Positions 1 to 64,000 of a stretch of DNA of 64,000 nucleotides are shown here, piece by piece. The stretch is from Carcharhinus amblyrhynchos. Lineage: Eukaryota. The notes below the pieces were generated by a model, which saw only the letters and a list, made by a program, of their open reading frames with translations, was not told the origin of the DNA and searched no databases. The stretch's first letter is position 1. Each line of letters begins with the position of its first letter. The stretch covers positions 36,022,001 through 36,086,000 of the forward strand of contig OZ336890.1 in the NCBI GenBank assembly GCA_965287045.1, given 5' to 3'. The position numbers and the translations under genes were made by a program.

Positions 1-135
1 GGTGCTTTAGTCAATAAAACCCCTTGATTGCTACCTCAACTCAGATTTATTAGGTTGACATGGGTCTGAAACAAAGTTTGAGAGTGTACAACCTCCTCAT
101 CTAAATGCATTTTAACTAAAGAATATAAAAGCCAA

Positions 136-282
136 CAGATGCAGTATAATGTGGATATATGTGAGATTATCTATTTCAATAGCAAAAATAGGAAGGCAGA
201 TTGTTTTTGAATATGTATAAATTGAGAGAGATGGAAACTCAGTGGACTTTGGTATATTTCTGCATCAGTCGCTGAAAATAAC
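136..282 (+). mobile_element. CR1 LINE ORF2 fragment (degenerate)
   Basis: Encodes QMQYNVD.CE.I.F and ..HQSLK, motifs just downstream of the CR1 RT FADD motif (compare the ORF at 62301-63494). Confidence 0.8.
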
Positions 283-330
283 ACCAGGCAACGTTGCATT
301 GAAACTACCTTCTTCAGACAGTGTTTTTAT

Positions 331-630
331 GTTTATTCATTAGTGTCACAAGTAGGCTTACATTAACACCGCAATGAAGTTACTGTGAAAATCCCCTAGG
401 CGGCACACTCCAGTGCCTGGTCAGATACACTGAGGGAGAATTTAGCATGGCCAATGCACCTAACGAGCGCATCTTTCAGACTGTGGGAGGAACCGGAGCA
501 CCCAGAGGAAACCCAGATAGTCATGGGGAGAATATGCAAACTCCATACGGACAGTGAGCCAAGCCAGGAATTGAACCCAGGTCCCTGGCGCTGACACAGC
601 CGCAGTACTGACCACTGCACCACCGTGCTG
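331..630 (-). mobile_element. tRNA-derived V-SINE (HE1-like), tail variant A
   Basis: Minus strand reads GCACGGTGGTGCAGTGGTCAGTACTG..GGGTTCAATTCC (A/B boxes), then the V-domain GGGTTTCCTCTGGGTGCTCCGGTT and a tail ending GTAAGCCTACTTGTGACACTAATGAATAAAC. Confidence 0.92.
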
Positions 631-1419
631 TGATAGGTACATCTGGGTTTCTATGCAAGCCCCGTAGGGTTAATTTTACACTGAGGTTGAGCATTTGAAA
701 ATGTGACATATGTTGGTCTGCAGCCTTCAACGTAAAGTTGCCAAAAGTCCCGGAATTCAAAAATCCCAAAGTATACGGTGTCCTTCAATATGTTTAGCAA
801 AGTGCTTTTAGCAGAAACTTTTAAAAATAAATGTTTATATAATTACTATCAGTGTAATTCAATCACTTCAGTGACAGGTTATATTAGGGCTTTATCTCTG
901 TCTTTGTGACAGGACTGTTCTCAGGTTACTCAGTCACAAAGTTAAATGTTAAATATGTGTAATTACTGTGAAGGCAGAGATCTATCAGGAGACAGCATTC
1001 CATCATTAAAAAGACCCGGGAACAAAATTACTGAAATATACATGACTCAGATATATAATTCCTGAGAAAATGATTTAATTAGCAAACAAATTCTCCGGTT
1101 GTTCTTGGAGATTTTGCCTTTGCTGCACCTTCCAGTTGCCTAGAAACTCAGGTGAGATTTTAATTCATTCAATATCAACCCAATCACCCCTTAAAATTAT
1201 AATTTAAATAATAAGTGCATAATTATAAGTTTTAAAAAAAGGCAAATCTCAACCATGTCATGTTAAGGCAATAGAAAAACAGGTCTGCAAATAGAAAAGT
1301 AAAATAACAGAAGCAGTGCAACTGAATGAATAACCAAACTCAGATTTAAAAAGGATAGCACAATCAGTCAGTCATCTGTAGAACTGTAGCAGAAAATGCT
1401 GGGAAATCTCAGCATGTCT

Positions 1420-1640
1420 TTGCAGATGATACAAAGCTGGGTGGGAAGATGGGCTGTGGGGAGGATGCAAAGGTGCTTCAGCAGGATTTGGACAGGCTGA
1501 GTAACTGGGCGTATGCTTGGCAGATGCAGTATAATGTGGATAAATATGTGGTTACCCACTTCAATAGCGAAAATAGGAAGGTAGGTTGTTGTTTGAATAT
1601 GTATAAATTGAGAGAAATGGATATTCAGAGGACCTTGGAC
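1420..1640 (+). mobile_element. CR1 LINE RT fragment
   Basis: Translates FADDTKLGGKMGCGEDAKVLQQDLDRLSNWAYAWQMQYNVDK, a CR1 RT core segment. Confidence 0.9.
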
Positions 1641-1777
1641 CTTATCATCATGCCATTTGTAACGCCCAGTGTTCAGTTCTCTCCTTGGTATAGGTTACTT
1701 CATATACGGTTTTACAATTACTTGACGAGATACTTCTAAAGAGAATTCTCATTAATAGTATTAGGTTGTTTTGAGGT

Positions 1778-2144
1778 AAACCGACCTCCCGTCCATTGAC
1801 TCTGTCAACACCTCTTGCTGCCTTGGAAAACAGCCAGCATAATCAAGGACCCCACGCATCCCAGACATACTCCCTTTCACCACCTTCCATCAGGAAAAAG
1901 ATACAAAATCTAAGGTCGCGTACCAACCAACTCAAGAACAGCTTCTCTACTGCTATTGGACTTTTGAATACCTTATGTTAAGCTGATCTTTCTCTGCACC
2001 CCATCTGTAACTGCAACACTATATTCTGCACCTTCTTCTTTCCTTTTCCCCTATGTAGTCTGTGAATGGTATGTTTGTGTCCATGTTGCATACAAGGAAC
2101 AATGCTTTTCACTGTATCCCAATACAATAATAAATCAAATCAAA
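1778..2144 (+). mobile_element. Rex1/Babar-like LINE 3' end
   Basis: Encodes an IIKDPTHP..LFS.LPSGKRY.NLR.RTNQLKNSF-type C-terminus and ends in AATAAATCAAATCAAA. Homologous to four other copies in the window. Confidence 0.85.
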
Positions 2145-2559
2145 ACTTTCAAACAATATCATATGGGAGCTCCCTTGATAGCTCAAAGTCTTTGTCCAGT
2201 GAATAGCTGAGACCTATAGATGAGGATGACTTCAGGTTTAATTCTCTCACTGGACTAGCTGATCTGGGCTCAGTGATAATAAGTACCACTTGGGCAAGAT
2301 GCAAGAGGCCACAGGGGAACCAAATCCTAGGAACAATCCAGCCCCTTAGTACTCTAATGGTTGCCTCGGTTCTTAGCCAAGCACACACAGTGAGACTGTC
2401 AATTTCATGATGTTGGTTTACACAATGTTAAGTGGTTTCAAGGTTTTGTGGTCCTTGTTTGATACTTTAAAGGGTCCAGATGATTGAAAATTTCATTAGC
2501 TTGCAGTGAAATTACTTCTTTCCAACACAGGAGAAAGTTATGAATGAGTTACTTTTTCA

Positions 2560-3188
2560 AAGTCTTTTTATACATCCCATTCTCACTATCAGGTTCATTG
2601 GTTTCTGACAGTGTATAGTGAGTTAATTGACAGGGAAGCACTATAGCTTGGCAGGAGGTGTATGAGGGTCCATGGGGTCTGGTTAGAAGGGCAGAGCTTG
2701 GCATAGGAGGCATGATGGACCATGCAGCTTGGATGGAAGGACAGATCTTGGCATGGTGGGCATCAGGGATCCTTTTGAACGTAGTCTTTAAAAGGTCCCC
2801 TGATGCAGACTGCAGTTCACAACTCCTCTGAAGGGCTATGAACCATTGCTTTTTAAAAACCTGGCCCAACTCCTTGAAAATTGCAGCAGAGTAGAATAAG
2901 TCAATCTCCAGAATGGAGCCAGCCAGTCGGGAGCGCTGGAGGCAGGCTTTTGACAGGAACCAGCCTGCACCCTTTAAAGATGGAATGTCTTTGAGAAACC
3001 TGGAATGGAGATCCATCCATCATTTTTAAAGTCGAATCATCGTGACTTGGTGAAAATCCATGCAGCTTATTTGAAAATGGTCCGGAGATGGAAGGATACC
3101 AACAAGCTGGCTTGCTGCTCTCCGATAATGATTTTTCTGCCTCGTTGTCTTTGGTCTCAGTTCCATGGTCAGTGGAAAATCCAACCCC
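2560..3188. mobile_element. Degenerate Harbinger-type non-autonomous DNA element
   Basis: Right end GGAAAATCCAACCC matches the TIR type of the other MITEs here. The left boundary is uncertain. Confidence 0.45.
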
Positions 3189-3289
3189 TCCTATATGTTT
3201 GATTATTTAGGAAACTACATTTTGTTTTTTTAAAAAAATATTGCTAAATCTAGCTGTTTTCAAAATGTAAAGATACCAACATCACTGAA

Positions 3290-3420
3290 AAGAGAGAGAT
3301 TATCAAAGCTATTCATCTTGCACTCATCAGGACAAGCAGAAGAATGTCAAATATCAAATTATCACAATTTATACTATAGGAGACAAGATGCTGATTGATT
3401 CAAAAATATTGATGTTACAT
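3290..3420 (-). repeat. Short repeat carrying a degenerate minimal hammerhead-ribozyme motif
   Basis: Minus strand TTGTC-CTGATGA-GTGCAAGAT-GAAT-AGCT-TT-GATAA. A related copy lies at about 61780-61812. Confidence 0.55.
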
Positions 3421-3437
3421 GCAAATATTTTAAAATG

Positions 3438-3750
3438 GGGCTGTAAGGTGACACAATGGTTAGCATTGCTGCTTCACAACGCCGGGGACCCCGGCTCGAT
3501 TCCTGGCTTGGGTAAGTATCTGTGCCGATTCTGCACGTTCTCCCTGTGTCTGCGTGGGTTTCCTCCGGGCACTCCGATTTTCTCCTACAGTCCGAAAGAC
3601 TGCTGGTTAGGTGCATTGGCAATGCTAAATTCTCCCACAGTGCACCCGAACAGGTGCCGGAGTATGGCGACTAGGGGATTCTCACAGTAACTTCATTGCA
3701 GTGTTAATGTAAGCCTACTTGGGACACTAGTAAATATGATTAAACTTTAA
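3438..3750 (+). mobile_element. V-SINE, tail variant A
   Basis: tRNA-like head, V-domain and CCCGAACAGG..GTAAGCCTACTTG tail. Confidence 0.92.
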
Positions 3751-5516
3751 TTAAAAAGATATTGATACAGTTTGCATGAACCCATGTTCAAATTTTACCC
3801 GTTTATGATATTGATGTTGACAGCATTGAGGACATCCCTGATTAGGGCTGGTGCTGCACTTGATAAAGCAATGTAGATAGACTACCTGGTGCAGTTAGGG
3901 AGCTTGTATACTACCTGACCCACTCACAATTCTGAATTTGGTTTCACAGGCAGCCAAAGAATGACAAGATCAGCACATGTTGTTGTCTGAAATCCAATGA
4001 CAATACACAGGTAAGTCTTTCAATATTTAGCCATTTAAGATTCCACTAAAACTTGCATTGAGCTTGAATTTGCATCGCAGACACAGCAAATTGTTAAAAA
4101 ATCACCCCCAATGCTGGGCAAGATGCGTTTTCCTTAATGCCGGGAGTCCACTAAGAGCTACAAGTTGTATTTATATTTATTATCAACTGAACACTCCACA
4201 GTCCAGCCGCGCAACTAATGTATTATGAAGGAGAGTACAGACAAAAAAACCATCTATGTGAATTGACAATTAGAGAATTGAAGATTGGGAAATTGAAAAA
4301 GAAAAGAGAATGGATCGAACAAAACGAGTCATAATCAGTCAGCCGAGCAATCTCCAAACTAAAAGCACTTCAGGGTTTTCGGACGACAATTTTGCTTGCA
4401 AACTGGTTTAAGTCTGACAGCTGGAGAGGTGTGAAATCCTGACATACCAGCTGTGATTAGACATTATATCAGCCCGATTACTCTCTAAGGGCAGTAATAG
4501 CTTCTGGACAGATGATGGCAAGCTAAAAGTGCCATTATTCATTTGTCCAACTTCTCAACATTACTCACTGGCCAGTGTATGTATGTCGAAAACAGCATCA
4601 GATGGAGAGACCTTGGCAACCTCAGCTATTCGAGATAAAAGCGGCAGAAAGCAGATATCTGAAGAGGCCTCTAAACGATCTTTACGGGAGGATGCCGAAC
4701 AGTACTTAACTCCTGGCTTTCAAAGTCTTCCTTGCGAATTATTCAAAGGACCTAACCTCGGCGAAGCAGTTAGTCACTCATTCTGAAGGGCTGTGAGTTA
4801 GAATGGTGAGCCCCCACCAGGATTATTTTCAATGCAACCTCAATGCTGTTACTGCCCGGAAAAGGATGGAAATGAGACAAGAAATTTAAAACACAATGAT
4901 ATTGTGTGTTTTTCAACTCAATGTTTTAAATTTTTTAAGTGTGCCTAGTACTCTAATACATTTTAAGCCTTGTTCCCAAGATATTGCTGTACAATCCACC
5001 TCACCAATGTACAATGCATGAATGTATTTCTCTGAAGGACCAGCGCCAGGCCTGAAGGTGAAATTAAAATAGATCCGAAATGAGCCAAGCATTTTGGATG
5101 CGTGGAAAGGAAACAGTCCAAATGTTGGGGCCATTTCAAACTCTTCAGATTCCTATACATCTTTCCCTTTTTTGTTTTAAATAACATAGCACTGACTTAG
5201 GAAAGAAAATTTGCCAGACTGGTTCCTTCTGTGGCACTGCATAATCATATTTAGCAACCTCCCCTCAAAAATTCTGGATGTGATGATGGTGGTAAACAGT
5301 TGGAAGAGAATGATTATTTCCTTTGCAGTGTGCAATTTTTCATTTTTTTTAAACACAGTATCCAGTTTCCCCTGGAGTGCTTGATAGTTTGATGAGAAAG
5401 CATTCGTAACATATTTCTAAGGAAAGATTTGCATCCAGCATCCCATGAGGGGAATAAATCCACATTTTCTGGCAAAGTAGAAAGAGATCCATTGGACTTC
5501 CTTTGTTTCCTGTTGA

Positions 5517-6245
5517 GATTTGATTTGATTTATTGTTGTCACATGTATTGGGATACAGGGAAAAATATTGTTTCTTGCGCACTATACAAACTAAGCATAC
5601 CGTTCATAGAGTACAGCAGGGAGAAGGATAGGAGACAGTGCAAAATGTAGTATTACAGTCACAGTTAGGGTATAGAGAAAAATCAGCTCAAAAGTCTGAT
5701 GGCAGCAGGGAAGAAGCTGTTCTTGAATTGGTTGGTACTTGATCTCAGACTTCTGTATCTTTTTCCCGACGGAAGTGGAAGACAGTGGGGGGGTTGGAGT
5801 TTTACCGCCCCGGAATTGGGACGGGTGTAGCTTCCAGAATGGAATTATTCATTGGTCTCAGGTGAGATTTTACGAGCCTCGCCTGAACAAGGTTGTAAAA
5901 CACCAGCAGGTATGTCCGGGTTGCGTGGGGTTCTTGATTATGCTGGCTGCTTTGCTGAGGCAGCAGGAAGTATAGATAGAGTCAATGGATGGCAGGCTGG
6001 TTTGTGTGATGGACTGGGCTACATTCACAACCCTTTGTAGTTTCTTGCCGTCTTGGGCAGAGCAGCAACCATATCAAGCTGTGATATAACCAGAAAGAAT
6101 GCTTTCTATGGTGCATCCGTAAAAACTGGGGAGAGTCGTAGGGGACATGCTAAATTTCCTTAGCCTCCTGAGAACATAGAACTGTTGGTGGGCTTTCTTA
6201 ACTATAGCATTGGCATGGAAGGACCAGGACAGGTTGTTAGTGATC
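5517..6245 (-). mobile_element. Rex1/Babar-like LINE 3' part, interrupted by a MITE
   Basis: ORF 6074-6274 reads NLSWSFHANAIVKKAHQQFYVLRRLRKFSMS..FYGCTIESILSGYITA, typical of the Rex1 RT C-terminal region. The (TCAAA)n tail is at about 5517-5535. Confidence 0.9.
5788..5909. mobile_element. MITE inserted in the Rex1 copy
   Basis: Inverted ends GGTTGGAGTTTTAC / GTAAAACACCAGC. The Rex1 sequence resumes on both sides. Confidence 0.65.
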
Positions 6246-6610
6246 TTCTCCCCACTTGGAAATTTTTTCCCCATTCATGAACAAAGGAATTTTACATGAA
6301 TGCGGTGAAGTGAAAATAGTGGTCTAGAAATTCAACTGCTCTGTACTCAATTTTCAAGCACTAAGTGACTTCCTAACCCATCAATATGGTGGACAGGATG
6401 CATGCACTCATTTTAAGCCACAAGTGCACTATGGTGATGCAGGCAATAAATTGGCTTTAAGGGCCCACACCTGAAACAAAAGTCAGACATATTCAATGAA
6501 GAGACCTTCTATCTGTTAGAGGCCCCCCCAACAATATTAGGATGCCTTGAGAGTGCAATTGGTGACGCTGGAGCAATTAACTACATTCAGGAAAACTAGA
6601 TCAGCACATG

Positions 6611-6953
6611 GAGTGGCATGGTGGCACAGTAGTTGGCACTGCTGCCTCACAGCACCAGGGATCTAGGTTCGATTTCAGCCTTGGGTGACTATCTGTGTGG
6701 AGTTTGCATACTCTCCCTGTGTGTGCATGGTTTTCCTCGGGATGCTCTTGTTTCCTCCTAAGATGCGCAGGTTAGGTGGATTGGCCATGCTAACTTGTCC
6801 TTTATTGTCCTAAGATGTGTAGGTTAGGTAGATTAGTCATAATAAATGTATGGGATTATTGGAATGGGGTGGGCCTGGATAAGATGTTCTGTTGGAAGGT
6901 CTGTGCAGACTCCATAGGCTGACTGGCCTCCTTTTGCACTGTAGGGATTCTGT
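6611..6953 (+). mobile_element. V-SINE (HE1-like), CR1-type tail B
   Basis: Head GGCATGGTGGCACAGT, V-domain, tail TGGCCTCCTTTTGCACTGTAGGGATTCT. Confidence 0.92.
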
Positions 6954-7779
6954 GTAGTCAAGAGGCAATCCCACTGCCTTAGGCTGTCCCCAGGAAGTTC
7001 AATTAGCTTAAGGAACAAAAGAGTTGCAGTCCTGATCTCACATTAAAATGATATGGGTTGCTGTCATCCACCATGCTCCCCCACCCCCATACTTTACATC
7101 AGCCCCCCAAATGCCAGCACTACTGTCCTTTATCCTGGTCTCCATCATTCTCAATTGGTGCCAAATACTTTTCCAGATCCTTGATCACCACTAAGCCCCT
7201 TTATGACCATTGCTATCATCACTACAGCTTACCCTTTTCCCTTGCACCACATCCCCTCCACCATCTGACCCTATCCTCGCCCACTTTGAGGACGACCCCT
7301 GGAGAGTTGCAGGCATTGTGCTGATCTGAACTTTGATCCCTCTTCTCCAATGAGCTACCTGGGAGCACCCTTTGGAAGTCCACAGCTCAATGACGATGAG
7401 CCTGGGGTCCAATATTATGCACACATCAGGCTTATCCATTCAGGTAGGGGGACTGTATCCTATGTGGAGGCACGGTCTCTCGGCAACAATACTATTTCCA
7501 TTCACAACATAAAGAAATCAGGCAACTGACTAAAAATATGCTAGGGTTCATTAAGGGGCAAAGCGATCATGATGCTGATTTTAGTTGATACAGTTAGCAC
7601 ACAGACATTGAGCCACTTGCTCATCTCCCATGATTGTGGCATGCGGCAGGTGACCCAGGCTTTGCGAGCCTAACACCATTTAAGGCCAATCTGTATCTCT
7701 TAAAGCCGAGGCACACTCCTACGGAGTAAACTGCTGGAAACAACTGAGAAAGACTTTCTGAGATGGAAGAAAGTGGAGC

Positions 7780-7990
7780 GATAAAGATACAGACCACACA
7801 GAGAGAGGGCTCCCAACTTCACAGAAGTACCACTGGAGGCTTTAGTGTAAGAGGTGACATAAAGAGAGGTTTTTTTTTTGCAAGGGTTCTGGAGGTCTTT
7901 CAGGCATATAGTGGAAAAAGAGCAGGTGTAAATAGTCTTGGAGGACAATGACAGGAGTCAGGTTCCAAAGGACATGGATACAGTGTCGGG
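7780..7990 (+). pseudogene. Harbinger Myb/SANT-like DNA-binding protein N-terminal relic
   Basis: From 7800 translates RERAPNFTEVPLEALV*EVT*REVFF, resembling the R.RAP.F..LE.LV.EV motif of Harbinger-associated Myb proteins, with in-frame stops. Confidence 0.55.
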
Positions 7991-8344
7991 AAAAAGTTTA
8001 ATATTCTTCTATGAATGGTCAAGTTCAAGCCTTTTGGGGGAGATGGTGACTGATATTTTTAGCATGGACCATGTCATTTAAATAATCTAGGATAATGGTG
8101 CGTTCCTTTGCCTTTTGCGCCTTCTCAAATCTTACTTCACCCTCTTCCCACAATATGTTATAATATACAAGATGCAGATGGTGTCATGATGCATCCCTTG
8201 GATTCCAATAACTTCCCTTTCCCTCACCTCAACTTTCTCTTTCTGCATTTACTCTTCTGGATACCCCAGAACTGCCAACAACCAACCAGTGGTGGTGCCC
8301 GAGGAAGAAAAGTTGACCTCTGTGGAAGAGGCACTATCACTAAA

Positions 8345-8540
8345 TCTGACACCAAGGCGCATTTTAACATGGCCAGTCCACCTAATCCGCACATCTTTGG
8401 AATGTGGGAGGAAACCACAGAGGAAACTCATGCAGACATAGGGAGAACGTGCAAACTCCACACAGTCACCCAAGGCCAGAATCGAACCTGGGTCCCTGGC
8501 ACCGTGAGGCAGTAGTGCTAACCACTGTGCCACCATGCTG
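8345..8540 (-). mobile_element. V-SINE, partial (head and V-domain)
   Basis: ATGGTGGCACAGTGGTTAGCACTACTGCCTCAC.. on the minus strand; tail missing. Confidence 0.9.
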
Positions 8541-9399
8541 TGTGTCAGTGGCCAAAGTAGTTCAAATAACAATGTAATGTACTGAGTTTTCAATGTGACT
8601 TTGCATTAGATGACAGGAAAAGAGGATATACAGAATTATGTTGACAGGCAAGAGATGTTAACTACAAAATAGGTTGTCATGAGTTTTTAATTGAAAGAAA
8701 ATAGGATGTAGTTGTTCTAAAACATTAATTTTAGTTGTGTTATATTAAATGGATTCTGAAGCCATTTTGAATGGTTGCGTTTTCCTAAAATGAACCCCGT
8801 GGATTAATAACAGCCTGGCAATATTTAGCGATGCAGCAGATGTTGAATAAAATGCCACTGTCACACCATATTGGACAAACACTGGGATGTTAAACACAAT
8901 TCCAGCCCACAAACGATCACAGCAGGAGCGCACAGCTCAAATACCAAACGCTTTCTCTGTCACCGTCGCATTTCGAGGCACCATAGTAATTATTTCATAC
9001 CGATCATTTCTGGGAGTGGTGAATCATATCCCATCATTTCTACAGCTGCAAGTTCACTTGTCACTAATGAGTGGCAGTAGCTCAAATTAAGGAATGGAAT
9101 GTAGTTAAAAAAAAACAGTAAGCTGCAATTCTGTGTGATGGATTGCAGTGTCAGCTTGGCTTCAGCTTTCGTCTGAACTGAAGTTCAGCTTAACATTACT
9201 GAAGCGCTTAATTGGGCTTATTCCATGCTTTTCATCATTTTTGCTCATTTTCATTGCTTGTATTGACATTTTTCTGGTATTAACTGATTTTACTCTTCTT
9301 AATTCTTTACGCTGTTGGAATAAACAATAAAAATCAGAACAAATGTTTTAAGCTGTTCTCACCTCACTCAACTGGCCGTGTGCACTCCAAATTGCTCAT

Positions 9400-10422
9400 A
9401 TTATAAAATGGTCCATGCCCATATGCAGCGAGACCTGATAAACATTCAAGCTTGAGCTGATAAGTGGGGATGTAATATTAGAGTCAAAGAAATGCTAGAC
9501 AATGCCCACCTCCCCTTGGCATTCAGGAAATTGCCATCTCTGAATTTTCCACCATCAATATCGGATTGGGCACCATTAACCAGAAACTGAACTGGTAAAA
9601 TCACCATAGTCCCAGATGACCATAGGCTGCTTTCCTCTTTGAGGGGAAGAGCTGACTGGTGGTGATTGAGGACCACTACACTTTGGGCAAGGGGCAAGGC
9701 TGAGAAGGCACGGCCTCCGTGAATAACCTCAACTGGTACAGGAATTGAACGCATGCCGTTGGACTCGCTCTGTGTCACCAACCAACTGTCCAGCTAACTG
9801 AGCTAAACCGACCAGTTCTATAAATAGCGAAACTACAAGAGCAGGTCAGAGATTGGGCATTAGGGTGAGTAACTTAGCTTCTGACTCCACAAATTCTGTG
9901 CACCATTTACAAATGCACAGGTCAGGAATGCGATGGAATATTCTACACTTGTCTACATGCAGCCCTAACAGCACTCAAGAAGTTGGATGCTTTTTAGCAC
10001 GAAGCAGCCTGCTTGATTGGTACCTCACTCATCATCTTAAGCATTCACTCCCTCCATCACTGGTACAGTGTAGGAGCAGTGTGTGCCATCTACAAGATGC
10101 ACTGCAGCTACTTGCTGAGGCCTCTTCAACAGCAACTCCCAAACCTGCAAACTTTTACCACCTAGAAGACCAAAGGCAGCAGTCACATGAAAGCACCACC
10201 ACCTAAAAGTTCCCTTGTAAGTTTATGAAATATATCACTGTTCCTTACTCGTTGCTGGGCCTAAATCCTGGAACCCACTATCGAATGGTACTCATTGAAT
10301 ACCTACACCGCAATCATTGCTGCAGTTTAAGAAGGTGACTCATTTCCTTCTTAAGGGTAATGAGGAATGGGTAATAAATGCTGGCCTTTGCAGCCCATGC
10401 CTCATGAATAAATGAAAACAAA
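9400..10422 (+). mobile_element. CR1-group LINE 3' region (AAGGGCAATTAGGGATGGG-tail family), interrupted by a SINE
   Basis: Degenerate ORF2 motifs (DL.NIQAWADKW; TID.KLNW..HI; IYKAQVR..MEY) and tail AAGGGTAATGAGGAATGGGTAATAAATGCTGGCC..ATGAATAAAT. Homologous to 29805-30530. Confidence 0.8.
9594..9813 (-). mobile_element. tRNA-derived SINE of a distinct family, nested in the LINE
   Basis: Minus strand GGTCGGTTTAGCTCAGTTAGCTGG (A box) ..GTTCAATTCC (B box), unrelated body, ends GGGACTATGGTGATTTTACC. The LINE is continuous across it (AACTGG|ACCAG). Confidence 0.75.
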
Positions 10423-12544
10423 ACACCAATCAATCTGCAGCTATTGAGAGTGTTGTAATCAGAAATAATTAATGATATTGCACTGTAATTTTTTTTCCAT
10501 TACTTTGGAGTGAGCTCAGACAGTCACGAAGAAAGAATACCTTATAAAGTGCAAGGATTAATTTTAGATGCAATCAACTACCAACAAGTAAACAACAATT
10601 TATTAAGTTTTCAGAGGGTGGGGTGGGATTTGGTTATTGACTTCAGTTGAAACTATCAAATCAGATCCTTCTGGTGCACCGTCAAGAATACAATTCAGGA
10701 GGAACAAGTGTCATCAATTTATAAGGTTGCAATGTAATGGCTGTCTCCTATAGAAAGACAATGGATGAGATATTCCCCACACTTCACTGGTTAGGAGCAG
10801 GAGGAGCCCACTTAGCCTTTCAAGACTTCTTTGCCATTCATTCTTCCCACCTTCCCCCCACATCCTTCAATTTCCTTTGCCTCAAGATCTGTATCAGCCT
10901 TAACTACTTTCTGTGGTAGCAAATAATAGGCTCACCAGTTTCTGTGTGAAGAAACTTCTCTGTCATGTTTAATCTTGGCTATGTAAGATTGAGGCAGAGG
11001 TGTATTGTTCACATAGAAATGTATTCACGCATGAAGAAGCCTCGTATGTCATGCTATCCCATGTGTTCTGCTTCTTGGCAGAGCCTTCAGGCTATGAGCC
11101 CATATTCGGAGTCTATGTGCGCAGTTGTTGGCTGACTGTGTTTTCGACTTTCAGAGTGTGCATCTGCTAAACTCACCAATAAGTGGGCACACCTTGCCAC
11201 CTCAAAGTGATGAAGTTTGATGTCACCTTATTGTCCTGGCACTCAAATGTTAACCCTCAGCGTCTCTCACCCAGCAGTTGTGTGTCTTGTGGGGACAAGA
11301 GTCTCGTTATAAACTAAGGATACAGCACTGTCGTTCCTCACCTGAACAGCCACCAAGGTCACTGATGCTAATTCCAAATAGTGATTTCTGGCAGGGAATA
11401 GAGACTTTGAGCATGCTCTGGAAAAGTACATGGTTGGTTTAGGCAATGTGGAGGGAGCACTAGGTTAGGAGTGTGAAGTGGTCTCCATCGTGGAACAACA
11501 TGAGTACCGGCATTGTCCTTCCTTTCAATTCAATATGAGAATGAATAGTTACACATCAGGCTCATGTTGTCCTGATGCTTGGAAGGATGATGAAACCTTG
11601 GCAGAATGCTTCCTTACGGGGATGAGGTGCCAACTGGAGGATGGGGTGTTCCAATCTTACCTTTGTCGTTTCAGTAAGGAATTGTGCTTTTATGAAAGTT
11701 CACTGAGATCTCGGTGGGTAGAGTGCATTCTGTGATCTAGCACTGATGCAGACAGATGAGAAAACTGCAGCCTCAAATCCTACTCTCCGCTGTCTTACTC
11801 TGAACAGAGAGTGAGGCATGCAGTGAGCTGAGTCAGAGCAGGTTACATTGCCCTTGGAAAGGTGGCGGGGGGGGGGTGGTGGTGGGGAGCGGGGTGACCT
11901 TTACAAGAGATCGACTATTACCCAAGTACATGCATTGGTTCATTGGCCATTCTAAAAATAAGGTGGAAAAGACTTTAAAATCAAATAAACAATTCAACGT
12001 AATTTACATGGAGATACTGGTTGCACTAGTACAGGAACACACAATCGTCTACTTGTTTTTCTGTCTCTTGCCTGACCCCAAGCCTACCCCACCTCCCCCA
12101 TCATGTCTGCAGCTTTGGTTTGTGTTATTGATCTTGGACCACTGAGAAAACCGACTGGGTGAAGCATAATTCTGGCTTTTATCACCCTTGACTTCTCTAG
12201 AAGTCTTTCATTATCTGGCCAGCTGGACTTAACTGGCACACATGTTTACCATCATGTTAAACAACTCCAGCTCAACAGATTCCACCGCTCACACTTAACG
12301 TCAGCCATGACCTGACATTGTCTTTAACTGCATCAGCAGTTCCATGCACCAGTGAAGCATGAGTCTGCCTGCTTAGTGCCGTTCAACAATACGTGTGTTA
12401 CTAATTCCAATCCCTTACGTTTTAACCTTATTCTCGTTTCTTGTTCAAGGAATTTAAAAATAAGATTTACTGTAACACAGAACAAGCATAATATTTTTAA
12501 AAAATATCTTCATATATTTGTGCCTTGGGTCAGATTAGAACTGC

Positions 12545-12857
12545 TAATTGGTTAGCATTGCTGCCTCACTGTGTCAGGAACCCGGATTCAATTCCAGCCT
12601 CGGGTCAGTGGCCGGTGTTTGCACATTCTGCCCGTGTGTGTGTGTGGGTTTCCTCCAGGTGCTCCAGTTTCCTTCCACAGTCCAAAGATGTGCAGGTGAG
12701 GTGGCTTGGCCATGCTAAATTGCCCTTAGTATTAGGGGGACTAGCTATGGTAAATACGTGGGGTTACGGGGATAAGGCCTGGGCGGAATTGTTGTTGGTG
12801 CAGACTAGATGGGCCAAATGGCCTCTTTCCACACTGTAGGGATTCTATGATTCTATC
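12545..12857 (+). mobile_element. V-SINE, tail B
   Basis: V-domain and GGGATTCTATGATTCTAT tail. Confidence 0.92.
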
Positions 12858-13624
12858 ATTAGTTTTTGTTTCTAAAAGGTGATGGGTATGTCATGGCATT
12901 TTATTTGTGTTGTACGTATCTTCATTCGTGTGCCTGAGTTATAATAATGCCGTGCGGACATTATGGCACCATTTGATTTTCACCAGAACATCCTCATCAT
13001 TTGGGTTCTATCTTCTAAATTATCAGCATTTTGAAATGATCAATCAATCCAGTACAAATCAGTACCAATGCTAAAAAGGAAAGTTGCAATCACACATCAG
13101 CACAATTTGTTTCCTTCATGAAATAGCCAGGAGCTCTCTGTAACACTTGAATCTTTGCGTCCAGTAACATGATGGTCAGCGAGTTGGGCAAGACAGGAGA
13201 TGAGCCCTGATGACCATCATGTCCTGGATCCTCCAAACAGCCATCAAGCCTCGATTACCACTGGAGCCTGCTCTATTTTCAATCATCTTCAAGCTTGAAT
13301 TCACAAACTGTCACCAGATCATGAATATTTTCCCCTCTCCACCAACAGGTCTGGACTTTCTTCCTCCGTAACTTCATTTGTTTTGATTGAACTACATCAT
13401 TTTAAAAGACAGAGGAAAATTATATTATATTATGGTCACTCTTCCCTAAAGTTTCTTTTACAAGCTTATTAAATATCTCTTTCTATTGCATAGCTTCTCC
13501 CATGTTACATGGGGTTGCCACAATACCGATTGATTACCTTCATTCCAACTATCGTTTTTTGGGTTAGGCAGATGCTTATAAAGCCAAATGCCATTACTGC
13601 TACAAACCCTCGAGATAGTACCGA

Positions 13625-13740
13625 CACACACTGATGTGCTGGCACCACTGGCTGGGATTTTCCATAAAAACAAGTTTTCGAGTGGAACTTGAACCCAGGA
13701 CCTCCCAGCTCAGAGGCAGAAGAGCTAGCCATTCAGCACT
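13625..13740 (-). mobile_element. tRNA-headed SINE 5' fragment (Deu/SacSINE-like)
   Basis: Minus strand GCTGAATGGCTAGCTCTTCTGCCTCTGAGCTGGGAGGTCCTGGGTTCAAGTTCCACTC. Confidence 0.6.
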
Positions 13741-14116
13741 CCAGTTATTCTGGGGCATTTTATTGTATTAAAGGCAATATATAAGGGCAGAAATGTTTTT
13801 TTTCTGCATTTCCACTGTGCGCATCATTCAAAGCTCTGAACCATATTGCATGGCCGTCATGTTTTTCTTTCTCCCCGTGTAGCAAAAATATTCACAGAGA
13901 CATAATCAGACAAAACAGGATGATGCAATAAAAAAGATGACAGTAGAATGAGTGACCAAAGTGATGAAAGTTCTCAAAGGAGAGTGGGAGGGGTTGGAGA
14001 GAATTTCATATTAATGGACTGCGTGGACGGCACCAACTGAAGAGCAGGGACATGGAGAGGTGAACAAGAGGCCAGAGCTGAGCTTCCCTCTCTCTCTGTG
14101 CTCCTCCATTAACAGA

Positions 14117-14461
14117 GAAATCATAGAAACCCTACAGTACAGAGAGAGGCCATTTGGCCCATCGAGTCTGCACTGACCACAATCCCACCCAGGCCGTATC
14201 CCCATATCCCTACATATTTTACCCACTAATCTCTCTAACCTACTCATCTCAGGACACCAAGGGACAATTTAAGCATGGCCAATCAACCTAACCCGCACAT
14301 CTTTGGACTGTGGGAGGAAACTGGAGCGCCCGGAGGAAACCCACGCAAACACAAGGCGAATGTGTAAACTCTACACAGACAGTGACCCAAGCTGGGATTT
14401 GAACCCGGGTTCCTGGAGCTGTGAAGCAGCAGTGTTAATCACTGTGCTACCGTGCTGCCCC
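14117..14461 (-). mobile_element. V-SINE, tail B
   Basis: Full-length copy with head, V-domain and TTCTATGA tail. Confidence 0.93.
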
Positions 14462-14497
14462 ATGTGGATGCAGAGAATGCATGAGAGATAGTAAACA

Positions 14498-14852
14498 GGG
14501 TGGTATGGTAGCATAGTGATCAGCACTGCTGCCTCACAGCTCCAGGAACCTGGGTTTGATTCCCGGCTTGGGTCATTGTCTATGTGAGGTTTGCACATTC
14601 TCCCTGTGTCTGCTTGGGTTTCCTCCAGGTGCTCCGGTTTCCTCTCACTGTCCAAAGATGTGCAGGTTAGGTGGATTGGCCAGGGTAAATTGCCATTTAG
14701 TGTCCCAAGATGTGTTAGATGGATTAGCCATGGTAAATGTGTGAGATTACTGGGAATGGGCGGGGGAGAGGGCCTGGGTAAGATATTCTGTCAGAGAGTT
14801 GGTGTAGCCTTGATGGGCCAAATGGCCCCCATCAACACTAAGGATTCTATGA
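14498..14852 (+). mobile_element. V-SINE, tail B
   Basis: Full-length copy, head-to-head with the 14117-14461 copy. Confidence 0.93.
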
Positions 14853-15944
14853 ATGGCAGGTATTCCAAATTTTCCATTTTACTGCTTTGGAAAATGCACG
14901 AAACAACACCAGATTATAAATAATGCTGTTAATGACATGGGATACTGAACTGCATACAGTTGCAAATGATGTTGCTGCAGAGTAAATCATTTTTCACTTG
15001 CTGAAAGTTTAACAGTCCACTTACGCAGGCTTTTAAATTGAAAATGGATGACTCCCAGGCCAGGAACGTATTCTGGCACGAACAGTGGCCCTGGCACTTT
15101 CGGACAGCTCTGTAAGCTTATCCATTGCCTTAAACCCACTGAGTACTAAATCACTCTCGCACCTTACAGACCCCAAACATTTTCCATCGTTAAATGACCC
15201 CATTCACTAGCCCGTTGGGATTCTGCAGAAGCTCCCACCGTGACATTAAGCCCTTGCTGTCATTTTGGTATTGTTGAATGTTGCAACAATCGTGAGTAAT
15301 TAGCAGATAAAAGGAGATCATTTTGTTAAAATTCATTTGGATCACATCTGTTTTATGTACCTTTCAGTCACAAAGTGGCACAATGGGAGGACATCTCATC
15401 GATTTAACTGCGGCAGAGAAAAAAAACATTGAAGGAGAGCAGCTGATTCCAGTTAGATCAGTTAACGGGACAGAGAGAAAAAGATTTGCATTTATTTAGC
15501 CCTTTATCATGGATCTCAGAATCATCTCAAAGTGCTTCAAGGGCAATCAATTATTTATTTGGAGTGCAGTGTTTGCTAAGCCTCTTCAGATGCAAACGCA
15601 TTGCCATTCTTGTCATCTGTATAGAATAACAGTGTTCCACTTCGTATCTCGCTACTCTCTCAACAACACACAACTTGAAGGTGGCACTGTGTTTCTCAAC
15701 CTGGTGTTCCCTCGGAGAGAAGGAGGACACTTGTCACAGAGCACAGCCTGTGACAAGAACCTGAGTGAGGAGCCTTCTCATGTAAGGAGGCTGCTGTGCT
15801 ACAGCTCTGGCTGATTGGGAAATTCAAAACTCCACTGAGCAGAGGTTATCAAGCGTAAACCTTTCTCAGCCTTTATCATTGCCCCTTACATTCCGTTTGT
15901 CCAATTAGTCCCCGCCCCGCCGCCACCCTCATACTATAAATCTT

Positions 15945-16198
15945 AGTTTATTTATTTCTGTCAAAAGTCGGCTTACATGAACACTGCAACGAAGTTACTG
16001 TGAGAATCCCCCAGTCACCACACTCTGGTGCCTGTTCAAGTACACCAAAGGGAGAACTTAGCATGGCCAATGCACCTATCCAGCACATCTTTGGAGCATG
16101 GGAGGAAACCGGAGCACCCGGAGGAAACCCACGCTGACACAGGGAGAACATGCAAACTCAGTCAGTGACTCAGGCTGGGAATCGAACTCGGATCCCTG
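15945..16198 (-). mobile_element. V-SINE, tail A, missing the extreme 5' end
   Basis: V-domain and variant-A tail; fused to a Penelope-like terminal fragment at about 16205-16258. Confidence 0.88.
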
Positions 16199-16414
16199 TC
16201 CCAGCTCGAATTCTCTCTCCACAGATGCTGGCTAGCCAGCATTTTCTGTTTTTGTATCAAGCCTAAAACGTTTTAAAAAATCTAACAGATAGTCCACCTT
16301 TGATCTTTATCAGTTAAAGATATTTCAAAAGTTTTTTCCTCCTGAAAGATCTAGCCCCCTCTGTTTTGAAGCTGGCACTGGGCAGTGAACTATAACATTG
16401 GAAGATGAGAAATT

Positions 16415-16525
16415 TGGTGCAATACCAAGGGAGCATTGTGATAATGGCAGTATCGTCTTTGGGTTGAGGTGTTGAACTGAGTCTCTGTCTGCTCTCAGTG
16501 TGGAATATATAAGATCTCCCGGCCA
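16415..16525 (+). mobile_element. Deu-domain SINE fragment
   Basis: GCAATACCAAGGGAGCATTG..GTCTTTGGGTTGAGGTGTTGAACTGAG..TAAGATCTCCC resembles the recalled DeuSINE central domain. Confidence 0.55.
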
Positions 16526-18038
16526 GAGGCAAATAGACAATGAAACACACCGTGCCTGAGAAAAGGGGCCTGACCAATGGTGGTGGGAGGGGAGAAAGCA
16601 CCAAGCCAGCCAGTGCATTGAGCATCCAATCAGACCCTGATTACTCTACATTTTCTGATTGGCTCATTTGCATTTGTTGAGCTGATCAGCAGACAATGCA
16701 GCACAAAATCAGGCACGAATGGTGAGTCTGAAAGAATGAGAAAACACTGGTCCAAGCTGTATGAACGGTGAACTGGAAGTGTGCATGCACACATGAGGAA
16801 TAAATGGCGAGCAGGCGGTGAGAAAGGGTTGGCCAAGGTGCCAGGAAAATTAGCACATCAGTAGCAGCACCCTCACTATAGAGTGGCGGCCTCTGCATAT
16901 ACATGAAACAGATCGCACAAGACAAAAGGTGGATGTTTCGCTATATCTAGCAACAGGCCACAGCTGAATGTCCTTGCTAACAGCACCGAAGCTGTAATAA
17001 AGACATGATTAGGTGACCATTGTCTGAACGGACGTTCCATCCGTCCATCGCTAAAGGTTATGACATTATCAATGGGAAATGGGATGTGATTAAACAGCTA
17101 TTGTCTTGGGCCTATCACTTTGTATCATATGTAAATAATGTATCAGTGTGCATGTATAGAAACAACTATCTTCAGTAGAAGTTGTAAGAATTGCCCTGTA
17201 AAAAGGCTGTCAGTACACAATTGAGTAGAGCAGACTGAAGAAGCCCTAGGAACTCTTCAGTTCTCCTCTCCTTATCAATAAGAAGGCAGAAAAGAATTCA
17301 CCACTTGCGAACACTGTGTTTGAATATTGGCACAGGTTTGCAACTAGAGAAGCTGAGTGACTGCAAGGCACCGAAATCAAACTACCACGAGGTGAAGTCA
17401 GCCACTGAGCAGAGTAAATGGCGAGATGAGCAGGTGACCTGACCCAGAGCTGAGGGCAGGCCAGCGACAGTGAGGTGCTGAATGCCACCATGAGGTGAGG
17501 TCAGCCACTGAGTAGGGGAGCAAGGCGAACAGATTTGTGACTCGTCCTAGAGCAGGCCAGTAATAGCGAGGCACCAGGCATGATGATCCAATCAAGCTGA
17601 GCCACGATGAGATGGTGAGTGAGACATGAGACTGTCTCGAAGACCATAGGTGAATGAAGTGACTGAGAATGGGAGAGTGTGAGGCGTGGAGGGAGTATAT
17701 GAGAGGATGAGGGTGGGGGGAGAGCACTTGGAAGGTGGCTAGCCAGGGTTGCAGACTTGCAGGGACAGAGAGCGTGGGAGGATTGGGTTTCGTTTTGGAG
17801 GGATGGAGAGTTTATGATGGGATTGGGGGTCCACGCAAAGGGAGAGTTTGTGATTTGAGAGGTTAAATGGGCAGGAGAAGAGTAAGAATGAGTTGTTCAA
17901 AATCCAGAATCATCACTTCATTGTTAATCCAATGTTTTGCAGATCTTGAATTGAAGCTGATTAAAACTTGGGATTGGCTGAGCAAGCACCTACTCTTTCA
18001 GGTATGTTATTAAAATCAAAATCAGTTTCTTTAGCAAT

Positions 18039-19325
18039 ATGAAGCAACACTATTAATCTGGCAGTCAAAAACGCAGACAGCTGAAGGCTAGGGAAGAGAA
18101 TGAAGTTACGCAAAAAGACAGTTTTTCATTTTACTTTAAAAAGTGACGTATTGAACAGAGCACAAACTGCACATTCATCCTCATTCACCAAAGGTTGGGT
18201 GAATTATCCGCTGACTTAGACTTGCTGATTTCCAGAGAAACCACATCGTCTGAAAACGTTGAACAAGAAGTGGAATCTGAAGTGGCGATGGAACTACAAG
18301 ATATTTCTTCTGTTGAAGTGAGGGAAGAAACCTACCCTGAAGACATTGCCTTCCGTCTCAAACCTGTTCCACCAGGTATGATAGAATATTTCATACTAAA
18401 TTAACCAGAAAGCATAAGTAACATGGAAAATTTTAGAAATAAATTTAAGGTTGGAGGCTGGAACAAGGTTAAAAGTCTTCATAATTTCCATTTGCTGAGG
18501 CTGAAGAGAAATGGGGTGACAGAAATTAGAAACTGGATTTTTCTCAGAAACATCTGAGGCTATCTATTGTTGTTTGTAAATTATTCCCTAATATAAGGAA
18601 ACAAGCATTTGTCGGTGGCTACTCTAACTGCAGAAACACTGGAATAGATACTGTTGATCATAAAACTCATAGATCTCATATTTAGGCTATGTGTGCATTC
18701 ATTCAAAGATGTAAATTGTCTGGAAGAATTGATTCTGTGTTATTGGCTCAGTTTGAAACGGAGCGTGTGCTTATTGAAGGGAAATCCTGAGGTGTACTGC
18801 TGTCGCAGTCAAACTGCTGTCTTCTTTGGGACTGTCTCTAACAGGACATGACGAGTCATTGTTATCAATTCAAAGAAGTATTTTGTTTAGCCTGCCTTGA
18901 CTATCTCAGTGAATCTGATGAGCTTCCCAAAGAGCATTTATCAATATTTGAGGCTCAGGGAAGACCAACTTTTAACGTACAAAACCTATGATAGCTTCAC
19001 CACTAAATCGGAAGAGCGGTTCAGAAACCAATTTACTACTGAAGCTAAAGATGCCAAACACTATTCCATAATAATTGATTCAATCCCAGACGTGAGTCAG
19101 GTGGCCCAATTAACATTAATTTTAAGATAAGTGATCAGCGATGGTGAATTTGTTGAGTGACTTCTTTGTTTTGTCCAAATATAATTTCACACTTTTGAGT
19201 GTCTGGAGACAACTGTCTATGAAATCATTGCAAATTTAGGCTTGGACATCAAAAATTGCCAAGGGCAGAACTTCGACAATGTTGCAGATATGGCAGGAAA
19301 ACATTCAAGTCTACTGGCCTCTGGA
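18039..19325 (+). pseudogene. hAT transposase relic (ZMYM1/DUF4371, Tip100-like)
   Basis: Fragments MKQHY*SGSQKRR, RNWI..S..IYC..CKLF, LGLSLTGHDES and AKHYSIIIDSIPDVSQVAQLTLILR*VISDGEFVE..LGLDIKNCQGQNFDNVADMAGKHS. Many stops and frameshifts; 3'-truncated. Confidence 0.85.
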
Positions 19326-20699
19326 AGTCAACCAACCCATGTTATATAAGAGCACCTGCAGCAATAACACACTGTGGATGGCATGAGTAAGGTGAAGGTG
19401 GGATTTTTTTTCCCCTCAGTGAGAGGAAGTCACACTCTTGAGAGCTGCCAGCTTGCCACCCCTCATATTTTATGTGCACCCCCACATCAAGCCCAATGTT
19501 TTTCAGTTTAGATCATGGTTCTATAATAAAGCAGCACTGTGAATCAAAAGATAAGTTACCTAATTGTGGATAAAGGCCGCAGTTATAATGAAAGAAAATT
19601 ATCTTTATTGATTCCTATAAAGAGGTACCCCTAAACATTGGAGAATGCTTTGGCTCCTGTTAAATTGAAGCTTGTCCTCTATAACACAAATGTTTGTGTT
19701 TTTTTTAAATAGTATTGATTATACATCTTAATACAATGTTTATATGTAGTAATGATCCAAAGTTGGCTTATCTATTTATCTCAATTGGGCATGAGTTAGC
19801 AGCAGATTTGAAGAAGATTAAGAATGTGATGTTGGCAAGGTATTGAGCTAGTACCATATGGAACCTATGCAGGATTAAATGGAATTAATGTACTTTAGCA
19901 ACATAATATGCTTTAGCAACATATGCGGTGAAGAGTGCCAATGCAATGAAGGTTTTCTTTTCGCCACACATTATTCAGCCCCACAGTGTTCCAAGTAAAT
20001 GGACAATAACATTCAGAGTTCTGTTAATCTCCTTCTACTTTAGCCATTATTCCTCTTTTGATTGACTCCCATGACAGGTACAAATTCACTAACTTGCACT
20101 TAATCCTTTCTGGTTTCTGCTTAATCGTTTGTTTATGTAAAAATGTTCTATATCTCTATTGTGTTATATGCATGGCCCCGTCAGTCTGGTTACATTTTTT
20201 CTGCTATTTAAAATGGACAAATGCCGGGCTGATAAAATGACTCCAACTGATCACACGTTGACTTCTGGAAATTTCTGAGCAGTTTGAAAGCAACAAATGC
20301 TAACCCCTCAAACCCTCTGGTATAACACTCCTTTTTACACATAAGCATTCCAGCCGAGCCAATACAATGGATTAGCAGATAAGATGTCTGCCCCGGCCAG
20401 CTATGGTTAAAAGCAGCTGTGTGTGACTCCTCATCTCCAATATGGTGCTAATGGCCCATTATTACCTGCTCTAAAACACAATGGATTTCAACTAGGGTAG
20501 CCAAATAGTCCAACCCAAAACCACTCCATCATATCACCAAGACTTGAACCGTCTGAACTCCTTTAATTTTACATAGTTTTTGGATTTTATCTTCAGGGGT
20601 ATATGACTCAGCAATGATAAAGACCATGTAACTTGTGACAAATAAATAAACTTTAATGGGAGTTACTCTGAGTCACCTGTGGCTCCTGCAGATCTGCAC

Positions 20700-21754
20700 C
20701 TCCAGAAGGAAGGCACAAGATCAGTAAATATAGTCATCTACAGTCACTGTGCTTGCCAGGCGAGCTGAGGAGATGATGAAGACCTGCCATCTATATTGGA
20801 GCTTCAGTGAGCATTCTGGCTGCAACACTTCATTTTCTGATGCGAGGAGCCTGGTATGACAATCTGCACTCTCATCTTCATCCAAGACTCCCACCCACCT
20901 CACTAAGACCAGAGAGCAAATTGATATTCCAGTGCATCAATTTCATGCTATGTTAGTGGAAGCATTTCTCTACCTGTTCTGCCCTGTCGCATTGTCTTGT
21001 CCTGACAGAGAACAATAGAAAACCTTTGTCTCCCAAAAGCTTCATTCCAGATTCCCTCTCCTTTTGCCAAGGCATTTAGTGGGCCATTTCATTGTGGCGT
21101 ACCTCCCACACCAATACAATGAGGCCCATTGCACTGACAGTCCAGCCTTGGTAGGGCAAGCTTCAGTGTCAGTTGCAGAACCCTGAGTGCATGAGAAATG
21201 GGCAACCAACTACCCTCTGTGCACAAGTCCATGCCACTTACCCTTGCCACCCGCACAAGATCATTGAACCTTTTATGGCACTGAAGCCACGTTCAGCGCA
21301 CCACGTCATGCCCACTGACATAGACAGCAATCTCTGTCCAGAACATTTTTGATCAGGTGGGCTGGCCTTCTGTTGCTGTCCCTGGGCACAAGGATATGCC
21401 AACTGGCACTGACCTCCTCCATTAGGATTCCCAGGCAATCGTTGGAGAAATGGAGGGGGGAAGTAGACAGAGTGCCCACCCGATGTGCCTCCCACCTTCC
21501 ATGATCACCAGGTGCAAATGCCTTTGCCGGATAACGGGAATGTTGTTATAATGGTTGCACACACCTCCCTCAGCCTCCCTCACAATGCCTGGCATCCTTC
21601 AGGGATATTTTTAAACAACCCTCCCTGCAATCAGATCTTAGTTGGCCAACCAGCATAATATTGTATTAACAACGCAATCTTGGCCGGGAACAAGTTTTAA
21701 GTCTATTTCCGACTGCGCCAACCTCAAGCACACCCCAAATATAAAATTCAGGCC
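20700..21754. mobile_element. Degenerate Harbinger-type element remnant
   Basis: Right end TAAAATTCAGGCC resembles the local TIRs, and the composition is similar to other Harbinger relics. The left end is not defined. Confidence 0.35.
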
Positions 21755-21771
21755 ATACAATTATTGGACTT

Positions 21772-22065
21772 TACAAAACAGGAGGTGGCCATTCAGCCTC
21801 ATGTGCCTGTGATGGCTCTTTGACAGAGCTATCTAATTAATCCCACTCTTCTATTTTCCTCTCATCTTACAAATGTTACTTTTTGAAGTATTTATCCAAT
21901 TTTCCTGTTTAGAGTTACTTTTGAATCTGCTTCCATCTCCCTTTCAGGAAGTGCATTCTCAATAAAAAGTCTTCTCCTCATATCCCCTCTGGTTCTTTCA
22001 CCACTTATCTTCAACCTGTGTCGTTTGGTAACAGCTTGTCCTATCAGTAGAAAGAGTTTCTCTCC
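21772..22065 (-). mobile_element. CR1 LINE 3' end (degenerate)
   Basis: ORF 21892-22113 contains EKLFLL..TKRHRLKISGERTRGDMRR, the CR1 ORF2 C-terminus, followed by the CR1 3' UTR. Confidence 0.8.
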
Positions 22066-22242
22066 GCGACATCTGGGACATGAAATACTGAACCTTGGGA
22101 CATACAGCTTCAAAGTTAGGAACAGACAGCGTCTAAAAGTTACAGCTCGCTAATTAAGCTTCAGCTTTCTGTCTTAAAGTAAATGATTACGCCTAGCTAC
22201 AGATGGTGTATAATTATCAGTCGAGTCTTTGGAAGGAGACAG

Positions 22243-22425
22243 TTGGCTGGTCGCAGGATCTTCCCGTCCCTCTGATGGCTCTGAAATTTTGTGTGGCGCA
22301 CCCGTCCTGCTGCTGCGGAGTCTGCCATGGATAGGTATGGGGGGGTGGGGGTGCGCATGGGGGTGGTGGTAGGGGACAGTTTTGGCGGGACTGGAAGATC
22401 CTGTCGACGGGAAGGACTGGAAAAT
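22243..22425. mobile_element. MITE (Harbinger-type)
   Basis: Internal inverted repeat CAGGATCTTCCCGTCCC / GGGACTGGAAGATCCTG; right end abuts a SINE. Confidence 0.65.
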
Positions 22426-22728
22426 TTATGTTTATTTATTAGTGTCACAAGTAGACTTGCATTAACATTGCCATGAAGTTACTGTGAAAATCCCCTAGTC
22501 GCCACACTCCGGCGCCTGTTCGAGTAACACTGAGGGAGAATTTAACCTGGCCAATGCACTTAACCAGCACATCTTTCAGACTCGGGGAGGAAACCAGACC
22601 ACCCAGAGGAAACCCCACACAAACACAGGAAGAACGTGCAGACTTCACATCGACAATAACCTGGGGATCGAACTCGGGTCCCTGTGTTATGAGGCAGCAG
22701 TGCTAACTGCTGTGCTGCCGTGCTGCCC
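22426..22728 (-). mobile_element. V-SINE, tail A
   Basis: Full-length copy. Confidence 0.92.
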
Positions 22729-23084
22729 TCTATCTTTATCTTCTTGTTTTATCTGCATCTTTCTCCGAATTTTCTTCATGTATTTTTTATAGCACAGTTT
22801 TTAGAAGACAAGTATTTGACTTTTACTCTTATAAATATCCCATTGCTTCAACTCAAATTTAATAGATAACTGCAGATGGGTTAAACCCAAAAGCATTATA
22901 ACAATAATTTCCGATGAGATTACTGCAATGGTAATAATGATGACTGTGAATATTTAATACTAATAAAGTTGATGTTTTATAGGCCGCATTGTTGCACGAA
23001 TCATTGCTTTATTGCTGCCAATTTGAAGACTTCAATTTACATCTTCAAAACTAAATTTGGTGACACATTGCACAGATCTATGGT

Positions 23085-23558
23085 GACACAGATGCACCAT
23101 AGAAAGCATTTTTTCTGGCTGTATCACAGCTTGGTATGGCTCCTGCTCTGCCCAAGGCCGCAAAGAACTACAAAAGATCGTGAATGTAGCCCAATCCATC
23201 ATGCAAACCTGCTGCCCTTCCACTGATTCTGTCTACACTTCCCATTGCCTCGGCAAAGCAGCCAGCATAATTAAGGCACCCCAGACATTCTCTCTCCACC
23301 TTCTTTCTTTGGGAAAAAGATACAAAAGTCTGAGGTCATGTACCAACTGACTTGAGAACAGCTTCTTCCCTGCTGTTGTCAGAATTTTGCATGGATTTAC
23401 CTTGCATTAAGTTGATATTTCTCTACACCTTAGCTATGACTGTAATAGCACGTTCTGCACTCTCTCATTTCCTTCTCTATGAACAGTATGCTTTGTCTTT
23501 ATAGTGTGCAAGAAACAATACTTCTCACTGTATGTTACTAATAAATCAAATCAAATCA
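23085..23558 (+). mobile_element. Rex1/Babar-like LINE 3' end
   Basis: RCTIESI.SGCITAWYG..IIK..HSLFHLL motifs and AATAAATCAAATCAAATC tail. Confidence 0.88.
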
Positions 23559-24161
23559 TTGTGAAGTGCCACCATTTTTGTGTCACCTTTGACACAGTTA
23601 TAAGCCCAGTATGGGTATGAAGGTATCTCAAATTTTCAAGCCATATTTTAAAAAGAACTTAAGAACAAGAAGGTTGCAAAAGGATGGATGACCAAGGATC
23701 ACTTCTTTTGAACATTAATGCACTTCCCTGTGTTCAGAAGACAAAGAAACCATCTAAGCTGTTGTCGACTCAATGTCTTTTCCCTGAAAGGGTACTCAAA
23801 AGGGTAATTTATATTGAATGAGGCATTCAATAACAAAACCACGGCTATCTCCAAAGCTCTCAAAAGTGTGAAAGACTACAATACACTATGTGCATATCCC
23901 AACCCACAGCCTGTTTTTGAAAGAAGGACTTTGGGCTCACAATTGGTCTCATGATTAAGGCTGCCATGTTTGTTACCTATTTTGATTACCTGTTTTTAAA
24001 AAAATAAATAATAGCAAAAGCTATTTTGATTAAAATAATCTGTAATACCAGACTGATGCCATCTGAAATACCATCTGAAAAGCTAGTGAACAAATTGCAA
24101 GTTAACTATGCAACCTTGAAGGTGGGAGAAGGATTTTCCCCCAACCAGTTCCATCTTCAAG

Positions 24162-24324
24162 CCTCCCACAGTCTGAAAGACGTGCTGGTTAGGTGCATTT
24201 ACATGCAAACATTCTCCCTCAGTGTACCCGAACAGGCACACGAGTGGATTTTCACAGTAACTTCACATTGCAGTGTTGATGTGAGTCTACTTGTGACACT
24301 AATAAAAATAAATCAATAATAAAC
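24162..24324 (+). mobile_element. V-SINE, tail A, 3' half
   Basis: CCTCCCACAGTCTGAAAGACGTGCTGG..CTACTTGTGACACTAATAAA. Confidence 0.88.
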
Positions 24325-24918
24325 AAGTTCTCCTGAGAGCTGATCTCTAGGCAATTCTCACAACTTGCTGAGAACTCTCTGCTTTCAAAGACATCCATTC
24401 CAGCTAAAGCATTACTTTATCAAAGAAACCAAGAGCCTGCTATGAAAGAGATGAATATAACTACTGCATATGAACATTTTTTTTACCTGCATCTAATTTT
24501 TTATGTTTGTGATAGCATGTGTAAGATGTCACGTTAAATGTTTGGGTTTGTGTATGTATTTGTTAATAAACAATCTTTTGTATACATAAATTCACAAAAG
24601 CTTGCTGATGGAAACTATTTAAATTGGGACAAACTACTCTCAGTAAGAAAACCCACTAATCTTAACATTAAACACTGATCACAGACAACAACAAAATACA
24701 TAAACTCTGTCCATGACACAGCATGTATCATTGCACACTCATTATGCTTCAGTAAGTTAAATATGGAAATCTAAACTACATGATGTAGCATAGTCTTCGA
24801 AAAGAGTCAAGTGTAAAAATAACGAATTGCCAAAAAAACTGCAAGTAACGGAACAGTGCTTAATATGATCACACCGGATATTTTATTGAGATAAAAAGTG
24901 TTTGTTGAAGAAAATGTA

Positions 24919-25239
24919 AATCATAGAATCCGACAGTGCAAAAGAAGGCCATTCAGCCCATTGAGTCTGCACTGACCACAATCCCACCCAGGCCTCATCC
25001 CCATCACCCATGCATTTACCCTAGTTCGTCACCCTGACAGTAAGGGGTAATTTAGCATGGCCTATCCACCTAACTCACACCTCTTTCGGACAGTGGAAGG
25101 AAACCAGAGCACTCGGAGGAAACACACACAGAAATGGGGAGAATGTGCAAACTCCACACAGAAAGTGACCTGGGAATCGAACCTAGGTTCCTGGCGCTGT
25201 GAAGCAGCAATGCTAACCACTGTGCCGCCATGCCGCCCC
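24919..25239 (-). mobile_element. V-SINE, tail B
   Basis: Full-length copy. Confidence 0.92.
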
Positions 25240-25973
25240 ATAAAGCATTGTATAAAGTCAGGATTGAATGTATGACTGGACCAGGATGTTAATAGCTTTT
25301 TTCTTAACTGGTCATCATTGTTTGATGAATAAAATGTTCATAACTTGATGAAATGAATAATCTCAATTTTCATTCATGCACAAATAAATAGCACTGCTAT
25401 TTAATTAGCTGTGATGGCCTATATTTGTTGGCTATAAAAAAAATTCAGTTTGACAGCTTTTATTTTCTAACTCCTGATAAAACTTGGACATGAAAATGCT
25501 AAATTTGTGAGAAAAATCACACTGGTCTCCTCAATGTTGTTAACTACCAACACCTCAGGCAGACATGGCCAGGCTTATTACACATCTGATCCCCATCTTA
25601 CTACTGCTCACATCTGGTTTGCACACAGCTTAGCAGTGAACTGAATGGGTCACACCACTGAAACACTACCCTGCCAATTATTACACCACCTGAGCCTGTC
25701 TCTGCTCTTTAAATAAGCCATAAGCCTTAAAAATCCCTGATTTTTTTTTAAGAAAAGCATTATTAGGATGATTAATCTGCTAAGTTTTACAGCCAATTGT
25801 TATGCCACGCTAGAGAGCTACAATTTCTCAAATGCTTGTCGGTTACGGTACGGTGCAATAAAATTACTCCAAATCAACAAAATGCACTTTTCAAATAGCT
25901 TCAGCTGAATTTCTTCTTTTAACTCTGGGTTACGCAGCAGGGTGACCAACTGTCCTGTACTTTAAGAGATATT

Positions 25974-26216
25974 GGCCAGAATTCTCCGCTCTTGTTTGCC
26001 TGCCACTGCCGTCAGCGAGAACGGAGAACTTGAATCTGAAACAAAAACAGAAAATCTCAGCGGGTCTGACAGCATCTGTAGAGAGGGAGAATGGAGCCAA
26101 TGTTTCAAGTCTGGACAACCCTTCATCAGAGCTGAATCTGGAGCTCAGCCAAACCTCCATTCACTGCAGCGGGACCAGAGAATCCTAGCCGTGGGCGAGG
26201 TCAGAGGATTCCGGTC
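25974..26216. mobile_element. Harbinger-type MITE nested in the hAT element
   Basis: TIR GGCCAGAATTCTC / GAGGATTCCGGTC with a 3-bp TSD ATT (25971-73, 26217-19). Confidence 0.8.
26039..26132 (-). mobile_element. Penelope-like terminal fragment with hammerhead-like motif, nested in the MITE
   Basis: Flanked by TGAATCTG direct repeats (26031-38, 26133-40). Minus strand AGCT-CTGATGA-AGGGTTGTCCAGACTT-GAAACATT. Confidence 0.65.
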
Positions 26217-26826
26217 ATTGTCCCTTATTTTGACTGTCCCAAATCCTTAAGTGAGACTTTTGTGTCTTGTATTTTTTGAACAGCCTGCAGGATCCTGAGA
26301 GTTCCCAGCTGAGTGATTCAGGATGAGACTGCAAGTTAATCGGCCAACACTGAGATGATGATGTTAACTCCAAGATAAGTTGTAGGTTTTAGTTGCTTTA
26401 ACCTCAGCCCTCACTCTAAAGGCCCCAGCATCATCTATCTCCCCCACCCACTTCCGCAGCAACCCTGCCCTCACCCCACCCTCCCACCCATCTCTGCAGC
26501 ACCCCTCCATACCCACCCAAAGCTCAGTCATCAGTATAGCACCACCTCTCCCTCTCCTCTGGTTGAAGTGTCCCTAATTTTGTTTCTTAACAGTTGGTAA
26601 TCCTGTTCTGTGTCCTTCTTTATCCCGAACATCTGGACAAGATGTCACTTTTCGCTTCTACTGCAATAAAAGCTGCCAACTCACCATGCCAAACTCAACA
26701 GCAGGTTTGCATCAGTCGCTGCATATTTGTTAGTCTTAGCTTGATGATATTGTTTAAAATGTCACAAACAATTGCAGGAGGACACTGTGGGGCTGATCAC
26801 TGAGCTCAGGATACACCCAAGACAAT

Positions 26827-26960
26827 GGGTGGGATTTTCTGACTGTGCTTGTCCCAAGTCCGGAAAATCCTGCCCAAGGCCAACGGAATATGAACCTTTG
26901 CGTGGTCCGTGTCCTGCCTGCTCCAATTCCTGTGGAAGACAGGATGGGAAAATTCCACCT
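26827..26960. mobile_element. Harbinger-type MITE
   Basis: TIR GGGTGGGATTTTC / GAAAATTCCACCT; flanks AAT/AAA. Confidence 0.75.
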
Positions 26961-26995
26961 AAAGTGTCCTGAAAAACCATCAATTTGTTGACAAG

Positions 26996-27303
26996 TCATA
27001 GAATCATAGAATCGCTTCAGTGCAGAAGGAGGCCATTCGGCCCACTGAACCTGCACTGACCACAATCTCACCCAGGCCCTATTCCTATAACTCACATATT
27101 TACCCTGCTAATTCCCCGACACTAGGGTCAATTTAGCATGGTCATTCAACCTAACCTGCACACCTTTGGACTGTGTGAGGAAACCCACGCAGACACGGGA
27201 AAAATCTGCAAAATCCACACAGGCAATGAGCCGGGGCTGGAATTGAACCCGGGTCCCTGGTTGTGAGGCAGCAGTGCTAACCATTGTGCCATCATGCTGC
27301 CCC
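26996..27303 (-). mobile_element. V-SINE, tail B
   Basis: Tail reads (TCATAGAA)2 on the + strand; head at about 27300. Confidence 0.92.
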
Positions 27304-27717
27304 AAAGTGATTTGATGTTTCTCAGAGCAACTCAGACAGCGGCATTTTAACAGCACTGTATCTCCTGCCAAACTCAAGAAGGCCTTCAATATCCATCAGT
27401 GCATGTGCATTGCTCAGTACATGTGTATAAATCCAAGAACTGGAGCTCGCAGCCTGAAACTCAGAGCACCAGAGCGTGGAGCGAAGGATTTGCAGACTGG
27501 AAACGAAAACTCTTTCCTTGTGGAATATTATACTGCAATCACATTGGTGATGCTCAAAGCAGCCTACGATCCATTTACGTTAATGAGATTAATGAGACAG
27601 AGTTTAGAAACACAGACCAACATGACTGCAGTAAAATATCCCACGAGGAAAAGATTTCAGCTTCCCAACTGCAAATCCTTCCCTTCTAACCCGAGTGAAA
27701 GAAGTTTTTAGAATTCA

Positions 27718-28060
27718 TCAAAGAACAAAGAACATTACAGCACAGAAAGAGGCCTTTTGGCCCTCTCAGTATGCACTGATCACATTTACCTATCTAAACC
27801 AACTGCTTATATCACTCTATTCCCCGTTTGTTCATATACCTACCAAGATAAACATCACTAGCATAACTGCCTCAACCACCTCACTTCGCAGTGTATTCCA
27901 GGCTCCCACCACCTTCTGTGTAAAAATCATCCCCTGCACATCTCCAGTGAACCTTTCCGCCCCTTAACTTGAACTTGTTCCCCCCTTGTAATTGTCATTT
28001 CTGCCCTGGGAAAAAGCTTCCAACTGTTCAACATTTCCATATCTCTCAGAATTTTATAAT
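27718..28060 (-). mobile_element. CR1 LINE 3' end
   Basis: (CAAAGAA)n tail followed by the CR1 3' UTR and ORF2 C-terminus in antisense. Confidence 0.82.
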
Positions 28061-28691
28061 TAGACACTGTCAGTCCAAGTTAGAAATTCATAATGCCCCC
28101 TCTTACAGTTGCCTGCGCTCTGCTGCGCATCGTCACTGATAACAATGGCGGCTCTCAACCTGGGCCTATCATCCATATACTACTGCGGCAGCAAGTGCAG
28201 CCTTTTAACAAAACCCTGGGACTTTGATGCAAAAGTGGTGCTTTGTGTGGGAAACACACAGAAATTCATGAGGTATGTCACAGGCCCCAATGATTTGCCC
28301 TGACAGTGATTGCACAAGGCAAGGAAACAAGTACAACAATGCAAATTAATTGAAGATTATGGAATTATGCATTGAGCTATTTCCTTGTCTTAATATAAAG
28401 AGCTGCAGTGCCAGTCTCCCCCGGGTTTGCTGGCCGGCTGCACAACACTGCTGAGATGTGACAGAATGACATCAGTTTCCACAAAGGGCACAGGTGGAAC
28501 CCAGAAATGTTGCGTACCTGACTGACAGGCGGCCTTGCTGTGAGCTCACCCATGTGACTCCACAGTCATTTCACACGAAGACCTTACAGCTATAGAGCGA
28601 GAGGAGACATTCATCACTGTCAGTCAAGGCTGGATTTAAATACATGTCACAAAGTGAACAGAGTGCACAGCTGAGTGCCCTCAGAGGCAAT

Positions 28692-29258
28692 AAGGGAAAT
28701 TATAACTTCCCCCACGTCCTGGTCGAAAGGGAGCAGGGTGGGAGTAAAATGGGAGCGGTGGACTCAATCCTGACCCGTGGCCATTTCAACATATTCCTTT
28801 CAAATGGCTGAAGTGCTTTTCTGATGCAGACGTGCTTATGCAAGTCACTTTGAAATCGGATCTCCAATTCGTGAGTGAGCTGTCAGCCATGGGTGTTCAG
28901 AAGTGCCAGAAGCCGATGTCCTTGCAGGATGAGTGTTGGGAGAGCTGGGGTGTTTGCCCAGGGTCCAGTGAGGAGAATCTGAGCTGCTGCGTGGCCCCAG
29001 GTTTCCTCACACTCTTTCCCACCACCTACTGAGCACACTCCCAGACTGATTTTTCCTCTCTCTCAGACTGACAGTCTCTGAATTGCAGATCTGTACAGGC
29101 CAAAAGGCAGCAAGCAACCTCCTAGTGCCTATATGGGAAGCTGGGCAACAGGATGTCAATGAGGCCAAACTAAAGGCCAGGTTAGGCCTTTGACTGCAGT
29201 TCCTACACCAGCTGCCCATTCATCTCACTAGCCCCAGGTCAGGAGTTAAAATTCCTCC
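28692..29258. mobile_element. Harbinger-type non-autonomous element
   Basis: Imperfect TIR GGGAAATTATAAC / GTTAAAATTCCTCC. Confidence 0.5.
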
Positions 29259-29324
29259 TAATATAAATGGCAGTGAGCTTATTTTCAATTATTAAAACTT
29301 TTATGATGGACTGTCATAATGTTA

Positions 29325-29781
29325 AAGCAGTCTATTGCTCATATGTAGCATGACCTGCACAAGACTGCAGGAAACTACAAAAGATTGTGAAGGTAGCCCA
29401 ATCCATCACACAAACCAGCCTCCCAACCATTGACTCTGTCTATACTTCCCGCTGCCTCAGAAAAGCAACCAGTACAATCAAGGAACTCATGTACCCAGAC
29501 ATTCTCTCTTCCACTTTCTTCCTTTGGGAAAAAGGTACAAAATTCTGAGGTCATGTACCAATCAAATCAAGCTTCTTCCCTGCTGCCATCAGACTTTTGA
29601 ATGGACTTACCTTATATTAAGTTGATCTTTCATACACCCTATCTATGACTATAACACTACATTCTGCATGCCCTCATTTCCTTCTCTATGAACAGTATGC
29701 TTTGTCTGTGTCGCGCACAAGAAACTATGCTTTTCACTGTATATTAATGCATGTGAGAATAATAAATCAAATCAAATCAAA
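29325..29781 (+). mobile_element. Rex1/Babar-like LINE 3' end
   Basis: Homologous to 23085-23558; AATAAATCAAATCAAATCAA tail. Confidence 0.88.
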
Positions 29782-29804
29782 AACACCATTCAATTTTGGA
29801 CTTA

Positions 29805-30530
29805 TAAGTGGCAAGTAATGTGCACCAAATCAACAAGAGAGGATCTAACTATTGCCCCTTAACATTCAATGGTATTACCAGTGCTGAATCTCCCACTATC
29901 AACATCCTGTGGGTTACAATTGAGCAGAAATTCAACATGGCTGCAAGAGCAGATCAGAGACAGGGAATTCACCTCCTGATTCCCCAGAGCTTGTCCAGAA
30001 TCAACAAGACATAAGTCAGTAGTGTGATGGAAAACTCCCCACTTGCCTGGATGAGTGCAGCTCCAACAACACTCAAGAAGCTCAACACCATTCAGGACAA
30101 AGCAGCCTGATTCATTCGCACCTCATTCACCACCTTAAACATTTATAACTTCCAGTAACGACTCACATTAGCAGTAGTATCTACAAACTACACTGCAGTA
30201 ACTGACCAAGGTTCTTTCAACAGCATCTTCCAAATCTGTGACCTTTGCAACCTACAAGAACAAGGGCAATAGATGCATTGGAACAAAACCGCCAGCAAGT
30301 TTCCCTCCAAGCCACATATCAACTCGACTTGGAACTACATCACTATTGCTTTACTGTGGCTGGGTCGAAATCCTGGAAATCCTTTCCTAACAGCACTGTG
30401 GGTGTGCTTAAACCACATGGACTACAGCAGTTCAAGAAGGCAGCTCATCACCATCTTCTCAAGGGCAATCAGGGATGGGCAATAAATGCTGGCCTAGCCA
30501 GTGGCGCCCACATCACGTAAATGAATAAAT
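29805..30530 (+). mobile_element. CR1-group LINE 3' region (same family as 9400-10422)
   Basis: PLTFNGIT.AESPTINIL.VTI..K ORF2 relic; tail AAGGGCAATCAGGGATGGGCAATAAATGCTGGCCTAGCC..ATGAATAAA. Confidence 0.85.
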
Positions 30531-30610
30531 TATAAAAATGTTACTGGCATAAGCTACAAGTTCTGAATAAATGGCTGATCCGCAGTGTGGCATCTGTGAT
30601 CAAACTGAAT

Positions 30611-30813
30611 GGCTAGAATTCTCTGGCTATTCATGCCCACGGGATTCTTTGGGTAAACCAGCAGTGCACCCCCACCCACGGGTTTCCTGTCAGTGGGGGT
30701 GTCATCAATGGGAGTCCCATTGACAGCGGCGAGACCAGAGAATTCCACCACTGGCAAACAAGTTGCCAACTTCTGCCGGTGGGAAAAATGCGGTTGGCCG
30801 TAAAATCTTGCCC
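30611..30813. mobile_element. Harbinger-type MITE
   Basis: TIR GGCTAGAATTCT / AAAATCTTGCCC; TSD AAT on both sides. Confidence 0.8.
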
Positions 30814-30874
30814 AATGACTCATCTACATTGTAGAGGTGTAGAGTTTGCAGAACCTTAAGTACAGTGATTGTTG

Positions 30875-30983
30875 GCAGATTTGATGAAAGTTTATCAACT
30901 TGAAATGTTAATTCTGTTTCTCTCTCTATAGCTGCAGCCAGACCCACTGAATACTGCCATCATTTTCTATTTGTATTTTATTT
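30875..30983 (+). repeat. Penelope-like terminal fragment (degenerate)
   Basis: TTGATGAAAG..CTTGAAATGTTAATTCTGTTTCTCTCTCTATAG..CATTTTCTATTTG, same family as 26039-26132. Confidence 0.6.
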
Positions 30984-31109
30984 GGCTGAAACTCTACCAC
31001 CTTGCCCACCACGGAATCGGTGCGAGCGAAGGTCCGGCGACGGAAATCTCCATTGACTTTGGGCAGGAATTTCAGGTTCTTGCCCGAGCGAGACCATAAA
31101 ATCCCGCCC
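30984..31109. mobile_element. Harbinger-type MITE
   Basis: GGCTGAAACTCT / AAAATCCCGCCC ends; TSD TTT. Confidence 0.75.
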
Positions 31110-32174
31110 TTTCGATGATCGTGCGAGACTTCATTGCAGATAAATAGTTAATGAATAATGTGCCTGCCTCTTCAATACTGTCACCAGTACTCTGGATATC
31201 ATTGGGAAAACTTTCCAAAACAGTTACAGTTATTAATCATAAAGAATTCAAAAGCCTCTCAATGTGTGCCCTGAAATGCAAAGATAGGACTGGGCCTTTT
31301 TCCAAATTCACACCCTTGCGCTGAGCAGCATGTCTGCTAAAGAACCCTGTGTATTATCCATTGGAATGAATCATTATTCAAAGAGGGTGGAGTGCCGCCT
31401 GATCAAAACATCTTTCACTCCCTCGTTCTGTTGAAGCTCGTCTATTTCATTCTAACATTTTCATGAGGGGTCCGTTCTACTGGGAGGAGTGCAGTTGCTT
31501 CCAGAATTCCGATGTGAACATTGCTAACAACATTAAGATTCCTGGCTTCCCTGCCTACAATGCAGTCACAGGCTGGCATTAGCATGTGAGCAGCTCCAAC
31601 ACCTTGTCAAGAATCTGATTTATTTTGTCATGAATAGAATTTGAATGATTCTAAGCATTATGTAATAGGAGTAATGAAGTTGAAGATAGGCATTATTAGT
31701 GACTAATGGTCAGCGGACTTGGTTGGGACAGGTGAGGTTAACTGTCTGAAGTAATAAGCACATAATATTATTCATCAATGCTGCAGGTATTTAGATTCAT
31801 TATTGCTTAATTAACTTTCCATTTTGCAGAGGATATACATCATAATGCGGAGGTTTTGTTTGTATTACATTTGAGGTATGAGGTGTAGCATTTACACAAA
31901 GCCAAATTTACCAATCAAATTTATCACTTATTTATGCAAATCCTGCTTGTTTTATTTGAATGTTTGCATTCTAAAGCGCGGACAATCTGAAATATAAACG
32001 CTCCAAAGGCTGCTGCAGCATTACGTGTCACATTAATAATTACTTTGTAGCACGATTGTCATTAGGGATTTGATTGCAAAATAGAGTAATTAAAGGGCTT
32101 GGTTGATGCACTAGTTTCAGCATTGGTCTTTCGCATCTGGGATCTGAGTCCAAATCCACTGAATTGTGGAAATG

Positions 32175-32960
32175 TGCAACACCGAAGGAGATCATTCAGC
32201 TCCTCAAGCTAGTCTTGGATCTTTACTCGAGCAATCCAGTCATAACCCCATTTCTCATACTCTTCCCTAAAACCTGATCTCTTTCTCTGTTTCAAACATC
32301 TATCCATTTTTTTCCCCACCAAAAAATCAATGGACTTGCCTCAAACACTTCCTTTGGCAAAACATACCATGCTCCAACACCACCTCTGCATAAAGACATT
32401 CAAGTTAATCTTTCTTTTCATACGATTAGTAATCATCCTAAATCAGTGAGCTCTCCATCCAGAGGAAATGACCCTTTTTTTTAACTCAATCTCAAACTTT
32501 TGCAGTTTTAAGTTTCTCCATTTTTTTCTGAGCCTTCTCTGATGCAATTTCATCAGCGCATCTTCCTTCTTGAAAGTACAATCTCACTTCACTGCCAGCA
32601 TCCTCATGAACAGTGATAAATTCCTATGGCTACAGTATATGAGCTGGGCAGGGACATACAAAAGTGCACACAGTACCCAGGACAATGGTCTAAGCAATCT
32701 TTTGTTAGAGTTTATTATTGCATCCATCTTGTATTATATGCAAATTATTTATTTAGCTTTATCTACTTGCTCCTGTACGTTTAGGGAATTACATAATGAA
32801 TCATTGGTTTCTCGCTGTTCATTCTCACCCTCTTTTATCTTTCTGATTTTTTTTCTTCTTCCTCCTAATATGGTATGCATATCCATGTTAAATTGCATCT
32901 GCTGCCTGTATTATTTTGGTCTTATCCCTTTAACCTACATCTTCCTGAAGTATTTTGCAG
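32175..32960 (-). mobile_element. Old, degenerate CR1 LINE 3' part
   Basis: Antisense CR1-like 3' UTR (GAAGGAGATCATTCAGCTCCTC) and decayed ORF2 motifs (ATCCATGTTAAATTGCATCTGC = QMQFNMD). Confidence 0.6.
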
Positions 32961-33111
32961 CCCAGATGGATCGACAGAAATGTGTTCTGACTGTTGGTTG
33001 CAAGCATGCCACAGAAAGTGAGTTTGGAAACTTTCAACCTAACTCCAACATAAAACTCTCGCCAAGGTTAATTTGTTGTGGGGAATGTCACTCACTCTCT
33101 TGCAATCGGGA

Positions 33112-33390
33112 TAGAATCCCAACAGTGCAGAAGGAGGACAATTGGCTCATCCAGTCTGCACCAACTGTTAGCCAGGCTTACCCCGTAACCCCGCTAACTT
33201 AAGGGGCAGTTAAACATGGCCATTCAACCTAACCATCTTTGGCATGTTGGAGGAAACCAGAGCACCCAGAGGAAACCCACGCAGATACGGGGAGAATGTG
33301 CAAACTCCACACAGACAGTCACCCAAGGCCGGAATTGAACCTGGATCCATGGTACTAGGAGACAGCAATGCTAACCACTGTGCCGCTGTG
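33112..33390 (-). mobile_element. V-SINE, tail B (internally deleted)
   Basis: Head, V-domain and CR1-type tail present. Confidence 0.9.
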
Positions 33391-33428
33391 AGGTGGGGGA
33401 AAAGATGGTGTATTGGACCAAAGCAGAG

Positions 33429-33551
33429 TTTAAAGTTTATTTATTGGTGTCACCATTAGGCTCACGTCCACACTGCAATGAAGTAACTGTGAAAATCCCC
33501 GAGCTGCCACACTCAGGTGCCTGTTCAGGTACACTGAGGGAGAATTTAGCA
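33429..33551 (-). mobile_element. V-SINE tail A fragment
   Basis: Only the variant-A 3' tail is present. Confidence 0.85.
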
Positions 33552-33719
33552 ATTTTGAAATATCATGCTGTTTCAATACTCTGACTGGATCACTTCTTGT
33601 TATTTTAAACTCAGTTGACTCAACCTCTCATCATAGCACAACCTCCTCATTGCAGGGACTAAGTTAATGAGTATTTGTTGTTCCTAACAACATGACAAAT
33701 AAACAATGTTGCATAAAAA

Positions 33720-33889
33720 TCAATGCATCTAACCAGACTTTCGGACTGTGGGAGGAAACCACAGCATCCAGAGGAAACCCATGCAGACATGGGGAGAACA
33801 TGTAGAGTCCACACAGACAGTGACCCAAGCCAGGAATCGAGTCTAAGTCCCTGGCTCTGAAAGGCAGTGGTGCTAGCCACTGTGACACT
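33720..33889 (-). mobile_element. V-SINE head and V-domain fragment
   Basis: May be the 5' half of the 33429-33551 tail, separated by about 170 bp. Confidence 0.85.
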
Positions 33890-34106
33890 TTTTATGCTAC
33901 ATTGAAATATGCTAAACTTGAGCTGGGAGAATTTAAAACTGATACTGGACGTCCAAATGGAAAGTCTTCTATTAGAACTTTATCAGGTTCATCTTGACTG
34001 CTTTCCTTGAAGCAAAATAAAAGCTCATCATCTTGCCAACTACAGTCCTACTCAATTTTAACAACCTAACTTGGTGCGCAAATTGTCTGCTGTACCTGCC
34101 TACATA

Positions 34107-34545
34107 CAAGGACAGAAGAAATAGGGGCAGGTGTTGACCATTGCCCTGTTAAGCCATTCAGTGCGATCATGGCTGATCTTGGGCTTGAATTCCACCTACC
34201 TGTCTGTCCCCCAAACCCCTTCATTCCCTGGAAAACCACAAATCTCTCTATCCCAACCTTAAATATGTTCAACAATGGAACATTCACAACCTTCTGAGTG
34301 AAGTCATTTCCCTTCATCTCAGTCCAAAATGAATGGTCCCTTATCCTGAGATGGTGCCCCTATGTCTTAGATACCCCAACAAGTGGAGACAATAGCTGTG
34401 CCTACCCTATCAAGCTGTTTCAATGCTCCAAAGGGATCACCCCTCATTCTTTTAAACTCAAGAGGATGTAGACCCAATTGACTTAACCGTTCATCACAGC
34501 ACAACTTTTTCATTGCAGGCACTAAGTTAATGAATGTTCACTGTA
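34107..34545 (-). mobile_element. CR1 LINE 3' end
   Basis: GAAGAAATAGGGGCAGG..GATCATGGCTGATC 3' UTR, as in the young copy at 62020. Confidence 0.85.
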
Positions 34546-35086
34546 TATGATAAATACAATATTGCAACATATAACATACTCAACAACACAGGGTGGGGAG
34601 GGGGGCATGAAATGGATCAATGCCAGCAAGGCAAAATGAGCTCAGTTATACACCGCCCTACTCTTTACTTTTCATTGACTTGGAAAATATTGCCAAGACT
34701 TTTAAATTCAAGCCAAACAACAATGACAAAGAGACAAGGAATGAGTCTTTAAACTGAAACTGAACTATCATTCTGTGAACTTCAATGGAAGGAAGATCAG
34801 GCACGAAGAATTGGTTGATGATTATTTTCAAGCCCGCTTTGAACTGCTGGCATAAACAAATGTCACCCCGTTGATGGTAAGACAAAGTCATCCATCGTCC
34901 GTAAAATGTTCCGGGACATCCTGAAGAAGCACTCGGTGAGATGGCCAAGTGTAAAACGGCATCTGTGTTTGGGTGGACGGATTCCCTGGTGGGAGGGTGT
35001 GGCATTGAATGGAATCACATCTATTCAATTTTAAGGTCCACGTCTAGCCTCAGAGCCCACATTAGGGGGAGCGTAGAAACCACCTT

Positions 35087-35526
35087 GCTGGCTGTATCAC
35101 AGCTTGGTATGGCTCCTGTTCTATCCAGGCCCACATGAAACTACAAAGAGTCGTGAGCGGAAACCAGCCTCCCGTCCAATGACTCCGCCTGTATTTCCTA
35201 CTGCCTCAGCAAAGCAGTCACATAATTAAGGACCCCACGCACCCCGGACATTCTCTCTTCCATCTTTTTCTGTCAGGAAAAAGATACAGAAGTCTGAGGT
35301 CACATGCCAACCGACTCAAGAACAGTTTCTTCTCTGCTGCCATCAGACATTTGAATGGACCTACCTCGCATTAAGTTGATCTTTCTCTACACCCTAGCTC
35401 TGACTGTAACACTACACTCTACGCCCTTTCATTTTCTATGAACGGTATGCTTTGTCCGTATAACACGCAAGAAACAATACTTTTCACAGTATACCAATAA
35501 ATGTGAGAATAATAAATCAAATCAAA
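35087..35526 (+). mobile_element. Rex1/Babar-like LINE 3' end
   Basis: GCITAWYG..IIKDPTHPGHSLFH motifs; TCAAATCAAA tail. Confidence 0.88.
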
Positions 35527-36344
35527 AAATAAAATTCTGCCCCATGTTCATTTGTCCAACTCCTGAGTCCCAAATGTTTCAAAAGCCTATTCATTGTTGT
35601 GAAAAGCAAGTTCAGGTGTTTGGGGCCGGCAAGGTCAAACTCATTGTGTAGCAATGAACAGGCGTGGACTCAGCTGTGAGTCAAACCAAAAAAAATGTAG
35701 AAATGATGATGTTTGCAAATTCAGAATGTGTCAGTAAAAATGTGAAATTAGCAGCAGAGCAAACATATTCAGAATTAAACGAGAATTGTATTCATTGCAT
35801 TGAAGAAATGTGCCTCCAATCGAAGAGATGTTGAATAAGGATTGAAGTAGAGGTTAATAAGTTGGAGAACATGCTTCACTTTCTTTCTTTGTTAGCCTAA
35901 CATTTTAGTTCTGATTAAAATAAGGCTCCATTTCTCAACAAGCAAATAAGCTGCTTGGCTGAACCTTGAGACAAAGAGAAAGTCTTAGGGAAAAGATACA
36001 GTCATGTGATAGCAGCTTGTTCCATAAATCACAGGGGTAAAAAAAATCAGAAAGAGAGACAAGTGTAAAATAAACTAATTGGATACCTGCCAACTCTGAC
36101 AAACGAGAAATATTATTTGCTACACTCATGCAGTGCAAAACTAATGACTGAGGGGCTCTCATTTTCTCCCTCCAACCCCCTTCCATTTTAAAACGCCAGT
36201 GATACCGGTAAAAATTAATCTCGTGCACAAACCTGTCTGTGGCAGCTCGCTCCTCAGCTGAGTTATTTCGACGGACGCCTCCCGTACTTCTACCTCAGAG
36301 CGCAGACGATAAAAGAAGAAATAGGTGAGCTCACGTAGCATCTT

Positions 36345-36640
36345 ATTACGTCTCTCTGAACCATTTCAAAGCGCTTCACACACAATGGATTACTTTGAAG
36401 TGTGGTGCTTTGTTGCGTTAAGACATTACAGCAATTATTCTGCACGGGCAACCCATCACACCATTTTGTGTGGTGGTGATTGAAGGAGCAATGCTATCCA
36501 GGAGACTCAAGCATTTCCCTGCTCTTCCCTGAAGAGTGCCATGGGATCTTTTAGCATCTACGTGAAATGCTAAAAGAGGCATGTGGGACCCAATTTTAAC
36601 ATCTCAGGTGAAGGAAGGCAGCGTTTCATTTATCTAAAGA
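36345..36640 (-). mobile_element. Deu-domain SINE (SacSINE/AmnSINE-related), degenerate
   Basis: Minus strand GATGCTAAAAGATCCCATGGCACTCTTCAGGGAAGAGCAGGG matches the recalled Deu-domain core, followed by an L2-type tail GTGAAGCGCTTTGAAATG. Confidence 0.7.
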
Positions 36641-36976
36641 CCAGACTGAAACCTTAGGGTACACCACTTGCACTTTGAAGGATGATAGTTCCAGGAAGCA
36701 AGGAAACAGCAACAATCATAAAATGGCTCCAAACCCTGTTCATAATTATCCCACAAATAAAATACTGTCAATGCTGGAAATCCAAAATAAAAACCAGAAA
36801 ACAATGGGGATATTATTTATAATCATTCCACCAACTGCAGAGTCTGCAGGCTTGTGCTGGGTTGTCAGTCTTCTGGAATCCACTTTGTGTAGATTTCAGA
36901 ACATGTTTATTGTCTCTACATTATCTTACAGATTGTTGTTTTGATTTGACACTGTAAGTGATTTCGTATTTTTTTT

Positions 36977-37275
36977 TAAGTTTATTTATAAGTCACAAGT
37001 AGGTTTACATTAACACTGCAATGAGCTTACTGTGGAAATTCCCTAGTCGCCAAATTCTGGCGCCTGTTCGGATACACTGAGGGAGAATCTATCATGACCA
37101 ATCCACTTAACCAGCTCGTCTTTCAGACTATGAGAGGAAACCGGAGCCCACGGAGGAAAATCAAACAGACACATGGGAGAATGTGCACACTCCGCACACA
37201 CAGTGACCAAAAGGCCAGGATTGAACCGTGGTCTCCGGCGCTGCGAGGCAGCAGTGCTAACCATTGTGCCACTTT
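36977..37275 (-). mobile_element. V-SINE, tail A
   Basis: Full-length copy. Confidence 0.92.
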
Positions 37276-38064
37276 GCTCAACTGATCCAATGTCCACCAG
37301 TCCTCTTGGTTACATACAGTACTGAAAGGCACATGCCAGAGCAGCTCTATAAGTTTTGTCGCATGCTAAATTGAGTGGATTTCATTGAACTATTATCACT
37401 CACTTTTTCCATGGCATGGAACTATGTCAGCGGTTTCCTCTTCTCTCTCCTCCAGCCTGTAAACAATTCATTTTATCAGTATTACTATGGTGAAGCTCAG
37501 CACCTCAAATGTAATAGGACGCTGTGCATTTCAGTAAAGTATTTAAGTTTTAGATAAATTATATAAAATCATAGGCACCAAAATCATTTTTTCTGTCTCG
37601 TGCTTTGCTTGGATCATGTCGCTTTGTACGATTAATTGCGCCCATTGTTGGCCCAGTCACAAGTGAACATCTGCTTCACATCTTCTTTTGACACTTACTG
37701 GGTATTCATTTTTCATTCTGGGTACCACACTGAGAAGGCGAATCGTTCATTTTCCTCTCCCTCCTCCTTTTCGAATCACATTATTAAATAAATACCCGAG
37801 CAACACGTATTCCAGCTCAATTCTAAAAATCCCATTTTACTTCAGGATTTACAACCATCTATCGATCTGACAATGTTGGCCTCCCAGTTTTTCTGATGCA
37901 CAATGGAGGACAGCACATAGCCGAAGGTAACTAAAGTGCAACAATTAAATTGAACCTTTCAAATGTCATCATGGCACAGGAAAAAATTTCCAGTATTTTG
38001 TGATCATTCAAACTTCAAAGTATAGTACCAGATAAATGCCCTAAGTAGAATATGCTTTACATTT

Positions 38065-38336
38065 CTCTGTAAGGAGGCCATTCAGCCCATCAAGTCTGTA
38101 CCAAATGTCCGACAGAGCATCTCACCCTGGTGCTATCCTGTAACCCCACATATTTACCCCACTAATCCTCCTATCCTAGGCATCTTGGTCAATACACCTA
38201 TCTGTACACCGTTGCATGTGCGAGCAAACCAGGACATCCAGATGAAACCCAGGCAGACAAGGGGAGGGTGTGAAAATTACACACAGTCATCCAAGGCTGG
38301 AATTAAACCAGGGACCCTGACACTGTGAAGCAGCTA
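38065..38336 (-). mobile_element. V-SINE, tail B (degenerate)
   Basis: Diverged V-domain and tail. Confidence 0.8.
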
Positions 38337-38389
38337 TTGGTGAGTTAGATCTTTGTAACAAGTATCTGAGATTCCAATTTCAATTCCAA

Positions 38390-38516
38390 GGGTGGAATTC
38401 TCCCATCCTGCCTGCCACGGGAATCGTAGTGGGTGGGACTCGAACTGTGCAAAGGTCCGTCGACCTCGGGTGAGATCTTCCGGCTTTGGGGTGAGTGCAG
38501 CCGGAAACTCCTGCCC
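38390..38516. mobile_element. Harbinger-type MITE
   Basis: TIR GGGTGGAATTCTCC / GGAAACTCCTGCCC; TSD CAA (38387-89, 38517-19). Confidence 0.82.
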
Positions 38517-39085
38517 CAATTCTCTTCCCACACCTAGTGGTGTACTAAGGCAGGCCCTCATCTGTTTCCATCATTAGTTATTCCTGGGCTTATAGCTTGA
38601 GGGGTGTCCCTCCACACCAAGCATGGCTGACTAGGAGTCTCTCCCGCAGTGGGCAGGTGGGGGCAGGAAAGGGGCAGTAGTGTAAGGGGGGGAGGAGGGG
38701 AGAGCGCTTGTAAATTTTAAAAAGTAGATGCAACTAAGTATTGGTCAGTGCAATTCTTATTGAAAAAGTTTTTTTTGTGATCTTTTCACCTACTATAGTA
38801 TTTTCATTTACCATTGCAGTAACCTGAGATCCATAGTGAAGGTTCAAGGTCACTCAGGAAAGGAAAATAGTTGATTATAAAATGCAAAGTAAAACCACAA
38901 TTGTGGTGTACACACACAAATCCCCACCTGGGGCTACAGTTCCACAGGCCCAGCCCCTGGGCCTGCCTTATTAAAGGCTTAGGGAATGAGCTCCACCTGG
39001 CATGGCTGCTGCCTATTACCAGCTTTTCTGATCCATGTGCACTATTTTATATGTTCCTTTCCAGTTGGGTTTCATGAGTCATTAC

Positions 39086-39835
39086 AGTGTATAGGTGCAC
39101 TGATTATTGGGTGTGACAGAACAGGTGGAGGGAGCAGCTAATAAAGCATGTAGTATTCTGGTCTTTATTATTAGGGGCATGGAGTACAAGAGCAAGCAGG
39201 TTGCGTAGGGGAAGCACTGGTATAATGGTATTGTCACTGGACAGCATATTGTTCTGGGGACCTGGGTTAGTATCCTGCCACAGCAGATGGTGCAATTTGA
39301 ATTCAATAAAAATCTGGAATTAGAAGTCTAACAGTGATTACGAATCATTGTTGTTGATTGTCATAAAAAAGCCATCAGATTCACTACTGTTCTTTAGGGA
39401 AGGAAATCTGTCATCCTCACCGGGTCCAAGCCCACATCAGTGTGGTTGCCTCTTAAATGCCCTCTGGAATGGCCTAGCAAGTCACTCTGTCCAAGGGCAA
39501 TAAGGAATGGGCATAAAATGTGCAGCGATGCTCACAATCTACATAAGAATAAGAAAAAAAGGTTAGGCTGAACAAGACTCTACTCATCCCTCAGCTCGAG
39601 TATTTTGAGCAGTTCTGAGTGCCACTGTATAGGAGTGAGTTTAGAAGAGGTTTACAAAAATGGTGGCAGGAATGAGAATCTTCAGTTCTGAGAATAGGCT
39701 GGAGGCGATGGGGCTGTTTTTGGAGAGAAGGCTGAGAGGAGATTGACAGAGGTGAGGGGCTTGGACAGAGTAGATAAGGGAGAAACTGTTCCTGATCATA
39801 AAGCATCAAGAATGAGAGGATGCAGGAATATCCAT
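39086..39835 (+). mobile_element. CR1 LINE fragment split by a SINE
   Basis: ILVFIIRGMEYKSKQV before 39205 and ..PQLEY..QF after 39560 are contiguous ORF2 motifs. Confidence 0.8.
39207..39560 (+). mobile_element. tRNA-derived SINE with an AAGGGCAAT..GGG tail
   Basis: Head TGGTATAATGGTATTGTCACTGGAC..GGGTTAGTATCC; tail AAGGGCAATAAGGAATGGGC..AAGAATAAGAAAAAAA shared with the LINE at 29805-30530; short AGGTT duplication at the flanks. Confidence 0.75.
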
Positions 39836-39970
39836 GGAGAAATTTGACATGTTCTGCTTAATGCATCTTTGCATTGCAATAAAATGAAACACAGAGAGGG
39901 AGATATAATGTGCTCTTGTCAGTGATTTCTTCTTGATTTCAATATCACTTCCAGATAATAGAGACTGCGC

Positions 39971-40640
39971 TAGAACAAAGAACAAAGAACGATATAGAAC
40001 AGGAACAGACCCTTTGGCCCTCCCAGCCTGCGCCACTCATGATGCTTGCCTAAACTAAACCGTACACAGTTACGGAGTCTGTATCCTTCCATTCCCATTC
40101 TATTCATGTAATTGCCCATTAAATGTTGCTATTGTATCTGTTCCCATTATCTCCCCAGGCAGCTTGTTCCAGACATTCACCACACTGTGTAAAAAAACGT
40201 GCCTTACACATTTCCTCTAAACTTATCTCCGCATACCTCAAATCTATGTCCTCTAGTACTTGACTTTTCTACCCTAGAAAAGAGCACCTGATTATCCACT
40301 GTCAGTGACACTCATACTCTTGTAGACTTCAATCAGGTCACTCCATCGTTCCAGTGAGAACAAACCGAGCTTATCTAACCTCTCTTCATAGCTAATACCT
40401 TCTGGACTAGGCAACGTCCTGGTATAGCTCTTCTGTATCCTCTCCAAAGCATCCACATCCTTCTGGTAGTGTGACAACCAAAATTGCATACAATATTCTC
40501 AATGCGACCTAACTAAGGTTCTCAACAGCTGCAGCATGACCTGCCAATTCTTATACTCAACAACCCAATCAATGAAGGCAAGCATGCTATATGTTTTCTT
40601 AACTACCTTATTGACCTGCGTTGCCATTTTCAGTGACTAG
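39971..40640 (-). mobile_element. CR1 LINE 3' part
   Basis: ORF 40292-40489 QFWLSHYQKDVDALERIQ..YEERLDKLGLFSLE; (AGAACAA)n tail. Confidence 0.9.
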
Positions 40641-40909
40641 TTGTTAACCAGTACAGAATGGGCCCACCCTCACATGCCGAAGATCATTGGGATACTTTTA
40701 GCAACAGTCAACAAGCATTTCCTGTGTTGGTCATGGCACAAAATTGGCAGTGAGGGCTGGAAGAATTTGTACAAACTCAACTAGCTATAAGCTTATAAAT
40801 TTTAAGACCTGGCTTTATGCTATTTGCCCCAATTACATTGCAAGGATCCTTATCTCAAACAGAAAAGTGCAGATGGGCATCTTTTGAAATAATTTTCACA
40901 AGAAATCTG

Positions 40910-41110
40910 GGCATGATTTTCCACTGCATGTTTCACGGCAGTGGAGGTGGCTACCATTGGCCAGTGGTGGGATCTTCTGGTTCCACCACCGTCAATGGAT
41001 TTTCCCATTGAACTTCACCCCTCTCTCGCCACCGGGAAACCCGTGGTGGGAGTGCACCATCAGCCAGACCAGAAGGTCCTACCAATGTGAATGGCGGGTA
41101 AGTTCCAGCC
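40910..41110. mobile_element. Harbinger-type MITE
   Basis: GGCATGATTTTCC / GTAAGTTCCAGCC ends; TSD CTG. Confidence 0.75.
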
Positions 41111-41424
41111 CTGATGGCTAATTTATACCAGACAGTAATTGGATTGATTATTTATACCCTTCCAAGTGCAACCCCAAGGAATTCTCGAGCAGTTGGACTC
41201 AGTCAGTAATTCCTGGACTGCCAACATGATTAATCAAACTGAGGTGCTTGATTGATGTAAGTTGGCTATAGATTAAGATGTTTTACAGGCGATCTATGTT
41301 TAGTTGCCATAGTATTAACTGACACCAGACTGGTGAGAATGTCTGTGCAAGAAAAGATGCAGATACAAAGGAAATTTAGCTGCACTGTTACTATTTCAAA
41401 TCTTTAAGGAATATAAGAAAGGGA

Positions 41425-41595
41425 GAATGAACTTGCACCTTTAATAATCTGAATGTCACAAAGTGCTTTATAGACAATTAAGTACTTTTGAAGTGTAGTC
41501 ACTGTTGTAACACAGGAAATACAGCAGCTACCTTGTACATAGAAAGCTCTCACAGGCTGCATTGGGATAATGGCCAGATATTCTGCTTTAATTCA
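41425..41595 (-). mobile_element. L2-tailed SINE 3' fragment (Deu-SINE-like)
   Basis: AACTTGCA..CAAAGTGCTTTATAG..TACTTTTGAAGTGTAGTCACTGTTGTAA. A similar relic lies at about 15484-15570. Confidence 0.6.
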
Positions 41596-41669
41596 TACCA
41601 CATAACTCACCCATTTACCATTTTTGCAGAATTGAAATATACCCTGTTTAGATTACCCAGAATCCATGG

Positions 41670-41938
41670 TGTTGTAAGGTTTTGGTTACAGTTCAGTGAC
41701 TCTGAAGAAGCCTTCGTAGCTATTTGAAGGTTAACTGGAAGTCTTTATTGACTCTTTGAACTGTACACAAATGTACAGTAAAAGTCACAAGCCAGGAGCT
41801 CTCTCCATGCTTGCTTCTACACACAGCTCTGTCCAACAGTAAACTGATCCTCGGTCTGGGTTATGTGCTCACCTACATCACTATGTGAGCAGTACTGTAC
41901 TCACATTAATTCCCTATGTGCCAGATCCTTATACTACA
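41670..41938 (-). mobile_element. Solo LTR (Gypsy-like)
   Basis: TG..CA ends with short inverted termini (TGTTGTAAGG / CCTTATACTACA), AATAAA on the minus strand, flanks CATGG/AATGA (decayed TSD). Confidence 0.62.
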
Positions 41939-41981
41939 AATGACATTGTGCTGCATGCAGAACTCTAGTAGATTTATATAA

Positions 41982-42192
41982 TATAGAATCACAGATTCCT
42001 AAAGTGCAGAGGGAGGCCATTTGACCCATTGAGTCTGCACTGACCACAATCCCATAACCCCACGCAGTTGCCCTAGCTAGTTCCCTTGACATTAAGGGGC
42101 AATTTAGCATGGCCAATCCACCTAAACCTGTTGGACTTTAACTTGGTGTTGTGAGACTTCTTACTGTGTCAATCCACCAAACCCACACATCT
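41982..42192 (-). mobile_element. V-SINE tail B fragment containing a 44-bp insert
   Basis: CR1-type tail; insert 42126-42169 between CAATCCACC(T/A)AA repeats. Confidence 0.85.
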
Positions 42193-42677
42193 AAGAAGTA
42201 GCAACTTTTTACATTCAACATTAACTAGACAGATGAGAGAAATTCAAGGAGATTGCATTAATTTTGAAATGTGGATATGCTGAAGAATGATCAGAATCAG
42301 CTGGGGCAAAAAGATAAACGAGTGGGATAGATCAAGACCAGGACTTCAAGAATCAAAAGTGTTGCTAAGTATAGTTAGAAGGGGAGAGGTAGCCAAGTAC
42401 ACACATTACAGATGAAGACCTGACAGCCTTGCATTGGCAAAAATCAAAGGAGAAACTGATGGTAAAAATAGAAGAGAAAGGAAAAAAATCAGATGGGTGG
42501 ATAACATCAAGAGGTGGACTGAGAGAATATTGAAGAAAACCAGAGAAGAAGCAAAACAATGCCAATGACCCCACTAAGCTTACAGTGGCAATGAATGAAG
42601 AAACATATCTACTGTATTAACATGTACCAAAAACACATTGTTCTGAGTTTGATAGGCTTTCTCTACTTGCAAACTGT

Positions 42678-42972
42678 GAGTGGCACAGTGGTTAGCACTG
42701 CTCCCTCACAGCATCAGAGACCTGGGTTCAATTCCTGACTTGGTCACTGCCTGTGTGGAGTTTGCATGCTCTCCCTGCGTTTGCATGGGTTTCCTCTAGG
42801 TGCTCCAGTTTCCTCCCGCAGTGTGAAAGGTGCACTGGGTAGGTGCATTGGCCATGCTCAATTCTCTCTCACCATACCAGAACAGGAGGGTGGCGTCTAG
42901 AGGATTTTCACAGTGATTTCATTACAGTGTTAATGTAAGCCTACTTGTGACACTAATAAACAAACAAACTTT
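42678..42972 (+). mobile_element. V-SINE, tail A
   Basis: Full-length copy. Confidence 0.92.
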
Positions 42973-45428
42973 CTATGGTGAATCACCAATTACCACAATT
43001 AAACATGATTCAGGTCAGGTCAACAGAATCCAATTTCTACTATTCAGAAAAATGTTTGCGTAGTCATAAGCCCATTCCTTCGCCATTATCCTGACACTAA
43101 TAAATAAACTTTAAACAATGCTTGTCTAAGAGCTTTATTGTATGTCAATTGGACAATTACATCTGTGTTCCTGCTTTGTAATCAAACCAATGGTAAGATG
43201 TTGATGCTGACATTCCTTGTCCAATACCTCAACACATCCATGCCTGACTCCCAATCAGGATTCAATTAATTTTTCATCCTGGTAATTGGCTTTTCTTGTT
43301 TGGATAGGGAGCTGCCTGTTGAACAAAACAGTTTCATTCTCATAATTATGGCCACAGTGATTAAGTGTCATAGTGTGTCCCAATGTGTTACACCATGAAA
43401 GAGTAGGATACGGTCTTGTATTCTGCAATTTTCTGCACAGAGGGAGTTACCTGGGGCTCCTCTTGTTCTCTCCAGAGAAAAACAAGCTGAGACAACTGCA
43501 GAGGCCCTAAGTAAAGTATGGTGAAAAATCATGCATCATTAGGTTTTTGGTGCCATCTACACAGGCACCAAGAAAACCCCTGTTGGAAGTTTCTGCGGAT
43601 GACAAGCTAAGTACGTAGATAGCAAACTGCTATTGGTGACAATCTTTCAGCTGAGGTCAGTAGGTCTCTCAAAAGAGTCACTTTCCCAGCTATTTAATTC
43701 TAACTGTAAAGCTTATGTTCCAAATGAATGTTTTCTTTTATTAGGGTTCCTATTAGGCAAGGCTGAACTGTGTTATTTGTGAGCTCGTGTTACATCCAAA
43801 ACAGACTCCCATGCCACAGTGCAGCATCATAAGCCCTGCGCATACTATGGGTGTTTAAATTATTAAGGGAAAGACAAGCAACAGTTAGATGTTCCTAGTA
43901 GATAAAGTGTTATTTCTACCAGGGGCAAAAAAAGCTCAGCACTCAAAGTTGAAAATTTCAGAGGAGAGTTTTTTGTTTGTTTTTTAAAAATAGAATAGTT
44001 GTCAAAAAGTGTTTTGCACTTATGAACATATCTTTAATTCGACTCTGTAATGAAGAAGAATCAAGAATGTGCATATTAATAACTTGCCAAGATTAGTATC
44101 ATTTGGTGAAAATACTTAACTTGGATCACGCTTTCAGATTTTCAAAATATTTCCAGAGTAACCCATTAAATCTTTAATTTCCAAATGTAATTGGAACAAA
44201 TGCAGAAAACTCTGAAGCTGTAGTAGTGGAAATGCCTTTTATGTTTTGAAGCTGTGGATGAAACATGGCAATGAATCAAATCTGTCCTATGTGCTACAGT
44301 ACAAGGTGATCAGGGGACATTTAATGCATGTCTCAGAAATTCTTCATAATGGGACTGAATGTAAGGCTTTGATACGATGACTTTCTATGTCAGACCAACT
44401 TTATACAATTTAAATTTCTATTTAATGGTTACAAATATGTTGTGGGCTTGGATTGAAATGACAGCAGGAGATGGAGCAAGAAGAAATTCGACTCACAAAG
44501 GGTTAAGATATTGAAAGCTGACCATGGCCAGTGCAAAGTCACAAATTAGTGCCTCGTTACTCTGAGAGATCTTCGTTCCTTTCTCTACGTGGCCTTAACT
44601 CTGCTATTCACACAGACATATGCGCGCAATGCCAACTATTTAAGAATTTGTTTTCCAAAATGTTTAGCTGGGCTGCGAGTGTTGACCGTTCCTGTGAAAT
44701 TTGATGACTGAAAATGAGTTTTGTTAATGCGATACCTGATAGAGATGTTGTGGTGTTATTAGCACAGATGGTTGTCATATGTATGCAAATGAGGAGAAAA
44801 TTGAATTTCGTGTCCCTTCTCACCACCTGTCCTATCAGTGCCCACTCCCGCAGGGAGGAGAAGACACACCAAGTGCACCATTAATCTGTCACTGCATGTT
44901 AATTAAAACCAACACATTAATCATCGTTTGTTTCTTTTACAAAAGAAGTCCATGTTTTTTTCTGCTGGAGAAATAGATTTACATGTACAGACAAGGTGTT
45001 CCACGCAGCTAATAGAACAAATATAAGATTACATTGCTGCTGGTCAGCTAATAAGATTAGACGTGAAGTGTTAGAAAATTTGAAATGATATTAAAGCAGC
45101 TGTCAAAAAATTAGCATTATAGCATGGTAGCTTCTACTGAAAATCATCACTGAGCTTCTGAAGGTCATTACAATTTATATTAGGCTTAATCGTTTCTTCA
45201 GAAGGAAGAAAAGTGTCTGTTTTAAACTTACTGTTAAAAGCTGTGCTGCAACTTATTTACTGCTGCTGTTGTCCCAGATAGCAAAGGTCCCAACCTTAGG
45301 AAATTTGGATAACAATGGATTGGAGAAAGAAATCATTTTCCACTGGCTGGTGAATCAGGGACAGGTTGGGAGAATTTGATTGAGTGCAGGTAACTGTTCA
45401 GATACAGAAACATCCAATTATTCAGGCT

Positions 45429-45750
45429 TAGAATCATCATAGAACCCCAGCGGTGCAAAAGGAAGTCATTCGGTCCATCGAGCCTGCACCGATAACAATT
45501 CCACCCAGACCCTATCTCTGTAACCCTACATATTTACCCTGCTAATCCCCCTGACACTAAGGGTTAATTTAGCATGGCCAGTCAACGTAACCTCCACATC
45601 TTTGGACTTTGGGAGGAAACTGGAGGTCCTGGAAGAACCCATACAGACAAAGGAAGAATGTGCAAGTTCCACACAGTCACCCGAGGCTGGAATCAAATCT
45701 GGGTCCCTGGCACTGTGAGGCAGCAGTGCTAACCACTGTGCCATCATACC
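45429..45750 (-). mobile_element. V-SINE, tail B
   Basis: Full-length copy. Confidence 0.92.
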
Positions 45751-45990
45751 ATTTCTATCATCCTCCAGTGCGATGCCACCATCAAACACATCTCTCCCAA
45801 CCCATCCTTTTAGAATTCCACAGGGACCATTCCTTCTGCATCCACTAATCCACTCTGCCACCACCCTCAACAATTTATCTCCTTCCCATGGCACCATCTC
45901 ATGCAAGCACGGTAGATGCAAGGCCTGACCTTCTGCTTCCTTCTTGTTCAGGACCTCAAACATTCCTTGATTTGTGTGTACGTCTCTCAA
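45751..45990 (+). mobile_element. Penelope-like element fragment (RT to GIY-YIG linker)
   Basis: Relic of HF..LQ.DATIKHI.P..F.RDHS..SHGT..C...RC..C..QGP.HS, the Cys-rich linker preceding the GIY-YIG endonuclease. Confidence 0.7.
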
Positions 45991-46000
45991 CGTTGTTTAA

Positions 46001-46155
46001 AACAAGAACAAAGAACAAAGAAAAGCACAGTATAGGAACAGGCTTTTCAATCCTCCAAACCCACGCAGATATGGGTAGAACATGCAAACTCCACACAGTC
46101 ACCCAAGGCTGAAACTGAATCCAGGTGCTGTGCAGCAGCGCTAACCACTGCCACC
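46001..46155 (-). mobile_element. V-SINE head fused to a CR1 terminal tail (deletion derivative)
   Basis: CR1 (CAAAGAA)n end at 46001-46055 joined directly to SINE head sequence at 46058-46155. Confidence 0.65.
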
Positions 46156-46614
46156 CAAAGTCTGATGGTGCATTGTGCACCATTGTTTCAGGATCAACAC
46201 TTTCATCCCACTTTATCTCAAGAGTGTGGAAGGAGAATACTTATGTCTTCTGTAAATCTTGAAATAGTAAGATAAAATTATTCCCACCCCCACACCATTC
46301 CAACTGAGCTTCGTGACACAATGGTCGAAAACAGAATCTGGACCGAAAAGATGAAAATCCTTGTCTGCCTTTGACGACAACATTAAGGGAAATGGTCACC
46401 TCCTTCCATTTTGCAGCACAAGGGCTAGCACAAAGCAAAACACACAAGAGAAAGATAATTCATGACCACAAAAATGACCACCATTTTGTTGCATAGATAA
46501 TCAGACTTAGGACTCAGTGTCACAATGCACGGACAGGAAAATTACTGCATCATTAATTAAATGAAACTATTTCTTGCAATGTCTTGTCAATGGCCAGTTT
46601 CCACATGTTTGTTT

Positions 46615-47102
46615 CACCCAGGCTGATTCTGGGGATGAAAAGGTTGACATATGAGGTTAACAGTTTGGACTTGTACTTGCTGGAGTTTGGAAGGATGAGA
46701 GGGGATCAGGTTGAGGTATATAAAATTTTAAAAGGGATTGATAAAGTAAATGTAGACCAAATGTTTCCTCTTATGAGTCAATCTCGAACAAGAGGTCACA
46801 GGTATAGGTTGAGAGGTGGTAGATTTAAAACTGAAATGAGGAGGAACTATTTCTCACAGAGGGGATTAATTTGTGGGACTCGTTGCCCCATAGCACAGTG
46901 GAGTCTAAATCGTTGAATGGTTTCAAGAAGGAGATAGACATATTTTTAATAAAAAACAGGATAACAGGATATGGGAAACAGGTGGGGAGGTGGTTTTGAA
47001 ACCAGGGAGAGATCACTATGATGTGATTGAATGGTGAAGCAGGCTTGAAGGGTTGAATTTGTCTACTTCTGCTCCTAATTCCAACATTCCTAATTCCTAT
47101 GT
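46615..47102 (+). mobile_element. CR1 LINE 3' end
   Basis: ORF 46584-46916 RLILGMKRLTYE..LEFGRMRGD..YKILKG.D..RTRGHRYRLRGGRFKTEMRRNYFSQR; (ATTCCTA)n-like tail. Confidence 0.92.
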
Positions 47103-47829
47103 ATAAAAAAGATAAAATATGGAGATAATTTAACATCATCAAGCTAATAAGTACACTGCACAACAATCCAAAATAGAAAGCCATCAGAACTCAGAAGCAA
47201 AGTGCTAAGAACAGATAAGATATTATTCCCATTGAATGCTGAGGAAGAGCCAGCCCCAAGGTAAGTCAGGATTATCAAAAATGAAAGTGGAAGAGGTGTT
47301 CAGAAAACTGTAGGAAAGATTGTTGTAAAGAAATAGCTGAACACCCAGACTATCACAGACCAATAATGAGGAAAGGCAGCTTTCAAATGATGAGAAAATA
47401 ATCCACAAACCCAGCAAAATATAAGGAAAAACACTGCCTTGAAGGAGAGGAGATTGCCAAATTATAATGATTCTGTTTATTGTATATTATATTGCATTAT
47501 AATTAGAATATCAAATTAATAACGACTCAGAGATAAAATGAAATTCCAAAGCTCAGTGCTTTTCAAATATCTTGAATAACAAACATTTTGGATGTGCTTG
47601 AAAGAATGCTGTGAAGAAAAGCTTATTTGCATTGAATTACAAGCAAACTGTGCAAACAGCAAAAGCAGATGCATAATTGTTTCATGCTAAACCCAGCTAT
47701 ATACTAAAGACTTCTATAACAAACATCATACATCCATTTAAATTGGAATCTATTAGCATTAAATTAATTTTGAATTTATTTGCTTATTCTAAAATGAATG
47801 GTGAGAGATGGAGAATAAGTACATCGATG

Positions 47830-48449
47830 GAGCCCGATTTTACAATCAAGTTGTACCTGTTTTTGGGTGTGAGAACTTGGTAAAGTTAAGCGTGAGGCTC
47901 TCTGGTAGAGAGGAACGGGGGGTCAGATGACTCTCTGGTGGAGGGTAGGGTTGGGAGGCGGGTCAGATGACTCTGTGGTGGTTGGGGAGGGGGGGTGGGT
48001 GGGGGAGGCGGGCCAGATGACTGTTTGGAGGGGGGGAGGTGGGCAGGGGGGTTCCGCTGCCACTGTGCGTGTGATCGGTGGGAGGGAAGGGGGCTGCTAT
48101 CGGTCTGGGTAGCAGGGGAATGGGGGGATGAGGGGGATAGTAATGTTGTGGAGTGGTGGCTTATGGGTGCCAGAGGGAATCATTATCTGGCCTGGGAGCG
48201 ATGTGGCAGGGGAGTGTTTTTCTATTTTTTTTACTGTGCATGCGCAGTTCATGACTCTGATCGGAGCTGCAGTGTTTAGGGTGCATTATGCCCTGTCCAC
48301 AGGCTCTACAGTATGATTCAGAATCACTGACATTTTTTCAGGCAGAGTGCATGTGGGGACACTGGAAAACGGATCTAAAAGTCAGATCTGAAACACTCCC
48401 AGTTTCAAATCCACTCGGCACTTAGAATTAAAATGATAATATCAGGCCC
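47830..48449. mobile_element. Harbinger-type non-autonomous element with an internal G-rich tandem repeat
   Basis: TIR GAGCCCGATTTTAC / GATAATATCAGGCCC; three GG(T/C)CAGATGACT units at about 47921, 47961 and 48011. Confidence 0.65.
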
Positions 48450-48492
48450 AAGGTCTTAAAGATGAAGAAGTTCAGTGTGCACAGGTTGTTTG

Positions 48493-48785
48493 TGCAGTAT
48501 GGTAGCACAGTGGTTAGCACTACTGCCTCACAGCGCTAGGCACCCGGGTTTGATTCCCGGCTTGGGGTCACTGTGTGAAGTCTGCATGCTTTCCCCTTGT
48601 CTCCGTGAGTTTGCTTCAGTTTCCTCTCACAGTCCGAAAGACGTACTGGTTAGGTGCATTGGCCATGCTAAGTTCGCCCTCAGTGTACCCAGAGGCGGAG
48701 AGTTTGGTGACCACGGGATGTTCGCAATACCTTCATTGCAGTGTTAATGTAAGCCTACTTGTGACTAATAAATAAACTTTAAAAA
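48493..48785 (+). mobile_element. V-SINE, tail A
   Basis: Full-length copy. Confidence 0.92.
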
Positions 48786-48921
48786 TTTTAAACTCAAAGG
48801 GATAGAAATTTGATTCACCGGTGTGACAAGGTGAATGGTTTCAGACTGGCTGCATCTTATCTTCAGTCAATGGAATTAGCTAACAGGCTCTGAGTACAAC
48901 AGGTGACTATTCCAATACATA

Positions 48922-49235
48922 AAATCATAGAATCCCTATAGTGCAGAAGGAGGCCATTTGGCCCATTGAGCCTTTACCGTCAACATTCCCACCCAGGCCC
49001 TATCCCCATAAATCCCATGTATTTAACCAGCTAATTCCCTGACACTATGGCTAATTTAGCATGGCCAATTCACCTAACCTGCACATCTTTGGACTGTGGG
49101 AGGAAACCGGAGCATCCGGACGAAACCCCATGCAGACATGAAGAGAACATGTAAATGCCACACAGACAGTCACTCGAGGTTGGAATTCAACCCAGGCCCC
49201 TGGCGCTATGAGACACTAACCACCATGCCACCCTG
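48922..49235 (-). mobile_element. V-SINE, tail B
   Basis: Full-length copy. Confidence 0.92.
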
Positions 49236-49393
49236 CTTTTTTGTGCCACAGCCTGTTTCAATTTCTACTTCCATGTGTGTTCAGACTCATTTTCAGTCTC
49301 ATGAAATAACACACAAGACATAAGTCATAAAGTGATGATTTAAGGTTGTGAACTCTAACCCTGGGATTTATTGCGTGGTAAACTCTTAGTCTT

Positions 49394-50042
49394 GGCTGGG
49401 ATTCTCCCAGAACAATCCGAAGTGTCAAATTTGCGTAAAAACTGGAGTAAATCTCCCTGGTTTTTCATGAATCTCCCACACTCTGTGCATCATGGAATGC
49501 ACTAATGTGAATCAGGCTAAAATTCAGTGGATGAGGCCTATTCCCGCTGAAGAGGCTGGCAGCATAGTGCTGACTGGGCCACCAAGCACGAACCGATTTG
49601 TCAGCGCCAAGATTGGTGCATGTGCACTAACCTCACGTTGCCTGTCTCCTGATCACTGGCCAACTCAATCGTTGGCCTGCCGTGTGACCGCATATCGCTG
49701 GCACACATACCCCCCACGCACCAATCACTGGCACCCGGACATGTCCGAGCCAGCCCCACTCCCTGCCCTCTCGGCCCAGCTAGATCTCCCTCCACCACCG
49801 CCCCCCCCAGCAAACAGCCTCCCCCGCCCTGGCAGTCCCAATCTCCCGATTTCCCTCCCCCGGCAGTCCCGATCTCCTGATTCCCTCCGATTTCTAGCAT
49901 GGAGCTGATAGTGCCAAAAATCCGGTGGCTGGAGACTTGGGGAGGCCGCGTCGCCCAGCGGGGAGCCTGCTACGTACCCTCTGCTTGAGTCTCCCGGCCC
50001 ACTGTACTGCTAAAGCATCGCAGTGGGCTGGCAGAATCACCC
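49394..50042. mobile_element. Harbinger-type non-autonomous element
   Basis: GGCTGGGATTCTCCCAG / CTGGCAGAATCACCC ends; GC-rich interior. Confidence 0.65.
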
Positions 50043-50732
50043 TGATTATTTGTGAAGGTGGGAGAGGAGGGGGTATCTGGAACGTACCAAGCAAAGCTAA
50101 GGTGGTTCCTACCAGGGCAGGTCATGACAAAGGACGGTAACAGGAAGATGGTCTGTGCAGTCCATTATCCTGAGCTAGTTGTGATCAGTGGTGTTCGAGA
50201 CCACCCCACTGGCAAAAGCTACTATGGGTCATGGGAATGAGTCAGCGGGAGAGCAGTGAACCTTAAGTTAGGGGAAAACCATTGGAAGTAAACACAACAC
50301 TGTGTTGACTATCTGCAGAGGCAGGTTTTTATTGTGTAAGCCTAGATTTCTGTTCAACAATGAGCAATATCACTGAAACTGAACTGTGAGGAAAGCAGGA
50401 GCAGTGCTTTTCTGAACACTGTGTGTAAATTGGATAGCCTTAAAAAGAGGTGGGGAGATCGCCATGCTCCAGGCAATTCGAACGCAGGCGGCACGCCTCC
50501 TCCACACTTGCTGTCAGCCAGCGGGTCTGCACTTTGCAGTCAGCACTAACTGCACTGCTTATTAATTGGATGTATCAGCAGGAGTCGAAACCTATCAGCA
50601 ACATTTAAAACCAGACGAACATTGCTCGCAGGGGACGTGGAACTCAAATACTGAGGATGCTAAAAATCTGAAATGAAAACAGAAATTGCCAGAAATGCTC
50701 AACATGTTTGGTAACTTGAAAACAGATTAATG

Positions 50733-51373
50733 TTAGATTAGACAGGGTGCCATGATCCTTGCTAACCTCCCCCCCTCAGCTGAAAGGCTTGTGGGAGGGA
50801 ATAGCTTAACCACCCCCCCCCCCCATCTTGCTCATAGCCCTTGCAGCTGTTTAATGCTGGGAGCAAAGTTATCTGTTTTAAAGCAAAACATCTGCAGAAA
50901 ATTCCACCATGCCGTGCAGCCCAGGTAAGTCCAGAGTCTGGGCTGTCGGTGAGGTGGGTGGGGGGTGGGAGAGGCCAGATTCAAGAGACCGGGGGAAGAG
51001 TTGAGGGGTGCGGGGGGGGGGAATAGAATGAATTAAAGGTGCCTTTAATTGCCCAGAGGGGCCTCAGAGGAAATCCATCCCTCCCTATTTGACTGCAGCC
51101 TGAGGGCAGCTGAAGCTGCAGGGCTTCTCATATGATATCGACCTGAACTTCCATGGGTACAATACCAGTGGGGGTCAAGAGGAGGCCTTTAAGGCATTTT
51201 AAAGGAATGAATCGGCCCAAAGGCAGACATGCCACCCACACCTCTCCTGCCTCCCCAAGTAGAATCTTGGACAGGTCTGGGATGGCCGGGTAAGTGGCAA
51301 GAAGTCCACCCGCTGGACATTATGATTCCCACCGCCTTTAAGTCTACCAGTGGGGGACTGTTAAATCCAGTCC
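50733..51373. mobile_element. Harbinger-type element inserted into a Penelope-like terminal fragment
   Basis: Right TIR CTGTTAAATCCAGTCC; left end degenerate; AAT on both flanks. The host fragment (about 50645-50732) resumes at 51374 (AATGTTTCAGGTC). Confidence 0.55.
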
Positions 51374-51399
51374 AATGTTTCAGGTCAGTGACCTGTTAG

Positions 51400-52130
51400 C
51401 AGGTTCTGATATGCACACTGGTCGGGCAGGCTACAGGAGAAGGCTAACGGGCACATACAACAAAATGTTTGGGAAGCCTGTCAGGAATGTGGCATTAAAT
51501 GCCAGGGAACATGAAGGGATCTGGCACCAGCTTAACACAAATCTTTTTGCAAAGCTTGAATTCCATTCTGGTGGAACTGGTAGTGGCCAACTTCATAAGG
51601 ACACTTGTGGACCCATCCATGGTGCAGCATTTTACAGTTGATGGTGCAACTTCCATTGCAGAACAAGAAGGTTCCATCAAAAATCTGAGGGCATCCATGG
51701 CAACGCAGACTGAAGTCATCAAGCTCAGTTCACTGTCATCAGGGTACCCATGCTCAAAGGAGCTTCCAGAGTGTCAAGACAGCCAAATAATCTGTCCTGC
51801 AACCAATTATTTGGATTGCAACGGTTCTGCCCAGAGGCACCATGGATTATGACCCTGTTATCCTTTGTGCTCCCACCATGACTATTCCGCCAATGCCCAT
51901 CATGTTGCCTGGCAGCTAGCCCAGATCGTTGCTATTCATGTGGGGATGGTGCAGTCAGACATTCATGGCCTAGATCTGCTCAAGGGCACCTGAGAAGGCC
52001 ATCTGCAAAGTTAGCAATCTTTCACCAGCCATACTGCAGAGGCAGGTTTTTCATTGTGTAAGTCTAGATTTCTGTTCAACAATGAGCAATATCACTGAAA
52101 CTCACCTGAGGGCAGACAAAACCCTAAAGG
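51400..52130 (+). pseudogene. Probable Harbinger Myb-protein C-terminal relic
   Basis: ORF 51499-51852 is a helical, Ser/Thr-rich relic lying convergent to the transposase relic at 52520-52672. The assignment rests mainly on context. Confidence 0.4.
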
Positions 52131-52519
52131 AAAACATAAGAATTCTACATACCATTGAAAGTGTTGTTGGATAATGAGATTATTCAATGGCTACTTTGCG
52201 ATGGCTTCTGTTTCAGGATTTTGGCCAAGAGGACACTGTAATGGTCCAGAGCAGAGAGATGAAGGGAGGGGGAACTGTGGAGTGACGGTGACTTGGGCTG
52301 TTTTCAGAGGGACTGAAATCTCATGATTAGCAAATGGCCAGCCCTTTTAGAGTAAAAGTGAAACCAGAAAGTGTGAGAAAACCCTAGCACATCTGGTAGC
52401 AACTGTGGTGACAGAAACAGAGCTCAAGACTTGAGTCCAATAGGACTCTTCTGTGTCTTGGAGGCTGCTTTCATTCCTCCTCCTCCAGAGGTTGACACCG
52501 AACGCCCCGATTGCGAATG

Positions 52520-52672
52520 CTGCACTCTCATCATTGCCAGGTTGTGGAGGCTGCTCATCAAGAGCTTGGAGATAGTGAGGACTGGAGGGATCCCCCTGAG
52601 CTGTCCAGGCAGCGCACATATAAGGACACTGATGTTTTGTGCCATGGCATCCTTGGTAACAGCATGTCTCTT
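52520..52672 (-). pseudogene. Harbinger (HARBI1-like, DDE_Tnp_4) transposase C-terminal relic
   Basis: With two frameshifts reads HAVTKDAMAQNISVL..RCLDSSGGSLQS..ISKLLMSSLHNLAMMR, matching H..TR..IE..IG.LK.RFRCLD.SGG.LQY..C..LHN. Confidence 0.8.
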
Positions 52673-52675
52673 AAG

Positions 52676-52980
52676 GCATGGTGGCACAGTAGTTAGCACT
52701 GCTGCCTCACAGTGCCAGGGATCTGGGTTCAATTACTGACTTGGGTCACTGGCTGTGTGGAATCTGCACGTTCTCCCCGTGTCTGCCTGCGTTTCCTCCG
52801 GGTGGTCCAGTTTCCTCCCACAGTCAGAAGGACGTGTTGGTTAGGTGCATTGGCCATGCTAAATTCTCCCTCAGTGTACCCAATCAGGCGCAGGAGAATG
52901 GTGCATAGGGGATTTTCACAGTAACTTCATTGCAGTGTTAATATAAGCCTACTTGTAATGCTAATAAATAAAGTTTAAAA
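52676..52980 (+). mobile_element. V-SINE, tail A
   Basis: Full-length copy. Confidence 0.92.
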
Positions 52981-53459
52981 CTCTTGTTGTGCTTGTGTTT
53001 CCATGTGTGGGTGGGTGGAGGAGGACAAATCCATATGCCCATTCCTCTTGCTTTCACTGTTTAGAGTGGCGTCAACGCAATCAGGTCTCCTTGTGTGCTC
53101 CCAGAAGCAGCAAGAACCTGATTTTAAGACACTTTAAGAAATTTAAATCTAATTATCTAGTTCCCTTACCATATGATTCCCCCTCACGGCCTACTTACGC
53201 TTCACCAATATGACATCATATTGGTGAGGTTTGGCCAGATGCAAACCTGTCAAGGGGCTCCTTCCATGGACGCAAATGTAAGTATAGCCCTCGAATGAGA
53301 GGGACATGGTCAAGTAGCATCTGGGCAATGCCCCCTGGCACTTCCAGGGCCAGACCTTCACTTATGTATGGTTGGGGTGGGGGGGGGCGTTGGAGAAAAA
53401 GAATGGTCACTGAATGGAGGGAGTGTTGAAATGCCAGCAGCGATTCTTTGGATGTGTCC

Positions 53460-53590
53460 CGGGATGTGTAGATTTGAGGAATCAGCAGGGTAAATGTATG
53501 GGCTTGTGGAAAAGGGCCTGAGGTAGAATTGTTGTTGTTGTAGACTTGGTGGGCCAAATGGCCTCCTTCTGTACGGTAGGGATTCTATAG
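53460..53590 (+). mobile_element. V-SINE tail B fragment
   Basis: GGGCCAAATGGCCTCCTTCTGTACGGTAGGGATTCTAT. Confidence 0.8.
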
Positions 53591-54289
53591 TTTCTACGGA
53601 GGTGTGATGGAACTGCTGAAAAGTTGGCAATGTTCATGGAGGTTGGCAGCATTGAGGAAAATGCCGGCAATGACTGAGATGGGGAGGCGGGGGAAAGATG
53701 CTGATACACCTGTGGTGAGGGAAGGCAATTATTTTTATTTCTGATCGGGACTTCTTTAGCGATGGCGTACCAATCCCTGTGGAGCCTGTTTCTGGCTCTC
53801 AGAGTCACAAAATCTGTACTGCGCAACTGGAGAGTTCCATACCAGTTTTCTGAATGAGCCTGTCACTTTGTCAAATTCTGGTAAGATCGTCCCCAGAGTC
53901 TCACGAGATCCGCAGCAGACAAAGTCAAAAGCGCTTCATTGGAAGTCCCATACTGATGTCCTGAAATAGCCCTGCTGGAAAGGAGCTGGACACTTGTCCA
54001 ATATGCGTTTGATGCAAGTTGCTAACGAGAACTATGGGGGCCAAAATTGCAGGTCAGGAGCTACTCAGTGGTAAGTGCTGACTGATGTCACAAACTGCAC
54101 ATGTTTACTGGAGACCAAATCAAGCTTCCTTCCTACGATGGTGATTGACAACAGACCAGTCATAGGAAATAAATCCACCACCATTTGAACTGCTCAGGGC
54201 TTCCATAAGGATACAAAGCTCAGTTCTGCAGCCCACATTTTGGATACCTTCAAGGTTGTTTGTTGTTTCTCTTCCCGCACCCTGTGCAG

Positions 54290-54503
54290 GAACATAGAAC
54301 ATAGAAAACTACAGCACAAACAGGCCCTTCAGACCACAAGTTGCACTGATCATATCCATACCTACCAGGCCTACCTATAACCCTCAATCCCATTAAATCC
54401 CATGTACTCATCCAGAAGTCTCTTAAAAGACCCCAACGAGTTTGCCTCCACCACCACCGACGGCAGCCGATTCCACTCACTCACCGCCCTCTGAGTGAAA
54501 AAC
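54290..54503 (-). mobile_element. Short, 5'-truncated CR1 3' end (little diverged)
   Basis: (AACATAG)n tail on the + strand; antisense FFTQRAVSEWNRLPSVVVEA..FKRLLDEYM; CpGs retained. Confidence 0.9.
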
Positions 54504-54544
54504 AGGCAGACTTCCATCTGCTTCCATAGCAAGTTTCATGTGGG

Positions 54545-54788
54545 GCAAGTTGCTAGCCTATTGCCAGAGGCTTATAGCTGGTGGACACCACACCATACCA
54601 AACATGGCTGACCAGAAATCTTTCGTGCTCTCACTGCCTACCATTGGCACGTCGGAAGGATTTTGCAGGTTGATACTCAACCTGTTGGCTGTTATGAATG
54701 CACCTTTCTTGACCATCAAGTCCTGGGGTGGGACTCAAACACAGAGCTTCTGACTCAGAGTTAGGGATGAAACCCACTGTGCCACAAA
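54545..54788 (-). mobile_element. tRNA-headed SINE of another family
   Basis: Minus strand GTGGCACAGTGGGTTTCATCCCTAACTCTGAGTCAGAAGCTCTGTGTTTGAGTCCCAC; body unlike the V-SINEs; 3' end uncertain. Confidence 0.6.
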
Positions 54789-55200
54789 ACATCTCTATCA
54801 TCAATGTACAAGCATCTTATTCTACAATGTATACTTTCTAAAGACTCTGTAACAGATTGGACCTGTTGCATATTCAGTTATATACATATTTATAGTAACA
54901 ATTTAAATAGCTGCATGGCATGAGTTCATATATTATGAATGCTGCAAAGAACAATTCAAGGCAAGGCTCTAACGTAGTAAAACAAAACAGAAACATGAGT
55001 CTCTCTTTCCCTTTCAGATGTTGACTAATTTAGCTTGCATTCCCAGCATTTTTTGTTCTGTTATTTCAGGCATCCAACAGACACATTTGTTTTATTCTAT
55101 TCTCATCTTACAAACCTAGTAATCACCTCTCTGTGGTCTAATTCACAGTTGAGCACTGATCTAAATGGTTCTGGAATAGAAGAGTTGAAATTACTTATCA

Positions 55201-55440
55201 CAGAATCATAGGACCCCTACCATGCCGAAGTAAGCCATTCAGCCCATCGAGTCTGCACTGACCACAATCCCACACAGGCCCTCTTCGTATAACCCCATAC
55301 ATTTACCCTAGCTTGTCCTCCTGACACTAAGGGACAATTTAGCATGGCCAATCCATCTAACCCGCATATCTGTGGACTGTGGGAGGAAACCAGAGCCCCC
55401 GGAGGAAACCCACACAGACATGGGGAGAACGTGCAAACTT
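55201..55440 (-). mobile_element. V-SINE, tail B, 5'-truncated
   Basis: V-domain and tail; head missing. Confidence 0.9.
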
Positions 55441-56229
55441 AGTGCAATTCTTTTTAAGATAGCACTGGATTTCAATGACCCGCTCATTTAACTCAGAGGG
55501 GCACACAGCCTTCCCTCAAGGCTGGATGACTTTATGTTTGCTTTAAAGAAAGACATTTTTCATAGTTTTCATGAAAGCACAAATACAGTTAAAGATTTTA
55601 GGGTTCTGCGTTTACAAATAAAGCACGTCTAAAACTTGTCAGCGTTGGAACTAATCAAAATCTAGAGTATGAAATAGGGCTTGGCAATGCCCTTCCTTTG
55701 GGCACTCCTGGGTGTTTGGAGGCCAAAATGACACCCATTACATGCATGGACATTTCTCCCGTGAATCGTACCGGATGCCACCCTGGTGAAGGTGTCAGCA
55801 TGCACACAAGCAAATGTCTGCAGAGCAAGCAGATTGCGACATCAACCAATGCTGCTATTTTAGACTTCTACGTTCCAGCCTATGCCCTTTCTTCACCTTA
55901 CACAGCTGAACATGCGTTAAGCTGCAGGAAGGACCTCCAGCGGTGCTATTTAAATCCAGCATCAACTACTTGCAGGTTAGCTGCTGGTTGATTTCTTATG
56001 GTAGCAGTTATAATTCTGTAAGTGAGTGGATCTTTCCATGATTGTTTCAAGTTGTAAAAACAAGGAATGATTTGTCAGGTGCTGAGGAAGGCATTGCTGA
56101 CTTCCAAACTTCGACACAAATCGGTTGCTCCCAGAATTTGATGCAGCAGCAGACAGTCCCATTGGAAAACAGCATGAATGGGAAAATGAACAGAGGCCTC
56201 ACGAAACAGGGTATGCAGAGAGTGGTGGG

Positions 56230-56418
56230 AGCAGAGAACGGTTCTCCACTGCAGTCCTTATCCATTCAGACTGTTCAGGGAACAACTCTGTCTGAATATT
56301 GGTGAGGAATAATGTGCGAGATGTCTGCTTGTCTGAAGGGCATCCTCACTGAAATCTGCCACCCTCAGCCACAATTCAATCCTCAGGCTAGGCCAACACT
56401 ACCAGTGTCTGCAAAGGT
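56230..56418 (+). pseudogene. Harbinger transposase N-terminal relic
   Basis: LCLNIGEE*CARCL..KGILTEICH..QPQFNPQ..LPVSAKV resembles YL.LSEE.C.RRLRF.K..TEIC.LL.P.L.P...LPV.VKV; truncated by a SINE. Confidence 0.7.
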
Positions 56419-56713
56419 TTATTTATTAGTGTCATAAATAGGCTTACACTAAGACTGCAATGAAGTTACATAGAAAATCCCCTAGTCGCCACTCTCCGAC
56501 ACCTGTTCGGGTACACTGAGGGAAAAATCAGCATAGCCAATGCGCCTAACTAGCACGTCTTTTGGACCGGGGGAGGAAACTGGAGCACCCGACGGAAACA
56601 CACAGACACAGGGAGAACATGCAGACTCCGCACAGACAGTAGGTGACCCAAGCCGGGAATCAAACCCAAGTCCCTGGTGCTGTGGGGCAGCAGTGCAGCC
56701 CACTGTGCTGCCC
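56417..56713 (-). mobile_element. V-SINE, tail A
   Basis: Near full-length copy. Confidence 0.92.
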
Positions 56714-57519
56714 CAGGTGATTGCGGCAATGAACTGTTATGTGTCCAGCTCCACCGAGGAACAGAGAGTGGTTATATCTGTATAGGTTTGGATCTTCCAG
56801 CTGTATTTCAGGACCAAAATCAGAGATTTCCAACTTCTTTGTATAAGAAAAGAGACAAAGCGCTGGGAATAGTAACAGATGATAGGGTGCATGGCTCAAG
56901 GGATCTTTAGTATTGTTATCATTTCTCACTTTATCGGACTATTTCCATTAGGACTGTTTCAGATCCACTGCAAGTCAGCCACAAGAGAAGGACACCCTGT
57001 AAAGTGTTGAATTGTGGCTGTGATCTTTGGAACAATGATACGAAGACAATATAGCACAGATGCATCTTTAGAACAATGGAAATATCAGAAAGATAAAAGT
57101 AGGATTGTACTCGGTTGCGATTCCTAATTTTAATGCTGTTCGTGACTTTGATTAGCAAGCAGGCAAACTTTCCCTTGATAGGTCACTGACAAAAATTTCC
57201 GCTGCTTTTTTGCTTTGTAAATGCGGGGCTTAGACTCATATTTACTGACTTTGTTACAAATACAGAACAGGAATCTTGGATGTTTACAGTCAGTTGTATC
57301 AAGTTTGAATGTTCTGGCTGCCAAATCACCGATCGTTTGTATCTGTGCACACTCAAGCATGGTGCCATTTGACTCATGGCCAATGGAAAGAGTGTCGTTG
57401 TGGAGAAGCAGTGATCGAGACAATGTAAGACCTGCAGCATTGTAATATATTACAGGCTTCACTCTTGGTTTATCATTTAAATGTTCTGTGGAATGTGAAA
57501 CTGTGATGTACAAAACAGA

Positions 57520-57682
57520 AACTGGAATTTTTCCGTCCTGCCCATCTCAGGAATCGTAGCAGGCGGAGGGTTGGGGGGGAGGGGTGGGGGGAGGGGTGGG
57601 GGGAGGCGGAACCATGCAAAGGTCCATTGACTTTGCCGAGATTTTCTTGTTTTGGGATAAATGCAACCAGAAAATCCCACCC
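57520..57682. mobile_element. Harbinger-type MITE with a G-tract expansion
   Basis: Right TIR GAAAATCCCACCC; AGA on both flanks; homologous to 38390-38516 plus an internal poly-G repeat. Confidence 0.72.
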
Positions 57683-57858
57683 AGACAGTCTCACTTCCAA
57701 CTCACAATGAATGTCCAATTAGAGGATCTCACTTGGGCATCAGTCAGAATTGTCAGATTAATCAGAGCAACATTCCAGTTGTTAAGGATGGTGGCAGTTC
57801 AGCCAGGATTTCAGCTCCTGATCACTACTCAATGGCTACAGGCAGAGATGTTTTTCTT

Positions 57859-58153
57859 AAGTTTATTTATTAGTGCCACAAATAGGTTTACATTAACACT
57901 GCAATGAAGTTACTGTGAAACTCCCCTAGTTGCCACACTCCAGCACCTGTTCAGGTAAACTGAGGGAGAATTTAGCATGGCCAATGCACCTAACCAGCAC
58001 GTCTTTTGCACTGTGGAAGGAAACCAGAGCACCCGGAGGAAACCCATGCAGACACAGGGAGAATGTACAGATTCAACATGGACAGTGATCCAATCAAACC
58101 CGGATCCCTGGCGCTGTGAGGTAGCAGTGCTAACAACTGTGCCACTGTGCTGC
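57859..58153 (-). mobile_element. V-SINE, tail A
   Basis: Full-length copy. Confidence 0.92.
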
Positions 58154-58287
58154 TCTAATGTGAATGTTATGTGGACATTGATGAGGTAAAGATCATCCTT
58201 ATTTGTGATCCCTTCTCCTGTGGAGGAACAACTTGCCAACATATGGCATCCTGATATTAGACCTAGCTGGCTGATAACATGATGAAG

Positions 58288-58563
58288 GTTTTATTTATTC
58301 ACAAGTAGGGTTACATTCCCAGTGCAATGAAGTTACTGTGAAAATCACCGAGTCGCCACACTCCAGCGCATGTTCTGATACGCTGCGGGAGAATTTAGCA
58401 TGGCCAATTCACCTAACCTGCATATCTTTGGAGTGTGGGAGGAAACCGGAGCACCCAGAGGAAACCCATGCAGACACAGGGAGAATGTGCAGATTCCGCA
58501 CAGAATTGAACTCGGGTCCTTGGCACTGTGGGGCAGCAGTGCTAATCACTATGCCATCGTGCC
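58288..58563 (-). mobile_element. V-SINE, tail A
   Basis: Full-length copy with a small deletion. Confidence 0.9.
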
Positions 58564-59395
58564 TGACTGATTGTGAGCATTGCTTCAAAACCACAACCGA
58601 TGGGAGTTGTGCTGACATCAAGGAGAAACTTTCCCACATGTCCTGAATTTTGAATCGGAGATAAGGAACACCCACTTGATTGAGAAACCAGAGAACAAAT
58701 ATGATGTAGAGGTGACAAAACTGGAAGAACAATTTTATTTAAAAATTGATACCCCTTCAACTATTACATTCTAAATTGATCAAAGAAGGTAAAATGTTTG
58801 CATGCATTGGATGCATCAAGATTTGATGACCAAAAAATATAGTGTAAAGCTTTGGAGAAAATTAATGATCAGGAATGAAAACATTGTAGGATGGGAATAA
58901 AAACGATAGCCAATAATGCGACACGTAGGAGGAGATGGAAACAGCAAGATTGTAGCAGAAAATTCACTGAAAGCTGCCATCAGTTTCCAGTCCACAATAC
59001 CAGAAAATGGCATCTTTCTAAAGGTTAAGATATTCACTGCACAATCCGATAGTTGTGGATCTGAATCCCTAACGTCTGATTCTCTAATCCGCCGGTTACA
59101 CATTTGATGAGTTTCATTACCCAGCTAGACTGCTTTGTTGAGGGAGGGCAAAATGGCACAGAGCTGTCTTGTCCTTATGGCAGATGTTCCTTCCAAAGAC
59201 ACATATAACACTCAGACTGTCAGAGGCACAGGGAATTTACTGTTCAAGCAGGCTGGAATAAAGGCAACTGGAGATAGAACTGAAAAGAGACTGGTGCAAA
59301 ATACCTTAAATAAAGAGAATGCTTTAGATCAGACAATTCTCTTGCAAAGTTACTGAACTGACCACAGATTATATAATAATCTATAATAATCTGTA

Positions 59396-59690
59396 CTGTG
59401 GCACAGTGGTTAGTACTGCTGTCGATGCCAGGGCCCAGGCTCAATTTTGGCCTTGGCTGACCAAGTGGAGTTTACACATTCTCCCCGTGTCTGCGTGAGT
59501 TTCCTCCTATACTCCAAAGATGTGTGCATTAGGTTGATTGGCCATACTAAGTTGCTCTTTAGTGTCAGGGGAATTAGGAGGGTAAACATGTGGGATTATG
59601 GAGATAGGACTGGATGGGATTGTTGTCAGTGCAGGCTCAAAGGCCCAAATGGCCTCCTTCTGCACTGTAAGTATTCTATTCTATTTTATA
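59396..59690 (+). mobile_element. V-SINE, tail B
   Basis: Head GTGGCACAGTGGTTAGTACTG; tail GGCCTCCTTCTGCACTGTAAGTATTCTAT. Confidence 0.9.
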
Positions 59691-60386
59691 ATTTTCTCCA
59701 ACATCCATTCATTAAGATTTACATGTTATGGATGGTTAAAGGCAAGATGAAACATCATTCTTCTATATTTTTCTTCAACCGTTTTATTCTCACTTTTCCC
59801 ATAATCTTTTGTCCTTTTCCAGGATCTCACATTCCAAAAATAGTTTTTTTTACTTCTCTCAATGGTGGCACTTCTCACATCATGTCTTGTCGGATATGAC
59901 ACATATAACGTTCTGTTAATAGCCAAAAGGCTTGGGGATTGCATGTTATATACTTATTAACACAGGTGAAGCTACTCCTGAAACCTAATAGAAGTTGAGA
60001 TTGTCATTGTTTATACAATAACTTGTGCATACATTTGTAGAAATCTTGCAGTGTAGCTATAATAACAAAGTCCTAAAACATTGTTAGCTGTACTTCCTAA
60101 CTCTGCTAAACAAATTTAAGATACATTAATGCACACAGTTGCTATTAATTATTCTTTTATTGGGTGCTTAAACACCTGTAAAAAGGCAAATGCTCAAATG
60201 TAACCACAATTTCCATCTTACCTCATCACAGCAATGATATGACTATATAAACAGTAAGACTTAGAGCAGAATTTAAGGTTGGGGACAGGTATCTCATCCA
60301 TTGACTGGAAAACTGGTGGGAGTCCCACCACATGAGAATTGAGTGTCTATCAAGCTCTTAACCTTAATGTCAGGCCTTCCCTAGGA

Positions 60387-60619
60387 TTCTCGGCCTTTTG
60401 GCTAATGTCTAGCATCAGATCAAGCCTAAAATAGGGTCCAATTCCTCATCTTGTCAACTTGGATCTTGTTTTTCTCTCTTGAGGGGGCCATCAATTAGAC
60501 TCAATCGGAATTTGTATTTGGTTTTTGGACCAAGCAGGGGATGGATTTAGGTTTGCCCAGTCCATTCTGACCATTGACTTTATAACTTGAAGGATGGAGT
60601 AAAGATTTTTTTTAAAAAA
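60387..60619 (+). pseudogene. U2 snRNA-derived insertion (retrocopy or U2-derived SINE)
   Basis: TTCTCGGCCTTTTGGCTAA equals U2 nt 6-24 (19/19). Colinear similarity continues through stem IIa/IIb, the Sm site (TGGTTTTTGG) and stem III (GCAGGGGATGGA..TTGCCCAGTCCATTC). T/A-rich end. Confidence 0.8.
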
Positions 60620-60949
60620 CCCACAAGGTTGGAATCCCGCCTCTGAGAGTTGGCAGCCAATCAGAGGCTGGGCAGCTCTTCATTGTCCATCAGCACCACC
60701 AGGAGCAGTGGCTGCTGCCGGTAATACACCCAATAGAGGTCTAGGAGTTTTGAGGGACCCAAGCCACAGGTGATTGAGGGCGGAATGGGGGTTTCTGGGA
60801 GGGGATGACTGGCTGGGAGGAGGGCACAAGATCAGAAAAAAAGAACAGGGGTCGGAATTCAGCATCCGCTCCCGCCCACTTCCAGATGTTGGGTAAAGGC
60901 AGTAAAAAATAGACCACCAGCCCTTCTCCCTCCCTGGAATGGGTGAGTT

Positions 60950-61376
60950 GTCTCTTGAGGATAGGCCAGCTATGTTTGCATCCAGTAGAAATGAGAAGAG
61001 TAAGAGGTGGCTTGATCAAAACCTTTAAGATCCTTAGGAGTCTTGACAAGATGGAAAGGATGTTTCCTCTTGACAGAAACTCCAGAGCCAGAGACCATTG
61101 TTTAAAAGTAAAGGGTAGCTCACTTAAGACAGAGATAAGGAGAAATTTATCCTCTCAGAGGATGGAGAATATCTGGAGCTAACTTCCTCAAAAGTCAGTG
61201 GAAGCATAGTCTTCAAATATTTTTAAGGCTGCGCGACATAGATTCTCGATTAACAAGGGGATGAAACACTATCGGGGTAGGCAGGAATATGGTGTTGAAG
61301 TTACAGTAAGATCAGCCAGGAATCAGGCTCAAGGGGCCTAGTGGTCTCTCCTGCTCCTAATCTGTGTGTTTGTACG
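60950..61376 (+). mobile_element. CR1 LINE 3' end
   Basis: ORF 60943-61182 EMRRVRGGLIKTFKILR.LD..SRARDHCLKVKG..EIRRN.SSQR..NIWS. Confidence 0.9.
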
Positions 61377-62019
61377 TAAGTCTGCAAGAAAACTCAACAG
61401 GGTTTCAGGTTCCTCTTGTGAAGACCTCAACTGCCAGTCATTGGTTGAGTACCAATGGTGGCAGAATGAGGCCCTTGAGTGGGCATTAATGAACTGCCCA
61501 TTTAAGGGCCTCAATTAGCATCTGGGCAGGAAATCTATCCATGAACCTTCCTGGCGTGGTCCTAACTAGACCACATTGCAACCCTCCCTCCCCCACCCCG
61601 ATTAAACGCCCCTTGCCTCCAAAACTGCCACCGGGAGGGGGTATTAAATTTTGCTCATAGCCAGGATGTGCCACAGTGGATACCTCTTGCTATTATAATC
61701 AAAATTTATGCCTGTGAGCATAAATATTTCCAAGGTAAATAGTCATTTAGTAATAAAGAATGAGAGTAATGCTGGAAAAAAAGGCATTCATCATGCACTC
61801 ATCAGGACAGACAAGATACCTGTGCGACAGACAGTAGTAGAGAACTCATTGGATGATTTCTCAAATCTGCCAATAGGTTGAGAAAATCTGTAAATATGTT
61901 CTTTAGTAGTCTGATAAGTCCTCGGAGGTGAAAGTCCCTTCACCGGAATTCCTTTATTTACAAGACCCAACAATACGATAGAGGGTGCAGCCTACATCAG
62001 AAGTACAAAGGAACGGACT

Positions 62020-64000
62020 CATAAGAACATAAGAAATAGGAGCAGGAGTAGGCCATCTAGCCCTTCGAGCCTGCCCCGCCATTCAATAAGATCATGGCTG
62101 ATCTGTCGTGGCTCAGTTCCGCATTCCCGCCCTCTCCCCATAACCTTTAATCCCCTCTCTTATCAAAAACCCATCAACCCGCGTCTTAAAAATATTTAGC
62201 GAGGTAGCCTCCACCACTTCAACGGGCAGAGAATTCCAGAGATTCACCACCGTTTGGGTGAAGAAGTTCCTCCTCAATTCCGTTCTAAACCACCCCCCCT
62301 TTATCTTGAGGCTGTGCCCCCAGTCCTATTATCCTTTCTGAGCGGGAAGAGTCTCTCCACCTCTATCCTATCCATCCCATTCATCATCTTATACGTCTCA
62401 ATGAGATCTCCCCTCATTCTTCTAAACTCTAACGAGTACAAGCCTAGTTTATTCAGCCTCTCCTCATAGCTCAACCCCCTCAACTCCGGTATCAGCCTAG
62501 TAAACCTCCTCTGCACTCCCTCCAAGGCCAAAATATCCTTGCGTAAGTACGGTGCCCAAAACTGCACACAGTACTCCAGTTGCGGCCTCACCAATGCCCT
62601 ATACAGCCGCAGCAAGACCTCCCTACTTTTATATTCAATCCCCCTCGCTATGAAGGCCAGCATCCCATTCGCCTTCCTGATCACCTGCTGCACCTGCAAG
62701 CTGGGTTTTTGCGACTCATGCACAAGGACCCCGAGGTCCCTCTGCACCGTCGCCTGCTGCAGTTTTTCGCCACTTAAGTAATATTCCTTCCTACCATTAT
62801 TCCTACCAAAGTGGACCACCTCGCACTTGCCAACATTAAATTCCATTTGCCATTTCCTGGCCCATTCGCCCAGCCTATCTAGATCCTTCTGTAGACTCTC
62901 CACACCCTCCGCACAATTTGCCTTTCCTCCAATCTTGGTATCATCAGCAAATTTCGACACCATACACTCGGTTCCCTCCTCCAGATCATCTATATAAATG
63001 GTAAATAGCTGAGGCCCCAGCACCGACCCCTGGGGCACTCCACTAGTCACCAACCGCCAATCCGAATAGCACCCATTGACCCCCACTCTCTGCCTCCTAT
63101 TTGACAACCAATCCTCTATCCACGCTAACATCCTACCCCCAACTCCATGTCCCCTGACCTTCTGCAATAACCTCTTGTGAGGTACCTTGTCAAACGCCTT
63201 CTGAAAATCCAGAAAGACCACATCCACCGGCTCTCCTCTATCCACCACCCTAGACACATCCTCATAGAACTCCAGTAAATTTGTCAGACATGACTTCCCT
63301 TTAACGAAACCGTGCTGCGTCTGCTCTATCAAGCAATTCCTCTCAAAATGCCTCGCTATTTCCTCCTTGATGATGGATTCTAACATTTTACTTACAACAG
63401 ACGTTAAACTAACCGGCCTATAATTCCCTGCCTTTTGCCTGGCACCCTTCTTAAACAACAGTGTAACATTAGCCGTTTTCCAATCTTCCGGCACTTACCC
63501 GGAATCCAGCGACGTCTGGAAAATAACCACCAAGGCATCCACTATCACCTCCGCCATTTCTTTCAGAACCCTCGGATGCATTCCATCCGGTCCTGGCGAC
63601 TTGTCCACAATCAGTCCCTCCAGTCTGTCGAGCACCTCCTCTCTAGTAACATTAATGTCATTGAGACCCTCCAGTCCTACCACCTTTCCATCTCTAACAC
63701 CTGGCAAATTATTCACGTCCTCCTCCGTGAAGACAGAAACAAAAAAGTTATTCAGGACCTCAGCCATATCCCCATCCCCTACCACTAAGTCCCCCTTCTA
63801 AGGGACCAATGTTCACCCTAGCCAGCCTCTTCCTTTTTATATATTTATAAAAACTCTTGCTATCCTTTTTTATATTAAGCGCTAGCCCAGCTTCATAGTT
63901 TCTCCTACCCTTCTTTATCATCTTCTTTGTCAATCTTTGTTGACATTTAAACCTCTCCCAATCCTCTTCTCGCCCACTACTCTTTGCTACTCTAAACGCC
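62020..64000 (-). mobile_element. Young CR1 LINE (3' about 2 kb; continues beyond the window)
   Basis: (TTCTTATG)n tail at about 62020-62035, 3' UTR, and ORF2 RT region with few lesions. Confidence 0.97.
62301..63494 (-). CDS. CR1 ORF2 reverse transcriptase domain (open segment of a disrupted ORF)
   Basis: PEDWKTANV..NYRPVSLTS..QHGF..KSCLTNL..LDFQKAFDKV..GVPQGSVLGP.LF..FADDTK. Preceded in frame by a single TAA (63495-97); frameshift near 62320. Confidence 0.9.
   Translation of the reverse strand: MPEDWKTANVTLLFKKGARQKAGNYRPVSLTSVVSKMLESIIKEEIARHFERNCLIEQTQHGFVKGKSCLTNLLEFYEDVSRVVDRGEPVDVVFLDFQKAFDKVPHKRLLQKVRGHGVGGRMLAWIEDWLSNRRQRVGVNGCYSDWRLVTSGVPQGSVLGPQLFTIYIDDLEEGTECMVSKFADDTKIGGKANCAEGVESLQKDLDRLGEWARKWQMEFNVGKCEVVHFGRNNGRKEYYLSGEKLQQATVQRDLGVLVHESQKPSLQVQQVIRKANGMLAFIARGIEYKSREVLLRLYRALVRPQLEYCVQFWAPYLRKDILALEGVQRRFTRLIPELRGLSYEERLNKLGLYSLEFRRMRGDLIETYKMMNGMDRIEVERLFPLRKDNRTGGTASR

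Follow-up and report, generated by a model that had tools for sequence, protein, structure and literature searches.

A dispersed family of U2-derived, SINEU-type retroposons in the shark Carcharhinus amblyrhynchos, seen from an old copy inside a DNA-transposon-like repeat

The 64,000-nucleotide stretch analysed here (the window: Carcharhinus amblyrhynchos, assembly GCA_965287045.1, contig OZ336890.1, positions 36,022,001 to 36,086,000 of the forward strand) carries at 60387..60619, on the plus strand, one copy of a U2-derived retroposon of the type here called subfamily A, lacking the first 5 nt of U2. Measured against the genome's own U2 gene (array on C45), the copy comprises, all on the plus strand: a U2 5′ head (60387..60416), in which U2 6-24 is exact at 60387-60405 and the remainder is decayed to about U2 33; a hairpin module including a first insertion (60417..60466), which sits in place of the branch-pairing motif and is decayed in this copy; a block from U2 stem IIb (60473..60491; U2 66-95, matched by 0/300 shuffles); a second shared insertion of about 18 nt (60492..60509), for which pairing with the segment preceding the Sm site is predicted in the family majority sequence; an altered Sm-site-like motif (60520..60528), in which the A of the U2 site is replaced by G; a block from U2 stem III (60532..60568; U2 96-150, 0/300 shuffles); the hexamer AGTAAA, a candidate polyadenylation signal (60598..60603; AATAAA before the tail in sister subfamilies); and, as read from the sequence, a T/A tract with a terminal A tail (60604..60619). 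The copy is 87.6% identical to the family majority and folds no better than chance (z = -0.3); it is an old, inert relic.

The 19-nt identity to U2 6-24 at 60387, pointed out in the preliminary description of this DNA, is indeed the longest exact match to the U2 gene. The derivation from U2 does not end with the head: the window copy minus its head aligns to U2 36-191 with a score of 70 (shuffled sequences 34.6 ± 5.5, 0/1000 as high), and the family majority scores 92 against U2 (shuffled 34.4, 0/500). The same description had listed colinear U2 blocks; those of stems IIb and III hold, whereas the proposed stem IIa block (U2 36-70) is insignificant when aligned alone (117/300 shuffles as high). 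The stem IIa fold is lost, and in the family majority the ex-stem-IIa sequence is predicted to pair instead with the first insertion, which combines a repeated U2 25-31 word with an arm complementary to this region. Two extra segments were likewise confirmed (24 and 18 nt, majority versus U2), the first of them lying at the branch-pairing motif and not after it as had been described. As to the non-U2 end said to replace stem IV, the local alignment reaches about U2 169, U2 151-191 alone is insignificant (232/300), and U2 derivation appears to extend to about nt 169; the last ~30 nt of the element may or may not stem from U2. An Rfam search gave no U2 match for the window copy at E ≤ 1, and sister copies do match (L006 reaches 48.6 bits, with a cut-off of 46 bits).

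The copy interrupts a non-autonomous, DNA-transposon-like repeat (60264..61656, no strand assigned) delimited by 13-bp terminal inverted repeats (TIRs) with one mismatch and flanked by TTA/ATA, in agreement with the insertion inside a DNA transposon described before. It may be a PIF/Harbinger MITE, a class marked by short TIRs, a 3-bp TWA duplication and a link to a Harbinger transposase. Paralogs of this host were retrieved with the right flank alone, the query of element plus flanks being swamped by the SINE, and the retroposon was absent from all the 24 examined. The empty paralogous sites read straight across the insertion point, bearing out the earlier remark that no clear target site duplication (TSD) is visible: 3-5 host bases are absent at the junction (target truncation), where there is also microhomology, the host's left part ending in the same 3 nt with which the head begins. 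The host repeat surrounds 1 of 95 family copies, that of the window; it is therefore an incidental landing place. Several other features accompany it in the window: a palindromic hairpin of the host repeat at 61460-61520, with a weak mir-2001 match (E 0.079) that is probably the symmetry of the MITE itself; a common dispersed repeat at 59395-59679, present in many flanks and presumably resembling a tRNA-derived shark SINE; and, on the minus strand at 62020-63800, a young CR1-like LINE end with a 397-aa open reverse transcriptase stretch at 62301-63494. The proteins named as nearest to a CR1-type reverse transcriptase of this genome suit a cartilaginous fish: identity is 58-60% to those of sharks and chimaera and 37-50% to those of bird, turtle and frog.

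The element is not single-copy, and the dispersed family with common insertions, common 3′ end and TSDs that had been anticipated does exist. The genome search (2.92 Gb) returned 2,254 first-look candidates; the 40 matches scored comprise the window copy itself and others of 80-86% identity on many chromosomes. Alignment of 30 loci showed homology ending at the borders of the element with unrelated flanks on either side, and both insertions and the 3′ end were common to the sampled copies. A family-specific 30-mer had 71 exact matches genome-wide (control, 0) and a 14-nt core 5,528 (control, 2). An evenly spaced sample (40 × 10 kb, 400 kb) contained four copies (reversed control, 0), from which about 29,000 copies are extrapolated for the whole superfamily, with a Poisson range of roughly 8,000-75,000. 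Subfamily A was analysed on 95 copies (the A-search set, 100 loci minus 5 duplicates), whose identity to the majority has a median of 89% and a maximum of 94%, and in 11 of which the alignment starts at U2 nt 1. The element is non-coding and shorter than 500 bp (about 223 nt plus the A/T tail). Pieces with identical boundaries were present in putative RNA contigs of all four organisms examined, two of which share one 3′ flank, a record of presence only. At C4:71.53-71.67 Mb (L002-L004), three near-identical copies with common flanks, ~69 kb apart, represent a segmental triplication.

Movement by retroposition, as originally proposed, is borne out by the TSDs: among the 66 A-search copies with intact 3′ ends, eight have a TSD score of at least 10 (0.17 expected from permuted pairs), and exact TSDs of 9-24 bp flank 13 of 30 young copies of the sister subfamily D (0.35 expected). 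AGTAAA stands before the tail in 36 of the same 66 copies and AATAAA in five, suggesting that A(A/G)TAAA serves as a polyadenylation signal; no LINE-derived 3′ tail was evident on the element. The sole upstream sequence common at the junctions of the A-search copies was a U1-U4 head. The junction flanks had nothing in common except heads and tandem copies, and a host preference of the Mariner-N4 kind was absent. A classical polymerase III SINE (SINE1/2/3) was considered and rejected: the head is U2, there are internal runs of 4-5 T, and Rfam gave no tRNA, 7SL or 5S match.

The first 30 core matches, sorted by eye, included eight copies of type A/B (that of the window), 18 of type D and four with heads of U1/U4 type. 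Type C (413 candidates, 30 aligned) joins U1 1-55 and a piece of U4 to the same body, from which stem III is deleted; its U1 and U4 parts were each matched by 0/1000 shuffles, and the U4 3′ part by 4/1000. Type D combines a U2 1-40 head with a doubled hairpin. The middle part of D is insignificant when compared with U4 directly (553/1000) and is tied to U4 only via subfamily C (0/1000). Over 294 nt, 13 of the best 30 D matches equal the majority, 16 differ by one base and one by two; these copies were chosen for their closeness to one young copy and are not representative of all D. Subfamily D is very young. Among 72 SINE-linked U2 heads, mostly copies of one master and thus not independent, 51 end at nt 40, 17 at nt 37-39 and four at nt 45-52; in L114, L211 and L212 the U2 head extends to 49-52, and L276 carries U2 17-37 ahead of a full D copy.

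Several individual D loci deserve mention. About 22 nt just 5′ of the D copy in L200 presumably resemble the U5 snRNA 5′ end, for which Rfam gave no confirmation. Tandem D copies occur at L212/L213, L285, L272, L291 and L293, some with a duplicated target site between them, as in SINEU-3. At L262 two oppositely oriented D copies are separated by ~100 bp; the younger of them has a 20-bp TSD, and its 5′ junction carries 12 additional bases. In a U4 gene cluster (C3:40,378,600-40,384,300, L185), a locally triplicated unit places a D-type element head-to-head with each U4 start, ~300 bp away, and one U4 copy of the cluster is split by the LINE described below. These chimeras were considered as masters and rejected: there are three of them, head-to-head in a duplicated unit, with no promoter-like motif recognisable by eye, and they were kept as old insertions.

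The set of features of a functional U2 (branch-pairing motif, stem IIa, Sm site and upstream snRNA promoter) was not found in the copies examined. None of the 95 copies has the branch-pairing motif within its first 70 aligned nt, and the A of the Sm site is replaced by G in 36 of the 51 copies scored. The first insertion and the ex-stem-IIa region form instead a long predicted hairpin (fold z = -4.2 for the family majority and -2.3 for one well-kept copy), a module found again in the other subfamilies. Across six module types, 4/16 pairs of this hairpin are changed on both sides and the covariation is 0.287 (2/500 shuffles as high); the count of changed pairs alone lies within the shuffles (151/500), and the rows compared are only six and related. 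RNAalifold on 28 A copies found almost no covariation, as expected for neutral decay. Since the hairpin covaries between subfamilies, on few rows, these data point to selection that may have acted on the masters' RNA. For subfamily D, the fold prediction pairs the stretch following the U2 head with the branch motif.

These observations bear on what the master was. The preliminary description had proposed descent from a modified master element, either a U2-derived SINE or a variant snRNA, and it is the first of these that is supported. A functional variant snRNA or structured non-coding RNA gene, with the dispersed copies as its retropseudogenes, would account for the strong predicted structure, for the covariation between subfamilies and for the retention of the stem I, IIb and III blocks; it is nevertheless highly improbable, because the branch motif is lost, the Sm site is altered in most copies and no copy examined lies behind U2, U1 or U4 upstream sequence, and masters repeatedly gave way to rearranged chimeras in which modules are duplicated or deletions occur, with genuine U1, U2 and U4 genes present separately in the genome. 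Reading the window copy as a lone decayed U2 pseudogene, or as a piece of the DNA transposon spread along with it, would fit its position inside a repeat and its lack of both a TSD and an Rfam match, and has a negligible probability: there are thousands of dispersed copies with common rearrangements, homology does not extend past the element's ends, the 24 host paralogs examined lack the element and 94/95 copies lack the host. The window element thus almost certainly belongs to a dispersed family of U2-derived, SINEU-type retroposons.

The likely partner of the family emerged from L283, where a young D copy and a LINE 3′ fragment are arranged as TSD-SINE-TSD-LINE-TSD, with one 14-bp repeat present three times; subfamily D shares duplicated target sites with the LINE. 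Among 29 other copies of this LINE end, six abut a D element (five are directly followed and one directly preceded by it), two run into U1 from nt 35 onward and one (L301) has an A copy ~30 nt away; one further LINE copy sits within a U4 gene, where U4 39-55 is duplicated. The LINE search gave 2,226 candidates, and most of the copies examined lie outside snRNA sequences. In the U2 array, one gene is split by this LINE (U2 1-40, 1.3 kb of LINE, an A tail and U2 38-191; break at nt 37|38) and retains an upstream region identical to that of an intact U2 gene at 299/300 positions; a second split U2 gene lies on C1098. The domains recognised in the LINE were Exo_endo_phos (APE endonuclease), an RVT_1 fragment just under the cut-off and zf-RVT, and a homolog search with its protein returned no named Tx1/Keno protein. 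Keno and Utopia share a 3′ flank consisting of U2 from nt 39 (PMC4640811, in the part available). The insertion site of the shark LINE is the U2 site common to these two elements, and the LINE combines the APE endonuclease and the U2 flank of Keno; its domains and U2 site suggest a Keno/Tx1-type clade. What such a Keno-type insertion leaves upstream in a real U2 gene is U2 1-40, which matches the D head in length.

A LINE tail just upstream was found in 0/95 A-search copies and in 0/30 of the youngest D copies, and subfamily A is older than the LINE set (median identity of 89% versus 92-94% to the query), so the window subfamily is linked to the LINE by kinship with D; on this kinship, Tx1/Keno mobilisation of subfamily A is probable. 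Two further U2-related arrays were observed. At C45:1,790,000-1,850,000 (L331-L335, L348), each unit of a ~4-kb tandem repeat holds an internally deleted LINE end and ~20 nt of U2 from nt 38; the array starts beside a U2 upstream region and U2 1-26, and amounts to the amplification, beside the live array, of a Keno-disrupted U2 unit. On C98:20,194-75,074 (L042-L045, L357) and C334 (L041) there is a tandem array of a U2 variant, ~88% identical to the main U2 (Rfam 177-181 bits; period ~407 bp, spacer ~215 bp), with an intact branch motif, which may represent either a second, compact class of U2 genes or foreign DNA included in the assembly.

Taken as a whole, we place at roughly 0.7 the probability that the window element is an old decayed SINEU-type copy, likely mobilised by a Keno/Tx1-type LINE and likely derived from RNA of a source copy behind an snRNA promoter. 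According to this model, an element would land in a U2 (or U1/U4) gene by means of the enzymes of a Keno/Tx1-type LINE, gaining in this way an external polymerase II promoter and the first 35-55 nt of the snRNA as a new head; polymerase II would transcribe this source copy from +1, and the transcript would be polyadenylated at its own A(A/G)TAAA, would fold into hairpins removing or hiding splicing-active motifs, and would be reverse-transcribed at new sites by the LINE's enzymes. The same SINEU-type family could have been mobilised by Tx1-type enzymes with heads acquired by template switching onto free snRNAs and with transcription by read-through from unrelated host promoters. Template switching is the published proposal for the crocodilian SINEU (PMC4494074, in the part available). 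The capture of a promoter fits the data because full-length copies start at +1 and the heads end at nt 37-52, and template switching onto U2 RNA predicts similar heads, ending at nt 33-52. The one-off 5′ additions at L276, L114, L211 and L212 favour switching, as does the failure to find a source copy: no SINE lies in a promoter-bearing snRNA gene in the U2-array DNA or in ~390 kb around U2 genes and LINE copies, the U2, U1 and U4 upstream sequences match only snRNA gene loci in the 1.63 Mb examined, and the pattern of an A tail followed by U2 from nt 29 onward had 0 matches genome-wide, a search that addresses the U2 28|29 junction and not the Keno site. Against switching, the full-length copies start at the snRNA +1 without common upstream extensions, the D head has the length of the junction that the LINE makes in a real U2 gene, and the U1 and U4 modules adjoin the positions at which the LINE is inserted in sequences of U1 (nt 35) and U4 (nt 39). 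We consider template switching with read-through unlikely and promoter capture about as probable as not.

The available part of Kojima 2015 (PMC4494074) describes SINEU from crocodilians and none outside them, with only U1 and U2 heads, and leaves open how the promoter-less SINEU are transcribed. The family described here has the SINEU features of a U1/U2-derived head, a short non-coding body with poly(A), shared rearrangements, and TSDs or target truncation; it adds a new lineage to the SINEU-type retroposons, and brings a U4 module and a transcription route open to testing. Compared with SINEU-3 in the same source, the likenesses are a short element made nearly entirely of rearranged U2, a shared internal change, a poly(A) tail, internal T runs, tandem copies around a TSD and, probably, Tx1-type mobilisation. 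SINEU-3 differs in having a ~50-bp internal deletion and in targeting a Mariner element (90% of copies), a preference for Mariner-N4-like hosts that is described there as lineage-specific and weak for SINEU-1 and SINEU-2, whereas subfamily A has two insertions, a new hairpin, no common flank and another host lineage; the two are set apart here by description. With SINEU-1 and SINEU-2, as reported in that text, the shark elements share recurrent U1/U2 heads, partial duplications, a U1+U2 composite, a recently active subfamily and the occurrence of both TSDs and target truncation; unlike them, they include a U4 module (0/1000 shuffles) and a partner LINE inside a real U2 gene. The partner LINE resembles Keno (Tx1 clade) and Utopia, as given in the available parts of PMC4640811 and PMC4494074, in its U2 position and APE endonuclease, and differs from them in being only loosely site-specific here. 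Ordinary U2 retropseudogenes likewise have the U2 5′ end, a dispersed distribution and an A tail, but they copy the U2 gene (93-94% in full-length examples in this genome), whereas the family copies a rearranged master. No snRNA-derived SINE of cartilaginous fish was found in the literature, a search from which Repbase, Dfam and most subscription journals were excluded, so a database entry may exist; the available parts of PMC5786205, PMC5381603, PMC4758252, PMC5753468 and PMC5499810 report no shark case.

These results provide a second vertebrate lineage with SINEU-type elements, present in roughly tens of thousands of copies. Subfamily D is young enough to assay (13/30 of the copies compared are identical), its young copies would serve as insertion-polymorphism markers, and copies above the Rfam cut-off risk being mis-annotated as U2 genes. 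The LINE insertion in a U2 gene that bears its promoter gives precisely the length of the head, making the question of transcription directly testable. We tentatively propose, at slightly less than even odds, that an old superfamily of polymerase II SINEs, active to this day, exists in cartilaginous fishes and renews itself by being carried with a Keno-type LINE into U2, U1 and U4 genes, each arrival of a SINE capturing the promoter and a new head, with hairpins that hide the splicing-active motifs selected afterwards. If true, this would answer how SINEU are transcribed, and in jawed vertebrates RNA parasites would repeatedly set out from spliceosomal RNA genes.
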